From an uncultured Actinomycetota bacterium (lineage in GTDB: Bacteria; Actinomycetota; Actinomycetes; Mycobacteriales; Mycobacteriaceae), in contig CAWAWC010000019.1 in NCBI GenBank assembly GCA_963785625.1, positions 27,008 through 91,007 on the forward strand: DNA of 64,000 bases. Direction: 5' to 3'. Below are positions 1-64,000 of this stretch, one piece after another. The notes beneath the pieces were generated by a model. It ran no database searches. It was not told where the DNA came from and saw nothing but the letters and a program-made list of their open reading frames with translations. Each line of letters starts with the position of its first letter. Positions within the stretch are counted from its first letter, which is position 1. A program made the translations under genes and the position numbers.

Positions 1-1158
1 CACCAGCGTTCGTCTGACGTCGTTACAGCGCGAACGCAGCAGCAGCAGCGCGCCGGTGAGGGCGCCGAAAGCGATGCAGCACAGGCGTGGTGCACCGGCG
101 AGCACGGTGACGACGGCACCGACCGCGGCCGACGACGAGAATGCGGCGAGCAGGCTGGCCAGCCAGTCGTCGGCGCGGATGGCCTTGGCGGCCAAACAGG
201 CTGCATCGATGTCGTCGGGGTTCGGGGCCAGCCGGGGCGACAAGCCCGCCAGCGCGATCGACACCCGCGCCGCGAGCCCCAGCAGGCCGAGGGATACCAC
301 GGCCGACACCGAACCGAGAGTTCGCAGGGGGGCCGAGGTGATCACGCCCGCCAATGCGGCCGCGGCGACGACGACCGCGCCGCAGGAGATCGCGGTCAAC
401 GTGACCGTACCGCAGCCCGCGGCCCGCATGGCTAATGCCGGGACGGCCGCTGCCGCCGTCGCCGCCAGCAACGCGTTGGGGATTCCGGGGGCGCCCGGCA
501 CGGCCAGAAATCCGGCGACCGCCGCGAAAGCGGTAGCGATCAGGCTCAGCGCCAGCGCGGCGATAGCATCTCGAAACGCCCGGTGCGCCATCGCGGCGAA
601 CAGCAGGGCGACGAGGACGGCGCACGCCGCGACACCCGCGGCGCCGGCCTCGTTGCGGTCGAACGCGTTTCGAATGAGCGCCAGCCCCCCGACACCGGTC
701 AGGCAAGTCGCCGCGACCGCGCCGGCGAGCCGCGTCCCAAGGCGGCCCCACGATGGGGCCGCCGCGACGAGCGTCGCGGACACCGCCTCCGCGGAGTCGT
801 CGTACCGGGCAGCGGCGACCTGAGTCTGGGGCCAGCCCAGCACCAGGAAATTCCCATCGCGGATATCGTTGTCCGCCAACGTCGTCGACTCCTCAAAGGC
901 CGGGGCGCCCGGGCGGGACAGCTCGTAACACCGCGCCTCGCAGGCATCGAAGCCGTCAAGGCCATTCAGCGTGTCGACGATCGACGGGATCAGCACCGCG
1001 ACCGGAACACCGGCGGGCAGGGCCAGGTCAACGACGGCGGTGCCGGCGTGAACCGACACCCTGCGCAGCCCCGGATCGGATGGCTGCAACGGCACCCCCT
1101 TCGGTCGGATTACCGCGACGGTACGCAGTTTTCGAATCCCCGGTATCCGGCTGTCCAC
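1..1158 (-). CDS. eccD4: ESX-4 membrane component EccD4 (N-terminal 386 codons; ORF continues past the left edge of the window)
   Basis: The minus-strand frame is open from GTG 1158 to base 1. It is absent from the ORF track because it has no in-window stop. My translation starts [64 protein letters not shown] (EccD-type ubiquitin-like N-domain), followed by Ala/Leu/Val-rich TM segments. It is divergent from eccC4, as in ESX-4 loci. The exact start is uncertain. Confidence 0.8.
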
Positions 1159-1217
1159 AGGTGAGTTGCGGCCGTTTGCGGCGCCGCCTACCGTCGCGGC
1201 ACCGCTGGAGGGGGCAG

Positions 1218-4200
1218 ATGACCGAACCGTTCGTGCTCGCGCCGCGGCATCCGCCGCCGCCGGTCGCGGCGGCGGAGGTCAACGTGGAGGCGCCACCCGA
1301 GTTGCCGTCGCCGGCAATTGGCCTGCTGGCGCGCCTGCTGCCGGTTCTCGTGTCGGTGGCGAGCATGTGCTTCATGGCCGCGGCCTTCGCGTCGGGCTCG
1401 GCCGTCACGCGCAACCCCATGTTCCTGGCGTTCCCGGCGGTGACGCTGGCCTCCATGATGGTGGCGGGGGTAACCGGGCGTGGCGGCCGGCGCGGCGGCA
1501 TCGACGCCGACCGCGCCGACTACCTCGACTACCTGGGCCGGCTGCGGCAGACCGTGACGGAAACTGCTGCGGCGCAGCTAGTCTCACTGACCTGGTGTCA
1601 TCCCCGCCCCGATGGGTTATGGACATTGATCGGCGGCCCGCGGATGTGGGAGCGGCGAGCGGCCGACCCCGACTTCCGCCGTGTCCGTGTCGGTGTCGGG
1701 ACGCAGCCGCTCGCTACGCGCATCGTGGTCCCGGAGATCCCGCAGCCGGCGGATCCGGTGACCGCTGCCGCCTTGCGCCGCTTCGTCGAAACACACGCGA
1801 CGATCTCCGGGCCGATCACGATCGACGTGCGCGAACCCGGGACCGTGACGATCGAGGGCGACGCGGCTGCGGCGCGCGGACTCGTGCGCGCGATGATCTG
1901 CCAGCTGGCCGTGCTGCACCCGCCGGACCTGGTGGCGATCGTCGCCGCGGTCAGTGACCGCAACCGCGCGCACTGGGATTGGCTGAAGTGGTTGCCGCAC
2001 AATCAGCATCCGGCGGCGGCCGATGCGGTGGGGTCGGCGCGCTTGGTGTATCCGAGTGCGGCCGCGGCGGGCGACGCGCTCGCCGGCGCCCGACTGGCGC
2101 ACGTGGTGGTCGTCGCCGACCTCGACGAACGCATCGAGGGGCTAACGGACGCAACGATCCTCGAGGTTCGGGCGGGTCGCGACGGCGCCCCCTTGACGAT
2201 CAGGCAGGGCGGTGAAGCTCACGAGTTGCCTTGTCCTGACCGGCTGGATCCCCTGAACGCGCTGATATGTGCCCGGCGGCTGGCCAGGTACCGTGCGGCG
2301 GGGGCGTCCGCAGGGGCCGGCACTCCCGGCTGGCCGAGCCTGGTCGGACTCGGCGAATTGGCCGCTTACGACCCGGTCACGTGCTGGCGCAGTCACGACG
2401 ACAACCGGCTACGGGTTCCCATCGGAATCACGGCCGACGGGGCGCCGCTCGAACTCGATATCAAGGAGCCCGCCGAAAACGGTATGGGTCCGCATGGGCT
2501 GTGCATCGGAGCCACCGGGTCGGGCAAGTCGGAGCTGCTGCGCACCATTGCCCTGGGCATGATGGCGCGCAATTCCCCGGAGGTGCTCAATCTGCTCCTT
2601 GTCGACTTCAAAGGCGGCGCAACGTTTCTCGACCTGGTCGGCGCGCCCCACGTGGCCGCGGTCATCACCAACCTCTCCGATGAAGCGCCATTGGTGGCCC
2701 GGATGCGCGACGCGCTGGCCGGCGAGATGGACCGTCGCCAACGGCTGCTGCGCGCCGCACGCTGTGTCAGCGTCGCGGCATACGAGCGGGCGCGTCGCGC
2801 CGGCGAAGGACTGAGCGCGCTGCCGACCTTATTGATCGTGGTCGACGAGTTCTCCGAATTACTCAGCCAGCACCCCGACTTCGCGGACGCGTTCGTCGCG
2901 ATCGGTCGGCTGGGACGTTCGCTGGGGATGCACCTGTTGCTGGCCAGTCAGCGGCTCGACGACGGCCGGCTGCGGGGACTGGAAGCCCACCTGTCTTATC
3001 GGATGTGCCTGAAGACCCTGTCCGCCAGTGATTCCCGCACGGTCTTGGGAACTCTCGACGCCTACGAATTGCCGAACACGCCCGGGGCCGGATTCCTGCG
3101 GTCGGCCGGCGGTGAGCTGATTTCCTTCCAGGCGGCTTTCGTTTCCGGACCGCTGCGGGCCGACGCGGCGCATCGTGCCGTGCCGGTTCCTGCGTTGCGG
3201 CCGTTCGGCACGCGGCCGACCGGCGCGGTGCGGCCCGTCGTCGAGACGGGCGAGCCGGGCAGCCTGCTGGATGCCGTCGTGGACCGGCTGGCCGGACACG
3301 GGCCGCCCGCGCACCAAGTCTGGCTGCCCCCGCTCGGCCGCGCACCGGCCCTGCGGGACCTGTTGCGTGATGCCGTGCCCGGCCGCCTGACCGTCCCCAT
3401 CGGCATCGTGGACCGGCCACGGGAGCAGTGCCGCAGCCCGCTGATCGTCGAGTTATCCGGCGCCGCGGGCAACGTGGCGGTCGTCGGCGCGCCTCGGTCG
3501 GGCAAGTCCACCGCTTTGCGGACCTTGATCACGGCGCTGGCCGCCACGCACGACCCCGGGCAAGTGCAGTTCTACTGCCTGGACTTCGGCGGTGGGGCGC
3601 TGACGTCGCTGCGGACGGTGCCACACGTGGGTGCCGTCGCCGGTCGTGCCGAACCGCGCCTGGTGGCGCGCGTCATCGCCGAGTGCGAATCGGTGGTGCG
3701 GAGCCGGGAATCCAGCTTCTGCGGCCACGGGCAATCTGAGGACCCGTTCGGTGACGTGTTCCTGGTGATCGACGGCTGGGCCGGCCTGCGTCAGGAATTC
3801 GCCGATCTCGAGGCGGCGGTCACAGCGCTGGCGGCCCAAGGACTTTCTTTCGGTGTGCACGTGGTGTTGTCGGCGTCGCGCTGGGCCGAGGTCCGACCGT
3901 CACTGAAGGACCAGATCGGCACCCGCATCGAGTTGCGGCTGGGCGACCCCGCCGACTCCGAGGTCGACCGCAAGCGCGCGGTGCAGGTGCCCTGCGACAG
4001 ACCCGGACGCGGCCTGTCCTGCGACGGGCAGCACATGCTGATCGCCACGCCCCTCGACGAGATCCCGCGCAGTGAACGGGTCGCCCCGCCGATCCCGCTG
4101 CTGCCCAACCACGTCGACCACGCCACCGTCGTGGAACGGGCGGGCGCCGAACTCGGCGCGCGGATCCTGCTCGGCCTGGACGAGCGTCGGCTGCGGCCGG

Positions 4201-4847
4201 TGGCCGTCGATTTCGGGAAACACCCGCACCTGCTGATCCTCGGGGACAACCAGTGCGGAAAGAGCGCCACGCTGCGGGCTCTCTGCCGCGAGATCGTTCG
4301 GACGAAGACCGCCGCGCAGGCCCAACTGCTGATCGTCGACTATCGGCGCTCCCTCCTCGGCGTCGTCGAGTCGGAACATTTGGGCGGCTATGCGACGTCC
4401 CCGCCCGCGCTGGACGCGTTGCTGCCGGAGCTGCTGGATGTTTTGCGGCGGCGGATGCCTCCTCCCGACGCGTCCCAGGCGCAGCTGCGCGCGAGGTCCT
4501 GGTGGTCCGGGCCGGACATCTACGTTCTGGTCGACGACTACGACCTGGTGGCCGCCCCGGCAGGCAACCCGTTGCTGGCCATCCTCGAATACTTTTCGCA
4601 CGCAACGGATCTGGGATTGCACTTGGTCGTGGCGCGGCGCAGCGGCGGAGCCGAGCGCACGCTGTTCGACCCGTTGCTGGCGGGGCTGCGTGACCTCGGC
4701 TGCATGGCATTGACGATGAGCGGACATCCAGACGAGGGCGCACCGTTCGGTTCCGGCCGCCCGGCGCGGTTGCCGCCGGGCCGTGGCCTGCTGATCACCC
4801 GCGCCGGCGACGAGCAGCTCATCCAGGTGGGCTGGAGCCCGCCGTGA
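1218..4847 (+). CDS. eccC4: ESX-4 FtsK/SpoIIIE-family secretion ATPase EccC4
   Basis: Track ORF 753..4847 trimmed to ATG 1218, which follows the SD GGAGGGGG (1207-1214). [11 protein letters not shown]... is followed by two TM segments and three P-loops ([39 protein letters not shown]). About 1209 aa. Confidence 0.93.
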
Positions 4848-6088
4848 GCGCACACCTCGCGATCGTCGAGACCGGGCCCAGCGCGATCCGTCAATTATGT
4901 TGCAAGGCAAGCGCTTCTGCCGACGACGAGGTCACCCGCGCGGCGCTGGATGCGATCGACGACCCGGTGGCGCTGGTGAGCGGGCGCCCGGTTGCCGTCA
5001 AATCGCTGTGGTGCGCCGCGCTGCGGTCGCTGAGCTGCGGGCCCGGCAACGGCGTGGTCGTCGTGCACCCGTCGTGGTGGCCGTCGTCGCGGGTCGCCGT
5101 GGTTACTGCGGCCGCGGACACGCTGACCGGCGAAGTGCTGGTGCGCCCGCGATCGTGGCTGCTGATGCAGGCGTCGGAGGCTCCACCCGAAGCGACGGTG
5201 GTGGTGGAGATCGCCGAGCGGTTGGTGGTGGTCGCCGGTGCCGAGATGGTCGCGGTGCCCCGCAGGGCCGACCCGCACCTCGTTGCCGAGCGGGCCGCGA
5301 CCGTGATCGCGGGCATGGCGACGAACGCGACGGAGGTCGTGTTGATCGATGCGGCGGGCACGGTCGCCGGGGCGGCGGCGCTTGCGACGTTGATCGCGGA
5401 CGCGGTGCGCGGTAGCGGCCGGACGGTCGTGGAAGTCGGTGACGCCGGGCTGACCCGGTTGGCCCGGTCGGCCCTGCGCAAGCCGTCGGAGCCCTCCACA
5501 AGTGCCGCAGGTGTTCGGTCACGCGCGCGCAGGCTCGCTGTCCTCGCGGCCTGCGCCACGACCGTGACGGCCTTTTCGCTGGCCGTCTCCGCCTTAGCCA
5601 CTGTCGCCACCGTCGACCGGCCCGGTGCGGTGGCGGCGAACCAGGTGGCGACAGCGCCGACGACGTTTCTCGTCGAAGGCCGGGTGGCGCTGGCGGTGCC
5701 CGCGAACTGGCCCACGCAGCGGGTGGTCGCCGGGCCCGGTTCGGCGCGGGTACAGGTCACGTCGCCATCAGACCCCGAGGTGGCGCTGCACGTCACGCAG
5801 TCCCCGGTTGCCGGCGAGACGCTGAGCGGTACCGCCGAGCGGTTGAAACGCGCGATGGACGGGGAGCCGGCCGGCGTCTTCGTCGACTTTGACCCGTCCG
5901 GATCGACCGCCGGGCGGCCCGCGGTGACCTACCGCGAGGTGCGGGCCAACCATCAGGTGCGATGGACGGTGTTTGTCGACGGGCCGGTGCGGATCAGCAT
6001 CGGATGCCAGAGCCGTCCCGGCTTTGAGGACGCCGTCCGCGATGTCTGCGACCAGGCGGTGCGGTCCGCCCGTGCGATCGGAATTTGA
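4844..6088 (+). CDS. Type VII secretion-associated protein, Rv3446c family
   Basis: 414-aa ORF whose GTG start overlaps the eccC4 stop (GTGA coupling). It has a central TM segment ([24 protein letters not shown]). Its position between eccC4 and esxU matches ESX-4. Confidence 0.75.
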
Positions 6089-6089
6089 T

Positions 6090-6118
6090 GGAACCGAACG
6101 GCAGTCGCCGCGGTCGGA
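6090..6118 (+). promoter_or_regulatory. Candidate ECF-type (SigM-like) promoter for esxU-esxT
   Basis: GGAAC (6090-6094), an 18-nt spacer, then GTCGGA (6113-6118), ending 6 nt before the esxU ATG (6125). This resembles the GGAAC / GTCCGA consensus I recall for SigM-dependent esx promoters. Motif match only. Confidence 0.35.
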
Positions 6119-6124
6119 ATATGT

Positions 6125-6442
6125 ATGACCGCACCGAACACGCTGAGCACCGACTTCGACCTGATGCGGTCGGTCGCGAACACGACCGACGCCCGCAACG
6201 ACGAGATCCGGGCGATGCTGCAGACGTTCATCGGCCGAATGAGCGGCGTGCCGCCGTCGGTATGGGGTGGGCTCGCGGCCGCCCGGTTCAAAGACGTGGT
6301 CGATCGTTGGAATGCCGAGTCGCTGAGGCTCTACCACACGCTGCACGCGATCGCCGAAACGATTCGGCACAACGAGGCCGCGCTGCGCGAGGCCGGCCAG
6401 AACCATGCCCAGCGCATCGGCGCCGCCGGCGGAAACCTGTGA
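6125..6442 (+). CDS. esxU: WXG100-family ESX-4 substrate EsxU
   Basis: 105-aa helical protein containing SVWGG (WxG). First gene of the esx pair downstream of eccC4 and the Rv3446c-like gene. Confidence 0.85.
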
Positions 6443-6456
6443 CGGCGGGAGCACCG

Positions 6457-6753
6457 GTGGACCCCGTGCTGTCGTACAACTTCGGCGAGATCGAATTCTC
6501 GGTGCGCCAGGAGATTCACGCCACGTCGGCGCGCTTCAACGCCGCGCTGGACGAGCTGAGAGCACGGATCGGCCCGTTGCAGCAGCTCTGGACCCGCGAA
6601 GCGGCGGCCGCGTATCAGGTCGAGCAGTCCAAGTGGCATCGGGCGGCGACTTCGCTCAACCAAATACTGGTCGACCTCGGAAATGCGGTCCGCGACGGCG
6701 CGGACGAAGTGGCGGACGCCGACCGCCGCGCGGCCGGCGTGTGGGGCCGATAG
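6457..6753 (+). CDS. esxT: WXG100-family ESX-4 substrate EsxT
   Basis: Lies in the frame of track ORF 6085..6753. VDPVLSYNFGEIEFSVRQEIHATSARFNAALDELRARIGPLQQLWTREAAAAYQVEQSKWH... closely resembles my recollection of Mtb EsxT. An alternative GTG at 6439 overlaps the esxU stop. Confidence 0.85.
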   Translation: MDPVLSYNFGEIEFSVRQEIHATSARFNAALDELRARIGPLQQLWTREAAAAYQVEQSKWHRAATSLNQILVDLGNAVRDGADEVADADRRAAGVWGR

Positions 6754-6785
6754 CGCTTATCAGCGCCCTGTGCGGCGATTGAGCT

Positions 6786-6834
6786 CTGTGTGGTCCCGGT
6801 GGAGGAGAGCCGCCGGGACCACACAGTGATTTTG
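6786..6834 (+). terminator. Intrinsic terminator after esxT
   Basis: Perfect 14-bp stem CTGTGTGGTCCCGG (6786-6799) / CCGGGACCACACAG (6813-6826), followed by TGATTTTG. Confidence 0.7.
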
Positions 6835-7007
6835 ACCTGCGGGGACGCCGATCGGTAAGCTGCTCGGTTGGCGTGCGGGTACGCAGGGGCCTCGGGTCAA
6901 TGTCGGTCGCCGAGACCAACCCCACCGTGGACGCTTGACCGGCGCCCGGCTCGAACCGGGATCCACAGCCTCGCGAAGAGGCTCGCAGAGATAGTGAGGT
7001 AAGCGCT

Positions 7008-7451
7008 GTGCCCACCTATGCGCCCAAGGCGGGTGACACCACGAGGTCGTGGTATGTCATCGACGCCACGGACGTGGTGCTTGGCCGCCTTGCCGTCGCG
7101 GCAGCCACCCTGCTGCGCGGCAAGCACAAGCCGACGTTCGCCCCCAATGTCGATGGCGGTGACTTCGTCATCGTCATCAACGCCGACAAGGTCGCCCTCA
7201 GCGGCGAGAAACTGCGGGACAAGATTGCTTACCGCCACTCGGGGTATCCCGGCGGCCTGCGCAAACGCACGATCGGCGAGCTGTTGGAAAAGCATCCCGA
7301 CCGGGTCGTGGAGAAGGCGATCGTCGGCATGCTGCCCAAGAACAAGCTGAGCCGTCAGATCCAGAAAAAGCTTCACGTCTACGCCGGTCCGCAGCACCCG
7401 CACGCGGCGCAGCAGCCGATTCCGTTCGAGATCAAGCAGGTGTCCCAATGA
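7008..7451 (+). CDS. rplM: 50S ribosomal protein L13
   Basis: 147-aa [29 protein letters not shown]... is a canonical L13 sequence. GTG start preceded by GAGG. Confidence 0.97.
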
Positions 7452-7924
7452 CCGAAACCACCGAGGCCTTAGAGACGCCGGAAACGCCGACCGCCCCGGC
7501 CGGCACCGCGGCCCGGCCCAGCGATGCGTTCGTGTTCGAGCGGCCCATTCAGACCGTCGGCCGCCGCAAGGAGGCCGTGGTGCGGGTGCGCCTGGTGCCC
7601 GGCACCGGCAAGTTCCACCTCAACGGCCGCAGCCTGGAGGGCTACTTCCCCAACAAGGTGCACCAGCAGCTCATCAAGGCTCCGCTGGTCACAGTGGACC
7701 GGGCGGAGAGCTTTGACATCTATGCCCACCTCCACGGCGGCGGCCCGTCGGGCCAGGCCGGTGCCCTGCGCCTGGGGATCGCCCGTGCGTTGATCCTGGC
7801 GTTCCCGGAAGACCGGCCCGCGCTGAAGAAGGCCGGCTTCCTCACCCGTGACCCGCGCGCCACCGAGCGCAAGAAGTACGGCCTGAAGAAGGCGCGCAAG
7901 GCGCCGCAATACAGCAAGCGCTGA
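7448..7924 (+). CDS. rpsI: 30S ribosomal protein S9
   Basis: 158 aa ending ...[29 protein letters not shown], a canonical S9 C-terminus. The start overlaps the rplM stop by 4 nt. Confidence 0.97.
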
Positions 7925-7950
7925 TCAGCCGTCACTTTCTGGCCGCGAGG

Positions 7951-7972
7951 GTGCATCGTTATGCACTTCTTC
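7951..7972 (+). terminator. Weak hairpin after rpsI (possible terminator or attenuator)
   Basis: GTGCAT-cgtt-ATGCAC (7951-7966) followed by TTCTTC. The stem is only 6 bp. Confidence 0.25.
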
Positions 7973-8062
7973 GGCGTGTCTGCGCACAAACGCGCCCGGT
8001 CTCGGTCAGAAAAGAACGGGCACGTTAGGTGCACGACCGTCAACTGTGAGAGGTTTGTCCGC

Positions 8063-9400
8063 ATGGGTCGACTATTCGGCACCGACGGTGTCCGCGGGGT
8101 CGCCAATCGCGAGTTGACCGCCGAGCTGGCGCTGGCGCTGGGCGCCGCGGCGGCGCGGCGGCTGGCGGATTCCGGGGAACCGGGTCGGCGGGTCGCCGTG
8201 ATCGGTCGCGATCCGCGGTCCAGCGGCGAAATGCTGGAGGCCGCGGTGACCGCCGGGGTGACCAGCCAGGGCGTCGACGCGTTGCGGGTCGGGGTGCTTC
8301 CGACGCCCGCGGTGGCCTACCTGACCGGCGCCTATGACGCCGACTTCGGGGTGATGATCTCGGCGTCGCACAACCCGATGCCCGACAACGGCATCAAGAT
8401 CTTCGGTCCCGGTGGGCACAAACTCGCCGACGCCACCGAGGACCAGATCGAGGAACTGGTTGCGGCCGGACCCGGGTTACGCCCGGTCGGCGCCGGAATC
8501 GGCCGCGTCGTCGATGCCGAGGACGCCGCCGAGCGCTACCTGCGCCACATCGGGAAGGCCAGCACGCTGCGGCTCGACGGCCTGACCGTGGTGGTCGACT
8601 GCGCTCACGGCGCGGCGTCGTCGGTGGCGCCGCGGGCCTACCGCGCCGCCGGTGCGCGCGTCATCGCCATCAACGCCGACCCCAACGGGCTCAACATCAA
8701 CGATGGCTGCGGCTCGACGCACCTGGACGGGCTGCGAGCCGCCGTCATCGCGCACCGCGCCGACCTGGGCCTGGCGCACGACGGCGACGCCGACCGGTGC
8801 CTGGCCATCGACGCCCGCGGTGAAGTGGTGGACGGCGACGCGATCATGGTCGTGCTCGCGCTGGCCATGCAAGCGGCCGGTGAACTGGTGTCCAACACGC
8901 TGGTGACCACGGTGATGAGCAACCTCGGGCTGCACCTGGCCATGCGCTCCGCCGGCATCAGCGTGCGCACCACCGGCGTCGGCGACCGTTACGTTCTCGA
9001 GGAGTTGCGGGCCGGCGACTTCAGCCTCGGCGGCGAGCAATCCGGTCATATCGTGATGCCCGCGCTGGGCGCCACCGGCGACGGCATCGTCACCGGGCTG
9101 CGGCTGATGACGCGCATGGTGCAAACCGGCTCGTCGCTCGCCGACCTCGCCTCGGTGATGCAGACGTTGCCCCAGGTGCTGATCAACGTCGCGGTCGCCG
9201 ACAAGGCCACCGCCGCGGCCGCGCCCTCGGTGCGGACCGCGGTCGCGAAGGCCGAGGCCGAACTGGGTGACACCGGTCGAATTCTGCTGCGCGCCTCGGG
9301 AACCGAGCCGATGATCCGGGTCATGGTGGAAGCGCCGGAAGAGGATCTCGCGCATCGGGTCGCGACACAAGTCGCCGACGCGGTGAGCGCCGCCCGCTGA
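8063..9400 (+). CDS. glmM: Phosphoglucosamine mutase
   Basis: Track ORF 7961..9400 trimmed to ATG 8063. [19 protein letters not shown]..., active-site [17 protein letters not shown], about 445 aa. Confidence 0.95.
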
Positions 9401-9444
9401 TCTTCGGTCGGAACCCCGGCGCGGCTCGGGGCGTCGGATTAGGC

Positions 9445-9774
9445 ATGAGATTCGACAGAGGGATACGACCCACAGCCGTTGCCCGCACCGAGGTCGACGT
9501 GTCGGCGACGTACCGGGTCGCCGACCAGTTCGACGCCGCCGCGGAACTGATCTATGGCGCCGTCGGCGATCACCTGATGAGGCTGCAGTTCGGCGGGGCC
9601 AGCGCCGGCAGAGCGCACTCCGCGCGCGGCGACGCGCTGCACGCCGCGCTGGAGCGACTGACGGCCGAGTTGTCGCAGTGGTCATGGGCGTGCGCCGAGA
9701 TCGCGGTTGCGCTGCGGGCCGGGGCCGACCGCTATGCGGATGCCGAACTGTATGCCGCGGAGCGGATCGCCTGA
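9445..9774 (+). CDS. Small helical protein, Rv3440c-like (T7SS-substrate-like; C-terminal YxxxE)
   Basis: 109-aa ORF predicted to be helical, ending GADRYADAELYAAERIA. Syntenic with Rv3440c downstream of glmM. Confidence 0.6.
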   Translation: MRFDRGIRPTAVARTEVDVSATYRVADQFDAAAELIYGAVGDHLMRLQFGGASAGRAHSARGDALHAALERLTAELSQWSWACAEIAVALRAGADRYADAELYAAERIA

Positions 9775-9776
9775 TC

Positions 9777-11132
9777 GTGGCCGACCGGTTGGACGTCGCC
9801 GAGCGCCTTAACGAGGGCCGGCCCGCCGTCGAGCACACCCAGAGCTACGTGCAGGCGTGCCAAGCGCTCGGCTACAGCCACCCCGACCTCACGTCGCACC
9901 CCTCCCGGGTCCGCGACTGGTACGCCAGCGAGGACGGCCTCGACCTGCGCGCGCTCGACGGCGACTGCGAGCAACTGCGGGCGGCGGGGTCGGCGGTCAC
10001 CGAAGCCTTGCGCATCCAACGCGCACAGGTCGCCGAGCTGGCCGCGGCGTGGACGGGCCCGGGCGGGGACGCCGCGGTCCGGTTCCTGGAGCGCCATTGC
10101 GACGCCGGCGCCACGGTGGCCACCGAGCTCCGTGCGGCGGCCCAGCGGTGCGAATCACTGCGCGACAACCTGTGGTACCTGGTCGACTCGAAGGTAGCGA
10201 CTGCCATCGCCGTCGACGAACGCACGCGGGTCCAGCGGGACGATTGGCTGGCCGCGGCGGCTGCGGTCACGACGGGAGCGGGGGACCGGGCGGCCGCCGA
10301 GGAGGTGATACACCAACAGATCGCCCCGTACGTCGACGAGGACATTCGCAACGACTGGCTGACGACGATGCGGTCGACGGTGGCCGGCGTGGCGACCTCC
10401 TACGACATGGTCATCGACAGGATGGCCGCCGCCCCGGCGCCGAACTTCGAGTTCCCCGGCGATCTGCGGCTGGGCGGCCAGCCGCTTTCCTTCCCGAGTG
10501 CGCCGACACCGGCCCCCCGGGTTACGTCCGCGGCAACCACCCCCAACCCGGCGGCGGATCCCACCCCGCCGTCGAGCGTGCCGGCCGCCGCCCCGGCTCC
10601 GGCCACCGCCACCGCCGCGGCGCCGGCGCCTGACCGGGGAACTGCGCTCGGTGATGCGTTGGGCACGCCCGCGGGTGACCTGGGCGGCGGACTGGGCGGT
10701 CTTGGTGGCCTTGCCGGGCTGGCCAGCCGCATCGTCGATGCGATGGGAGGTCTGCTGGGCTCGGCGGGCGACCAGCTGGGCAGTGGGGATCCATTCGGCG
10801 AGGGTGCCGTCGACTATGAAGATCCCTTCCACCCCGACGACGAGGCCGAAAAGGCCGACGAAACCGAAGAGGCCGACGAAACCGAAGAGGCCGACGCGGG
10901 AAAACAGGGCGATCCCGGCGCCCCGGCTCAACCGGCCGACGCGCTGCCGCCCACTGGTGACGCGCGGCCCACCGGTGACGCGCGGCCGTCCGGCGACGTG
11001 CCGCCGCCGACCGACGCGGCAGCGCCGGCTGGCGCGCCCGCACCGGCCGCCGGTGGACCGGCGCCTCCCGGGAAGGGGGAATCAACGCCATGCGAGATAG
11101 CCGCCGATCAACTTCCGCAGGCGGGGCAGTGA
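9777..11132 (+). CDS. Ala/Pro-rich protein with an N-terminal WxG helical-hairpin domain, Rv3439c-like
   Basis: Track ORF 9678..11132 trimmed to GTG 9777, 2 nt after the upstream stop. The N-domain contains AELAAAWTGPGGDAAVRFLERH. The C-terminal roughly 200 aa is P/A/G/D/E low complexity. Confidence 0.7.
   Translation: MADRLDVAERLNEGRPAVEHTQSYVQACQALGYSHPDLTSHPSRVRDWYASEDGLDLRALDGDCEQLRAAGSAVTEALRIQRAQVAELAAAWTGPGGDAAVRFLERHCDAGATVATELRAAAQRCESLRDNLWYLVDSKVATAIAVDERTRVQRDDWLAAAAAVTTGAGDRAAAEEVIHQQIAPYVDEDIRNDWLTTMRSTVAGVATSYDMVIDRMAAAPAPNFEFPGDLRLGGQPLSFPSAPTPAPRVTSAATTPNPAADPTPPSSVPAAAPAPATATAAAPAPDRGTALGDALGTPAGDLGGGLGGLGGLAGLASRIVDAMGGLLGSAGDQLGSGDPFGEGAVDYEDPFHPDDEAEKADETEEADETEEADAGKQGDPGAPAQPADALPPTGDARPTGDARPSGDVPPPTDAAAPAGAPAPAAGGPAPPGKGESTPCEIAADQLPQAGQ
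10854..10896 (+). repeat. In-frame 18-bp tandem repeat (ADETEE x2 plus a partial copy) inside the Ala/Pro-rich gene
   Basis: GCCGACGAAACCGAAGAG occurs at 10854-10871 and 10872-10889, followed by GCCGACG. Confidence 0.9.
10950..11003 (+). repeat. In-frame 18-bp tandem repeat (PTGDAR x2 plus a degenerate PSGDVP)
   Basis: CCCACTGGTGACGCGCGG (10950-10967), CCCACCGGTGACGCGCGG (10968-10985), and a degenerate third unit. Confidence 0.85.
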
Positions 11133-11146
11133 ATAGCAGGGATCGC

Positions 11147-12193
11147 TCAGTTGGGCCGCAGCCGCAGCACTTCCTCGACGTAGCGCACCGCTTCGCGCGG
11201 GTCGGCGGTGATGGGGCTCACCAGCAGGGTCGTCACGCCGGAGTCGGCGAAGGCGGCCAGGCGCTCGGCGACATGGCCGCGCGGGCCGACCAGCGATATT
11301 CCGCGCACCAACTCGTCGGGCACCGCGGCGATGGCCTCCTGCTTGCGTCCGGAGAGGTACAGCTCCTGGATCCAGTCCGCGACTTCGGCGAACCCATAGC
11401 GGGTCGCCAGGTTGTGATAGAAGTTGCGGCCCTTGGCGCCCATGCCGCCGATATAGAGGGCCAGCTGCGGCTTGACCCAGGCCAGTCGCTCATCGACGTC
11501 GTCGCCGATGGCCAGCGTCGCGTGCACCACCACGTCCAGTGGCCCGAGCGCGGAATCCCGCTTGGCAAAGCCGGCGGCCAGCGCGTCGCCCCAGATCGAA
11601 TTGGCTTTCTCGGGGTGGTAGAAGACGGGCTGCCAGCCCTCGGCGATCTCGGCGGTGAGTTCGACGTTCTTCGGGCCCAGCGACGCGATGGTGATCGGAA
11701 TGCGTTCGCGCACGGGGTGATTGATGAGCTGCAGGGCCTTGCCCAAGCCCGTCCCGCGATCCGGCGGCAGCGGGATCTGATAGTGCTTCCCGGCGTATTG
11801 CAACCGTTCGCGCTTCCACACCTTCCGGCAGATCTCCACCACCTCGCGGGTGCGGCCCAACGGGGCGTCGAACGGGACCCCGTGAAACCCCTCGATCACC
11901 TGGGGACCCGACGTGCCGATCCCGAGGCGGAAGCGTCCGTTGGACACGAAGTCCAGGCCCGCGGCGGTCATCGCCAGCAGCGACGGCGTGCGGATGTAGA
12001 TGGGGAACACCCCGGAGCCCAGTTCGACGGTGTTCGTCTTCGCGGCCAGATACCCGAGCTGGCTGACGGCGTCAAACGCATAGGCCTCGGCCACGATCGC
12101 GGCCTCGATGCCGGACTTCTCCAATTCGACGACGCGGTCGACGGCTTCGTGAAACCCGCCCGCATAATCCAGAGCGATCCCGATTCGCATCAA
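11147..12193 (-). CDS. LLM-class (luciferase-like) flavin/F420-dependent oxidoreductase
   Basis: 348-aa MMRIGIALDYAGGFHEAVDRVVELEKSGIEAAIVAEAYAFDAVSQLGYLAAKT...GRFRLGIGTSGPQVIEGFHG... is typical of the luciferase-like monooxygenase fold. Confidence 0.85.
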   Translation of the reverse strand: MMRIGIALDYAGGFHEAVDRVVELEKSGIEAAIVAEAYAFDAVSQLGYLAAKTNTVELGSGVFPIYIRTPSLLAMTAAGLDFVSNGRFRLGIGTSGPQVIEGFHGVPFDAPLGRTREVVEICRKVWKRERLQYAGKHYQIPLPPDRGTGLGKALQLINHPVRERIPITIASLGPKNVELTAEIAEGWQPVFYHPEKANSIWGDALAAGFAKRDSALGPLDVVVHATLAIGDDVDERLAWVKPQLALYIGGMGAKGRNFYHNLATRYGFAEVADWIQELYLSGRKQEAIAAVPDELVRGISLVGPRGHVAERLAAFADSGVTTLLVSPITADPREAVRYVEEVLRLRPN

Positions 12194-12236
12194 AGACAGA
12201 TATCACGATGACGGCTGCGCGCCGCGAAGGGGCGTT

Positions 12237-13076
12237 TCACTTCAACAGCGCGACAATCTTCTCCTCGAGGGCCACCGGGGGCGCCTTGGGATCGACGGGG
12301 TCCGTCTTGGGCAGCGCGACATCCGGATCGGCGAAGTCGCGGTAGGCCTTGTCGCCGCCCAGCGCGTAGAGCAGGTAGCCGGTCAGCAGGGCCCGCACCG
12401 ATCGCTTCGTCTTGCGGTGCGCCCCGGACAGTCCGAGCGTCTTCGTCAGTCGCCGACCTCGGACCAGGCCTCCCGGTTCGGCTTTGCTGACAATGCGTAG
12501 CGTGGCCGTACCCCACGCGGCGGACAGCGCCAGCGCGTCGGAATTCAGGGCCTTGGCATCTCCCGGCGCGGTCAGGATCAGACCTGGGACCTTCAGCGTC
12601 GCGGCCGGCTGCTCGGCCGGGGGACGGGTCACGGTGGGGAAGATCGCCACCGCCGCCGCGGGCTTGGCGGGCATACCGGCCGCGGCGAACACGGCGGCCG
12701 AGCCGCCGAACCCGTGACCCGCCACCCCCAGCTTGGTGGGATGCACGCTGATCCTGCCGGGCCCGAGGCGCACTCCCGACACGATGTCGAGGGCCGTGCC
12801 CAGGTCGAAGGCGAAGTTCAGCACCGAGGGGGCCAGGCCGCGCTGGGTGTCGGGGGCGGCGGCCACGATGCCCCACGACGCCAGGTGCTCCAGCAGGCGC
12901 GAATAGCGCTCGGCACCGGTGAGCCAGTCGTGACCGAAAGCGACGGCGGGCAGATTTAGCCCCGCCTCCGGCGTGTACACGACGCCCGGGAGCCCGGCGA
13001 ACGCCAGGTCACCACGCAAAACTCGATGCGGACCAACGCGGCTGAGGGCTGCGACGAGCTTGCGGGTGCGGGCCAC
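12237..13076 (-). CDS. Alpha/beta-hydrolase-fold protein (Rv3438-like; dienelactone-hydrolase/chlorophyllase-like) with an atypical nucleophile elbow
   Basis: 279-aa ORF. Its motif is VAGHGFGGSAAVF where G-H-S-x-G-G is expected. Confidence 0.7.
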   Translation of the reverse strand: MARTRKLVAALSRVGPHRVLRGDLAFAGLPGVVYTPEAGLNLPAVAFGHDWLTGAERYSRLLEHLASWGIVAAAPDTQRGLAPSVLNFAFDLGTALDIVSGVRLGPGRISVHPTKLGVAGHGFGGSAAVFAAAGMPAKPAAAVAIFPTVTRPPAEQPAATLKVPGLILTAPGDAKALNSDALALSAAWGTATLRIVSKAEPGGLVRGRRLTKTLGLSGAHRKTKRSVRALLTGYLLYALGGDKAYRDFADPDVALPKTDPVDPKAPPVALEEKIVALLK

Positions 13077-13115
13077 GCAGTCGACGTTAGCGCATCGCCG
13101 GTGGTCCCCCGTGGG

Positions 13116-13319
13116 CTAAGCCGTGACCTCGATCAGGCCCACCCGCCACAGCACCGCGTACACCTGGCGCAGCGGGATGCTCAGTAAACGGGCGGCGGCG
13201 TCTACCAATGGATCGCCACCGGCGCCCATCTGCTGGTGACGGGGCCGCTTCGCCCTGGCCTGCTCGGGCGGCGACGCGGGCAGCATGGGTACCACATCGT
13301 CGTGCAAAAGTGCAGTCAT
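13116..13319 (-). CDS. Small hypothetical protein (67 aa) with an HTH-like C-terminus
   Basis: Track ORF 13116..13379 trimmed to ATG 13319, preceded by AAGGGAAGAG. The C-terminus DPLVDAAARLLSIPLRQVYAVLWRVGLIEVTA looks like a short DNA-binding helix-turn-helix. I do not recognise a family. Confidence 0.4.
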   Translation of the reverse strand: MTALLHDDVVPMLPASPPEQARAKRPRHQQMGAGGDPLVDAAARLLSIPLRQVYAVLWRVGLIEVTA

Positions 13320-13325
13320 GACTCT

Positions 13326-13357
13326 TCCCTTGAAGTTGGCGTCCCTTGAAGTTGGCG
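13326..13357. repeat. 16-bp perfect tandem duplication immediately upstream of the small ORF start
   Basis: TCCCTTGAAGTTGGCG occurs at 13326-13341 and 13342-13357. On the minus strand this reads CGCCAACTTCAAGGGA x2, duplicating the SD-like AAGGGA. Confidence 0.9.
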
Positions 13358-13880
13358 CGTGGGCGTTCACGATGGTCATTTCCCGGTATTTTGAGTTAAC
13401 TTCGCGTTAATTTGCCGTTTAAGTTCATTTGCCGTATGGCGATTTCACAATCGCGGCCGAAGCGCATTTGTGGCCGGCTGGAAAGCCCCAGCGGGCTGGC
13501 GGCACTTGTGCGCTAATCCCCTTGATAGCAGCTTACTGGGCTTGATTGGTCGCTTTTCAAACTTGTGCGGTCGAAATCAGGCGAGCCTCTGGGCTTTGTC
13601 CTCCCGCAAAGCAATGACGTTAAAATTGTTTGCCGCGTTAACTTGTATTCGTAAGTTTAAGGCCGACTCCGCTGGCGGGAATGTCCCCAGAGGTAACGTC
13701 GCGAATACAACAGGTGAAAGATTGTTCTTTTTAGGGGGGTCGGTACGAGTTCTTCCAATGCGGACCACAGCGCTTGCGGCCGGCTCACCGGGGTGTTTCT
13801 GCAGCTAAGCGGGCCATCGGTACCGCCGGGCCCGTTCGGCGCGACCGCTTCGGGGGCCGGGCTGCACTACCCTGGTCAGA

Positions 13881-15761
13881 ATGTGCGGAATCGTCGGCTA
13901 CGTCGGGCAGCAGCCTGCCTGCGAGGTCGTCATGGACGCGCTGCGCCGAATGGAGTACCGCGGCTACGACTCGTCGGGAATCGCGCTGGTCGACGGCAGT
14001 GGCACCTCAGGAGGGGGGCTGACCGTGTGTCGTCGCGCGGGCCGGCTGGCCAACCTCGAGGAGGCGGTGGCCGCCATGGCGCCGGGGTCGCTGGCCGGCA
14101 CCACGGGCCTGGGCCACACCCGGTGGGCCACCCACGGACGCCCCACCGACCGCAACGCGCACCCGCACCGCGACGCCGCCGGCAAGATCGCAGTCGTCCA
14201 CAACGGCATCATCGAGAACTACGCGACCCTGCGCGGGGAGCTGGAGGCGCAAGGCGTGGAGTTCGCCAGCGACACCGACACCGAGGTCACGGTGCACCTG
14301 GTGGCCCGGGAATACCGGCACGGCGAGACTGCCGGTGATTTCGCCGCGTCGGTGCTGGCCGTGCTGCGCCGGCTCGAGGGCCACTTCACGTTGGTGTTCG
14401 CCAACGCCGACGAGCCCGGCATGATCGTCGCCGCCCGCCGCTCGACGCCGCTGGTGCTCGGGATCGGCGACGGCGAGATGTTCGTCGGCTCCGACGTGGC
14501 GGCGTTCATCACGCACACCCGCGACGCCGTCGAACTCGGCCAGGACCAGGCCGTCGTGCTCACCGCCGGCGGCTACCGGATCACCGACTTCGACGGCAAC
14601 GAAGACGGCGCGAGTGCCCGCACTTTTCATATCGACTGGGACCTGGCCGCCGCCGAGAAGGGCGGCTACGAGTACTTCATGCTCAAGGAGATCGCCGAGC
14701 AGCCCACCGCGGTGGCCGACACCCTGCTCGGGCATTTCGTCGATGGCCGGATCATCCTCGACGAACAGCGGCTTTCCGACCAGGAACTGCGCGAGGTCGA
14801 CAAGGTTTTCGTGGTGGCCTGCGGCACCGCGTACCACTCCGGGTTGCTGGCGAAATACGCGATCGAGCACTGGACCCGGCTGCCGGTGGAGGTGGAGCTG
14901 GCCAGCGAGTTCCGGTACCGGGACCCGGTGCTGGACCGCAGTACGCTGGTGGTCGCCATCTCGCAGTCCGGTGAAACCGCGGACACGCTCGAAGCGGTCC
15001 GGCACGCCAAGGAGCAGAAGGCCAAGGTCCTGGCGATCTGCAACACCAACGGCTCGCAGATCCCGCGCGAGTGCGACGCCGTGCTGTACACCCGCGCCGG
15101 CCCGGAGATCGGCGTGGCCTCGACCAAGACGTTCCTGGCCCAGATCACCGCCAACTACCTAGTCGGCCTGGCGCTGGCGCAGGCCCGCGGCACCAAGTAC
15201 CCGGACGAGGTCGAGCGCGAATACCGCGAACTCGAAGCGATGCCGGACCTGGTGGCCCAGGTGCTCGCCGGGATCGAGCCGGTGGCCGCCCTGGCCCGCC
15301 AATTCGCGCAATCCTCGACCGTGCTGTTCCTGGGTCGCCATGTCGGCTATCCGGTCGCGCTGGAAGGCGCGCTGAAACTGAAGGAACTGGCCTACATGCA
15401 CGCGGAGGGGTTCGCCGCCGGCGAGCTCAAGCACGGCCCGATCGCGCTGATCGAAGACGGCCTGCCGGTCATCGTCGTGATGCCCTCGCCCAAGGGATCG
15501 GCCGTGCTGCACGGCAAGCTGCTGTCGAACATCCGCGAGATCCAGGCACGCGGCGCGATCACCATCGTGATCGCCGAAGAGGGCGACGAAACCGTTCGCC
15601 CCTATGCCGACCACCTGATCGAAATACCTTCGGTCTCAACACTTCTGCAGCCGCTGTTGTCGACCATCCCGCTCCAGGTGTTCGCCGCGTCGGTGGCGCA
15701 GGCCCGCGGCTACGACGTCGACAAACCGCGAAACCTGGCGAAGTCAGTCACCGTGGAGTAA
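13881..15761 (+). CDS. glmS: Glutamine--fructose-6-phosphate aminotransferase
   Basis: 626-aa MCGIVGYVGQQPA... with an N-terminal Cys nucleophile, two SIS domains, and a ...KPRNLAKSVTVE C-terminus. Confidence 0.97.
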   Translation: MCGIVGYVGQQPACEVVMDALRRMEYRGYDSSGIALVDGSGTSGGGLTVCRRAGRLANLEEAVAAMAPGSLAGTTGLGHTRWATHGRPTDRNAHPHRDAAGKIAVVHNGIIENYATLRGELEAQGVEFASDTDTEVTVHLVAREYRHGETAGDFAASVLAVLRRLEGHFTLVFANADEPGMIVAARRSTPLVLGIGDGEMFVGSDVAAFITHTRDAVELGQDQAVVLTAGGYRITDFDGNEDGASARTFHIDWDLAAAEKGGYEYFMLKEIAEQPTAVADTLLGHFVDGRIILDEQRLSDQELREVDKVFVVACGTAYHSGLLAKYAIEHWTRLPVEVELASEFRYRDPVLDRSTLVVAISQSGETADTLEAVRHAKEQKAKVLAICNTNGSQIPRECDAVLYTRAGPEIGVASTKTFLAQITANYLVGLALAQARGTKYPDEVEREYRELEAMPDLVAQVLAGIEPVAALARQFAQSSTVLFLGRHVGYPVALEGALKLKELAYMHAEGFAAGELKHGPIALIEDGLPVIVVMPSPKGSAVLHGKLLSNIREIQARGAITIVIAEEGDETVRPYADHLIEIPSVSTLLQPLLSTIPLQVFAASVAQARGYDVDKPRNLAKSVTVE

Positions 15762-15764
15762 GCC

Positions 15765-16478
15765 GTGGCGACTGTATCGGTGCGGGCGCGGCTGCGAAGC
15801 ATGGGCCTCGGGGTGTGGCATTTCGTCAGCGGTGCGCCGCTGACCTACGGCTGGCTGTTGGTGCTGATGATCACGACGGCCATCCAGCACGCGCTCCCAA
15901 GGTGGCAACTGCACACGATGCTGCTGCACCACTCCACCAACATCCACGCGTTGGCACGGGATCCGCTCGATGTGCTGTTCTCCAGCCTGCTATGGATCGA
16001 CGGCAGGAACGTGGAACCGTACCTGCTGCTGTTCACCCTCTTTCTCGCGCCGGCCGAACACTGGCTCGGCCACTTGCGTTGGCTCACAGTGGGTTTGACT
16101 TCCCACATCCTGTCCACCTATATCAGCGAAGGCCTGCTCTACTTCGCGATCGAGGAACACGACGCCGCGGACCGGATGGTGCACGCCCGCGATATCGGGG
16201 TCAGCTACTTCCTGGTCGGCGTCATGGCCGTGCTGGCGTACCACATCGCGCGGCCGTGGCGCTGGGGCTATCTCGGGGTGTTGTTCATCATCTTCGGTTT
16301 CCCGCTGCTGACGATGGACCGCATCGAGCTCAACTTCACCGCGATCGGCCACTTCACCTCGGTCCTGATCGGCCTCTGCTTCTACCCGATGGCTCGCGCC
16401 AAGGGTGGCAGGCAGTTGAATCCGGCGCGGATCGGGCCGGCCTTCCGGCGGCGCAGCACCTCCGAGAGGTCCGGCTGA
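15765..16478 (+). CDS. Polytopic membrane protein (Rv3435c/Rv3434c-like)
   Basis: 237-aa ORF with about 6 hydrophobic segments. GTG start 3 nt after the glmS stop. Syntenic with the Mtb membrane-protein genes next to glmS. Confidence 0.65.
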   Translation: MATVSVRARLRSMGLGVWHFVSGAPLTYGWLLVLMITTAIQHALPRWQLHTMLLHHSTNIHALARDPLDVLFSSLLWIDGRNVEPYLLLFTLFLAPAEHWLGHLRWLTVGLTSHILSTYISEGLLYFAIEEHDAADRMVHARDIGVSYFLVGVMAVLAYHIARPWRWGYLGVLFIIFGFPLLTMDRIELNFTAIGHFTSVLIGLCFYPMARAKGGRQLNPARIGPAFRRRSTSERSG

Positions 16479-16516
16479 CGGTAGGGCAACAGGCAGCGGC
16501 ATGGAATGCTGCTGTG

Positions 16517-17947
16517 ATGCGGCATTACTACTCCGTAGACGCGATCCGCGACGCTGAGGCCCCGCTGCTGGCCAGCCTGCCCGACGGCGCCCTGATGAGG
16601 CGCGCGGCCTTCGGACTGGCCACCGAGATCCTCGGCGAGCTGACCGCCCGCACCGGTGGGGTCGCCGGCCGCCGGGTGTGCGCGGTCGTCGGCTCCGGAG
16701 ACAACGGCGGTGACGCGCTGTGGGCGGCGACGTTCCTGCGCCGCCGCGGCGCGGCCGCCGATGCGGTGCTGCTCAATCCGGACCACACCCACCGCAAGGG
16801 GCTGGCGGCGTTCCGGAAAGCCGGTGGCCGCGTCGTCGACAAGGTCTCGGCGGCAACCGATCTCGTCATCGACGGGGTGGTGGGCATCTCCGGCTCGGGG
16901 CCGCTGCGGCCGGCCGCCGCCGAGGTGTTCGCCGGCTTGAGCCGGCCGGACGCCCACGGGATCCCCGTGGTCGCCGTCGACATCCCCAGCGGCATCGACG
17001 TGGCGACCGGAGCGATCACCGGCCCCGCGGTGCACGCCGCGCTGACCGTCACCTTCGGTGGGCTCAAACCCGTGCACGCGCTGGCCGACTGCGGCCGCGT
17101 GAAGCTGATCGACATCGGGCTCGACCTGCCCAAGACGGACGTGCTGGGCTTCGAGGCCGCCGACGTGGCGGCCCGCTGGCCGGTGCCCGGCCCGCACGAC
17201 GACAAGTACACCCAGGGCGTGACGGGTGTGATGGCCGGCTCGTCGACGTACCCGGGCGCCGCGGTGCTGTGCACCGGCGCCACCGTCGCGGCCACCTCCG
17301 GCATGGTCCGCTACGCCGGCAGCGCGCACCGCGAGGTGCTCGCGCACTGGCCCGAGGTAATCGCGTCGCCCACCGCGGCGGCGGCCGGGCGGGTGCAGGC
17401 GTGGGTCGTCGGGCCCGGCCTGGGCACCGACGACACCGGCGCCGCGGCGCTGTGGTTCGCGCTGGAGACCGACCTGCCGGTGATCGTCGACGCCGACGGG
17501 CTGACCATCCTGGCGGCCCACCCCGAGCTCGTCGCGAACCGCGTCGCGCCGACGGTCTTGACCCCGCACGCCGGTGAATTCGCCCGCCTGGCGGGTACCC
17601 CGCCCGGGGACGATCGGGTCGGAGCGTGCCGCAAGCTGGCCGACACGTTCGGCGCCACAGTGCTGCTCAAGGGAAACGTCACCGTCGTCGCCGACCCCGG
17701 CGGCCCGGTGTACCTCAACCCCGCCGGGCAGTCCTGGGCCGCCACCGCCGGCTCCGGCGACGTCCTGTCCGGGATGATCGGCGCCCTGCTGGCCTCCGGC
17801 TTGCCGGCCGCCGAGGCCGCCGCAGCGGCGGCCTTCGTGCACGCCCGGGCGGCGGCGCTGTCGGCCGCCGACCCGGGGCCCGGGGACGCGCCGACGTCGT
17901 CGTCCCGCATGGTTCCGCACATCCGGGCCGCCCTGGCCACTTTGTAG
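16517..17947 (+). CDS. nnr: Bifunctional NAD(P)H-hydrate repair enzyme (epimerase/ADP-dependent dehydratase)
   Basis: C-terminal part of track ORF 15071..17947, trimmed to ATG 16517. MRHYYSVDAIRDAEAPLL..., GSGDNGGDALWAA (YjeF-N) and ...GSGDVLSGMIGALLA (carbohydrate-kinase-like C-domain). Confidence 0.9.
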   Translation: MRHYYSVDAIRDAEAPLLASLPDGALMRRAAFGLATEILGELTARTGGVAGRRVCAVVGSGDNGGDALWAATFLRRRGAAADAVLLNPDHTHRKGLAAFRKAGGRVVDKVSAATDLVIDGVVGISGSGPLRPAAAEVFAGLSRPDAHGIPVVAVDIPSGIDVATGAITGPAVHAALTVTFGGLKPVHALADCGRVKLIDIGLDLPKTDVLGFEAADVAARWPVPGPHDDKYTQGVTGVMAGSSTYPGAAVLCTGATVAATSGMVRYAGSAHREVLAHWPEVIASPTAAAAGRVQAWVVGPGLGTDDTGAAALWFALETDLPVIVDADGLTILAAHPELVANRVAPTVLTPHAGEFARLAGTPPGDDRVGACRKLADTFGATVLLKGNVTVVADPGGPVYLNPAGQSWAATAGSGDVLSGMIGALLASGLPAAEAAAAAAFVHARAAALSAADPGPGDAPTSSSRMVPHIRAALATL

Positions 17948-17966
17948 CACCAAGAAAGGACTCCTA

Positions 17967-19349
17967 GTGCCCCAACGTCCGTCCCTGCCCGCGCATAGCG
18001 TCAGCCCGGCCTACACCGGCCGCATGTTCACCACCCCGGTGCCGGCGTTGCGGCTGCCCGAAGAATCGATGGACCCCGAGACCGCCTACCGCTTCATCCA
18101 CGACGAGCTGATGCTCGACGGCAGCTCGCGGCTGAACCTGGCCACCTTCGTCACCACCTGGATGGATCCCGAGGCCGGGAAACTGATGGCCGAGACGTTC
18201 GACAAGAACATGATCGACAAGGACGAATATCCGGCGACCGCGGCCATCGAGCAGCGCTGCGTATGCATGGTGGCCGACCTCTTCCACGCTGAGGACCTGA
18301 GCGACGAAGACCCCTCGAGCGCCTGCGGGGTGTCCACCATCGGCTCCAGCGAGGCGGTCATGCTGGGCGGCCTGGCCATGAAATGGCGGTGGCGCCAAAA
18401 GGTTGGTAAAGGCTGGGAGAAGCGCACTCCCAACCTGGTGATGGGTTCCAACGTCCAGGTGGTCTGGGAGAAGTTCTGTCGCTACTTCGACGTCGAACCC
18501 CGGTACCTGCCGATGGAGGTGGGCCGCTACGTCATCACTCCCGAGCAGGTCATCGAAGCCGTCGACGAGAACACCATCGGGGTGGTGGGGATCCTGGGCA
18601 CCACCTACACCGGTGAACTCGAGCCCATCGCCGAGATCTGCGCGGCGCTGGACAAACTTGCCGCGAAGGGGGGCGTGGACGTCCCGGTGCACGTCGACGC
18701 TGCCAGCGGGGGCTTTGTGGTGCCGTTCCTGCACCCAGCGCTGAAGTGGGATTTCCGGTTGCCCCGGGTGGTATCGATCAACGTCAGCGGCCACAAATAC
18801 GGGCTGACCTACCCAGGAATCGGGTTTGTCGTGTGGCGTAGTCCCGAATACCTGCCCGACGAGCTGGTCTTCCGGGTCAACTACCTGGGCGGCGACATGC
18901 CGACCTTCACGCTGAACTTCTCCCGCGCGGGCAACCAGGTGGTCGGCCAGTACTACAACTTTCTGCGGCTGGGCCGTGAGGGCTACACCCAAGTCATGCA
19001 GTCGTTGTCGCAGACAGCTCGCTGGCTGGGTGAGCAATTGCGGGTCGGGGAGCACTGCGAGCTGATCTCGGACGGTTCGGCGATCCCGGTGGTCAGCTTC
19101 CGGCTCGCCAAGAATCGCGGGTACACCGAGTTCGACGTCTCCCACGAGCTGCGGGGTTTCGGCTGGCAGGTGCCCGCCTACACCATGCCCGACAATGCCA
19201 CCGACGTTTCGGTGCTGCGGGTCGTGGTTCGCGAAGGACTCTCCGCCGACCTGGCGCGGGCGTTGCACGACGACGCCCGCACGTCGCTGGCCTCCCTGGA
19301 CAAGCTCAAGCCCGGCGGTCACTACGACGCGCAGCACTTCGCGCACTGA
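17967..19349 (+). CDS. gadB: Glutamate decarboxylase (PLP-dependent)
   Basis: 460 aa. ...[18 protein letters not shown]... and [22 protein letters not shown] (PLP-lysine motif). SD GAAAGGA lies upstream of the GTG start. Confidence 0.93.
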
Positions 19350-19369
19350 CGCCGCGTCCGTCACATCCA

Positions 19370-20635
19370 GTGCCCGCCGACGCAGTGGCCAATGGGGCGG
19401 CTGAGACCGATGTGACGTCTGCGGCTCAACAAACGGCGGCCCCGGCCGATTCTGGGACAATGGCAGCCGTGGTCGTTACGCCGATATCACTGACGCCCGG
19501 CGTCCTCGCTGAGGCCGTCGTGGACCTGGGCGCCATCGAGCACAACGTGCGGGTGCTGCGTGAGCACGCGGGCCCCGCGCAGGTCATGGCCGTGGTCAAG
19601 GCCGACGGCTACGGCCATGGGGCCACCCAGGTCGTGCGCGCGGCACTGGCCGCCGGAGCGGCCGAACTCGGCGTTGCCACCGTCGACGAGGCGCTGGCGC
19701 TGCGCGCCGCCGACATCACCGCACCGGTGCTGGCGTGGCTGCACCCGCCCGGCATCGACTTCGGACCCGCGCTGCTGGGCAACGTGGAGATCGCCGTGTC
19801 GTGCGAGCGCCAACTCGATGACTTGCTGGACGCGGCGCGCCGGACCGGCCGGACGGCCACGGTCACCGTCAAGGTCGACACCGGGCTGAACCGCAACGGT
19901 GTCCCCCCGGCGCAGTACCCGTCGATGCTGGCCGCGCTACGCCGGGCCGTCGCCGAGGGCGCCATCCGGCTGCGCGGACTGATGTCGCACATGGTGTACG
20001 CCGACCAGCCGGACAATCCCACCAACGACCTTCAGGCGCAACGGTTCAGCGAGATGCTGGCCCGGGCGCGCGACGAGGGAGTGCGGTTCGAAGTGGCGCA
20101 CCTGTCGAACTCATCGGCGACGATGTCTCGGCCCGACCTGTCCTTCGACCTGGTCCGGCCGGGCATCGCGGTGTACGGACTGAGCCCGGTTCCCGAGCTC
20201 GGCGACATGGGGCTGATACCGGCGATGACCGTGAAATGCCCCGTCGCACTGGTGAAGTCGGTTCGCGCGGGTGAGGGCGTGTCGTATGGGCACACCTGGA
20301 TCGCCGACCGGGACACCAACCTGGCGCTGTTGCCGGTCGGCTATGCCGACGGTGTTGTCCGCGCGCTCGGCGGGCGCCTGGAGGTGCTCATCAACGGGAG
20401 GCGGCGGCCCGGTGTCGGCCGCATCTGCATGGACCAGTTCGTCGTCGACCTCGGTCCCGGGAGGCCCGACGTGGCCGAAGGCGACGAGGCGATCCTGTTC
20501 GGACCCGGCGGCAGTGGCGAACCCACCGCGCAGGACTGGGCGGATCTGCTCGGCACCATCCACTATGAAGTGGTGACCAGCCCGCGTGGGCGCATCACCA
20601 GGACCTACCGCGAGGCGCAAACCGTTGAGCCCTAG
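19370..20635 (+). CDS. alr: Alanine racemase
   Basis: ...[12 protein letters not shown] (PLP Lys) ... very similar to my recollection of Mtb Alr through to ...[18 protein letters not shown]. The start is uncertain. ATG 19460 ([14 protein letters not shown]...) is a plausible alternative. Confidence 0.92.
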
Positions 20636-21740
20636 CAAAACCCGCAGCGGCCACAGGGGCAGGGCCTGGCTTGCGGGGGGCGCCGGGCTGATCGCCGTCG
20701 CCACCATCGTGGGAGCCACGGCCCGCCGTTCGATCACCCAACGCGCCACCACCCGCGAAGACCCGTATGTCGATGAGGATTTCGACAGGATCGACGACGA
20801 CCGCGGGTACGTGGTGACCACGCTCGACGGGGTGCCGCTGGCGGTCCGCGAAGCCGGCCCGCGCGACGCGCGGGTGACCATCGTCTTCGTGCACGGGTTC
20901 TGTCTGCGCATGGGCGCCTTCCACTTTCAGCGGACGCGGCTTCCCGGGCAGCTGGGGCCGGACGTGCGCATGGTCTTCTACGACCAGCGCGGCCACGGGC
21001 AATCCGGCGAAGCCTCGCCCGAGACCTACACGCTGACGCAGCTCGGCCGGGACCTGGAAAGCGTGCTCAAAGTGGCCGCGCCGCAAGGGGTCGTCGTGGT
21101 TGTCGGTCACTCGATGGGCGGCATGACGGTGCTGTCCCATGCCCGCCAGTTCCCCGACCGGTACGGGCGCTGGATCGTCGGTGCCGCGCTGATTTCCTCC
21201 GCCGCCGAAGGCGTTACCAGTTCGCCGTTGGGTGAGATCCTGAAAAACCCTGCGCTGGAAGCGGTCCGGTTCACCGCGCGGTCCGCACCCAAGCTGATGC
21301 ATCGCGGCCGCAATGTGTCGCGGTCGCTCATCGGCCCGGTGCTGCGGGCCGCGTCCTACAGCGACCTGCACGTCAGCCGCAGCCTCGACGCGTTCTCCCA
21401 GCGCATGATGAACGGCACCCCGATTCCCACCATGGTGGGTTTCCTGGATGCCCTCGAACACCACGACGAGACCGCCGGGCTGTGGCCGCTGCTGCGGATC
21501 CCGACGCTGATCGCCTGCGGCGACCACGACCTGATCACCCCGGACGAGTATTCGCGGAAGATGGCGGCCTCGCTGCCGCAATCCGAGCTGGTCATCGTCC
21601 CCGGGGCCAGTCACCTGGCGCTGTTGGACAAACCCGAGGCCATCAACGACGGGCTGGCCCGACTGGTCGGGCGGGCCACCCCGAGCAGGACGGCGCTCGC
21701 CGTTCGGCGACTGCGCGAAAGGTTGCGCCGCAATGCGTGA
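20586..21740 (+). CDS. Alpha/beta hydrolase with an N-terminal membrane anchor
   Basis: [13 protein letters not shown]..., nucleophile elbow [11 protein letters not shown]-terminal ...[15 protein letters not shown]. The start is uncertain (GTG 20586 overlaps alr; TTG 20625 is an alternative). Confidence 0.8.
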
Positions 21741-22245
21741 GGCTGATGGCGGCGACCCGCCGCGCCCGGCTTCGCCGCGCTCGCGATCGCCGCGGGGGGG
21801 CACGGCCACGCTGGAATGCGTCGAGGACACCGTCGCGCTGGGGTCGCGGCTCGGGGAGCAGCTCCGCGCCGGCGACGTGGTGGTGCTTTCCGGTCCGCTC
21901 GGCGCGGGAAAAACCATGCTGGCCAAGGGAATTGCAGCGGCGATGGACATCGACGGCCCGGTCACCTCGCCGTCTTACGTCCTGGCTCGAGTACACCCGC
22001 CGCGGCGGCCCGGCGCGCCGGCGATGATCCACGTCGACATGTACCGGCTGCTCGATGACGGCGGGGACCTGCTGGGTGAGCTCGACTCCCTGGACCTCGA
22101 CAGCGAGCTAGCGGACGCGGTCGTGGTGGTCGAGTGGGGCGAGGGCCTGGCCGAGCGCCTCGCCGAGCGGCACCTCGACGTCCGTCTCGAGCGCGTCAGC
22201 CATTCCGATGTGCGGATCGCGACCTGGGAGTGGAACCGCTCATGA
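21733..22245 (+). CDS. tsaE: tRNA t6A37 biosynthesis ATPase TsaE
   Basis: LSGPLGAGKTMLAKGIA P-loop and SPSYVLARVH motif. First gene of the tsaE-tsaB-rimI-tsaD cluster. Confidence 0.88.
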   Translation: MREADGGDPPRPASPRSRSPRGGTATLECVEDTVALGSRLGEQLRAGDVVVLSGPLGAGKTMLAKGIAAAMDIDGPVTSPSYVLARVHPPRRPGAPAMIHVDMYRLLDDGGDLLGELDSLDLDSELADAVVVVEWGEGLAERLAERHLDVRLERVSHSDVRIATWEWNRS

Positions 22246-22865
22246 GCATCGTGCTCGCCCTCGACACCGCTACCCCGGCCGTGACGGCCGGGATCGTGCG
22301 GGTGCCGGATCTCGCCGTGCTGGCCGAGCGCGTCACCGTCGACGCCCGGGCGCACGCCGAACGTCTCACCCCCAACGTGCTAGAAGCCCTCGCCGACGCC
22401 GCGCTGACCATGGCCGACCTCGACGCCGTCGTGGTCGGCTGCGGTCCCGGCCCGTTCACCGGTCTGCGGGCCGGGATGGCCACCGCCGCCGCATACGGGC
22501 ACGCGCTGGGCATCCCCGTGCACGGCGTCTGCAGCCTGGACGCCATCGGGGTGCGCACCTCCGGCGAGACACTGGTGGTCACCGACGCGCGCCGGCGGGA
22601 GGTCTACTGGGCGCGCTACCGCGACGGAATTCGGACCGGCGGACCGGGAGTCAATGCCCCGGCCGACGTCGACCCCGGCACCGCGCGTGCGGTCGCCGGC
22701 TCACCCGAGCATGCCGCGCTGTTCGACCTGCCGCGCCGCGAGCCGGCGTACCCGACGCCCGCCGGTCTGGTACGCGCGGTTGCCGACTGGTCGGACGACC
22801 CGGCACCGCTGGTCGCGCTGTACCTGCGCCGGCCCGACGCCAAACCGCTGGCGGTCCAATGGTGA
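22242..22865 (+). CDS. tsaB: tRNA t6A37 biosynthesis protein TsaB
   Basis: Track ORF 22134..22865 trimmed to ATG 22242, which overlaps the tsaE stop. MSIVLALDTATPAVTAGIV... GPGPFTGLRAGMATA. Confidence 0.88.
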   Translation: MSIVLALDTATPAVTAGIVRVPDLAVLAERVTVDARAHAERLTPNVLEALADAALTMADLDAVVVGCGPGPFTGLRAGMATAAAYGHALGIPVHGVCSLDAIGVRTSGETLVVTDARRREVYWARYRDGIRTGGPGVNAPADVDPGTARAVAGSPEHAALFDLPRREPAYPTPAGLVRAVADWSDDPAPLVALYLRRPDAKPLAVQW

Positions 22866-23335
22866 CCGCCTTTCACGAACCCGTGACCATCGACGCGCTG
22901 ACCCCCGCCGACGCGCAGCGGTGCGCCGAGCTGGAGGCGCAGCTGTTCGACGGCGACGACCCGTGGCCCGCGGTGGCGTTCAACCGGGAGCTGGCCAGCG
23001 CCCACAACCACTACGTCGGCGCGCGCACCGGCGGGCGCCTGGTCGGTTACGCCGGCATCTCGCGGTTGGGCCGCAGGCCGCCGTTCGAGTACGAGGTCCA
23101 CACCATCGGCGTGGACGCGGCATACCAGGGACAGGGGATCGGCCGGCGGTTGCTCGACGCGCTGCTCGATTTCGCCGACGGCGGTGTCGTATACCTTGAG
23201 GTCCGCACCGACAACGAGCCGGCCATCACGCTGTACCGCAGCGCGGGATTCGAGCAGATCGGCCTGCGCCGGCGCTACTACCGCGTCAGCGGCGCCGACG
23301 CGTACACCATGCGCAGGGGAGAGCGGCGCGCATGA
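22859..23335 (+). CDS. rimI: Ribosomal-protein-alanine N-acetyltransferase (GNAT)
   Basis: Lies in the frame of track ORF 22208..23335, from ATG 22859. Contains the GNAT motif [23 protein letters not shown]. Confidence 0.88.
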
Positions 23336-24375
23336 CCACCGTCCTGGCCATCGAAACCTCTTGCGACGAAACGGGAGTCGGCATCGCGCGCCTCGACCCC
23401 GACCGGAGCGTGACGCTGCTCGCCGACGAGGTGGCGTCCAGCGTCGACGAACACGTCCGCTTCGGCGGCGTGGTCCCCGAGATCGCCTCAAGGGCGCACC
23501 TGGAGGCACTGGGCCCCACCATGCGCCGCGCCCTGGCGGCCGCGGGATTGGAAAGCCCGGCCAGACCAGACATAGTCGCCGCCACGATCGGGCCCGGGCT
23601 CGCCGGCGCCCTGCTGGTGGGAGTCGCGGCGGCCAAGGCGTACTCGGCGGCCTGGGGGGTTCCGTTCTACGCGGTCAACCACCTGGGCGGGCACCTGGCC
23701 GCCGACGTCTACGAACACGGGCCGCTGCCCGAATGCGTGGCGCTGCTGGTGTCCGGCGGACACACGCACCTCTTGCATGTACGGTCGCTCGGCGAGCCGA
23801 TCGTCGAGCTGGGCAGCACCGTCGACGACGCCGCCGGCGAGGCCTACGACAAGGTGGCGCGGCTGCTGGGACTGGGCTACCCGGGCGGCAAGGTGCTCGA
23901 CGAGCTGGCCCGCACCGGCGACCGGGAGGCCCGGGAGATCATCGCCTTCCCGCGCGGCATGACCGGCCCGGGCGACGACCCTTACGCGTTCAGCTTCTCC
24001 GGGCTGAAAACCGCCGTGGCGCGGTATGTGGAGAGCCATCCCGATGTGGAGACCGCCCACATCGCCGCCGGGTTCCAGGAAGCCGTCGCCGACGTGTTGA
24101 CCATGAAGGCGGTGCGCGCGGCCACCCGGCTCGGCGTCTCGACGCTGCTGATCGCCGGGGGAGTGGCCGCGAACTCGCGGCTGCGGGAGCTGGCGGCGCA
24201 GCGTTGCGCGGCGGCTGGCCTGACGCTGCGGATCCCTAGGCCTCGGCTGTGCACCGACAACGGGGCGATGATCGCCTCGTTCGCCGCGCACCTGGTGGCC
24301 GCCGGCGCGCCGCCGTCACCGCTGGATGTGCCCAGCGACCCCGGCCTGCCCGTGGTAAAAGGGCTGGTCACCTGA
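23332..24375 (+). CDS. tsaD: tRNA N6-adenosine threonylcarbamoyltransferase TsaD
   Basis: 347-aa [19 protein letters not shown]... VNHLGGHL... is a canonical Kae1/TsaD sequence. Confidence 0.95.
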
Positions 24376-24378
24376 AAG

Positions 24379-25035
24379 TTAGTTGCTGGTTTCCTGGGTG
24401 ACGATGAGCAGGTCGTCGCCGGTCGCCCAGGCTTTGGTGAAGGTGGCCATGGGTATCTGCTCGTCGCGGCCGTTGGGGGTGCCGCTGTCGTTGAGGTGGA
24501 CGATGTTGTCGCGGGTGTCGACTCCGGTGACGACGACGGCGTGGTCGACCTCGGACCGTGTCCCCTGCCCCGGCGGGTAGTTCCAGATGGTTTCGGCGTT
24601 GAGCGCGGCGATCACCTTGTGGCCGCCAGCGAGGTCCTGCTCGAGCCCGTGCATGGTGTTGCCGGTCGTGAGCTGGGATTGGATGCCGTATTTGCCCAGC
24701 AGCACGACCAGGTCTTCGGGGGAGGTGCCGTCGAGGCGGTAGATGCCGCCGCGGTGGGCTTCGCTTTTGGTGAACACGCCGCGTAGCTCGATGCCGAGTT
24801 GGGTGGGTTCTCGCCCGGTGAGCTGGCCGACCACGTCGGCGACGGCTATCAGGCCGCAGTCTTGCTGGTGCTGGTAGCGCCAGTAGGGCGCGGCGGCCGC
24901 GGGGTTGCCGTACATCTGGCCGTTCGGGTCGCCGCTGGCTAACCCGGTGCTGACCTGCGCCAATCCGATGGCGACCGCAATGATCAACGCGGCCACGCCG
25001 GCGGTGTGGGTCCGGTTGAGGATGCCTGAGAACAT
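24379..25035 (-). CDS. Exported papain-fold cysteine peptidase (C39-like)
   Basis: Track ORF 24379..25296 trimmed to ATG 25035. It has an N-terminal signal/anchor (MFSGILNRTHTAGVAALIIAVAIGLAQVSTGLASG). Candidate catalytic residues are Cys in QHQQDCGLIAVADV and His in SEVDHAVVVTGVD. Confidence 0.6.
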   Translation of the reverse strand: MFSGILNRTHTAGVAALIIAVAIGLAQVSTGLASGDPNGQMYGNPAAAAPYWRYQHQQDCGLIAVADVVGQLTGREPTQLGIELRGVFTKSEAHRGGIYRLDGTSPEDLVVLLGKYGIQSQLTTGNTMHGLEQDLAGGHKVIAALNAETIWNYPPGQGTRSEVDHAVVVTGVDTRDNIVHLNDSGTPNGRDEQIPMATFTKAWATGDDLLIVTQETSN

Positions 25036-25151
25036 GACTTCATTGTGAGCACTTGACGGACTTCTCGCTGCGGTTACATGAGCAGCAGGGGATGGGCGCG
25101 AACCGGTCGGTACGAACATGGCCGGGGGAAGCAGCGGGCCGCCCTTGAGTG

Positions 25152-25178
25152 CTAGCACTCTCGTGTATAGAGTGCTAG
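25152..25178. promoter_or_regulatory. CIRCE (HrcA operator) upstream of groES
   Basis: CTAGCACTC-N9-GAGTGCTAG compared with the consensus TTAGCACTC-N9-GAGTGCTAA. An extra half-site GAGTGCTAG at 25147-25155 makes a 14-bp palindrome, GAGTGCTAGCACTC. Confidence 0.85.
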
Positions 25179-25346
25179 GTGGCAATCGGGCGCTCCCCTG
25201 CGTCGGCACCCGCGATGACGGCGCGAGGGCACGGCCGAATGCCGAATCACCTAAAAAACGGACGGTTCGGGGCAAGCCCCGGACCCGCAACAACACAGTC
25301 CGGGCCCCAGGCCCGGACCCAATCTAACTAGTGGAGGGCTCCAATC

Positions 25347-25649
25347 GTGGCGAAGGTGAACATCAAGCCACTCGAGGACAAGATTCTCGTGCAGGCCAAC
25401 GAGGCCGAGACCACGACCGCGTCCGGTCTGGTCATTCCTGACACCGCCAAGGAGAAGCCGCAGGAAGGCACCGTCGTCGCAGTCGGCCCCGGCCGGTGGG
25501 ACGAGGACGGCGAGAAGCGGATCCCGCTCGACGTGTCGGAGGGTGACACCGTCATCTACAGCAAGTACGGCGGCACCGAGATCAAGTACAACGGCGAGGA
25601 ATACCTGATCCTGTCGGCACGCGACGTGCTGGCCATCGTATCCAAGTAA
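25347..25649 (+). CDS. groES: Co-chaperonin GroES
   Basis: 100-aa [49 protein letters not shown]... is a canonical Cpn10 sequence. Confidence 0.97.
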
Positions 25650-27362
<1,713 letters not shown>

Positions 27363-27368
27363 GAGATC

Positions 27369-27438
27369 GATGCCCCGACTGTGGGGCTGATGTACGAAAT
27401 CCCAACGATTTCCGTGCATCAGCCCCACGGTCGGCATC
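27369..27438 (+). other. Long imperfect hairpin immediately after the groEL1 stop
   Basis: GATGCCccGACtGTGGGGCTGATG (27369-27392) pairs with CATCAGCCCCACGGTCGGCATC (27417-27438), with a 24-nt loop. Confidence 0.5.
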
Positions 27439-27470
27439 ACCCCCGGTCCAGCGACCGGGGGTGTTTTCGT
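27438..27470 (+). terminator. Intrinsic terminator of groES-groEL1
   Basis: CACCCCCGGTC-cagc-GACCGGGGGTG followed by TTTTCGT. Confidence 0.75.
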
Positions 27471-27760
27471 ATGCCGTTGCCGCGACGTGAACCGAACGTA
27501 GCTCGTCACAAGAGTCGAGTCGGCCGCCCCGTGACCGCACAGCAACTCGATAACACAGGCCCAGCTTGCCGCTAAAACCGAGCGGTAAACATGCTGGATG
27601 AGGAACCAACGCTCACCCGCCAGCGGTCGTGAAGGCAGTCCAGCAAACGCCCACGACCGACACGACGTTCGCGCAATTCAGCGCGGCGGACATTCGGGCT
27701 GCCAGAGCGTCGGTCCAGGTACCAACCCCCTCCACCATTTCATCTCAAGGAAGCGATGAC

Positions 27761-28018
27761 ATGACGACTCAGCACTACCGAGTGATCACGAAAATGATTG
27801 TCAGCGGCGCTGTCGCTATCGGCTCCTGTCTTGTGGGAGCAGCACCGGCCGGCGCCGACCCGGACCCGTACGGCGGCCTTCACTGTAGCTGCCAAGAGAC
27901 AGCCCCGGCCGGCAGCGCGGATCCGAGGGAAGAGATCGAACGAGGACTCCGGGAGGGGCACTCTGCCTGGCTGCCGGGACTACCGGCACCGGTCCAGTCC
28001 GGCCAACCGCAGCAGTAA
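27761..28018 (+). CDS. Small exported protein (85 aa), unknown function
   Basis: Track ORF 27629..28018 trimmed to ATG 27761, after the SD AAGGAAG. It has a signal-like N-terminus MTTQHYRVITKMIVSGAVAIGSCLVGAAPAGA/DPDP. I do not recognise a family. Confidence 0.45.
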   Translation: MTTQHYRVITKMIVSGAVAIGSCLVGAAPAGADPDPYGGLHCSCQETAPAGSADPREEIERGLREGHSAWLPGLPAPVQSGQPQQ

Positions 28019-28063
28019 CCACCGAGACGGACGGCTACGGCCGGGTCCCGGCAGGCCGTGGGA

Positions 28064-28474
28064 TCAGACGCGCACGTCGCGGAGCCCGACGGCAAAGCGC
28101 AAGCCCGAGCAGTTGTAGCACCCCACGCACCCGACGCAGTTTGTGCAGCCGGCGCAACCCAGGCATGCGATGCAACGCCTGCACAATGCGCACGCCACAC
28201 ATGCCACACTCCCGGCGACCGCGAATGACATTGCGGTGACGAGACTTCCGGCGACGGCGGCGCTGCCGGCTGTGGCGATTGACCCGGCCACCCCGGCACT
28301 GGCCACCGTGGCCGCCGATCCGGCGACTGCGGTGCTGGCCACGGTGGCCGCCGAGCCGGCCACCGCCGAGCTGGCGACGGTGGCCACGGACCCAACTACA
28401 GCGGTGCTAGCCACTGTGGCTTGGGAGCCAACGGGACCGCCTTCAGCGCCAATGGGTTTGACCACGTCCTCCAT
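28064..28474 (-). CDS. Orphan 136-aa period-3 repeat protein with a poly-CxxC C-terminal tract (unknown family)
   Basis: C-terminal part of track ORF 28064..28732, from ATG 28474. Sequence: MEDVVKPIGAEGGPVGSQATVASTAVVGSVATVASSAVAGSAATVASTAVAGSAATVASAGVAGSIATAGSAAVAGSLVTAMSFAVAGSVACVACALCRRCIACLGCAGCTNCVGCVGCYNCSGLRFAVGLRDVRV. There are 11 Cys codons (10 TGC, 1 TGT) exactly 3 codons apart. The opposite-strand frame reads a Q/H mixture at these positions. TACATT lies 7 nt upstream of the ATG, so the transcript may be leaderless. Confidence 0.6.
   Translation of the reverse strand: MEDVVKPIGAEGGPVGSQATVASTAVVGSVATVASSAVAGSAATVASTAVAGSAATVASAGVAGSIATAGSAAVAGSLVTAMSFAVAGSVACVACALCRRCIACLGCAGCTNCVGCVGCYNCSGLRFAVGLRDVRV
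28202..28429 (-). repeat. Roughly 36-bp (12-codon) in-frame tandem repeats, about 6 copies (GSxATVASxAVA)
   Basis: Units such as GGC TCG GCG GCC ACC GTG GCC AGC ACC GCA GTC GCC recur with few changes, corresponding to residues 16-91 of the ORF. Confidence 0.85.
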
Positions 28475-28595
28475 TGTCGACAATGTAGACCGTGCCCGTT
28501 GTTTGCGGGGGGCGTCGTCATTGGTGGTGCTAGCGTCCCGAAGATGTCCACTGGCGGGATCGGTGAAGTTCCGGCAATCGAGCGAGGTCAACACG

Positions 28596-29387
28596 ATGGA
28601 TGAACCGCTGCTGCTGCCGCACCGCGATGACCGCGGGGTCGTCACGCTGACGCTGAACCGCCCGCAGGCCTTCAACGCGCTGTCCGAGGCGATGCTCGCA
28701 GCGCTCGGCGAAGCCTTTGATGCGCTCGCCAACGACGACGCGGTGCGCGCCGTCGTGCTCGGGGCATCCGGGAAGGCCTTCTGCGCCGGCCACGACCTGA
28801 AGGAAATGCGGGCCGAGCCTTCGCTCGAGTACTACCAGCGTCTGTTCGCACAGTGCACGGCCGTGATGCTGTCGATCCAGCGCCTGCCGGTCCCGGTGAT
28901 CGCGCGTGTCCACGGTCTCGCGACCGCGGCGGGCTGCCAGCTCGTCGCGATGTGTGACCTGGCGGTGGCGAGCCATGACGCGCGCTTCGCGGTCAGCGGC
29001 ATCAACGTCGGGCTCTTCTGCGCGACCCCGGGAGTGGCGCTGTCGCGCAATCTGCCCCGCAAAGCCGCCTTCGAGATGCTCGTCACCGGAGACTTCGTCT
29101 CTGCCGAGGAGGCACACGCGTTGGGGTTGGTCAATAAGGTGGCGGCGCCCGAGGCGCTGGACGACGAGGTCGAGGCGCTGGTCGCGCGCATCGTCGCGAA
29201 GCCGCGCGTCGCCGTCGCCATCGGGAAGGCCCTGTTCTACCGCCAGATCGAAGTCGGCATCGAGGCCGCCTATGAGGACGCAGGCGCGACGATGGCCCGC
29301 AACATGATGGATCCCAGCGCGCTCGAGGGCGTTCAGGCCTTCATCGAGAAGCGGCCGCCCAGTTGGGCGCTGGCGTCAACGACGTAG
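28596..29387 (+). CDS. Enoyl-CoA hydratase/isomerase (crotonase) family protein
   Basis: Track ORF 28143..29387 trimmed to ATG 28596. MDEPLLLPHRDDRGVVTLTLNRPQAFNALS..., GKAFCAGHDLKEM, ATAAGCQLVAMCDLAVA. About 263 aa, typical for the family. Confidence 0.88.
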   Translation: MDEPLLLPHRDDRGVVTLTLNRPQAFNALSEAMLAALGEAFDALANDDAVRAVVLGASGKAFCAGHDLKEMRAEPSLEYYQRLFAQCTAVMLSIQRLPVPVIARVHGLATAAGCQLVAMCDLAVASHDARFAVSGINVGLFCATPGVALSRNLPRKAAFEMLVTGDFVSAEEAHALGLVNKVAAPEALDDEVEALVARIVAKPRVAVAIGKALFYRQIEVGIEAAYEDAGATMARNMMDPSALEGVQAFIEKRPPSWALASTT

Positions 29388-29423
29388 CGGGCACATCGCC
29401 ACCATCATTAGCGCTCTCAAGCA

Positions 29424-29456
29424 GATCGACCCCCGCCGCTGTGGCGGGGGTCGATC
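29424..29456. terminator. Hairpin between the convergent crotonase gene and whiB3 (likely bidirectional terminator)
   Basis: Perfect 14-bp stem GATCGACCCCCGCC / GGCGGGGGTCGATC with a 5-nt loop. There is no strong U-tract on either side. Confidence 0.6.
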
Positions 29457-29469
29457 CGTCAGGGCCCAG

Positions 29470-29778
29470 TTACGCCGACCGGCGGATGCCGCGGGTCCGG
29501 CCGATGTCGCCCTTCAGCAGCAGGTCGCGCTCGGATTCCGACAGGCCGCCCCACACGCCGTAGGGTTCGCCCACTTCGAGGGCATGCGAACGGCACTCCT
29601 GGATCACCGGGCAGCGCCGGCACATCTCCTTGGCGCGCTGCTCGCGTTGCATGCGGGCACGGCCACGCTCGCCGTCGGGGTGGAAGAACATCGATGAGTC
29701 GACGCCGCGGCACAGGCCCTGCAGTTGCCAGTTCCAGATGTCGGCGTTGGGGCCAGGTAGCTGCTCAGGCTGTGGCAT
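29470..29778 (-). CDS. whiB3: WhiB-family redox-sensing transcription factor WhiB3
   Basis: 102-aa MPQPEQLPGPNADIWNWQLQGLCRGVDSSMFFHPDGERG...CRRCPVIQECRSHALEVGEPYGVWGG. It has four Cys and the GVWGG turn, and is near-identical to my recollection of Mtb WhiB3. Confidence 0.95.
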   Translation of the reverse strand: MPQPEQLPGPNADIWNWQLQGLCRGVDSSMFFHPDGERGRARMQREQRAKEMCRRCPVIQECRSHALEVGEPYGVWGGLSESERDLLLKGDIGRTRGIRRSA

Positions 29779-30131
29779 TGGTGTCGTTACCTCCTGTACG
29801 GCACGCCCAAGTGAGGTCAGTCCGCTAAGCGATTGTGTAACTGATTTGGGGTGGCGTCACCGATGACTACCCGTCAATCTCGAACTTACGGGCGGCAACG
29901 AATTTCCGTCAATAGCCAGTTAGACCAGCAAAATATGTAAGCGTTGGAGGAGAATTTACGCCGCGTTCATCTGTCAGGCTTTAGTCGAACGCTAACCGTG
30001 CTACCAGGTAACTTGGCCAAACTGAGATTGCGCAGCTCAGCACCTAGGATAGGGGGAGGGTCAATTAATACAGCGCCCGTGGCGATTAACAGTTCGGTAA
30101 CACAGACACCACAAAGAGTTTACTGGTCATC

Positions 30132-30971
30132 GTGATTGATTCTCGTCACACTCAGTTGGCCCCCGCGAGCGTCGACCGAGTGCTGGCGGCCGCCGCTTTC
30201 GGGGACCGGCCCGGCAGCTGGCCGCTGCCGACGGCGACCACACCCGACCAATTATGGCTGCGGGCCGTGGCGTGCGGCGGGCAGGGTCGGTACGGCGCCG
30301 CCTATCGCGACCTCGCGGCGCTGCGCCGCACCGGTTCGGGGCGACTGGTCTCGTTGGCCCACAGCACGCAGGGATCGTTTCTGCGGCAGCTCGGTTGGCA
30401 CACGCTGGCACGCGGCTGGGACGGGCGTGCGCTGGCGCTTGCGGGCACGGACCCCGAGGCCCGCGCCGACGCGCTGATCGGGCTGGCGGCCGACGCGCTG
30501 GGCGTTGGCCGCTTCGCGGCCGCGGCCACGTTGTTGGCCCGCGCGGACCGGGTGCTGACGACCGGGCCGGTGCCGGACCGGCTCCCGGTGCGCCGGGGAT
30601 GGGTGGCCGCCGAACTGGCGATGGCGTCCGGCGACGGGCGGGCCGCCGTGCGGCACGCCACCGAGGCGGTGGAGCTGGCGCAGGCGATGGGCCTGAAGAC
30701 GGGTCAAGCGTCGGCGCGCCACCGCATCAAAAGCGACGTGGTGCTGGCGGCCGCGCTGTGCAGCGCGGGCGACATCGGGCCGGCCCGGGAGGTCGCCCAG
30801 GCGGCGCTGGAAGACACCGGCCGATTGGGATTGCTACCGCTTCGCTGGGCGCTGGCTTGCTTGCTGATCGATATCGGAAGCGTCACGTTTTCACCGCGAA
30901 AGCTGCTGGAAATTCGGGATATCTGCGCAGGCCAGGTGCGCCACGCCGGTGGGACGTGGCGTTCCGCTTGA
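30132..30971 (+). CDS. Conserved hypothetical helical-repeat protein, Rv3415c-like
   Basis: 279-aa Ala/Leu/Arg-rich ORF (TPR-like appearance) located between whiB3 and sigD, as in Mtb. Confidence 0.7.
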   Translation: MIDSRHTQLAPASVDRVLAAAAFGDRPGSWPLPTATTPDQLWLRAVACGGQGRYGAAYRDLAALRRTGSGRLVSLAHSTQGSFLRQLGWHTLARGWDGRALALAGTDPEARADALIGLAADALGVGRFAAAATLLARADRVLTTGPVPDRLPVRRGWVAAELAMASGDGRAAVRHATEAVELAQAMGLKTGQASARHRIKSDVVLAAALCSAGDIGPAREVAQAALEDTGRLGLLPLRWALACLLIDIGSVTFSPRKLLEIRDICAGQVRHAGGTWRSA

Positions 30972-31028
30972 AACGCCATTCCGGCCGCTATTGTCAGTTA
31001 GTTAGTTAGCCCGCGATGCGTCCCGTTC

Positions 31029-31054
31029 GTAACGTTGGAGATACCGCCGTCGAT
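31029..31054 (+). promoter_or_regulatory. Candidate SigD-type promoter motif overlapping the sigD 5' end
   Basis: GTAACG (31029-31034), a 16-nt spacer, then CGAT (31051-31054). This matches the SigD -35/-10 consensus (GTAACG / CGAT) as I recall it. Confidence 0.35.
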
Positions 31055-31628
31055 GACAATTCAAGGGGAACGTCTCGACGCTGTGGTTGCGGAGGCCGTG
31101 GCGGGAGACCGGAACGCACTACGGGAGGTGCTGGAGACCATCCGTCCGATTGTCGTGCGATATTGCCGAGCGCGAGTCGGCACTGTCGATCGGGGTGGCC
31201 TGTCAGCGGACGACGTGGCTCAGGAGGTGTGCTTGGCCACCATCACGGCGCTGCCTCGCTATCGCGATCGCGGACGCCCGTTCTTGGCCTTCCTGTACGG
31301 GATCGCGGCCCACAAGGTGGCCGACGCCCACCGGGCCGCCGGCCGTGATCTCGCCTACCCGTCCGAATCGCTACCCGAGCGGTGGTCGCCCGACGCCGGC
31401 CCGGAGCAGAGGGCCATCGAAGCCGACTCCGTGAGCCGGATGAGCGAGCTGCTGGAGATCCTGCCCGCCAAGCAGCGCGAGATCCTGATTCTGCGCGTCG
31501 TCGTCGGCCTCTCCGCCGAGGAGACCGCTGCCGCCGTCGGCAGTACCACCGGAGCCGTCCGGGTGGCCCAGCACCGTGCGCTGTCACGGCTCAAGTCCGA
31601 GATCGTCGCGGCGGGTGACTATGCCTGA
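31035..31628 (+). CDS. sigD: ECF sigma factor SigD
   Basis: ...MTIQGERLDAVVAEAVAGDRNALREVLETIRPIVVRYCRARVG...ILILRVVVGLSAEETAAAVGSTTGAVRVAQHRALSRLK. The start is uncertain (TTG 31035 per the track, ATG 31053, or further downstream; see findings). Confidence 0.9.
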   Translation: MEIPPSMTIQGERLDAVVAEAVAGDRNALREVLETIRPIVVRYCRARVGTVDRGGLSADDVAQEVCLATITALPRYRDRGRPFLAFLYGIAAHKVADAHRAAGRDLAYPSESLPERWSPDAGPEQRAIEADSVSRMSELLEILPAKQREILILRVVVGLSAEETAAAVGSTTGAVRVAQHRALSRLKSEIVAAGDYA

Positions 31629-32403
31629 TTTCGGCTTCGCACTCGGCGACCAACCGGCCCTGGACGAGTTGGCCCACACCGATCTGCTGCTCAACGAGCT
31701 CGCCGAGCGCCGCCCGGTTCGCCTCGACGACCCCGATGATGACGTGCTGACCACCCTGTTGGAGGACTGGCGCGACAACCTGAGGTGGCCCCCGGCCAGT
31801 GCGCTGGTGGCGCCGGAGGAGGCCATCCAGGCGCTGCATGCGGGACTGGCGAACCGCCGCCGCGCTCGTCGCGGCATGACGGCGATCGGTTCGGTGGCCG
31901 CGACGCTGCTGGTCCTCAGCGGGTTCGGTGCCATGGTGGTCGAGGCCCGCCCCGGGGACACGCTGTACGGCCTGCACGCGATGTTCTTCGACCAGCCGAA
32001 GGTCAACGAAAACCAGATCATGTTGTCCGCCAAGGCCGATCTGGCGAAGGTTCAGCAAATGATCAACGAGGGCCAATGGGACCAGGCCCAGAATCAGCTG
32101 GCCGAGGTCAGCAGCATGGTGCAGTCGATGAACGACGGGGCCGACCGGAACGACCTGCAGAACCAACTGAAGCTGCTGAGCACCCGGATCGAGTCGCGCA
32201 ACCCGAACGCTACGCTGCCGCCTCCCGCCGCGTCGACCACACCGGTGTGGACTGAGCCGACCAGCACGGCGCCTAGCGCGGCGCCGACGACGTCCCAACC
32301 GAGTTCATCTGTGAGCACGTCCCCAAGCCCGTCGTCGGGGCGGCACCGGCACCATGGCCACACAACCAGCCCGGCACCCGTGGCACCGAGCACCAATCCT
32401 TAG
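31621..32403 (+). CDS. rsdA: Anti-sigma-D factor RsdA (single-pass membrane)
   Basis: Track ORF 31576..32403 trimmed to ATG 31621, which overlaps the sigD stop. MPDFGFALGDQPALDELAHTDLLLNELA..., a TM segment AIGSVAATLLVLSGFGAMVV, and a Ser/Pro/Thr-rich tail. Confidence 0.8.
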   Translation: MPDFGFALGDQPALDELAHTDLLLNELAERRPVRLDDPDDDVLTTLLEDWRDNLRWPPASALVAPEEAIQALHAGLANRRRARRGMTAIGSVAATLLVLSGFGAMVVEARPGDTLYGLHAMFFDQPKVNENQIMLSAKADLAKVQQMINEGQWDQAQNQLAEVSSMVQSMNDGADRNDLQNQLKLLSTRIESRNPNATLPPPAASTTPVWTEPTSTAPSAAPTTSQPSSSVSTSPSPSSGRHRHHGHTTSPAPVAPSTNP

Positions 32404-32411
32404 CTAGACGC

Positions 32412-34596
<2,185 letters not shown>

Positions 34597-34615
34597 AAGC
34601 CCGCTGGAGCCGGAC

Positions 34616-35743
34616 ATGGTCGAGATCGGGATGGGCCGCACCGCCCGTCGCACCTATGAGCTCAGCGAAGTCAGCATCGTGCCGTCGCGGCGCACCCGCT
34701 CCTCGCAGGACGTGTCGACCGCGTGGCAGCTGGACGCCTACCGGTTCGAGATCCCCGTCATCGCTCACCCGACCGATGCCCTGGTGTCGCCGGAGTTCGC
34801 GATCGAACTCGGCCGCCTCGGCGGCCTGGGCGTGCTCAACGGCGAGGGACTGATCGGCCGGCACGCCGACGTCGCGGCCAAGATCGCCCAGCTGATCGAG
34901 GCCGCCAGCAAGGAGCCCGAACCGTCGGCGGCGATCCGCCTGCTGCAGGAACTGCACGCCGCGCCGCTGGACCCCGACCTGCTGGGCTCCGCCGTGGCAC
35001 GCATCCGCGAGGCCGGGGTGACCACCGCCGTGCGAGTCAGCCCGCAGAACGCCCAGGCGTTGACGCCGGTGCTTCTCGCCGCTGGCATCGACCTGCTGGT
35101 CATCCAGGGCACGATCGTCTCCGCTGAGCGCGTGGCCAGTGACGGTGAACCGCTCAACTTGAAGACCTTTATCTCCGAGCTCGACGTTCCGGTGGTCGCC
35201 GGCGGTGTGCAGGACCACCGCACCGCCCTGCACCTGATGCGCACCGGCGCCGCCGGCGTCATCGTCGGCTACGGCTCCACTCAAGGGGTGACCACCACCG
35301 ACGAGGTGCTGGGCATCCGCGTGCCGATGGCCACCGCGATCGCCGACGCCGCCGCCGCACGCCGCGAGTACCTCGACGAGACCGGCGGCCGCTACGTGCA
35401 CGTGCTGGCCGACGGCGACATCCACACCTCCGGCGAGCTGGCCAAGGCCGTCGCCTGCGGCGCCGACGCGGTGATGCTGGGCACGCCGCTGGCCGAGGCC
35501 GCCGAGGCGCTCGGGGAGGGCTGGTTCTGGCCGGCCGCGGCCGCACACCCGTCCTTGCCGCGCGGGGCGCTGCTGCAGATCGCCGTCGGTGAGCGGCCGC
35601 CGCTGCGGCAGGTGCTGGACGGTCCGTCCGACGACCCGTTCGGCACCTTGAACCTGGTCGGCGGCCTGCGCCGAGCGATGGCCAAGGCCGGCTATTGCGA
35701 CCTCAAGGAATTCCAGAAGGTCCCCCTGACGGTCGGCAGTTGA
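34616..35743 (+). CDS. guaB3: IMPDH-related protein GuaB3
   Basis: 375-aa MVEIGMGRTARRTYELSEVSIVPSRRTRSS... has an IMPDH/GMPR-like TIM barrel without the CBS insert. It lies immediately downstream of guaB2. Confidence 0.9.
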   Translation: MVEIGMGRTARRTYELSEVSIVPSRRTRSSQDVSTAWQLDAYRFEIPVIAHPTDALVSPEFAIELGRLGGLGVLNGEGLIGRHADVAAKIAQLIEAASKEPEPSAAIRLLQELHAAPLDPDLLGSAVARIREAGVTTAVRVSPQNAQALTPVLLAAGIDLLVIQGTIVSAERVASDGEPLNLKTFISELDVPVVAGGVQDHRTALHLMRTGAAGVIVGYGSTQGVTTTDEVLGIRVPMATAIADAAAARREYLDETGGRYVHVLADGDIHTSGELAKAVACGADAVMLGTPLAEAAEALGEGWFWPAAAAHPSLPRGALLQIAVGERPPLRQVLDGPSDDPFGTLNLVGGLRRAMAKAGYCDLKEFQKVPLTVGS

Positions 35744-35752
35744 GCTTTCGTC

Positions 35753-35786
35753 GCCGAACGTCACCACAGGCCGAACGTCACCACAG
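35753..35786. repeat. 17-bp perfect tandem direct repeat in the guaB3-choD spacer
   Basis: GCCGAACGTCACCACAG occurs at 35753-35769 and 35770-35786. It is followed by GTCAC/GTGAC hairpins at 35776-35793 and 35803-35826. Confidence 0.9.
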
Positions 35787-35879
35787 AGTGACGGCCGTCG
35801 CCGAGTGTCACGCGAGAGTGACGCTCACGGGTTGGCAGGCCTCTGGCTTGTTACCTGCGGGTAAGGCCATACTGGTGCG

Positions 35880-37616
35880 ATGAAGCCGGATTACGACGTC
35901 CTGATCATCGGTTCGGGTTTCGGGGGTAGCGTCAGCGCCCTGCGGTTGACGGAGAAGGGTTACCGCGTCGGCGTGTTGGAGGCCGGGCGCCGCTTCGCCG
36001 ACGAAGAGTTCGCCGAGACGTCCTGGGACCTGCGCAAATTCCTGTGGGCGCCGAAGCTCGGTTGCTACGGCATCCAGCGGATCCATCCGCTGCGCAACGT
36101 GATGATCCTGGCCGGCGCCGGAGTGGGCGGCGGTTCGCTGAACTACGCCAACACGCTCTACGTCCCGCCCGAGCCGTTCTTCGCCGACCGGCAGTGGGCA
36201 CACATCACCGACTGGCGCGACGAGCTGATGCCGCACTACGACCAGGCGCAACGGATGCTGGGCGTGGTGACGAACCCGACGTTCACCGACGCCGACCGCC
36301 TCCTCAAAGAGGTGGCCGACGACATGGGGTGCGGCGACACCTTCGTGCCGACCCCGGTCGGGGTGTTCTTCGGTCCCGACGGCGCGAAGACCCCGGGAAA
36401 GACGGTGCCCGACCCGTACTTCGGCGGCGCCGGGCCGGATCGCACCGGCTGCCTGGAATGCGGCTGCTGCATGACGGGCTGTCGTTACGGCGCCAAGAAC
36501 ACGCTGCTGAAGAACTACCTCGGCCTCGCCGAATCCGCCGGCGCGCAAGTGATCCCGATGACGACCGTGAAAGGCTTCGAGCAGCGCTCGGACGGGCTGT
36601 GGGAGGTCCGCACCGTTCGCACCGGAAGCTGGCTGCGCCGGGACCGGCGCACGTACACCGCCGCCAACCTGATCCTGGCCGCGGGCACCTGGGGCACGCA
36701 GCACCTGCTGTTCAAGATGCGCGACCTGGGCAAGCTGCCGCGGCTGTCCGACCGCGTGGGCGTGCTGACCCGGACCAACTCCGAGTCGATCGTCGGCGCC
36801 GCCCGCTTCCAGGTCACGCCCGACCTCGACCTGACCCACGGCGTGGCTATCACGTCGTCGATCCACCCGACGTCCGACACCCATGTCGAACCCTGCCGCT
36901 ACGGCAAGGGCTCCAACGCGATGGGCCTGCTGCAGACGCTGATGACCGACGGGTCGGGTCCCGGCGGCACCGACGAGCCGCGCTGGAAGCAACTGCTGCA
37001 GCAGGCCGCCAAGGACCCGCGCCGCATGCTTCGGATGCTCAACGTCCACCAGTGGAGCGAGCGCACGCTGATCGCGCTCGTGATGCAGCATCTGGACAAC
37101 TCGATCACCACGTTCACCAAGCGCGGCAAGCTGGGCATTCGCTGGTACACCAGCAAGCAGGGGCACGGCGACCCCAACCCGGCCTGGATTCCGGTCGGCA
37201 ACGAGGTCACCCGCCGCATCGCCGCCAAGATCGACGGCGTGGCCGGCGGCACCTGGGGCGAGTTGTTCAACATCCCGCTGACCGCGCACTTCCTCGGCGG
37301 TGCGGTGATCGGCGGCAGCCCCGACCAGGGCGTCATCGACCCGTATCACCGCGTCTGGGGGTACCCGAACCTGTACGTGGTGGACGGCGCCGCGATATCG
37401 GCCAACCTGGGCGTCAACCCGTCGCTGTCCATCACCGCGCAGGCCGAACGGGCCGCCTCGCTATGGCCCAACAAGGGCGAAAACGACCAGCGGCCGCTGC
37501 AGGGCGATTCCTACCGCCGCATGGACCCGATAGCTCCCGAGCGCCCGGTCGTGCCCGCCGACGCGCCCGGGGGACTGCGGTGGCTGCCGATCGAACCGGT
37601 CACCCACGCGGGCTGA
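35880..37616 (+). CDS. choD: GMC-family oxidoreductase (cholesterol oxidase-like ChoD)
   Basis: 578-aa MKPDYDVLIIGSGFGGSVSALRLTEKGYRVGVLEAG (FAD fold), similar to Rv3409c as I recall it. Confidence 0.9.
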   Translation: MKPDYDVLIIGSGFGGSVSALRLTEKGYRVGVLEAGRRFADEEFAETSWDLRKFLWAPKLGCYGIQRIHPLRNVMILAGAGVGGGSLNYANTLYVPPEPFFADRQWAHITDWRDELMPHYDQAQRMLGVVTNPTFTDADRLLKEVADDMGCGDTFVPTPVGVFFGPDGAKTPGKTVPDPYFGGAGPDRTGCLECGCCMTGCRYGAKNTLLKNYLGLAESAGAQVIPMTTVKGFEQRSDGLWEVRTVRTGSWLRRDRRTYTAANLILAAGTWGTQHLLFKMRDLGKLPRLSDRVGVLTRTNSESIVGAARFQVTPDLDLTHGVAITSSIHPTSDTHVEPCRYGKGSNAMGLLQTLMTDGSGPGGTDEPRWKQLLQQAAKDPRRMLRMLNVHQWSERTLIALVMQHLDNSITTFTKRGKLGIRWYTSKQGHGDPNPAWIPVGNEVTRRIAAKIDGVAGGTWGELFNIPLTAHFLGGAVIGGSPDQGVIDPYHRVWGYPNLYVVDGAAISANLGVNPSLSITAQAERAASLWPNKGENDQRPLQGDSYRRMDPIAPERPVVPADAPGGLRWLPIEPVTHAG

Positions 37617-37631
37617 TAACCGGCGCCGGCC

Positions 37632-38534
37632 TCAGCTCGCGATCGCTTTGAGCGGCGCGCCCGCCACCACCCGGCTGCGCTCGCCGTGCACGTTGACCGG
37701 CACGTCGCCCATCAAGGTGACGCGGTGCATGAGCCGGGGCTGGTTGTCGTAGTCGTCGATCGCCCGGTGCTGGGTGGCGCGGTTGTCCCACATGGCGACG
37801 TCGCCATGCTGCCAGTTCCAGCGAACGGTGTTCTCCGGCAAGGTGATTCGCTGCTGCAACAGTTCCAGCAGCACGCTTGATTCGTGGGCGTCCAGGCCGA
37901 CGAAGCCGCGCACGAAATTCCCGGCCAGCAGCGTGCCTTCGCCGGTCTCCGGGTGCACCCGCACCACGGGGTGTTCGGTGCGGAATTCCTCTTTCTCGAA
38001 GGCCTGCCGGAATGCTCGCTGCGCGTCGGTCAGCGGCTCGTCGACCTCGGTGTTCACGTAGTCGTAGCGGTTGGTGTGCAGCGCCCACAAGTTCTCGACG
38101 AGGCACTTGAGCGGCTCGGGCAGCAGTTCGTAGGCCGCCGCCGTGTTGGCCCACAGCGTCGACCCGCCGTAGCTGGGCAGGGTGACCGGCCGCAGGATCG
38201 AGGCCGCCGGGTAGTTGGCGGCGAACGTGACGTCGGTGTGCCAGCGGTTCGCCGTGCCGTATTCGGAGTTGATCGGCGTGATGATCGGCGCGTTCTTGGC
38301 CGCCAGCACGGAGGAGGCCGGGTGACCGATCGGCGTGCCGAGCAAACCGGCGAACGCCAGCTGCTGGGCGTCGTCGAGGTGGTGCTGGCCGCGGAAGAAG
38401 ATCACCTTGTGGGTCAACAGCGCCTGGTGGATGTCCTCGACGGTCGCGGGGTCGAGGTCGCCGCCCAGGCGCACTCCGTCGACTTGGGCGCCGATGCGGC
38501 TGCCCAGCTTGGCGACGGTGATCGAGTCTGTCAT
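37632..38534 (-). CDS. TauD/TfdA-family Fe(II)/2-oxoglutarate dioxygenase (Rv3406-like alkyl-sulfatase type)
   Basis: Track ORF 37632..38570 trimmed to ATG 38534, after the SD AAGGAC. ...[18 protein letters not shown]... (the HxD motif is within WHTD) and ...[14 protein letters not shown]. Confidence 0.88.
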
Positions 38535-38561
38535 TGCGGTAGTCCTTGGATGTGAGGTGGG

Positions 38562-38579
38562 TGTAGTCAATCGACTACA
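38562..38579. promoter_or_regulatory. Palindromic operator O1 in the TauD/TetR divergent spacer
   Basis: TGTAGTC-aatc-GACTACA has perfect 7-bp arms. Confidence 0.55.
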
Positions 38580-38588
38580 TCAGCTGTA

Positions 38589-38608
38589 GTGTAGTCACAT
38601 GACTACAC
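38589..38608. promoter_or_regulatory. Palindromic operator O2 straddling the TetR start codon
   Basis: GTGTAGTCA-ca-TGACTACAC has perfect 9-bp arms and shares the GTAGTC core with O1. The TetR ATG (38599-38601) lies at the centre of the palindrome. Confidence 0.55.
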
Positions 38609-39177
38609 GTTCGGCAACAGTCGACCGGAAATCGCCCACCGGACGCGAAGAGGTGGCCGCGGCGGTCCTGGAGGCCGCCACCGACCTGTTCGCTGAGCGG
38701 GGTCCGGCCGCCACGTCGATCCGCGACATCGCTTCCCGATCCAAGGTCAACCACGGGCTGGTATTTCGCCACTTCGGCACCAAGGAGCAGCTGGTCGGTG
38801 CCGTGCTCGACCACCTCGGGAGAACCACGACCGCGCTGGTGGGCAGCGACACGTCGTCCGCCGAGACGGAACGGGCGTTGGACCGGCATATGCGGGTAAT
38901 GGCCCGCACCCTGCTCGACGGCTACCCCGCGGGGAAGTTGCAGACCCGGTTCCCGGGCGCGTCCCAGTTACTGGACCAGATCCGTCCCGCCCACGACCCA
39001 GGCCGCGACGGGGACCGCAGCGCGCGGCTGGCGGTCGCCAACGCATTTGCGCTGCAGTTCGGTTGGCGCCTGTTCGCGCCTTTCCTGCGTGCAGCTGCAG
39101 GACTCGACGACTTGACCGACGACGAACTACGGGAGGCGGTGACCGCCGAGGCGGCCAGGATCACTGAACCTCACTGA
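38599..39177 (+). CDS. TetR-family transcriptional regulator (Rv3405c-like)
   Basis: 192 aa with the N-terminal HTH AAVLEAATDLFAERGPAATSIRDIASRSKVNHGLVFRHFGTKEQL. Confidence 0.85.
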   Translation: MTTRSATVDRKSPTGREEVAAAVLEAATDLFAERGPAATSIRDIASRSKVNHGLVFRHFGTKEQLVGAVLDHLGRTTTALVGSDTSSAETERALDRHMRVMARTLLDGYPAGKLQTRFPGASQLLDQIRPAHDPGRDGDRSARLAVANAFALQFGWRLFAPFLRAAAGLDDLTDDELREAVTAEAARITEPH

Positions 39178-41537
39178 CTTGGCGAGAGGGCGCGGCGGTG
39201 CAGCGGCTCCCGGCCCGGCGGTTGCTCCGGGGGCGGCAGCAGCGGCTTGCGGGGGCGCACCGCGATCGTCGTCGGCGACTCGGTGCTCAACGTGAGCTCG
39301 TCACCGGCGTGCCGGATGGTCAGTTCCCCACCTGGCCCGTCGCGCAACGTGTAGGCGACGTCGGAGTGGTTGACGTCGACGGTCAGCCGGAAGTCTCGCC
39401 ACCGCAGGCGGAATCGCAGCCGCGAAATGCCATCGGGCAGTTGCGGATCCAGCGACAGGATGCCCTCGTCGTCGCGCAGGCCGCCGAAGCCGGCCACCAG
39501 CGCCGTCCACGCGCCGGCGAGCGAGGCCATGTGCAACCCGTCGCGGGTGTTGTGGTGCAGGTCGCGCAGGTCTATCAGCCCGGCCTCGTAGGCGTAGTCG
39601 TGGGCCAGTTCCAGGTGACCGACCTCGGCGCACATCACCGCCTGGGTGCACGCGGACAGCGACGAGTCGCGAACCATGCGGCGCTCGTAGTAGTCGACGT
39701 TGCGCGCCTTCTGCTCGACCGTGAACGCGTGGCTTCGCCAGTGCATCGCCAGCACGAGGTCGGCCTGCTTGATGACCTGCGCGGGGTAGAGCCGCACATA
39801 GGCCTCGTGCAAGAGCAGCGGATAGGTGGTGTTGGCCGTGAAGTCCCACTCGGCGAGCGTGGTGAACCCATCACACTGCTGATGGACCCCCAGGCCGGCG
39901 TCGTAGGGGATGTTGGCGGCGTCGGCCGCGTCGCGCCAGGCGGCCGTCTCTTCGGTGGTGACACCCAGCGCCTCGGCCTTCTCGGGGTGGCGAACGCAGG
40001 CGTCGGCGGCGATGCGCAGGTTGTGTGCGGCCATCAGGTTCGTGAAGACGTTGTCGCGGACGATGGCCGTGTACTCGTCGGGCCCGGTGACGCCGTCGAG
40101 GTGCCAGACGCCGTGCCGGTCGTGGTGTCCCAGCGAGAGCCATAGCCGGGCGGTCTCGACGAGCACGGTCAGCCCGCAATCTTTCTCGAGTGAGTCGTCG
40201 CCGGTGACGATGCGGTAGCGCTCCAACGCCATGGCGATGTCGGCGTTGATGTGCCAGGCCGCGGTGCCCGCCGGCCAGTAGGCCGAGCACTCCTGCCCAT
40301 GGATGGTTCGCCAGGGAAAGGCGGCGCCGACGAGACCGAGTTCGCCCGCCCGCTGCTTGGCGAGATCCAGGGTCGACGCGCGCCACCGCAGCGCGTCGGC
40401 GACCGCGTGCGGCGCCGTGTAGGTGAGCACCGGCAGCACGTAACCCTCTGTGTCCCAGAAGGCGTGGCCGTCGTAGCCGGTTCCGGTGAGGCCCTTTGCC
40501 GAGATGGCGCGCCGTTCGGCGCGGGCGCTGGCCTGCAACAGGTGAAACAATCCGAATCGCACCGCCTGCTGCGATTCCGGGTCGCCCTCCACTTCGACGT
40601 CCGCGCTGTCCCAGAAGTTGTCGAGGTATGCCCGTTGCGCGTCCAGCAGCCCCTGCCACCCGCTGTAGCGGGCGCTGTGGATGGCGGCGGCGGCCTGGTC
40701 GCGCAGGGCCGGGCGCGAGCGCATGCTCGACCAGCCGTACGCCAGGTATTTGACGATGCGCAGCTTCTGTCCCGCGCGCAGCCCGCAGATCACGGTGGTC
40801 CGGGCCAGGTCCGGACGCGCGTCGGTGCTGAACTCGACGCGCCCGGGGACGTCGATCTCGTGATCCATCGCGGCGGCCATCAGCAGGGCGCTGCTTCGGG
40901 TCCGGTGCATGAGCAGCGCCCCGGTTTCGGTGTTTTCGTGGTCGACGGCCTCCAACGGGTTCTCCAGGATGGCCGACACCCGCGGGTCGCCTGAGGTGCG
41001 CGGCTGGTCCTCGTTGGTGACCAGTTCGGACTGCACCGTCACGCGGACGAATTCGTCGACGGCTTCGACCACGTACTCGATGGCGGCGACGCCGCGCTGG
41101 GCCAGCGACACCAGCCGGGTGGACACCACCCTGATGTGCTTGCCTGAGGGCGAACGCCAGTACGCGTCGCGAGTCAACGTCCCGGACCGCATGTCCAGTA
41201 CCCGCTCGTGGGAGAGCAATTCGCCGTAGCGGACGTCGAACGGCTCGTCTTCGACCATCAGCCGGATGATTTTGCCGTTGGTGACGTCGACGATGGTTTG
41301 GCCGGCTTCCGGGTAGCCGAAGCCGGCCTCCGCGTACGGCAGGGGCCGGATCTCGTAGAAGGAGTTCAGATAGGTGCCGGGGAGGCCGTACGGCTCGCCC
41401 TCGTCGAGGTTGCCGCGCAACCCGATGTGTCCGTTGGACAAGGCGAACAGCGATTCGGTCTGCGCGAGCAGGTTCAGGTCCAGCTCGGTCTCGCGGAAGT
41501 GCCAGGATTCGACGGGGAAGGCTTCGTCGTCGATCAT
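39171..41537 (-). CDS. Glycoside hydrolase family 65 phosphorylase (kojibiose/trehalose/maltose phosphorylase-like; Rv3401-like)
   Basis: 788-aa [49 protein letters not shown]..., with GH65 N-terminal, central (alpha/alpha)6 and C-terminal regions. Confidence 0.92.
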
Positions 41538-42283
41538 GACCGCAGCAGCTCGGCGAGGTCGCTGACTACCACGTCGGCGCCGTTGCGGCGCAAATCGTCG
41601 GCCTGGCCCACTCGGTCGACGCCCACCACGAAGCCGAACTTACCGGCACGGCCGGCCTGCACCCCCGACAGCGCGTCCTCGAAGACGGCCGCGGCGTCGG
41701 CGCCGACGCCGAGCAACTGCGCCCCGCGCAGGTACGAGTCTGGCGCAGGCTTGCCGGTGATGTGCTCGTCGCGCAGCGTGATGCCGTCGACTCGCTGCTG
41801 GACGAAGCGTTCCAGGCCGGTGATCTCGAGGATGTCGCGGGTGTTCGCGCTCGAGGACACCACGGCGATGCCCAGGCCCGCTTCGGACACCGCTTCGAGG
41901 TAGCGCCGCGACCCGTCGAACACCTTGACGCCGTCCTCGTGCAGGACCTTCTGGAACATCTCGTTCTTGCGGTTGCCCAGGCCGTAAATCGTTTCGGCGG
42001 TTTCGGGCTCGTCCGGGCTGCCGTCGGGCAGCTCGATGCCGCGGCTGCTCAGGAATGACCGCACCCCGTCCTCGCGCTTCTTGCCGTCGACATATTCCCG
42101 GTAGTCCGCGCCCGCGTCGAAGGGGACGAACTTCTCCCCGGTGCGCTTGGCGCGTTCGGACAGGTAGGCGTCGAACATGGCCTTCCAGGCCTTTGCGTGC
42201 ACGCTGGCGGTATCGGTGAGCACACCGTCGAGGTCGAACAGACAAGCACGCACCTTTTCTGGCAGACCCAGCCCTGAACCCAC
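41534..42283 (-). CDS. Beta-phosphoglucomutase-family HAD hydrolase (Rv3400-like)
   Basis: Contains the HAD motif [13 protein letters not shown]. Its stop overlaps the start of the GH65 gene, consistent with an operon. Confidence 0.88.
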
Positions 42284-42458
42284 GCGGGGACCTCACTCTC
42301 GGCTAGTGGGGGAGTACTTGGTGCGATACCCACTCCACCATGCCGAGATGCCTGCCGCCAATGGTCATAGGGGTGTGGTGCCGCCCCGCCGGCCAACCCG
42401 GGCCCGACCGGACCGCCTGCTCGGTGGGAACGCGTCTGTGCGGCAACCGCTTTCGTTG

Positions 42459-42980
42459 CTAGGCGTGGGCCAGCAGCTCGTCCACCGACCACTGGTCGTT
42501 GGCGTGGGTGCCGTGCTTGCACGCGACGACGCGGCCGTCCGTGCCGATCAGAAAGTCGGCGGGCAACCCCAGGTGGCCGCCGGTCGGATGCATGTTCATG
42601 TTTCTTCTACCCTGTCGGATGGCCGACGCCAGCGTTGCCGGCGACAGCGCCCGCGGGTGCAGCAGGGAACGTGGCGAGGAGCCGACACCGAACTCGGCGT
42701 AGAGCGCCTTGGCCGGGTCGGCCACCACCGCGAACGGCAGCTCGCCGACGTATCGGCGCAACTCATCGTCGGTCGAGTGGAATGCGACCACCTCGCGGAT
42801 CCCGGCGGCGGCGATCTCGTCGTTCCGGCGCACGATCGACTGCAGGTGGACGTTGCAGATGGGGCAGCCGGCGAATCGCCGGAACTGCAGATGCACGAGC
42901 CGGTCGGGATCGGGAATCGAGATCGCCTCGCCGGAAACACCGACCAGTTCCCGCGCGGCGACGACGCTGCCCTTGCGCAT
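42459..42980 (-). CDS. AhpC/TSA (redoxin) family, peroxiredoxin-like protein
   Basis: 173 aa with FRRFAGCPICNVHL (CPxC-type redox motif). Confidence 0.75.
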   Translation of the reverse strand: MRKGSVVAARELVGVSGEAISIPDPDRLVHLQFRRFAGCPICNVHLQSIVRRNDEIAAAGIREVVAFHSTDDELRRYVGELPFAVVADPAKALYAEFGVGSSPRSLLHPRALSPATLASAIRQGRRNMNMHPTGGHLGLPADFLIGTDGRVVACKHGTHANDQWSVDELLAHA

Positions 42981-43026
42981 GGACGGCAGCCTAGCCCGCG
43001 GGAAAGGGCCACTAGACTGACCGGTC

Positions 43027-44604
<1,578 letters not shown>

Positions 44605-44815
44605 CCCGGGCGGCTTCGGTTTTCCGCGACACTTAACCAGTTGCGACGACACGCCGACGGGGATCGCGCTGGCTTGAGTCTCGACGAATTCGCGTGCTTC
44701 GTGGCCGCGAGAGCGCCACCCAATAGCACCATCAGTCACACCAGCACCGAGCGCATAAAGCAGCCTCTCGCGTTGCTTGACGGTTGTCAGAGGGCAGGTG
44801 TTTACTCCGAGTGTA

Positions 44816-44831
44816 TCGAACATACTTTCGA
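44816..44831. promoter_or_regulatory. LexA SOS box upstream of imuA'-imuB
   Basis: TCGAACATACTTTCGA compared with the mycobacterial consensus TCGAAC-N4-GTTCGA. It lies 25 nt upstream of the imuA' ATG. Confidence 0.75.
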
Positions 44832-44855
44832 AAAACGTGGATCGGGAGGCTTGTC

Positions 44856-45521
44856 ATGACTGCGGCTTTCGCCTCCGATCAACGTCAGGAAAACCGCGCT
44901 GAGCAGCTCGAATCGCTTCGCCGGCAGATGGCTGTGCTATCCGGGGCGGTCGTCGCCCGCGCGGATGACCTGCTGCCGGACTCGGAGTCCCAACTCACGC
45001 TCCCGCAGTGGCTTGCGGATTCGTTGCCGGTGCCGTTGCCGCGGGGATCGGTGGTGGTGCTCTCGGGAGCCCGGTCGCTGTTGCTGGGCATGGTGGCCGC
45101 GGCGACGGCGGCCGGAGGCAACGCGGCCATCGTCGGCCAGCCGGACCTCGGACTGCTGGCCGCCGCGGAGATGGGGGCCGACCTGAGCCGGCTCGCGGTG
45201 ATACCGGACCCCGGGACCGATCCCGTGGAGGTGGCCGCGGTGCTCGTCGACGGCATGGATCTGGTGGTCCTCGGCCTGGGCGGCCGGAAGGTCCCGCAGA
45301 CCCGGGCGCGGGCCGTGGTGGCGCGAGCCCGCAACAAGGGGTGCACCCTCCTGGTCACCGACGGCGACTGGCAAGGGGCACCGACGCGGCTGGAGGCCCG
45401 GGTCTGCGGCTACGAGATCACGGCGGGCCGCCGTGCCGGATTCGGACGGATCAGCCGGGTGCGGCTAGAGGTCAGCGGGCTGTGCGCGGGACGGACGATC
45501 GCCCGGGCGCGAACGGGGTGA
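44856..45521 (+). CDS. imuA': SOS mutasome accessory protein ImuA' (Rv3395c-like)
   Basis: Track ORF 44784..45521 trimmed to ATG 44856, after the SD GGGAGG. The 221-aa product lies directly upstream of imuB and behind an SOS box. Confidence 0.8.
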
Positions 45522-45527
45522 GTACGG

Positions 45528-47096
45528 ATGAGTTTCAGGGCCTCCCGGGTGCTGGCGATCTGGTGCATGGACTGGCCCGCGGTCGCGGCGGCGGCGGCCG
45601 CGGGTCAGCCCGTGACGGTCCCGGTCGCGGTCACTTTGGCCAACCGGGTGATCGCCTGTTCGTCGGCCGCCCGGGCGGTGGGGGTGCGGCGGGGGCTGCG
45701 GCGCCGGGAGGCGGCGGCACGGTGCCCGCAACTGCACGTCGCGACCGCCGACGCCGACCGCGACGCCCGCTTCTTCGAAGGGGTCATCGCGGCGGTGGAC
45801 GATCTGGTGCCCCGCGCCGAGGTGCTGCGGCCCGGTCTCCTGGTGTTGCCGGTGCGCGGGGCGGCCCGCTATTTCGGGTCCGAGGAGAAGGCCGCCGAGC
45901 AGCTGATCGACGCGGTGGCGGCGGCCGGTGCCGAGTGCCAGGTCGGCATCGCCGACCAGTTGTCCACCGCGGTCTTCGCCGCGCGGGCGGGCCGCATCGT
46001 CCAGCCGGGGGGCGACGCGAAGTTTCTGTCGGCGCTGTCGATCCGGCAACTCGCCACCGAGCCGAGCCTGTCCGGTCCCGGGCGGGAAGAGCTGGCGGAT
46101 CTGTTGTGGCGGATAGGGATTCGCACCGTCGGGCAGTTCGCCGCGCTGTCGGCCACCGACGTGACCTCCCGGTTCGGCGCCGACGGGATGACCGCGCACC
46201 GGCTGGCCCGTGGCGAACCCGAGCGGGGACCGTCCGGGCGGGAGCCGCCGCCGGAACTCGAGGCGGTGCTGGACTGCGACCCGCCGGTCGACCGGGTCGA
46301 TGCCGCGGCGTTCGCCGGGCGATCGCTGGCCGGCGCGCTGCATCAAAAGCTGATGGCCGCCGGGGTGGGATGCACCCGGCTGGCCATCCACGCCGTCACC
46401 GCCAACGGCGAAGAGCTGCAGCGGGTGTGGCGGTGCGCCGAGCCATTGACCGAGGACGCCACCGCCGACCGGGTGCGCTGGCAACTGGACGGGTGGCTGA
46501 GCAACCGGACGCGCGATTCGCGGCCCACCGCGGCGGTGACGCTGCTGCGGCTGCAGGCGGTGGAGGTGGTGTCCGCCGAGGCGCTGCAGTTGCCGTTGTG
46601 GGGTGGCCTGGGTGAGGAAGACAGGCTGCGGGCCCGCCGGGCGTTGGTTCGGGTGCAGGGCCTGCTCGGCCCGGAGGCGGTGCAGGTGCCGGTGCTGTCC
46701 GGCGGTCGCGGACCGGCCGAACGCATCACATTGACCCCGCTGGGCGACGAACCGGCGCCGCGGGCCGACCCGAGCCTGCCGTGGCCCGGGCAACTGCCCG
46801 AGCCGTCACCGGCGGTGTTGCTCGACGACCCGGTGGAATTGCTTGATGCCCAGGCGAATCCGGTGCGGGTGACCAACCGGGGGATGTTCTCCGCCGACCC
46901 CGCGCGAATGATCGTCCACGGTCGAGATGAGCGGCTGCGTTGGTGGACGAGCCCCTGGCCGGTCGACGAGCGGTGGTGGGACCCCGAGGCGGCTGGTGGT
47001 CGTGTCGCCCGCACCCAGGTGTTGCTGGAGAGCGAACGCGCGCTGCTGCTGTGCTACCGCCAACGGCGCTGGTACCTCGAGGGCAGCTACGAGTGA
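45528..47096 (+). CDS. imuB: Y-family-polymerase-like ImuB (Rv3394c-like)
   Basis: 522-aa MSFRASRVLAIWCMDWPAVAAAAAAG... has a Y-family fold lacking the catalytic acidic triad context. It is syntenic with imuA'. Confidence 0.88.
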   Translation: MSFRASRVLAIWCMDWPAVAAAAAAGQPVTVPVAVTLANRVIACSSAARAVGVRRGLRRREAAARCPQLHVATADADRDARFFEGVIAAVDDLVPRAEVLRPGLLVLPVRGAARYFGSEEKAAEQLIDAVAAAGAECQVGIADQLSTAVFAARAGRIVQPGGDAKFLSALSIRQLATEPSLSGPGREELADLLWRIGIRTVGQFAALSATDVTSRFGADGMTAHRLARGEPERGPSGREPPPELEAVLDCDPPVDRVDAAAFAGRSLAGALHQKLMAAGVGCTRLAIHAVTANGEELQRVWRCAEPLTEDATADRVRWQLDGWLSNRTRDSRPTAAVTLLRLQAVEVVSAEALQLPLWGGLGEEDRLRARRALVRVQGLLGPEAVQVPVLSGGRGPAERITLTPLGDEPAPRADPSLPWPGQLPEPSPAVLLDDPVELLDAQANPVRVTNRGMFSADPARMIVHGRDERLRWWTSPWPVDERWWDPEAAGGRVARTQVLLESERALLLCYRQRRWYLEGSYE

Positions 47097-47195
47097 GTTA
47101 TCCAGTGCGGACGAGCGCCTTGGCGACCACCGGGTATGGTGCCGCCGGCAGCACGGCACCCCAGCCCGCGCACATGAGCTCGAAGCCGCGAAATT

Positions 47196-48173
47196 TCACG
47201 GGCTTAGCCGATTCGCGAAGGACCCGACCCGCTCGATGAACCGGTCGAAGAACGCCGTCGGGTCCACGCCAACACCGATGAGCGCGTTGGGGTTACGGCG
47301 TCGCGACCTGGGGGTACCGCCCGCTTGCGGGGGATCGGCCACCGTGATCCCGCGGCTCGGGGTATCCGCCAGATCGATGTCGACCGTCGCCGCCCGGGTC
47401 GTGACGAGCTGCGGATCCAGCGCCACCGCGGCGGCCAACGGATCGTGCATGTACGCGGTATACCCATATCCGCGGTCCTCGTGAGACTCGAAGTAGAACC
47501 GCATCGCATCCTCGAGCACCTCGATCAGCCGGGACGGGCCCGCAGCCGTGGCAAGCCTGGCCATCATGTCCGGCGTCATCGCGACGCGTTGGGTGAGGTT
47601 CAATCCGCAGACGATCGGTAGCTGTCGTTGCCCGGACCAGGCGGCGAATACCTCGCTTGCTGCCTCCGGATCGACCCGGATGTTCCATTCGGCCAGCGGA
47701 TTGGTGTCGTCCCCGAACGCGCCGCCCATGATCACCAGCCGCTTCAGCAGGGTCGGCAGCGCGGGCTCGGCGCGCAGCGCCAGCGCCAGGTTGGTCAGCG
47801 GGCCGGTGACCAGGCCGATCAGGGTTCCGGGATGGGCGCGCGCCGCATCGACCCACGCCGCGGTGGCGTCATAGGCGGTCAGCCGCCGTTCGGTGCGGGG
47901 GAGTTCGGCATAACCTAAGCCTTTGGGGCCGTGGAACTTTGAGTGATGGGGCCATCGGCCGCACAGCGGGTCCTCGGCACCCTTGGACACGGGTATGGTT
48001 GCGGCCCGGCACAATTCGAGCAGACCGAGGTTGTTGGCGCAGACCTGCTCGACGTGGATGTTCCCGCCGGTCGAGGCGATGCCCACCACTTCGGCGTCCG
48101 GGCTGGCCAGCAGGTACACCAACGCCATCGCGTCGTCGATGCCGGTGTCGACGTCGACGAAAACGGCGTTCAC
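47196..48173 (-). CDS. iunH: Inosine/uridine-preferring nucleoside hydrolase
   Basis: Track ORF 47196..48224 trimmed to GTG 48173. VNAVFVDVDTGIDDAMALVYLLASPDAEVVGIASTGGN contains the DxDxxxDD motif. Confidence 0.85.
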   Translation of the reverse strand: MNAVFVDVDTGIDDAMALVYLLASPDAEVVGIASTGGNIHVEQVCANNLGLLELCRAATIPVSKGAEDPLCGRWPHHSKFHGPKGLGYAELPRTERRLTAYDATAAWVDAARAHPGTLIGLVTGPLTNLALALRAEPALPTLLKRLVIMGGAFGDDTNPLAEWNIRVDPEAASEVFAAWSGQRQLPIVCGLNLTQRVAMTPDMMARLATAAGPSRLIEVLEDAMRFYFESHEDRGYGYTAYMHDPLAAAVALDPQLVTTRAATVDIDLADTPSRGITVADPPQAGGTPRSRRRNPNALIGVGVDPTAFFDRFIERVGSFANRLSP

Positions 48174-48212
48174 CGCGGCAACGATACGCGGGGCTGACGG
48201 CCAGCGGGACGC

Positions 48213-48552
48213 GAAGGTGACCACCAGGACGTCGCGCCGGCCCGGAGCGGTCGATCGGACGCACCGGGGAGACGCCGTGCTGGGTGCGGCGGTCGTCGGC
48301 CAGCAGCAACATGCCGGGCTCGGCCAACGTCGTCGTCAGCAGCGTCCGACCGTCCGAGTCGCACACCAGACTCTCGCCGCCGATGGCGTTGCACCGGCCG
48401 ACCAGCAGCCAGGTAACCAGGGTGACACCGTCACGGTGCAGGCCTTCGGGTGTCGGCCGCCCGTCTTCTTCCGCCGCGGAACGGATTCGGAACGGATGCA
48501 CCTCGACGTTCCACTCGGTCCGTGGTCGCAGTCGGTCCGTGGTCGCAGACAA
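48213..48552 (-). pseudogene. Remnant of a 2OG-Fe(II) dioxygenase (PF10014-like), 5'-truncated and frameshifted near the 3' end
   Basis: Track ORF 47869..48552 begins ...WNVEVHPFRIRSAAEEDGRPTPEGLHRDGVTLVTWLL...DDRRTQHGVSPVRPID. The expected roughly 90-aa N-terminal region is absent. The family-typical ending RDVLVVTF is read only in the +1 frame (48238-48213). Confidence 0.5.
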
Positions 48553-48615
48553 AGCGAGTCACCGCGCCGGGGTACCGCAATCCGGCGTCAGTGAAACACT
48601 CCGCAACTCCGGTTT

Positions 48616-50616
48616 TTACCAGTGCACGCCGGGCACCAAGCGCACCAGACGCTTGACCGGCCGGGGCGTCCGGATGCCGCGGGTGACGGCACGGGCCGGC
48701 CGTCTCGACTTGCGTCGCGCGGTCGGCACGAAGGTGTCGGCGGGCAGTCCGCGGGCGGCGGCCGAGTCCGGGTAGCCAAGGTAGAGCTGATGCAGGATGC
48801 GCCGGGAGGTCTTCGGCGCAAAATAGTTGCCGGCCTCGGCGAGCGTGCCCAGCGGGGTGTCGATGCGCGCCGGCTTCTCGACGAGGCCGCGCACCACCAT
48901 GGCCGCCGCCCGCTCGGCGCTGATGGCCGGCACCGGGTTCAGCCGGCGCGACGGCACGATCATCGGGGTCGCCACCAGCGGCATATGGATGTTGGTGAAC
49001 GTGATGTGGTCGGACAGCGTCTCCGACGCCACCACGTCGGCGAACGCGTCCAGCGCCGCCTTGGTGGGCAGGTACGAGCTGTACTTGGGGTTGCGTGCCT
49101 GCACACCGGCGCTGGAGACGTTGACGACATGACCGAATCGGCGCTCGCGCCAGTGCGGCAGCAGCGCCAGCACCATCCGCACCGCGCCGAAGTAGTTGAC
49201 CGCCATCACCCGTTCGTAGTCGTGCAGCCGGTCGGTGGAGTTGACCACCGAGCGGCGGATCGACCGGCCCGCGTTGTTCACCAGGTAGTCGACGTGGTCG
49301 AACCGGCCCAGGATGTCTTTGATGGTGTGCTCCACCGACGTCGAATCGGTGACGTCGCAGGTTAAGGCGTGTGCATCGCCGCCGCCCGCGCGGATCTCGG
49401 CGACCAGCGTGTCCAACGCGTCGGCGTTGCGGGCCAGCGCGAACACCGTGGCGCCACGCTCCGCGACGGCGATGGCCGCCGCGCGGCCGATGCCGCTGGA
49501 CGCGCCGGTGATGATGACGTGCCGGCCCTGCAGCGGATCGTTGCGGCGGGCACGATCGGGGTCGAGGTGCTCCGCCCAGTACCGCCACAGCCGGGGTGCG
49601 TACTCGGCGAACTCTGGAACGTCAATACCATTGCTCTGCAACACATTTCGAGTTTTTTCGCTGATGAAGGTGGGCTTGAGGTCGACCACGTCGAAGATCT
49701 CCGCGGGGATCCCGAGCTGAGTGGCCGCCATGTTGCGCAGCACCCTGGCACGCCCGCGCACCCTCAGCACCGGGGCGGCCACCGAGCTTGGCAGCGACCC
49801 GCGCAGCGGCGGCAGCCCGGCCGTCTTGGCGACGCCGCGGTAGATGCCGCGCAGCCCAATGGTTTTCGGCGCGGTGAGGTGAAACGTCCGCCCGTCCTGG
49901 CCGTCGGTGTGCATGAGGGCGACGAGGGCGTCGACGACGTAGTCGACCGGTACGATGTTGGTGCGCCCGGTGTCGGGCAGCAGGATGGGCGTCAACGACG
50001 GCAACACCGCCAACCTGGCCAGCACGCCGAAGAAATAGTACGGACCGTCGACCTTGTCCATCTCGCCCGTGCGCGAATCCCCGACCACCACCGCCGGCCG
50101 GTATACGCGGTAGCGCAGCCCGGGCGTCGAGCGCACCAGCGACTCGGCTTCGAACTTCATCCGGTGGTACGCACTCGGCAGCTGCTGACCGACGTCGAAG
50201 TCGTCCTCGGTGTACGCGCCGGCGAAGTCGCCCGCGACGGCGATCGACGAGACGTGGTGCAGCGTGGCGTCCAGCCGCTGCGCGAGGGCGATCACCGCGC
50301 GGGTGGCGTCAACATCAGCGACGTTCGTGGCGCTTTGCTCGGCCTCGCCAGCGGTGATGTCGTAGATCGCCGCGCAGTGCACGACATGGTCTATCGCGCC
50401 CAGCTCGGCGAGGGTCTCGTCGGCCAGCGCGGGCTCGGGCAGCTCACCGACCAGAGGTTTCGCGCGTTCCCCCCACCCGGCCGCGAGGCGTTCGAAGCGC
50501 CCCAGCGACCGGCGGCGGACCAGGACCCACACCTCCGCATCGGGCCGGCTGTCCAGCAGACGAGAGACGACGCGGCGGCCAATAAACCCGGTACCGCCGG
50601 TAACGACATACCGCAT
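48616..50616 (-). CDS. acrA1: Fatty acyl-CoA reductase-like two-domain SDR (AcrA1/Rv3391-like)
   Basis: Track ORF 48616..50652 trimmed to ATG 50616. It has an N-terminal NAD-binding motif MRYVVTGGTGFIGRRV and a second SDR domain VIITGASSGIGRAAA. Confidence 0.88.
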   Translation of the reverse strand: MRYVVTGGTGFIGRRVVSRLLDSRPDAEVWVLVRRRSLGRFERLAAGWGERAKPLVGELPEPALADETLAELGAIDHVVHCAAIYDITAGEAEQSATNVADVDATRAVIALAQRLDATLHHVSSIAVAGDFAGAYTEDDFDVGQQLPSAYHRMKFEAESLVRSTPGLRYRVYRPAVVVGDSRTGEMDKVDGPYYFFGVLARLAVLPSLTPILLPDTGRTNIVPVDYVVDALVALMHTDGQDGRTFHLTAPKTIGLRGIYRGVAKTAGLPPLRGSLPSSVAAPVLRVRGRARVLRNMAATQLGIPAEIFDVVDLKPTFISEKTRNVLQSNGIDVPEFAEYAPRLWRYWAEHLDPDRARRNDPLQGRHVIITGASSGIGRAAAIAVAERGATVFALARNADALDTLVAEIRAGGGDAHALTCDVTDSTSVEHTIKDILGRFDHVDYLVNNAGRSIRRSVVNSTDRLHDYERVMAVNYFGAVRMVLALLPHWRERRFGHVVNVSSAGVQARNPKYSSYLPTKAALDAFADVVASETLSDHITFTNIHMPLVATPMIVPSRRLNPVPAISAERAAAMVVRGLVEKPARIDTPLGTLAEAGNYFAPKTSRRILHQLYLGYPDSAAARGLPADTFVPTARRKSRRPARAVTRGIRTPRPVKRLVRLVPGVHW

Positions 50617-50668
50617 GCAGCCATGGTGGCGGCTCGGCGCCGCCCCCGTCAACCGTGCCTTTCGAAGA

Positions 50669-51367
50669 TCAGCTCCCGAAGTTGCGGATACCGTCCCAGT
50701 CCACGAGTGTCCAGCCGGTCATGGGGTTCCCGGTGATCACCACGTGGCCGACGTTGGGCAGTGGGTGGCTGGTCGCCAGGCTGTCCTTGGCGTTCTTGGT
50801 GTTCATCAGCGTCCAGTACATGATGGAGTACAGGTGCGAGAACACCACGGGCTTGCTGTTGCCGCTGTCGTAGATCTTGTTGACGGCGGCGGTGAAACGG
50901 TCGTTGAACTCTTTGCCGCTCACCGAGCCCGGGATGCTGTCCTGGAGGTCACCGTTGAGCCAGTCCGCGGGAGCGAGCAGGTAAGTCGAGGAAGCCATCG
51001 AGTCGGGTTTGCCGTTGTACCAGCCGGCGTTGATCTCCTGCAGACCGGGCAGCACCTCCACCTGCTTGCCTAGTTCGGCGGCCAACGGCGCGGCGGTCTG
51101 TTGCGTTCGCTCCATGGTCGAGGCGTAGATGGCGTCGAAGTCGTGCCGGGCGTGCGCCAGCTGCTGGGCTTGCGCCTGGCCCTCGGGGCTCAGCCCCGGC
51201 CCCGGCACCTCGGTGTTGATGACCCCGCTCGCGTTGGCCTCGGACTGCGCGTGCCGGATGAACGTCAGCGTGATGCTGCGCGCCTGCGGTGATCCGCCGC
51301 AGGCACCGACGATTACCGTTGCGGCGATAACGGCGGCTGCTTTCCAGATCATGCTGCGTTTGGCCAT
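50669..51367 (-). CDS. lpqD: Lipoprotein LpqD, histidine-phosphatase (PGAM) superfamily
   Basis: Signal peptide plus lipobox (AATVIVGAC), followed by the RHAQSEAN catalytic motif. Confidence 0.85.
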   Translation of the reverse strand: MAKRSMIWKAAAVIAATVIVGACGGSPQARSITLTFIRHAQSEANASGVINTEVPGPGLSPEGQAQAQQLAHARHDFDAIYASTMERTQQTAAPLAAELGKQVEVLPGLQEINAGWYNGKPDSMASSTYLLAPADWLNGDLQDSIPGSVSGKEFNDRFTAAVNKIYDSGNSKPVVFSHLYSIMYWTLMNTKNAKDSLATSHPLPNVGHVVITGNPMTGWTLVDWDGIRNFGS

Positions 51368-51450
51368 GCCGATAGCCTGCCCTGCCGCAGGGTGCGGAGG
51401 GAAGGGTCTGCGATGGTTGGGTGCAGAAAAAAGCGGGAAAGGAGACCCCT

Positions 51451-52332
51451 ATGGCCATTGACCCCAGTGCCGTCGGCGCGGTCACGGAGCCGATGCTGTT
51501 CGAGTGGAAAGACCGGGAGACGCTGCTCTACGCGCTCGGTGTCGGCGCCGGCCTCGACGACCTGTCGTTCACCACCGAGAACAGCCACGGCATCACCCAG
51601 CAGGTGCTGCCCACCTACGCGGTGATCTGCTGCCCGGCGTTCGGGGCGGCCGGCAAGGTCGGAACGTTCAACTGGGCCATGCTTTTACACGGGTCGCAGG
51701 CCGTCCGGCTGCATGCGCCGCTGCCACCCGCCGGCAAGCTGTCGGTGGTCTCCGAGGTCGCCGACATCCAGGACAAGGGTGAGGGAAAGAACGCGGTCCT
51801 CGTGCTGCGCGGTCGCGGCACGGACCCGGACTCGGGGGAGCTGATCGCCGAGACGCTCACCACGCTCGTTATCCGCGGCGAGGGCGGATTCGGGGGACAG
51901 CCGGGTCAGCGCCCGGCCGCACCGGAGTTCCCGGACCGCGAGCCCGACGCCCGGATCCCGCTGCCCACCCGCGAGGACCAGGCGCTGATCTACCGGCTCT
52001 CCGGTGACCGCAACCCGCTGCACAGCGACCCCTGGTTCGCGCGCGAGATGGCCGGATTCCCCAAGCCGATCCTGCACGGGCTGTGCAGCTACGGCGTCAC
52101 GGGCCGCGCGCTGGTCGCCGAACTGGGCAAGGGCGTCGCGGCCAACGTCACCTCGATCGCGGCGCGGTTCACCTCGCCGGTGTTTCCCGGCGAGACACTG
52201 ACCACGCTGATCTGGCGCACCGAACCCGGGCATGCGGTGTTCCGCACCGAGGCTTCTGGCGCCGAAGGCGACTCAGATGGGGCCACAAGGGTGGTGCTGG
52301 ACGACGGTGCCGTGGAGTACGCGGCGGGTTAG
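51451..52332 (+). CDS. htdY: MaoC-like double-hotdog (3R)-hydroxyacyl-CoA dehydratase (HtdY/Rv3389c-like)
   Basis: Track ORF 51421..52332 trimmed to ATG 51451, after the SD GGAAAGGAG. YRLSGDRNPLHSDPWFA is the hydratase 2 motif. Confidence 0.85.
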   Translation: MAIDPSAVGAVTEPMLFEWKDRETLLYALGVGAGLDDLSFTTENSHGITQQVLPTYAVICCPAFGAAGKVGTFNWAMLLHGSQAVRLHAPLPPAGKLSVVSEVADIQDKGEGKNAVLVLRGRGTDPDSGELIAETLTTLVIRGEGGFGGQPGQRPAAPEFPDREPDARIPLPTREDQALIYRLSGDRNPLHSDPWFAREMAGFPKPILHGLCSYGVTGRALVAELGKGVAANVTSIAARFTSPVFPGETLTTLIWRTEPGHAVFRTEASGAEGDSDGATRVVLDDGAVEYAAG

Positions 52333-52370
52333 GTCCCTGGGGGCGCTGGTCAATGACCAACGGTCACAAA

Positions 52371-53615
52371 CTAATCCGCGCGCGCGCCACTTAGCTGACG
52401 TGCCAGCCGCTCGGTAAACTCGCCAGCCTGTGCGGGGCTGTCCAACGCGTACAACGCGGCGGTGGCGCGATCACCGTCTTCGTTGTGCCGCACCAGGATT
52501 GGGACACCTTGGACAGGCCCCGCACGCACCGCGTCGAATGCGTCCTCGTCGGTGATGTCGTCGCCGAGATAGATCGGCACCAGGGGACCCGGGCTGGTCT
52601 CCCGCAGGTGATCCATCACCCAGCGCAACGTCTTGCCCTTGTCCCAGTCGATGTCCGGACGCAGTTCGATGACTTCGCGACCGGTGGTCACCCGAAGCTC
52701 GTCGCGCCGGCCCGCGGCGCGCACCGTGGCCGCCACTTCGCCCACCCGGTCGCGGGCGGTATTGCGGTAGTGCACGGCGACGCCAAAACGCTTGTGCTCC
52801 ACCACCACACCGGGAATCGATCCCAGTTGGTTGCGTAGTTCGGCGGCCGCCTGTTCCAGCACCGGTATGGCCGCCGCGGCGGCGTCGTTCTGGTGGTGTT
52901 TTCCGTCGGGTGCGGTCAGCTCGAAACCATGGCTGCCGGCATACCAGATGCCGGGCAGGCCCACGCGCTGGGTCACGTCTGCGAGGTCGCGGCCGGACAG
53001 CACCGCGACCGGACACCGCGCGGCCAGCTCCCGCAGCGCGTCGGCCGCGCCGGCGACCAGCGTCGCCGCGTTGGGATCATTGACGATGTCCGACAGCGTG
53101 CCGTCGAAGTCGTAGAACACCGCCGGTCGCCCGTCCCCCAAGCCCTGGGCCTGCAACGCGTCGGGAAGCTGCGACATCCGTCGGTCCCCGGTGCGCACGG
53201 CGACGTCGCGGAGGTCGGCGACGACCGTGTCGGCGCCGGCGTCGCGCAGCGCGTCGCGGTTCCCGGTGCGGTCGACCCCGATGATCAATGCGAATCCGCC
53301 GGCGCGGGCGGCCCTGACCGCGGACACGTCGGTGTCGACGACGACGGATCGACCCGGCCGCACCCCCAGGCGCGTGGCCGCCTCAATGGGGTCGCCGCCG
53401 AGGATGTTGAACGGCTCGCCGATCCCGGCCGACGCCACTGCGTCCCGGCGCTCGGGATCTGCCGAAAAGACACCGATGCCGACCCCGACGTCGTTCAATT
53501 GCCGGACGAATGCCAGCGCGGAGTCGAACGGGCCGCCGTCGGGAGCCACCACAGTGTCGAGGTCGAACAGCACCGCGTCGTGGCGGCGCGAATCGATGGT
53601 GACCGGCATGGACAC
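52371..53615 (-). CDS. otsB2: Trehalose-6-phosphate phosphatase
   Basis: 414 aa with an N-terminal HAD-like domain (VLFDLDTVV) and a C-terminal T6PP domain (VFYDFDGTLSDIV ... LGDDITDEDAF). Confidence 0.9.
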   Translation of the reverse strand: MSMPVTIDSRRHDAVLFDLDTVVAPDGGPFDSALAFVRQLNDVGVGIGVFSADPERRDAVASAGIGEPFNILGGDPIEAATRLGVRPGRSVVVDTDVSAVRAARAGGFALIIGVDRTGNRDALRDAGADTVVADLRDVAVRTGDRRMSQLPDALQAQGLGDGRPAVFYDFDGTLSDIVNDPNAATLVAGAADALRELAARCPVAVLSGRDLADVTQRVGLPGIWYAGSHGFELTAPDGKHHQNDAAAAAIPVLEQAAAELRNQLGSIPGVVVEHKRFGVAVHYRNTARDRVGEVAATVRAAGRRDELRVTTGREVIELRPDIDWDKGKTLRWVMDHLRETSPGPLVPIYLGDDITDEDAFDAVRAGPVQGVPILVRHNEDGDRATAALYALDSPAQAGEFTERLARQLSGARAD

Positions 53616-53805
53616 ACCTTCTCAGGTGCCCGGTGCCCCGACGACGTCGGGTCAGTGACGCGCCCGTTGTGGCACCCGCGGGTACGGAGCAACTCAGTCC
53701 TGCATCGACGCCATCACACGGCCCAAGATCATCGCCCGATCTGGCGTGGACGCATTTTTAGCGTCATGGTGATAACCGCTCAGGGCCCGTGTCGCTCGAG
53801 CTTGC

Positions 53806-55374
53806 TCATCCCCGGGTCCCGATCGGGTGTGCCGGCAGCACGGCGAGCACGAAGAACGCGCCGGCGAGGCAGACCGCTGCGGCGGTCAGGCAGCCCGCGC
53901 TCATGCCGGACAGGAATGCGTCGCTGACCGTGCCGCGGACGGCGCCGGCGATCGATCCTGGAGAATGTGCGGCGACGGCCAGTCCTTGCGCCAAGCCTTC
54001 CTGCGCGACCGATCGAGCCGGTTCCGGCAGCACTTGCAGGGCGGGGCTATCGCCTAGTTGGCGGATGTAGAGCGTGGAGAAGATGCTGCCGATGACGGCA
54101 ACACCGAGAGTGCCGCCCACCTGGCGGGTGGCATCATTGACGGCCGACCCAGCGCCGGCCTGCTCTGGGCGCACGACTCCCATGATGGAGTCGGTGGCCG
54201 GTGCGGTGGTCAGTCCCAAGCCGCCGCCCAGCAAGACCATCTGGGCGGCCATCTCGGGGTAGCCGACGCTCAGGTCGACGATGCTGATCCAGGTGAAGGC
54301 GGCGGCCATCATCAACAGTCCAAGGAAGACAATGGCTTTGGTGCCCACGCGGCTGACGGCCACCCTGGTGCCAAGCACTGATCCGACGGCGATCGACAGC
54401 GCCACCGGAAGGATGCGCACTCCGGTGCCGAGCGGACCGAAGCCTTGCAGCTGCTGCATAAACTGGGTGATCAGGAAGATGAACCCGAACAGCGCGAAGA
54501 ACGCCACGGTGACCGCCCCGCTGGCCGCGCTGAACCGCAGATTCGTGAACAGCTTGACGTCGATCAGCGGATCGCGTTGCCGTAGCTCCCAAAGTGCGAA
54601 ACCGGTTCCTGCCGCAAGTGCCAGTGCGAAGCCGGCCAGTGTCGGCGCGGAGGCCCAACCCCGTTGCGGCGCTTCGATAATCGTGTAGATCAGCGCACCG
54701 AGCATGACCACCGAGAGCACCAGACCACCACGATCCAGTCGCGAACCCGGGTCGGGGGAGGAGGCCGGAATGACGACTGGTGCGGCGAGGGCCGCCGCCA
54801 GGGCGATGGGCGCCAACGCCAGAAACAGGCTGCCCCACCAGAACACCTCCAGGAGTGCGCCGCCGAGAATCGGGCCGATCGCCACGCCAAGACCGGTGAC
54901 CGCACCCCACAGGCCGATCGCCGCTGCCCGTTTCCGGGGTTCGCGGAACGTGTCGGTGATAATGGCCAGCGTGGTGGGGTAGATCAGGGCTGAGGCCATG
55001 CCCATCACCAGTCGCATCACGATCAGTGATCCGGTCGTAGTGCACAGCGCCGCGCCGACACTGCTCAGCGCGAAGAGGACCAGGCCGGCTATCAGCGTCC
55101 CGCGGCGGCCGAACTTGTCCCCGATTGTGCCGCCTGCCAGCACCAGCGCGGCAAAGGCCAGGTTGTAGGCGTCGACGATCCACTGCAGTCCGCGCGTCGA
55201 AGCGCCCAACGCCGAATTCAGTGTCGGCAGAGCCACATTGACGATCGTTGTCTCCACGTTGATCGCCAGCGATGCGACCAGGACGACCGCCAGGACGGCG
55301 GCGGGCCGCACTCGTTTCGGCGGAGCAGCATGCGCGCCGGGGGTTCGGTAGCGGTGGGGGGCATCGATGGTCAT
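53806..55374 (-). CDS. MFS transporter, DHA2 (EmrB/QacA, 14-TMS) type
   Basis: 522 aa with ...LQWIVDAYNLAFAALVLAGGTIGDKFGRRG (MFS motif A region) and many TM segments. Confidence 0.9.
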   Translation of the reverse strand: MTIDAPHRYRTPGAHAAPPKRVRPAAVLAVVLVASLAINVETTIVNVALPTLNSALGASTRGLQWIVDAYNLAFAALVLAGGTIGDKFGRRGTLIAGLVLFALSSVGAALCTTTGSLIVMRLVMGMASALIYPTTLAIITDTFREPRKRAAAIGLWGAVTGLGVAIGPILGGALLEVFWWGSLFLALAPIALAAALAAPVVIPASSPDPGSRLDRGGLVLSVVMLGALIYTIIEAPQRGWASAPTLAGFALALAAGTGFALWELRQRDPLIDVKLFTNLRFSAASGAVTVAFFALFGFIFLITQFMQQLQGFGPLGTGVRILPVALSIAVGSVLGTRVAVSRVGTKAIVFLGLLMMAAAFTWISIVDLSVGYPEMAAQMVLLGGGLGLTTAPATDSIMGVVRPEQAGAGSAVNDATRQVGGTLGVAVIGSIFSTLYIRQLGDSPALQVLPEPARSVAQEGLAQGLAVAAHSPGSIAGAVRGTVSDAFLSGMSAGCLTAAAVCLAGAFFVLAVLPAHPIGTRG

Positions 55375-55455
55375 CTATGGTCCGCCTTATGTTGACGCAA
55401 GTAACATCGGCTAGCATTACAGCGAAAGTTACCGCTGTCAACATGGGCGGGGTGG

Positions 55456-56067
55456 TTAGCGGATGCCGTCTTGGATCACGTCAAGCAGGCGGTCGGTGAT
55501 CTGCTGCTTGCGATGGGTGTCCGCTGCCGCCAGCGGTCCGTCGAGGTACAACGTGGCCAGGCCATGAACCGCTGCCCACGCGGCCTCGTCGAGTCCGTCA
55601 CGCCGGCTAGGGATGAGGACCCCGGTGGCGACGAGCTCGTCGATGCAGCCGCTGAGAATCCGGAACGGATGACGTTCGGCCGGCACGATGGTGTCGGTGT
55701 GGTGCAGCCCCCCGGGCGCGAACGCGGTCCGAAACAGGCCGGGCTCGGCAAGGGCGAAGTCAACGTATGCCTGGCCGGTGGCGCGGAAGCGCGCCAGGGC
55801 GCGCCGATCGTGTGGGCCGCGGTTCGGGACTGCCGCCAATGACTCGACCATCGCCTCACCCAGCAACGTCATCCCGTAAACCTGAACCGCGGTCAAGAGC
55901 GCCCGGCGATCCGAGTAGTGCCGATAAGCCGCAGAGTTGCTCACACCGGCCGCACGTTGCACATCGCGCAACACCACCGCGTCGGGTCCGCCGGCCCGTG
56001 CCAGGTCCACCGCGTGCTCCAACAGCGCCTGCCGCAAGTTGCCGTGGTGGTAGGAGTTGGATGCCAT
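55456..56067 (-). CDS. TetR/AcrR-family regulator (upstream of the MFS gene, same strand)
   Basis: 203-aa MASNSYHHGNLRQALLEHAVDLARAGGPDAVVLRDVQRAAGVSNSAAYRHYSDRRAL contains a TetR HTH. Confidence 0.88.
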   Translation of the reverse strand: MASNSYHHGNLRQALLEHAVDLARAGGPDAVVLRDVQRAAGVSNSAAYRHYSDRRALLTAVQVYGMTLLGEAMVESLAAVPNRGPHDRRALARFRATGQAYVDFALAEPGLFRTAFAPGGLHHTDTIVPAERHPFRILSGCIDELVATGVLIPSRRDGLDEAAWAAVHGLATLYLDGPLAAADTHRKQQITDRLLDVIQDGIR

Positions 56068-56124
56068 GTTGACAAGTCTTACATTGAAGCCCTGCCGCAG
56101 TCAGCGGGCTATTCGCGGGACCTA

Positions 56125-56158
56125 TGTCCTATGCATGAATCTGTCCTATGCATGAATC
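56125..56158. repeat. 17-bp perfect tandem duplication abutting the dnaE2 SOS box
   Basis: TGTCCTATGCATGAATC occurs at 56125-56141 and 56142-56158. The second copy supplies the first 2 nt of the SOS box. Confidence 0.9.
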
Positions 56159-56172
56159 GAACATACTTTCGA
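56157..56172. promoter_or_regulatory. LexA SOS box upstream of dnaE2
   Basis: TCGAACATACTTTCGA is identical to the box at 44816-44831. It is directly followed by the -10-like TAGACT (56173-56178). Confidence 0.75.
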
Positions 56173-56184
56173 TAGACTGTGGGG

Positions 56185-59100
56185 GTGGGCTGGTTTAATG
56201 GGCCGCCGAGCTGGGCGGAGATGGAGCGTGTGCTCGACAGCAAGCCGCGCCATGCCGGCGAGCACGTTTCGGCGGGCCCCCACGAAGACGGTCCCTTGTC
56301 GCCGAAGCGCGCGGCGTACCGGCCGCCCGCCTCGAAACCAGGGGGGGCTCGGATGGCCCGTTCGTCCGTCGCTCATTCCGTTTCATACGCCGAGCTGCAT
56401 GCGCATTCGGCGTTCAGCTTTTTAGACGGGGCCAGCACCCCGGAGGAGCTGGTCGAGGAGGCCGCCCGGCTGGATCTGCGCGCCCTCGCGCTGACCGACC
56501 ACGACGGCCTGTACGGCGCGGTGCGGTTCGCCGAAGCGGCCGTCGAACTCGACATCCGCACCGTGTTCGGGGCTGAACTGTCGCTGGGGGCGGGCGCCCG
56601 CACCGAGGCGCCGGATCCGCCCGGCCCGCACCTGCTGGTGCTGGCCCGCGGTCCGGAGGGTTATCGACGGCTGTCGCGGCAGTTGGCCGCCGCGCATCTG
56701 GCCGGCGGCGAGAAGGGCAAGCCGCGCTATGACCTCGACGCGCTGACCGAGGCCGCCGGCGGGCACTGGCACATCCTGACCGGATGCCGCAAAGCCCATC
56801 TGCGCCAAGCCCTTTCCGACGGCGGCCCGGACGCCGCGGAGCGCGCGCTGGCTGACCTGGTGGACCGGTTCGGCGCGCACAGGGTCAGCGTCGAGCTAAC
56901 CCATCACGGTCACCCGCTCGATCACGAACGCAACGCGGTGCTGGCCGGGCTGGCGCCGCGCTTCGGCGTCAGCGTCGTCGCCACCACCGGGGCGCACTTC
57001 GCCCACCCGTCGCGCGGCCGGCTCGCCATGGCGATGGGTGCCATCCGGGCGCGGCAGTCCCTGGATGTCGCAGCCGGATGGCTGGCCCCGCTGGGTGGCT
57101 CACACCTGAGGTCCGGCGAGGAGATGGCCCGGCTGTTCGCGCAGCGGCCCGACGCGGTGACCGCCGCCGCCGACCTCGGCGAGCAGTGCGCGTTCGGACT
57201 GGCGCTGATCGCGCCGCAGCTGCCGCCGTTCGACGTGCCCGACGGGCACACCGAGGACAGCTGGCTGCGGCAGCTGACGATGACGGGGGCGCTCGGCCGC
57301 TACGGGCCGGCCGACAGCGCGCCGCGCGCGTACGCCCAGATCGAGCACGAGCTGAAAGTAATTGCACAGCTGCAGTTTCCGGGCTACTTCCTGGTGGTCC
57401 ACGATATCGCCCGGTTCTGCCGCCAGAACAACATCCTGTGCCAGGGCAGGGGGTCGGCGGCCAATTCGGCGGTCTGTTACGCCCTCGGCGTCACCGCGGT
57501 CGACCCGGTGGCCAACGAGTTGTTGTTCGAGCGGTTCCTGTCGCCCGCCCGCGACGGGCCGCCCGACATCGACATGGACATCGAGTCCGACCAGCGCGAA
57601 AAGGTCATCCAGTACGTCTATGACAAGTACGGCCGGGACTACGCCGCCCAGGTCGCCAACGTCATCACCTACCGGGGCCGGATCGCGGTGCGCGACATGG
57701 CCCGCGCACTGGGTTTCTCGCAGGGCCAGCAGGATGCCTGGAGCACGCAGATCAGCCACTGGAACGGACTTGCGGATGCGCCCGACTCGAATCTCCCAGA
57801 GGGCATCCCCGAGCAGGTGGTCGACCTGGCCAACCAGATCCGGAACCTACCGCGGCACATGGGTATTCATTCCGGGGGCATGGTGATCTGCGACCGCCCG
57901 ATCGCCGACGTGTGCCCGGTGGAGTGGGCGCGCATGGAGAACCGCAGCGTCCTGCAATGGGACAAAGACGACTGCGCGGCAATTGGTTTGGTGAAGTTCG
58001 ACCTGCTCGGGCTGGGCATGCTCTCGGCGCTGCACTACGCCATCGACCTGGTGGCCGAGCACAAAGGGATCGAGGTCGACCTGGCCAGGCTCGACCTCTC
58101 CGAACCGGCGGTGTACGAGATGCTGGCCCGTGCCGATTCCGTCGGCGTCTTCCAGGTGGAGTCGCGGGCGCAGATGGCCACCCTGCCGCGCCTGCGGCCC
58201 CGGATCTTCTACGACTTGGTAGTGGAGGTCGCGCTGATCCGCCCCGGCCCCATTCAGGGCGGCTCGGTGCACCCCTACATCCGGCGGCGCAACGGCATCG
58301 ACCCGGTCGTCTACGACCACCCCTCGATGGAGCCGGCGCTGCGAAAGACGCTGGGGGTGCCGCTTTTCCAGGAACAGCTGATGCAGCTCGCGGTGGACTG
58401 CGCCGGCTTTTCCGCCGCCGAGGCCGACCAGCTGCGGCGCGCCATGGGCTCCAAGCGTTCGACCGAACGCATGCGCCGGCTGCGCGGCCGGTTCTACGAC
58501 GGCATGCGCGCGCTGCACGGCGCCAGTGACGAAGTGATCGACCGGACCTACGAAAAGCTGGAGGCCTTCGCCAATTTCGGCTTCCCGGAAAGCCACGCGT
58601 TGTCCTTCGCGTCGCTGGTGTTCTACTCGTCGTGGTTCAAGCTGCACCACCCGGCGGCATTCTGCGCGGCGCTGCTGCGCGCCCAGCCGATGGGCTTCTA
58701 TTCGCCGCAGTCCCTGGTGGCCGATGCGCGCCGGCACGACGTGACGGTGCACGGCCCGGACGCCAACGCCAGCCTGGCCCACGCCGCCTTGGAAGACGCA
58801 GGGAACGCCGTCCGTCTGGGGCTGGGCGCCGTCCGCCACATCGGTGACGACCTCGCCGAGAAGCTGGTCGACGAGCGAAAAGCCAACGGGCCGTATGCTT
58901 CTCTGCTGGATCTGACCAATCGGCTGCAATTGAGCGTGCCGCAGACCGAAGCGCTCGCGACGGCCGGGGCGCTGGGTTGCTTCGGCATGTCCCGGCGGGA
59001 GGCGCTGTGGGCGGCCGGGGCGGCCGCCACGCAACGGCCGGACCGGTTACCGGGTGTGGGCTCGTCGTCGCACATCCCGGCGTTGCCGGGGATGAGTGAG

Positions 59101-59505
59101 CTGGAGTTGGCCGCCGCCGACGTGTGGGCCACCGGCGTCTCCCCGGACAGTTATCCGACGCAGTTCCTGCGGGCCGATTTGGACGCGATGGGGGTGCTGC
59201 CCGCAGAGAAGCTGCTGTCGGTTCCCGACGGCGACCGAGTGTTGATCGCCGGTGCGGTGACTCATCGGCAGCGTCCCGGGACGGCCCAGGGGGTGACGTT
59301 TCTCAACCTCGAGGACGAGACCGGGATGGTCAACGTGCTCTGCACGCCGGGGGTGTGGGCGCGGCATCGCAAGCTGGCGAACACGGCGCCGGCGTTGCTG
59401 GTCCGTGGGCAGCTCCAAAACTCCAGCGGCGCGGTCACCGTCGTCGCCGAGCGGTTGGGCCGCATCACCCTCGCCGTCGGATCGAAATCGCGCGACTTCC
59501 GGTGA
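56185..59505 (+). CDS. dnaE2: Error-prone DNA polymerase III alpha subunit DnaE2
   Basis: Track ORF 56179..59505. I prefer GTG 56185 because (M)GWFNGPPSWAEMERVLDSKPRH matches the Mtb DnaE2 N-terminus as I recall it. It has a PHP domain (YAELHAHSAFSFLDGAS) and a pol III alpha core. Confidence 0.95.
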   Translation: MGWFNGPPSWAEMERVLDSKPRHAGEHVSAGPHEDGPLSPKRAAYRPPASKPGGARMARSSVAHSVSYAELHAHSAFSFLDGASTPEELVEEAARLDLRALALTDHDGLYGAVRFAEAAVELDIRTVFGAELSLGAGARTEAPDPPGPHLLVLARGPEGYRRLSRQLAAAHLAGGEKGKPRYDLDALTEAAGGHWHILTGCRKAHLRQALSDGGPDAAERALADLVDRFGAHRVSVELTHHGHPLDHERNAVLAGLAPRFGVSVVATTGAHFAHPSRGRLAMAMGAIRARQSLDVAAGWLAPLGGSHLRSGEEMARLFAQRPDAVTAAADLGEQCAFGLALIAPQLPPFDVPDGHTEDSWLRQLTMTGALGRYGPADSAPRAYAQIEHELKVIAQLQFPGYFLVVHDIARFCRQNNILCQGRGSAANSAVCYALGVTAVDPVANELLFERFLSPARDGPPDIDMDIESDQREKVIQYVYDKYGRDYAAQVANVITYRGRIAVRDMARALGFSQGQQDAWSTQISHWNGLADAPDSNLPEGIPEQVVDLANQIRNLPRHMGIHSGGMVICDRPIADVCPVEWARMENRSVLQWDKDDCAAIGLVKFDLLGLGMLSALHYAIDLVAEHKGIEVDLARLDLSEPAVYEMLARADSVGVFQVESRAQMATLPRLRPRIFYDLVVEVALIRPGPIQGGSVHPYIRRRNGIDPVVYDHPSMEPALRKTLGVPLFQEQLMQLAVDCAGFSAAEADQLRRAMGSKRSTERMRRLRGRFYDGMRALHGASDEVIDRTYEKLEAFANFGFPESHALSFASLVFYSSWFKLHHPAAFCAALLRAQPMGFYSPQSLVADARRHDVTVHGPDANASLAHAALEDAGNAVRLGLGAVRHIGDDLAEKLVDERKANGPYASLLDLTNRLQLSVPQTEALATAGALGCFGMSRREALWAAGAAATQRPDRLPGVGSSSHIPALPGMSELELAAADVWATGVSPDSYPTQFLRADLDAMGVLPAEKLLSVPDGDRVLIAGAVTHRQRPGTAQGVTFLNLEDETGMVNVLCTPGVWARHRKLANTAPALLVRGQLQNSSGAVTVVAERLGRITLAVGSKSRDFR

Positions 59506-59601
59506 GTTTCGCCGAGCGTGCACTCAGCGCCAAAATTCCGCCGAATCTTCGCAGTGAGTACACGTTCGGTGCGCGGACGGCCACCTCGGTAACCTCCCCT
59601 T

Positions 59602-60246
59602 ATGACCCTCAACCTGTCCGTCGACGAAGTCCTGACCACCACCCGCTCGGTCCGCAGACGCCTCGACTTCGACAAGCCGGTGGGCCGTGAGGTCTTGATG
59701 GAATGCCTCGACCTGGCGCTGCAGGCGCCCACCGGTTCCAACTCACAGGGGTGGCAGTGGGTGTTCGTCGAGGACGCCGACAAGCGCAAGGCCATCGGCG
59801 AGATCTATCGGTCCTACGCCCTCGGTTACCTCAGCTCGCCCTCACCCGAATACCCCCAGGGCGACACCCGCGGGGAGCGGATGGGCAAGATCAGGGATTC
59901 CGCCACCTACCTCGCCGAGCACATGCACGAGGCGCCGGTCCTCATGATCCCCTGCATCGAAGGCCGCGAAGACAAGACTCCGCTGGGCGGTGTGTCCTTC
60001 TGGGCGTCGCTGTTCCCGGCGGTCTGGAGCTTCTGCCTGGCGCTGCGCTCCCGCGGACTGGGCACCTGCTGGACGACGCTGCACCTGCTCAGGGACGGCG
60101 AGCGACAGGCGGCCGAGGTGCTCGGCATCCCCTTCGACAAATACAGCCAGGCCGGGTTGTTCCCGATCGCCTACACCAAAGGCACCGACTTCCGGCCCGC
60201 CAAGCGCCTGCCCGCCGAGCAGGTGACACACTGGAACACCTGGTAG
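59602..60246 (+). CDS. Nitroreductase-family protein (Rv3368c-like)
   Basis: 214-aa MTLNLSVDEVLTTTRSVRRRLDFDKPV...APTGSNSQGWQWVFV is a typical nitroreductase-fold signature. Confidence 0.85.
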   Translation: MTLNLSVDEVLTTTRSVRRRLDFDKPVGREVLMECLDLALQAPTGSNSQGWQWVFVEDADKRKAIGEIYRSYALGYLSSPSPEYPQGDTRGERMGKIRDSATYLAEHMHEAPVLMIPCIEGREDKTPLGGVSFWASLFPAVWSFCLALRSRGLGTCWTTLHLLRDGERQAAEVLGIPFDKYSQAGLFPIAYTKGTDFRPAKRLPAEQVTHWNTW

Positions 60247-60768
60247 TCAGACCGAATCGCCCGGCTTCTCCTCAGGCCGCTCCACGGCCTGCATCGTCGC
60301 CGGGCTGACTGCCCCTGGATAGCCGTGCTGGCGCCATGCCTCGTAGACGGCGATCGCGGCGGCGTTGGAGAGGTTCAATGAGCGTCGGCCCGCCAGCATG
60401 GGAATGCGCACCTGTGCGGTGATGTGTGGGTCGGCCAGTATCGCAGCGTCCAGCCCGTCGGGCTCCGGACCGAACATCAGCACGTCGCCGGGCCGGTAGC
60501 CGATGTCGGCGAACGGGGTGGCCGCCTGCGCGGTGAAGGCGAACACCCGCGCCGGTGAGAGCGCGTCCCACGCCGCCGGCAACGACGGATGAACGGTGAC
60601 CGACGCCAGGTCGTGGTAGTCCAGTCCGGCCCGCCGGAGTTGGGGCTCGGACAGGTCGAACCCCAGCGGCTCGACCAGATGCAGTTCGCAGCCGGTGGCT
60701 GCCGCCGTCCGGATGGCATTGCCCGTATTGGGGGGGATGCGCGGGGAGTAGAACAGCAGCCGGAACAT
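60247..60768 (-). CDS. trmL: SpoU-family tRNA (cytidine/uridine-2'-O)-methyltransferase TrmL
   Basis: Track ORF 60247..60831 trimmed to ATG 60768. MFRLLFYSPRIPPNTGNAIRTAAATGCELHLVEPLGF... LMFGPE... IPM...RSLNLSNAAAIAVYEA contains the SPOUT motifs. Confidence 0.88.
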   Translation of the reverse strand: MFRLLFYSPRIPPNTGNAIRTAAATGCELHLVEPLGFDLSEPQLRRAGLDYHDLASVTVHPSLPAAWDALSPARVFAFTAQAATPFADIGYRPGDVLMFGPEPDGLDAAILADPHITAQVRIPMLAGRRSLNLSNAAAIAVYEAWRQHGYPGAVSPATMQAVERPEEKPGDSV

Positions 60769-61032
60769 CTGCCGATCATGACAAAGCCGCGCGCGTGTTT
60801 GCCAGGGTCGTACGTGGGCGTACCCCGCCACCGGCGTGGGGTGTCTCTGCTCAGTAACGATTCTGGTGAGCCGGGGCTTGGGCTGTCATACTCGTCGAAT
60901 TGCCACGTTCACCGCTCGCGCCTGTCTGCGCGCGGCGGGTGGAAATAAAGCAGGAAGTTTCATGAGCCTCTCGTTTCTTTCGGCGCCGAATGTGTGCGCA
61001 GCGGCCGGTCGCGCGGCCGTGCCGTCGTGACC

Positions 61033-63828
61033 ATGTTCGCCCGCCCGGCCCACCCGGCCGAGGCGGTTCCGACCGAACTGACAACCGTCCCGGAAGCGCC
61101 CGTCAAACGCCCGCCGGCCTGGTCGCCGAGCAATTGGCCCGTCCGCTGGAAAGTCTTCGCGATCGTGCTGGTACCGCTGGTCTTGGCGACGGTGTTCGGG
61201 GTGCTGCGGATCCAGGGCGCGATGGCCGACGCCAGCGGACTGAGGCTGGCCGCCGCCCGCGCCGACGTGCTACCGGCAATCACGAAATACATGTCGGCCT
61301 TGGATGTCGCACTGCTCGCGAGCTCGACCGACCACGACGTCGAGGCCGCGAAGAAAAACTACGACGCCCGCAAGCACGAGCTGCAGCAGCGGTTGGCGGA
61401 CACCGACGTGACCTCCGACGTCCGATCCGGGGTGACCAACCTGCTCAACGGGGGACAGTCGCTGCTGGACAAGGTGGCCGACAACAGCATCGGTTTACGA
61501 GACCGGGTCACCGCCTATGCGCCGATCCTGCTGACGGCCGAGGACGTCATTAACGCGTCCGTGCACGTCGACGACCGGAAAATCCGCGCCCAGACCGAGG
61601 GCCTGAGCCGCGCTGTCGGGGCCCGCGGGCAGATGACCATGCAGAAGGTCCTGGTGATCCGCGGCGCCGACCTGCCGGAGCCGGAGTTGCGGACGTCGAT
61701 GATCACCCTGGCCGGCACCGAACCGTCGACCCTGTTCGGGATGAGCGAAGTGCTGGGCGCGGGCTCGCCGGAAGCCAAGACGCTCCAGCAGCAGATGGTG
61801 ACCCGGATGGCGATGATGTCCGATCCGGCCACGGTGCTCGTCGACAACCCCGACCTGTTGCGCTCGATCCAGACCACCGACGACATCGCCGAGCAGGTCG
61901 TCAACGACGCCACGGCGTCGGTCACCAAGTCGGTGCAGGCCCAGGCCGACGATCGGCGCCACGCCGCCATCCTCGACACCGTCCTGGTGCTGACCGCCAT
62001 CGTCGTCGCCCTGGTCGTGGTGCTGCTCGTGGCGCGGGCCCTCGTCCGGCCGCTGCGCATGCTGCGCGACGGCGCGCTCAAAGTCGCCCACACCGACCTC
62101 GAGGAGGAGGTCGCCCGGGTCAAGGCCGGTGGCGCCGCGCCGATCCCCGAGCCGCTGCCCGTGTACACCACCGAGGAGATCGGCCAGGTCGCCCACGCGG
62201 TCGACGAACTGCACACCCAGGCCCTGCTGCTGGCCGGTGACGAGGCACGGTTGCGCCTGCTGGTCAACGACATGTTCGAGACCATGTCGCGGCGCAGCCG
62301 TTCCCTGGTCGACCAGCAGCTGTCGGTCATCGACCGGCTGGAGCGGGACGAAGAGGATCCCGAACGCCTCGACAGCCTGTTCCGGCTGGACCACCTCGCG
62401 GCGCGGCTGCGCCGCAACAGCGCCAACCTGCTGGTGCTGGCGGGCGCGCCGCTGGCGCGTGACCAGCGTGACCCGGTCCCGCTGTCGACGGTGGTCAACG
62501 CCGCCGTGTCGGAGGTCGAGGACTACCGCCGCGTGGAGATCGTCGAGCTGCCCGACTGCGCGCTGGTGGGCGCGGCGGCCGGCGGCGTCATTCATCTGTT
62601 CGCCGAGCTGATCGACAACGCCCTGCGGTACTCGCCGCCCACGACAACTGCCCGCGTCTCCGCGACACGAGGCGGCGACGGGGGAGTCCTGCTGCGGATT
62701 TCCGACTCCGGGTTGGGCATGAACGACGCCGACCGGCGCATCGCCAACATGCGGCTGCAGGCCGGCGGCGAGGTCACCCCCGATAACGCCCGCCACATGG
62801 GCCTGTTCGTGGTCGGCCGGATCGCCGCCCGGCACGGCGTCAGGGTGGGGCTGCGCGGCCCGGCGGCCGACGAGGCCGGCTCCGGCACGACCGCCGAGAT
62901 TTACCTGCCGCTCTCGGTCATCGAGGGCACAAGAACCGAAACGCAGCCACGGGCCGACCGGGTACGGGCGGTCACGTCGCCGAGCGCCCAGCTCGCCCAA
63001 CTCGCCGGTGCGCTCACCACGCCGGGGGCCGCCGAACAGCGCGAGCCCGAGCCGGAGAACCACAACGGGCTGCAAGAATCCGCGCCGTCGGTCACGTTGC
63101 TGCCGCGGCGCAGTCCGGGTTCGAGCGGCATCACCGAAGTCCCGACCGAGCCCGCCCGGCAGCAGCCCGTCCGGCAACGGCGCGAGCTGCCCACTCCCTG
63201 GTGGGAGGCCGGGCAACAGAGCACGACGGCGACAGAGCCCAAGCCGACCCCGGCGCCGGCGGTATCGGACACATCGGCGTTCTTTGCCGCGCGGTCCCTG
63301 AAAGCCGCTCAGAGCGCCGACGATAGGGGGCAAACCCCGGCGCCCGAGCCCTCCGGCGCATCCTCGCCCCCGATCCCGGCTGTCCCGAAAGGCCCGACGC
63401 CCCCGGCCGACGACGATGTGATCTACCGGTCGATGCTCGCGGAGATGCTGGGCGACCCGCACGACCTCGTCAACACCCCGGACCTCGACTGGCAGACGGT
63501 CTGGGACCGCGGTTGGACGTTGGCCGCCGAAGCTGAGGAGAAGCCCGTCGAGTCGCTCACCGCCGAGCACGGCCTGCCGGTTCGCAAACCGGGCGAGCGG
63601 CTGGTGCCCGGCGCGGCCAACGGAGTGGGTGCCGCCGAGCACGGCGAGCAAGATCCGGAGGGCCAAGGATTCCAAGGATCCAATGGCTGGCAGTCGCCGC
63701 CCGCGGCACCTGGACCCTTGGTGCGCGACCCCGAGGCGGTGCGCGCCTCCTTCAGCAACCATTTCGGCGGTGTGCGCTCGGGCCGGTCGCACGCTCGCGA
63801 CACGAGCCAAGGGTCCGAGCAGCAATGA
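61033..63828 (+). CDS. Conservon-type sensor histidine-kinase-like protein (Rv3365c/CvnA-like: nitrate/nitrite-sensing-type N-domain, TM, HAMP, HATPase)
   Basis: Track ORF 60994..63828 trimmed to ATG 61033. It has a TM segment [20 protein letters not shown], a second TM plus HAMP region, an ATPase region ([11 protein letters not shown] ... [11 protein letters not shown] ... [13 protein letters not shown]), and a long Pro-rich tail. Confidence 0.85.
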
Positions 63829-64000
63829 CGGCGCCCGGCAGCTCGCTGGACTGGCTGGTGACGCGATTCGCCCGCGAGGTCCCCGGAGTGGCGCATGCCT
63901 TGCTGGTGTCCGTCGACGGGCTGCCCATCGCCGCCAGTGAGCATCTGCCGCGCGAGCGAGCCGACCAGCTGGCCGCGGTGGCCTCCGGGCTGGCCAGCCT
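63825..64000 (+). CDS. Roadblock/LC7-domain protein (Rv3364c/CvnB-like), 5' part only
   Basis: ATG 63825 overlaps the upstream stop (ATGA). My translation reads [59 protein letters not shown]. The ORF runs off the right edge of the window. Confidence 0.75.

What the first reader, a model, noticed from the sequence alone, without database searches (positions are those of the whole stretch)
28064..28474. Orphan 136-codon ORF built from one unbroken period-3 register: 25 x [G/A]-[S/T/V]-x triplets followed by 11 cysteines spaced exactly CxxC
**Seen in sequence.**
- From residue 17 to 122, every third residue follows S,T,S,V repeating with period 12 (residues 17-89). It then switches to Cys at 92, 95, 98 ... 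122 (CVACALCRRCIACLGCAGCTNCVGCVGCYNC).
- The preceding position is almost always Gly or Ala.
- The N-terminal part is about six copies of a 36-bp unit.

**Strand choice.** Both strands show high GC3 because their third codon positions coincide. However, the minus frame reads an invariant Cys (10 TGC, 1 TGT). The plus frame reads CAG/CAA/CAT/CAC at the same sites, a Q/H mix set only by the neighbour's wobble base, and it hits a TAG at 28116. That pattern argues that selection acts on the minus-strand Cys codons.

**Start.** There is no SD, but TACATT (28487-28482) lies 7 nt before the ATG, which suggests a leaderless transcript.

**Interpretation (inference).**
- I do not recognise the family.
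- [small]-[Cys/Ser/Thr]-x repeats recall azol(in)e RiPP precursors of the heterocycloanthracin/sonorensin type, where CxxC repeats also occur.
- No YcaO/cyclodehydratase, lanthipeptide synthetase or radical-SAM gene lies within the window.
- Alternatives are a thiolate-rich metal (Cu/Zn)-binding or acylated membrane peptide, or a silk-like beta-repeat protein with a cross-linking tail.
Basis: partly seen in the sequence, partly recalled or inferred. Interest (0 to 1): 0.72.

Follow-up and report, generated by a model that had tools for sequence, protein, structure and literature searches.

The report
Conserved unannotated cysteine-ladder repeat protein
The odd 136-codon reading frame is a real gene for a small protein built from 12-residue units ending in a ladder of 12 evenly spaced cysteine positions; hundreds of mycobacteria and relatives have it, almost none annotate it, and its function is unknown.

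Summary
The ORF is not an orphan. More than 520 species-level genomes (Mycobacterium, Mycolicibacterium, Williamsia, Aldersonia, Pseudonocardia) encode a relative. In 80 fetched loci only this frame is always open, and dN/dS is 0.17. The start codon matches the homologues.

The chain is quantised in 12-residue units:
- a variable number with V,S,T,S at every third position;
- exactly three with C,C,C,C (a 36-residue ladder);
- one 12-residue tail with L,A,L,V.

No Pfam or NCBIfam model fits. Public records say only "hypothetical protein", and the window's exact peptide is absent from a 15-billion-protein collection.

No maturase lies near any copy. Subfamily A, including the window, sits just downstream of whiB3, facing groEL1.

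My best reading is a cytoplasmic or membrane-associated stacked-repeat protein whose aligned thiols bind soft metals or do thiol redox chemistry (confidence about 0.4). AlphaFold2 gives moderate confidence for the ladder only, and AF2 is known to over-predict solenoids for repeats.

The main rival is a RiPP precursor matured in trans. It fails the family tests I could run but is not excluded. A similar Cys ladder occurs in the uncharacterised phage family phrog_15341.

The parts
28064..28474 (-). Complete coding sequence of the 136-aa Cys-ladder repeat protein (ATG at 28474-28472, TGA at 28066-28064)
   Evidence: Searches give the sequence and coordinates. The frame is open in 80 of 80 homologous loci. 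dN/dS is 0.17. The family HMM hits only this place in the window, at E = 1.3e-54.
28427..28474 (-). N-terminal 16 residues (MEDVVKPIGAEGGPVG): acidic, variable, no signal-peptide features
   Evidence: Subfamily A N-termini carry a net charge of about -2, and the most hydrophobic 9-residue stretch never exceeds GRAVY 1.5.
28211..28426 (-). Six 12-residue units (residues 17-88) with S,T,S,V at every third position and Gly/Ala before them; family consensus V-A-G-S-x-a-T-x-g-S-x-a
   Evidence: Family-wide phase lock: V 76%, G 87%, S 97%, T 91%, S 93%. At each Ser phase both TCN and AGY codon families are used.
28103..28210 (-). Cys ladder, residues 89-124: 12 register positions (S89 plus 11 Cys) making 36 residues, or three 12-residue units, ending in C-S-G
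   Evidence: Seven of the nine ladder positions outside the fetching pattern are 95-100% Cys, one is 71% Cys and 29% Ser, and the ninth (-15) is Cys 95%, Ser 5%. AF2 gives pLDDT 83-87 with a backbone bridge every third residue. There is a weak match to phrog_15341 (E = 2e-5, residues 90-123).
28067..28102 (-). Conserved 12-residue C-terminal tail LRFAVGLRDVRV (family consensus L-R-N-A-V-G-L-R-D-V-H-A). The register continues as L,A,L,V, flanked by charged residues
   Evidence: the tail is exactly 12 residues in 53 of 79 sequences; G, V and R columns are 96-100% conserved. One search gives GRAVY +3.4 for register 0 and -2.3 for register 1.
28472..28491 (-). Upstream element GGTCTACATTGTCGACAATG. 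It contains the -10-like TACATT (28482-28487) and the perfect 14-bp palindrome CATTGTCGACAATG (28472-28485), which overlaps the start codon
   Evidence: The same element (CTACATTGTCGACAACGG) lies about 30 nt upstream of the ATG in at least seven subfamily A loci. The consensus sigma-70 scan calls no promoter here.

Best explanation
**Shown.** This is a genuine protein-coding gene under purifying selection. It belongs to an unnamed family of small proteins (about 65-150 aa) that is widespread in Mycobacteriales and some Pseudonocardiales, and gene callers and databases almost entirely miss it.

After a short acidic N-terminus the whole chain is a single period-3 register with a 12-residue superperiod. 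Each triplet is [register residue]-[variable, mostly aliphatic]-[small or turn-former: G/A/N/D]. The units are:
- a variable number with V,S,T,S in the register;
- exactly three with C,C,C,C;
- a final one with L,A,L,V, flanked by Arg, Asp and His.

**Inferred.** The 12-residue quantisation suggests a stack of 12-residue turns, that is, a very narrow solenoid of the kind seen in the Tenebrio antifreeze beta-helix, whose every-third residues are C,S,C,A. The L,A,L,V unit with charged flanks would act as an end cap.

**Proposed mechanism.** There is no export signal, so the protein stays in the reducing cytoplasm, possibly membrane- or self-associated because of its greasy repeat surface. There the 12 aligned thiols of the last three units would form a compact thiolate array. 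This array would either chelate soft metal ions (Cu(I), Zn, Cd, possibly As(III)) or cycle between thiol and disulfide. The protein would then act as a metal or redox buffer or sensor. The Ser/Thr units would serve as a length-adjustable scaffold.

In subfamily A the gene sits just downstream of the redox-sensing Fe-S regulator gene whiB3, which fits a thiol or redox theme.
For: **Gene reality**
- More than 520 related loci in one-per-species genomes.
- Sense frame open in 80 of 80 loci; each other frame has stops in 28-62 loci.
- Median dN/dS is 0.17 with pS 0.62 over an ungapped 43-codon block in 81 sequences.
- Both TCN and AGY codon families encode each conserved Ser.
- The start codon is bracketed by an upstream in-frame stop in most syntenic loci.

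**Architecture**
- The Ser/Thr/Val register equals the Cys register in 79 of 80 sequences, and the 12-residue phase is locked to the ladder.
- The ladder is 12 positions, or 36 residues.
- The tail is exactly 12 residues in 53 of 79 sequences.
- In the tail, register 0 is L,A,L,V and register 1 is R,V,R,H.
- Turn-formers (G/N/D) fill the third position throughout the ladder.

**Fold**
- Two AF2 runs give pLDDT 73-87 for residues 90-125, with an unbroken run of single-residue bridges every third residue.
- The Foldseek top lists are non-significant, but one search's consists mostly of beta-solenoids (one search's six hits are mixed) and both include TmAFP 1ezg/1l1i.
- The TmAFP sequence shows C,S,C,A at period 3. 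These AFPs are 12- or 13-mers with Cys at every sixth residue (PMC7072191).
- The annotation of Campylobacter phage CPt10 independently recorded weak PF02420 hits on a ladder protein.

**Localisation**
- Subfamily A N-termini are acidic and lack a hydrophobic core region.

**Thiol chemistry**
- The ladder is 31% Cys in strict CxxC spacing. From general knowledge, that is the classic metal-chelating or redox motif.
- The Cys positions outside the fetching pattern are 95-100% conserved.
- whiB3 lies upstream on the same strand in 22 of 25 subfamily A loci, and is only 54-146 nt away in about 9.
- An ars operon (ArsR, ACR3, ArsC) abuts the gene in 4-6 of 20 subfamily B loci.

**Against a RiPP role**
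- No conserved partner or maturase appears in any subfamily.
Against: - No experiment or tool result shows metal binding, redox activity, or even translation.
- AF2 confidence for the Ser/Thr repeat region is poor (pLDDT 30-45).
- AF2 is documented to give confident but unrealistic beta-solenoids for repeat sequences (PMC11795689).
- No structural match is significant.
- The 12-residue indel quantum could simply reflect slippage of the 36-bp DNA repeat, not a structural constraint.
- In the repeat units the most hydrophobic register is the one next to Ser/Thr (GRAVY 2.1 against 0.5). Which face points inward there is therefore undecided, and a soluble solenoid would have an unusually greasy surface. 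Overall GRAVY is +1.05.
- No metallothionein, DnaJ-type or antifreeze model matches.
- The neighbouring-gene hints (whiB3, ars) are each confined to one subfamily. The ars genes are convergent, so they are not co-transcribed.
- Columns 0-9 of the ladder are 100% conserved by construction, because they were the pattern used to fetch the loci.
Confidence: 0.4

Rival explanations
1. RiPP precursor matured in trans. The Ser/Thr/Cys-rich triplet repeats would be the substrate of a cyclodehydratase, lanthipeptide-type enzyme or radical-SAM enzyme encoded elsewhere in the genome. The conserved C-terminal GLRxAVGLRDVH motif would serve as a follower (recognition) sequence shared by the several paralogues in each genome.
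For: - Period-3 Cys repeats define the heterocycloanthracin precursors. These are also missed by gene callers, and in B. anthracis they are encoded 1.27 Mb from their maturation operon (PMC2674419).
- The weak look-alike hits are all to triplet-repeat RiPP precursors: TIGR03601 (E = 1.2e-3 in 1 of 49 members; E = 6.8e-4 for the related ladder protein P0057), HxsA4 (10 of 49), and thiocillin (2 of 49).
- One metagenome-assembled genome carries two copies that fall in different subfamilies and share the same tail, as with scattered prochlorosin-type precursors (general knowledge).
Against: - No hit reaches a curated cut-off.
- The N-terminus is the variable part and the C-terminus the conserved part, which is the reverse of leader-core organisation.
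- The Cys tract has a fixed length, and the residues between the Cys are conserved (K/R-R, V-G, Y/H-N, S-G). Heterocycloanthracin cores instead vary by single C-x-x triplets between strains (compared).
- At 136 aa, with dN/dS 0.17 across the would-be core, it is unlike known cores.
- No maturase-type gene lies within 10 kb in 80 loci, in two distant-branch contigs, or in the 64-kb window.
Confidence: 0.2
2. Small membrane or envelope protein. Either the hydrophobic Ala/Val/Gly/Ser/Thr repeats plus the Leu/Met/Phe-rich segment before the ladder insert into or span a membrane, leaving the Cys-rich basic tail on the cytoplasmic face. Or the protein is exported by a non-classical route and its Cys tail cross-links by disulfides into a hydrophobic surface layer (a silk-, chaplin- or hydrophobin-like role).
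For: - Overall GRAVY is +1.05, and +1.25 for the repeats.
- The segment before the ladder is enriched in L, M, F and I across the family (columns -32 to -24). AF2 places a short helix there.
- K/R-R follows directly inside the ladder, which fits the positive-inside rule (general knowledge).
- The N-termini of subfamily B are hydrophobic (MLVKLLLAPLS...).
Against: - There is no Sec, Tat or lipoprotein signal in subfamily A.
- The hydrophobicity comes from Ala and Val, not the Leu/Ile/Phe typical of transmembrane helices.
- Repeat number varies from about 1 to more than 9 units. That does not fit a fixed membrane span.
- Strict period-3 and period-12 conservation is not a helical periodicity.
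- No envelope or secretion genes are conserved nearby.
Confidence: 0.15
3. Not a functional protein. The ORF would be a by-product of a 36-bp DNA repeat or of selection on the opposite strand, or it would act only as a cis-regulatory Cys/Ser-codon-rich leader ORF, like the mycobacterial poly-Cys attenuator uORFs.
For: - The region is a tandem DNA repeat.
- GC3 is only 0.77.
- Gene callers rarely call it.
- The antisense frame shares its wobble positions and also looks weakly constrained (dN/dS 0.38).
Against: - Only the sense frame is open in all 80 loci.
- dN/dS is lowest in the sense frame, with synonymous sites near saturation.
- Ser is kept across switches between codon families.
- The non-repetitive tail is the best-conserved part.
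- In the window the downstream gene is convergent, so there is nothing to attenuate.
- The plus-strand ORF's hydratase domain starts only at residue 150.
Confidence: 0.03

Closest known systems
Tenebrio molitor antifreeze protein (PDB 1EZG/1L1I; Pfam PF02420 insect AFP repeat)
   Same: - It has a 12-residue repeat.
- Small residues occupy every third position (C,S,C,A in TmAFP; V,S,T,S and C,C,C,C here).
- It has a Cys ladder running along a very narrow stacked structure.
- It appears in both Foldseek top lists, and a related ladder protein aligns to it at E = 0.017.
   Different: - There is no significant sequence or structural match, and PF02420 does not hit any of 49 members.
- TmAFP has Cys every sixth residue, with one disulfide per turn, a secretion signal and an outward Thr-Cys-Thr ice-binding face (partly PMC7072191, partly general knowledge).
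- Here most units have no Cys, the last three have four each, and no export signal is present.
Heterocycloanthracin/sonorensin TOMM bacteriocin precursors (TIGR03601)
   Same: - Cys-Xaa-Xaa tripeptide repeats.
- Small genes that annotation commonly misses.
- Can be encoded far from any maturase (PMC2674419).
   Different: - That family has a conserved N-terminal leader, a Cys-rich core that varies between strains by single triplets, mostly Cys-Gly-Gly, and strict genome-level co-occurrence with cyclodehydratase, dehydrogenase and docking genes.
- Here the N-terminus is variable, the ladder length is fixed, the interleaving residues are conserved, the C-terminal tail is conserved, and the HMM scores fall below its cut-off.
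Bacterial metallothioneins and Cys-lined copper stores (SmtA/BmtA, mycobacterial MymT, Csp1/Csp3)
   Same: - Small proteins.
- About 30% Cys in CxxC/CxC spacing.
- Cytoplasmic.
- Invariant Cys positions.
- The idea of a thiolate-lined core that fills with soft metal ions (general knowledge).
   Different: - No sequence relationship was detected.
- Those proteins lack a long Ser/Thr repeat domain and any 12-residue quantisation.
- Csp proteins are four-helix bundles.
- Metal binding by this protein is untested.
phrog_15341, a phage protein family of unknown function (e.g. hypothetical proteins of Campylobacter phages CP220, CPt10 and CP21)
   Same: - Long C-x-[D/N/G] ladders.
- The window peptide matches the profile at E = 2e-5 over residues 90-123.
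- Related metagenomic ladder proteins match at up to E = 1e-39.
- One of them, P0092, carries the same CSGLRNAVGL-GVHA tail.
   Different: - The match covers only 34 residues of a 276-position profile and may be compositional.
- The phage proteins lack the AVAGS-type Ser/Thr repeats and have other N- or C-terminal parts.
- tblastn with the window peptide finds nothing in phages.
- The function is unknown there too.

Membership tests
Heterocycloanthracin/sonorensin precursor (TIGR03601) | Match to the family HMM at or above its curated cut-off (35 bits) | tested here: not met
   The window peptide has no hit at E <= 1. One of 49 members hits at E = 1.2e-3. The cut-off of 35 bits is shown.
Heterocycloanthracin/sonorensin precursor (TIGR03601) | Conserved N-terminal leader followed by a variable Cys-rich core (PMC2674419) | tested here: not met
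   N-termini differ between and within subfamilies, while the ladder and C-terminal tail are the conserved parts.
Heterocycloanthracin/sonorensin precursor (TIGR03601) | Length variation of the Cys region by single Cys-Xaa-Xaa triplets between close relatives (PMC2674419) | tested here: not met
   The 43-residue ladder block aligns without gaps in 80 of 81 sequences. Length changes upstream are multiples of 12 residues in 72 of 80.
Heterocycloanthracin/sonorensin precursor (TIGR03601) | Cyclodehydratase, dehydrogenase and docking genes present in the same genome | not testable with these tools
   Only up to 10 kb of flank per locus and the 64-kb window could be read, and none was found there. 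Whole-genome co-occurrence could not be computed.
Insect antifreeze 12-residue beta-helix (PF02420, TmAFP) | Match to the Pfam repeat model | tested here: not met
   There is no PF02420 hit at E <= 1 for the window peptide or any of 49 members.
Insect antifreeze 12-residue beta-helix (PF02420, TmAFP) | 12-residue period with small residues at every third position | tested here: met
   The family-wide phase table is and the ladder and tail columns.
Insect antifreeze 12-residue beta-helix (PF02420, TmAFP) | Right-handed beta-helix fold with one disulfide per turn | tested here: inconclusive
   AF2 gives pLDDT 83-87 for the ladder only, with period-3 bridges. Foldseek E-values are at least 0.9. 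AF2 is known to over-predict solenoids for repeats (PMC11795689).
Metallothionein-type proteins (SmtA/BmtA, MymT) | Sequence membership in a described metallothionein family | tested here: not met
   No such Pfam or NCBIfam hit appears for the window peptide or 49 members.
Metallothionein-type proteins (SmtA/BmtA, MymT) | Stoichiometric binding of Zn, Cd or Cu(I) by clustered thiolates | not testable with these tools
   This needs purified protein with metal analysis and spectroscopy.
phrog_15341 (phage Cys-ladder proteins, function unknown) | Profile match over most of the family profile | tested here: inconclusive
   E = 2e-5 and 25 bits, but only residues 90-123 match profile positions 55-88 of 276. 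There is no tblastn match in phage genomes.
Collagen / His-Xaa-Ser (HxsA) triplet-repeat proteins | Model match above threshold; Gly (or His...Ser) at every third residue | tested here: not met
   The best E-values are 1e-3 (Collagen, 12 of 49 members) and 5.6e-3 (HxsA4, 10 of 49), all sub-threshold. The small-residue register is only 44% Gly.

The most novel reading that the evidence does not exclude
The family would represent a previously undescribed protein architecture. It would be a minimal four-sided solenoid with three residues per side. Its core switches from hydrogen-bonded Ser/Thr ladders to three stacked Cys4 layers. Those layers would hold a short linear chain of metal ions (or a polydisulfide) along the helix axis. 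It would act as a thiolate-lined metal store or redox sensor, genetically linked to whiB3 in mycobacteria and with distant cousins in phages.
Probability: 0.15. Interest if true: 0.85.

Novelty: new variant of a known kind. Interest (0 to 1): 0.62.

Why it matters
A conserved gene present in hundreds of mycobacterial and related species, often wedged between two heavily studied genes (whiB3 and groEL1), is missing from most annotations and from every curated family library. Other low-complexity small genes of this kind are probably being missed as well.

The strictly quantised sequence (12-residue units, a 36-residue Cys ladder, a 12-residue cap) is an unusually clean natural repeat design. 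It makes specific, quickly testable predictions about fold and metal or redox chemistry.

- If it binds metals or senses redox state, it adds a new player to mycobacterial metal and thiol homeostasis next to WhiB3.
- If it is instead a trans-matured RiPP, it points to an unrecognised natural-product class in environmental mycobacteria.
- The similar ladder in phage family phrog_15341 suggests the module is used more widely.

Tried and rejected
1. **Enoyl-CoA hydratase extension.** I tested whether the plus-strand 414-aa ORF (28143-29387) is an N-terminally extended hydratase covering the repeat. It is not. The hydratase domain starts at residue 150, the true ATG is at 28596, and the plus frame has stops in most homologues.
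2. **Second homologue search.** A search with only the Cys-rich half returned a single candidate, because the word index handles this composition poorly. That search was wasted.
3. **Deeper AF2 alignment.** An alignment of database proteins raised ladder confidence only modestly and did not rescue the repeat region.
4. **PDB hit 9e5c_0q** ('LIM zinc-binding domain-containing protein', E = 3.8e-5). It is a low-complexity artefact that aligns Cys columns to an ATETVEA repeat.
5. **Large eukaryote-like proteins matching the AVAGS part of the profile** (P0041 Tudor, P0038, P0054, P0073). These are unrelated low-complexity repeats.
6. **N-terminal extensions of database homologues.** They are Arg/Pro-rich over-called ORFs, not domains. 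P0003 (hexapeptide transferase fused to the ladder on an 816-nt contig) looks chimeric.
7. **Mobile elements.** There is no copy on plasmids. Only weak ladder-only matches appear in viral contigs.
8. **Literature.** I found no paper mentioning the motif strings or a Cys-rich gene downstream of whiB3.
9. **RNA families.** No Rfam family lies in or next to the ORF.
10. **Unannotated genes next to a distant member (L089).** They have no family hits.
11. **Terminator between whiB3 and the gene.** The consensus scan calls none, although a strong hairpin is present in L010.
Full report
**1. The observation**

The minus strand of 28064-28474 encodes a 136-aa peptide. Read in one period-3 register it spells E,V,I,E,P, then S,T,S,V six times, then S, then 11 Cys (10 TGC, 1 TGT), then L,A,L,V up to the stop.

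- The residue before each register position is Gly or Ala in 30 of the 37 positions from 16 to 124.
- 30 of the 35 Ser/Thr/Cys residues share one register. The maximum in 200,000 shuffles was 23.
- No other frame of the 64-kb window holds a run of six or more period-3 Cys.

**2. It is a real gene, and not an orphan**

They come from Mycobacterium, Mycolicibacterium, Williamsia, Aldersonia, Pseudonocardia and many actinobacterial metagenome-assembled genomes. I analysed 80 fetched loci.

| Test | Result |
|---|---|
| Open frames | The proposed frame is open in all 80; each of the other five frames has stops in 28-62 |
| dN/dS, sense frame (ungapped 43-codon block, 81 sequences) | 0.17, with pS 0.62 |
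| dN/dS, wobble-sharing antisense frame | 0.38 |
| dN/dS, other four frames | above 1.3 |
| Ser codons at the two invariant Ser phases | Both TCN and AGY families at each phase (78% TCN at one, 79% AGY at the other) |
| Start codon | In most syntenic loci an in-frame stop lies two codons before the conserved Met or Val, which aligns with the window's ATG |

Because both Ser codon families are used, Ser itself is selected, not the DNA repeat.

The plus-strand 414-aa ORF is an over-extended enoyl-CoA hydratase. Its domain begins at residue 150 and its ATG is at 28596.

**3. Annotation status**

- The window's exact peptide is absent from a collection of about 15 billion proteins.
- The few clustered relatives are called 'hypothetical protein', for example WP_264065686.1 from Mycolicibacterium komossense.
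- An exhaustive HMM search of 1.84 billion cluster representatives found only 155 matches (50 at E <= 1e-10). Most are the C-terminal part of over-called ORFs with junk Arg/Pro-rich N-termini.
- No Pfam or NCBIfam model matches the peptide.
- Scanning 49 family members gives only sub-threshold triplet-repeat look-alikes: Collagen, HxsA4, TIGR03601 and thiocillin.
- There is no sequence relative in the PDB.
- No paper holds the motif strings.

**4. Anatomy across the family**

- The Ser/Thr/Val register coincides with the Cys register in 79 of 80 sequences. The one exception has a single-residue deletion in the ladder.
- The 12-residue phase is locked to the ladder: V 76%, A 75%, G 87%, S 97%, x, a, T 91%, x, g, S 93%, x, a.
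- Length differences upstream of the ladder are multiples of 12 residues in 72 of 80 sequences.
- The ladder has 12 register positions, which is 36 residues. Four of them, within columns 0-9, were part of the fetching pattern and are uninformative. Of the other eight, five are 100% Cys and two are 95% Cys. The first is 71% Cys and 29% Ser. The window has Ser there.
- The third residue of each ladder triplet is a turn-former or small residue (A, G, R, D/N, G, G, N, G).
- After the final C-S-G the tail is exactly 12 residues in 53 of 79 sequences. Its consensus is L-R-N-A-V-G-L-R-D-V-H-A.
- In the tail the register residues are L,A,L,V (GRAVY +3.4) and their neighbours are R,V,R,H (GRAVY -2.3 in the window).
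- Some members are little more than ladder plus tail (65-86 aa). The ladder and tail are therefore the core, and the Ser/Thr units are a variable-length extension.

**5. Structure**

Two AlphaFold2 runs (8 and 45 sequences) were uncertain for the Ser/Thr units (pLDDT 30-45). For the ladder they gave pLDDT 73-87, with an unbroken series of single-residue backbone bridges at 90, 93 ... 123. That pattern implies parallel stacking at a constant offset.

Foldseek found nothing significant. That protein is a 12-mer repeat with Cys at every sixth residue (PMC7072191), and its sequence shows C,S,C,A at period 3.

I treat the solenoid as a hypothesis for three reasons:
- AF2 is documented to predict confident but unrealistic solenoids for repeats (PMC11795689).
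- The 12-residue indel quantum could be mutational, through 36-bp slippage.
- In the repeat units the hydrophobic register is the one next to Ser/Thr, so which face points inward there is undecided.

**6. Genomic context**

No gene is conserved next to all copies.

- **Subfamily A** (25 loci, including the window) lies between whiB3 and groEL1. whiB3 is upstream on the same strand in 22 of 25 loci. In about 9 it is only 54-146 nt away. In L017 the arrangement is whiB3, 98 nt, the gene, 99 nt, then groEL1 on the opposite strand. The window's enoyl-CoA hydratase is one of several variable insertions between whiB3 and the gene. Where the two are adjacent, a strong hairpin separates them in L010 (-25.4 kcal/mol, z = -3.7). 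Similar sequence is visible in three other loci. The consensus terminator scan does not call it.
- **Subfamilies C and D** often abut one SDR-type dehydrogenase, on either side. Around them are carotenoid genes and MmpS/MmpL genes.
- **Subfamily B** is scattered. A convergent ArsR-ACR3-ArsC operon follows the gene in 4-6 of 20 loci.
- **Distant-branch contigs** show no maturase either.
- **The window.** Pfam scans of its 20 larger genes find no YcaO, Lan or radical-SAM domain.
- **Copy number.** Each 20-kb locus and the window hold a single copy. One metagenome-assembled genome contributed two different loci; a second apparent pair carries identical protein sequence.

**7. Wider relatives**

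The profile also pulled out proteins from AT-rich organisms and phage-like contigs with long C-x-[D/N/G] ladders.

- P0092 carries the same CSGLRNAVGL-GVHA tail, followed by another domain.
- All of these proteins match the uncharacterised phage family phrog_15341. The window peptide also matches it, at E = 2e-5 over residues 90-123.
- Members of that family are 'hypothetical' proteins of large Campylobacter phages. The CPt10 record even notes weak insect-antifreeze Pfam hits on one.
- The window peptide has no BLAST-level match in phages or plasmids.

**8. Mechanism**

The gene, the family and the quantised architecture are shown. The stacked 12-residue fold with a capping tail is inferred.

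The proposed mechanism is as follows. Subfamily A has no export signal, so the thiols sit in a reducing cytoplasm. Twelve invariant Cys in CxxC spacing would then most plausibly chelate soft metals or cycle between thiol and disulfide. The protein would be a metal or redox buffer or sensor, and the link to whiB3 fits that theme. I put this at about 0.4.

The main rival is a RiPP precursor matured in trans (0.2). The heterocycloanthracin precedent keeps it alive, because that precursor is also uncalled and is encoded 1.27 Mb from its maturases (PMC2674419). Four things argue against it: the reversed conservation pattern, the fixed ladder length, the conserved residues between the Cys, and the failure to reach any model threshold.

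A membrane or envelope role (0.15) is suggested by GRAVY +1.05 and by the Leu/Met/Phe-rich segment before the ladder.

A non-coding or purely regulatory reading (0.03) is contradicted by the selection tests.

**9. Novelty and verdict**

By sequence this is an undescribed family. By likely working principle it is a new variant of the known kinds 'Cys-rich thiolate protein' and 'narrow Cys-ladder repeat protein'. Its function is untested.

It is noteworthy for four reasons:
- It is widespread.
- It is almost wholly unannotated.
- It sits next to whiB3.
- Its sequence design is strikingly regular and makes sharp experimental predictions.

Noticed in passing
window 28472-28491 (-); also L004, L009, L013, L015, L035, L002, L020 upstream of the gene: A conserved element, GGTCTACATTGTCGACAACGG, has the perfect palindrome TTGTCGACAA at its core. 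It lies about 30 nt upstream of the start in several subfamily A loci. In the window it abuts the ATG and forms the 14-bp palindrome CATTGTCGACAATG. It may be an operator in the promoter region shared with the divergent enoyl-CoA hydratase gene. I did not identify a regulator.
   Followed up: partly
L001, L006, L010, L011, L017, L019, L020, L022, L024 (gene at about 10001 in each); window 29470-29778 (whiB3): In subfamily A the gene lies directly downstream of whiB3 on the same strand, with a gap of 54-146 nt. In L010 a strong hairpin lies in between (-25.4 kcal/mol); similar sequence is visible in three other loci. The whiB3-groEL1 interval looks like an insertion hotspot, with 0.5-6 kb of variable genes in other loci, including the window's enoyl-CoA hydratase.
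   Followed up: partly
window 24379-25296 (-): This 305-aa ORF between tsaD and groES has a signal- or transmembrane-like N-terminal segment and a Peptidase_C39_2 domain (27.6 bits against a cut-off of 24). It is not co-conserved with the Cys-ladder gene: its ORF cluster has only two members among 81 loci.
   Followed up: partly
window 27362-27426 (+): There is a sub-threshold match to the mycobacterial sRNA family Ms_IGR-8 (32.3 bits against a gathering score of 44, E = 1.3e-4) immediately after the groEL1 stop codon. It may be the groEL1 3' end or terminator structure.
   Followed up: no
window 27629-28018 (+): A 129-aa ORF lies convergent to the Cys-ladder gene, 46 nt from its stop. It has a signal-peptide-like stretch (MIVSGAVAIGSCLVGAAPAGA) and no family hit. 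It is hardly conserved in the other loci (its cluster has two members).
   Followed up: partly
L032, L037, L044, L057 (subfamily B), downstream of the gene: An arsenic-resistance operon (ArsR-like, ACR3 arsenite carrier, LMW-PTP-type ArsC) lies convergent to the gene and directly after it in several subfamily B loci. This is suggestive for a thiol-rich protein, but it is limited to one clade.
   Followed up: partly
P0057, P0068, P0075, P0058, P0087, P0088, P0091, P0092; L093/L094; Campylobacter phages CP220, CPt10, CP21 (H3-H14): Proteins with long C-x-[D/N/G] ladders occur in phage-like contigs and in large Campylobacter phages. All match phrog_15341 (unknown function). P0092 shares the actinobacterial CSGLRNAVGL-GVHA tail. 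The CPt10 record carries weak 'insect antifreeze' Pfam notes on the gene.
   Followed up: partly
L031 (contig labelled Bifidobacterium breve MAG) and L078 (labelled Polyangia bacterium MAG): Two short contigs assigned to non-mycobacterial metagenome-assembled genomes carry typical members of the family, 66-67% identical to the window peptide. They are probably mis-binned mycobacterial contigs, not real occurrences in those taxa.
   Followed up: no
P0003 (816-nt metagenome contig): A predicted protein joins a hexapeptide-repeat acetyltransferase (PF00132) directly to the last Ser/Thr unit, ladder and tail of this family. It is probably an assembly chimera seeded by the similar ...AVIGAGS... hexapeptide motif.
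   Followed up: no
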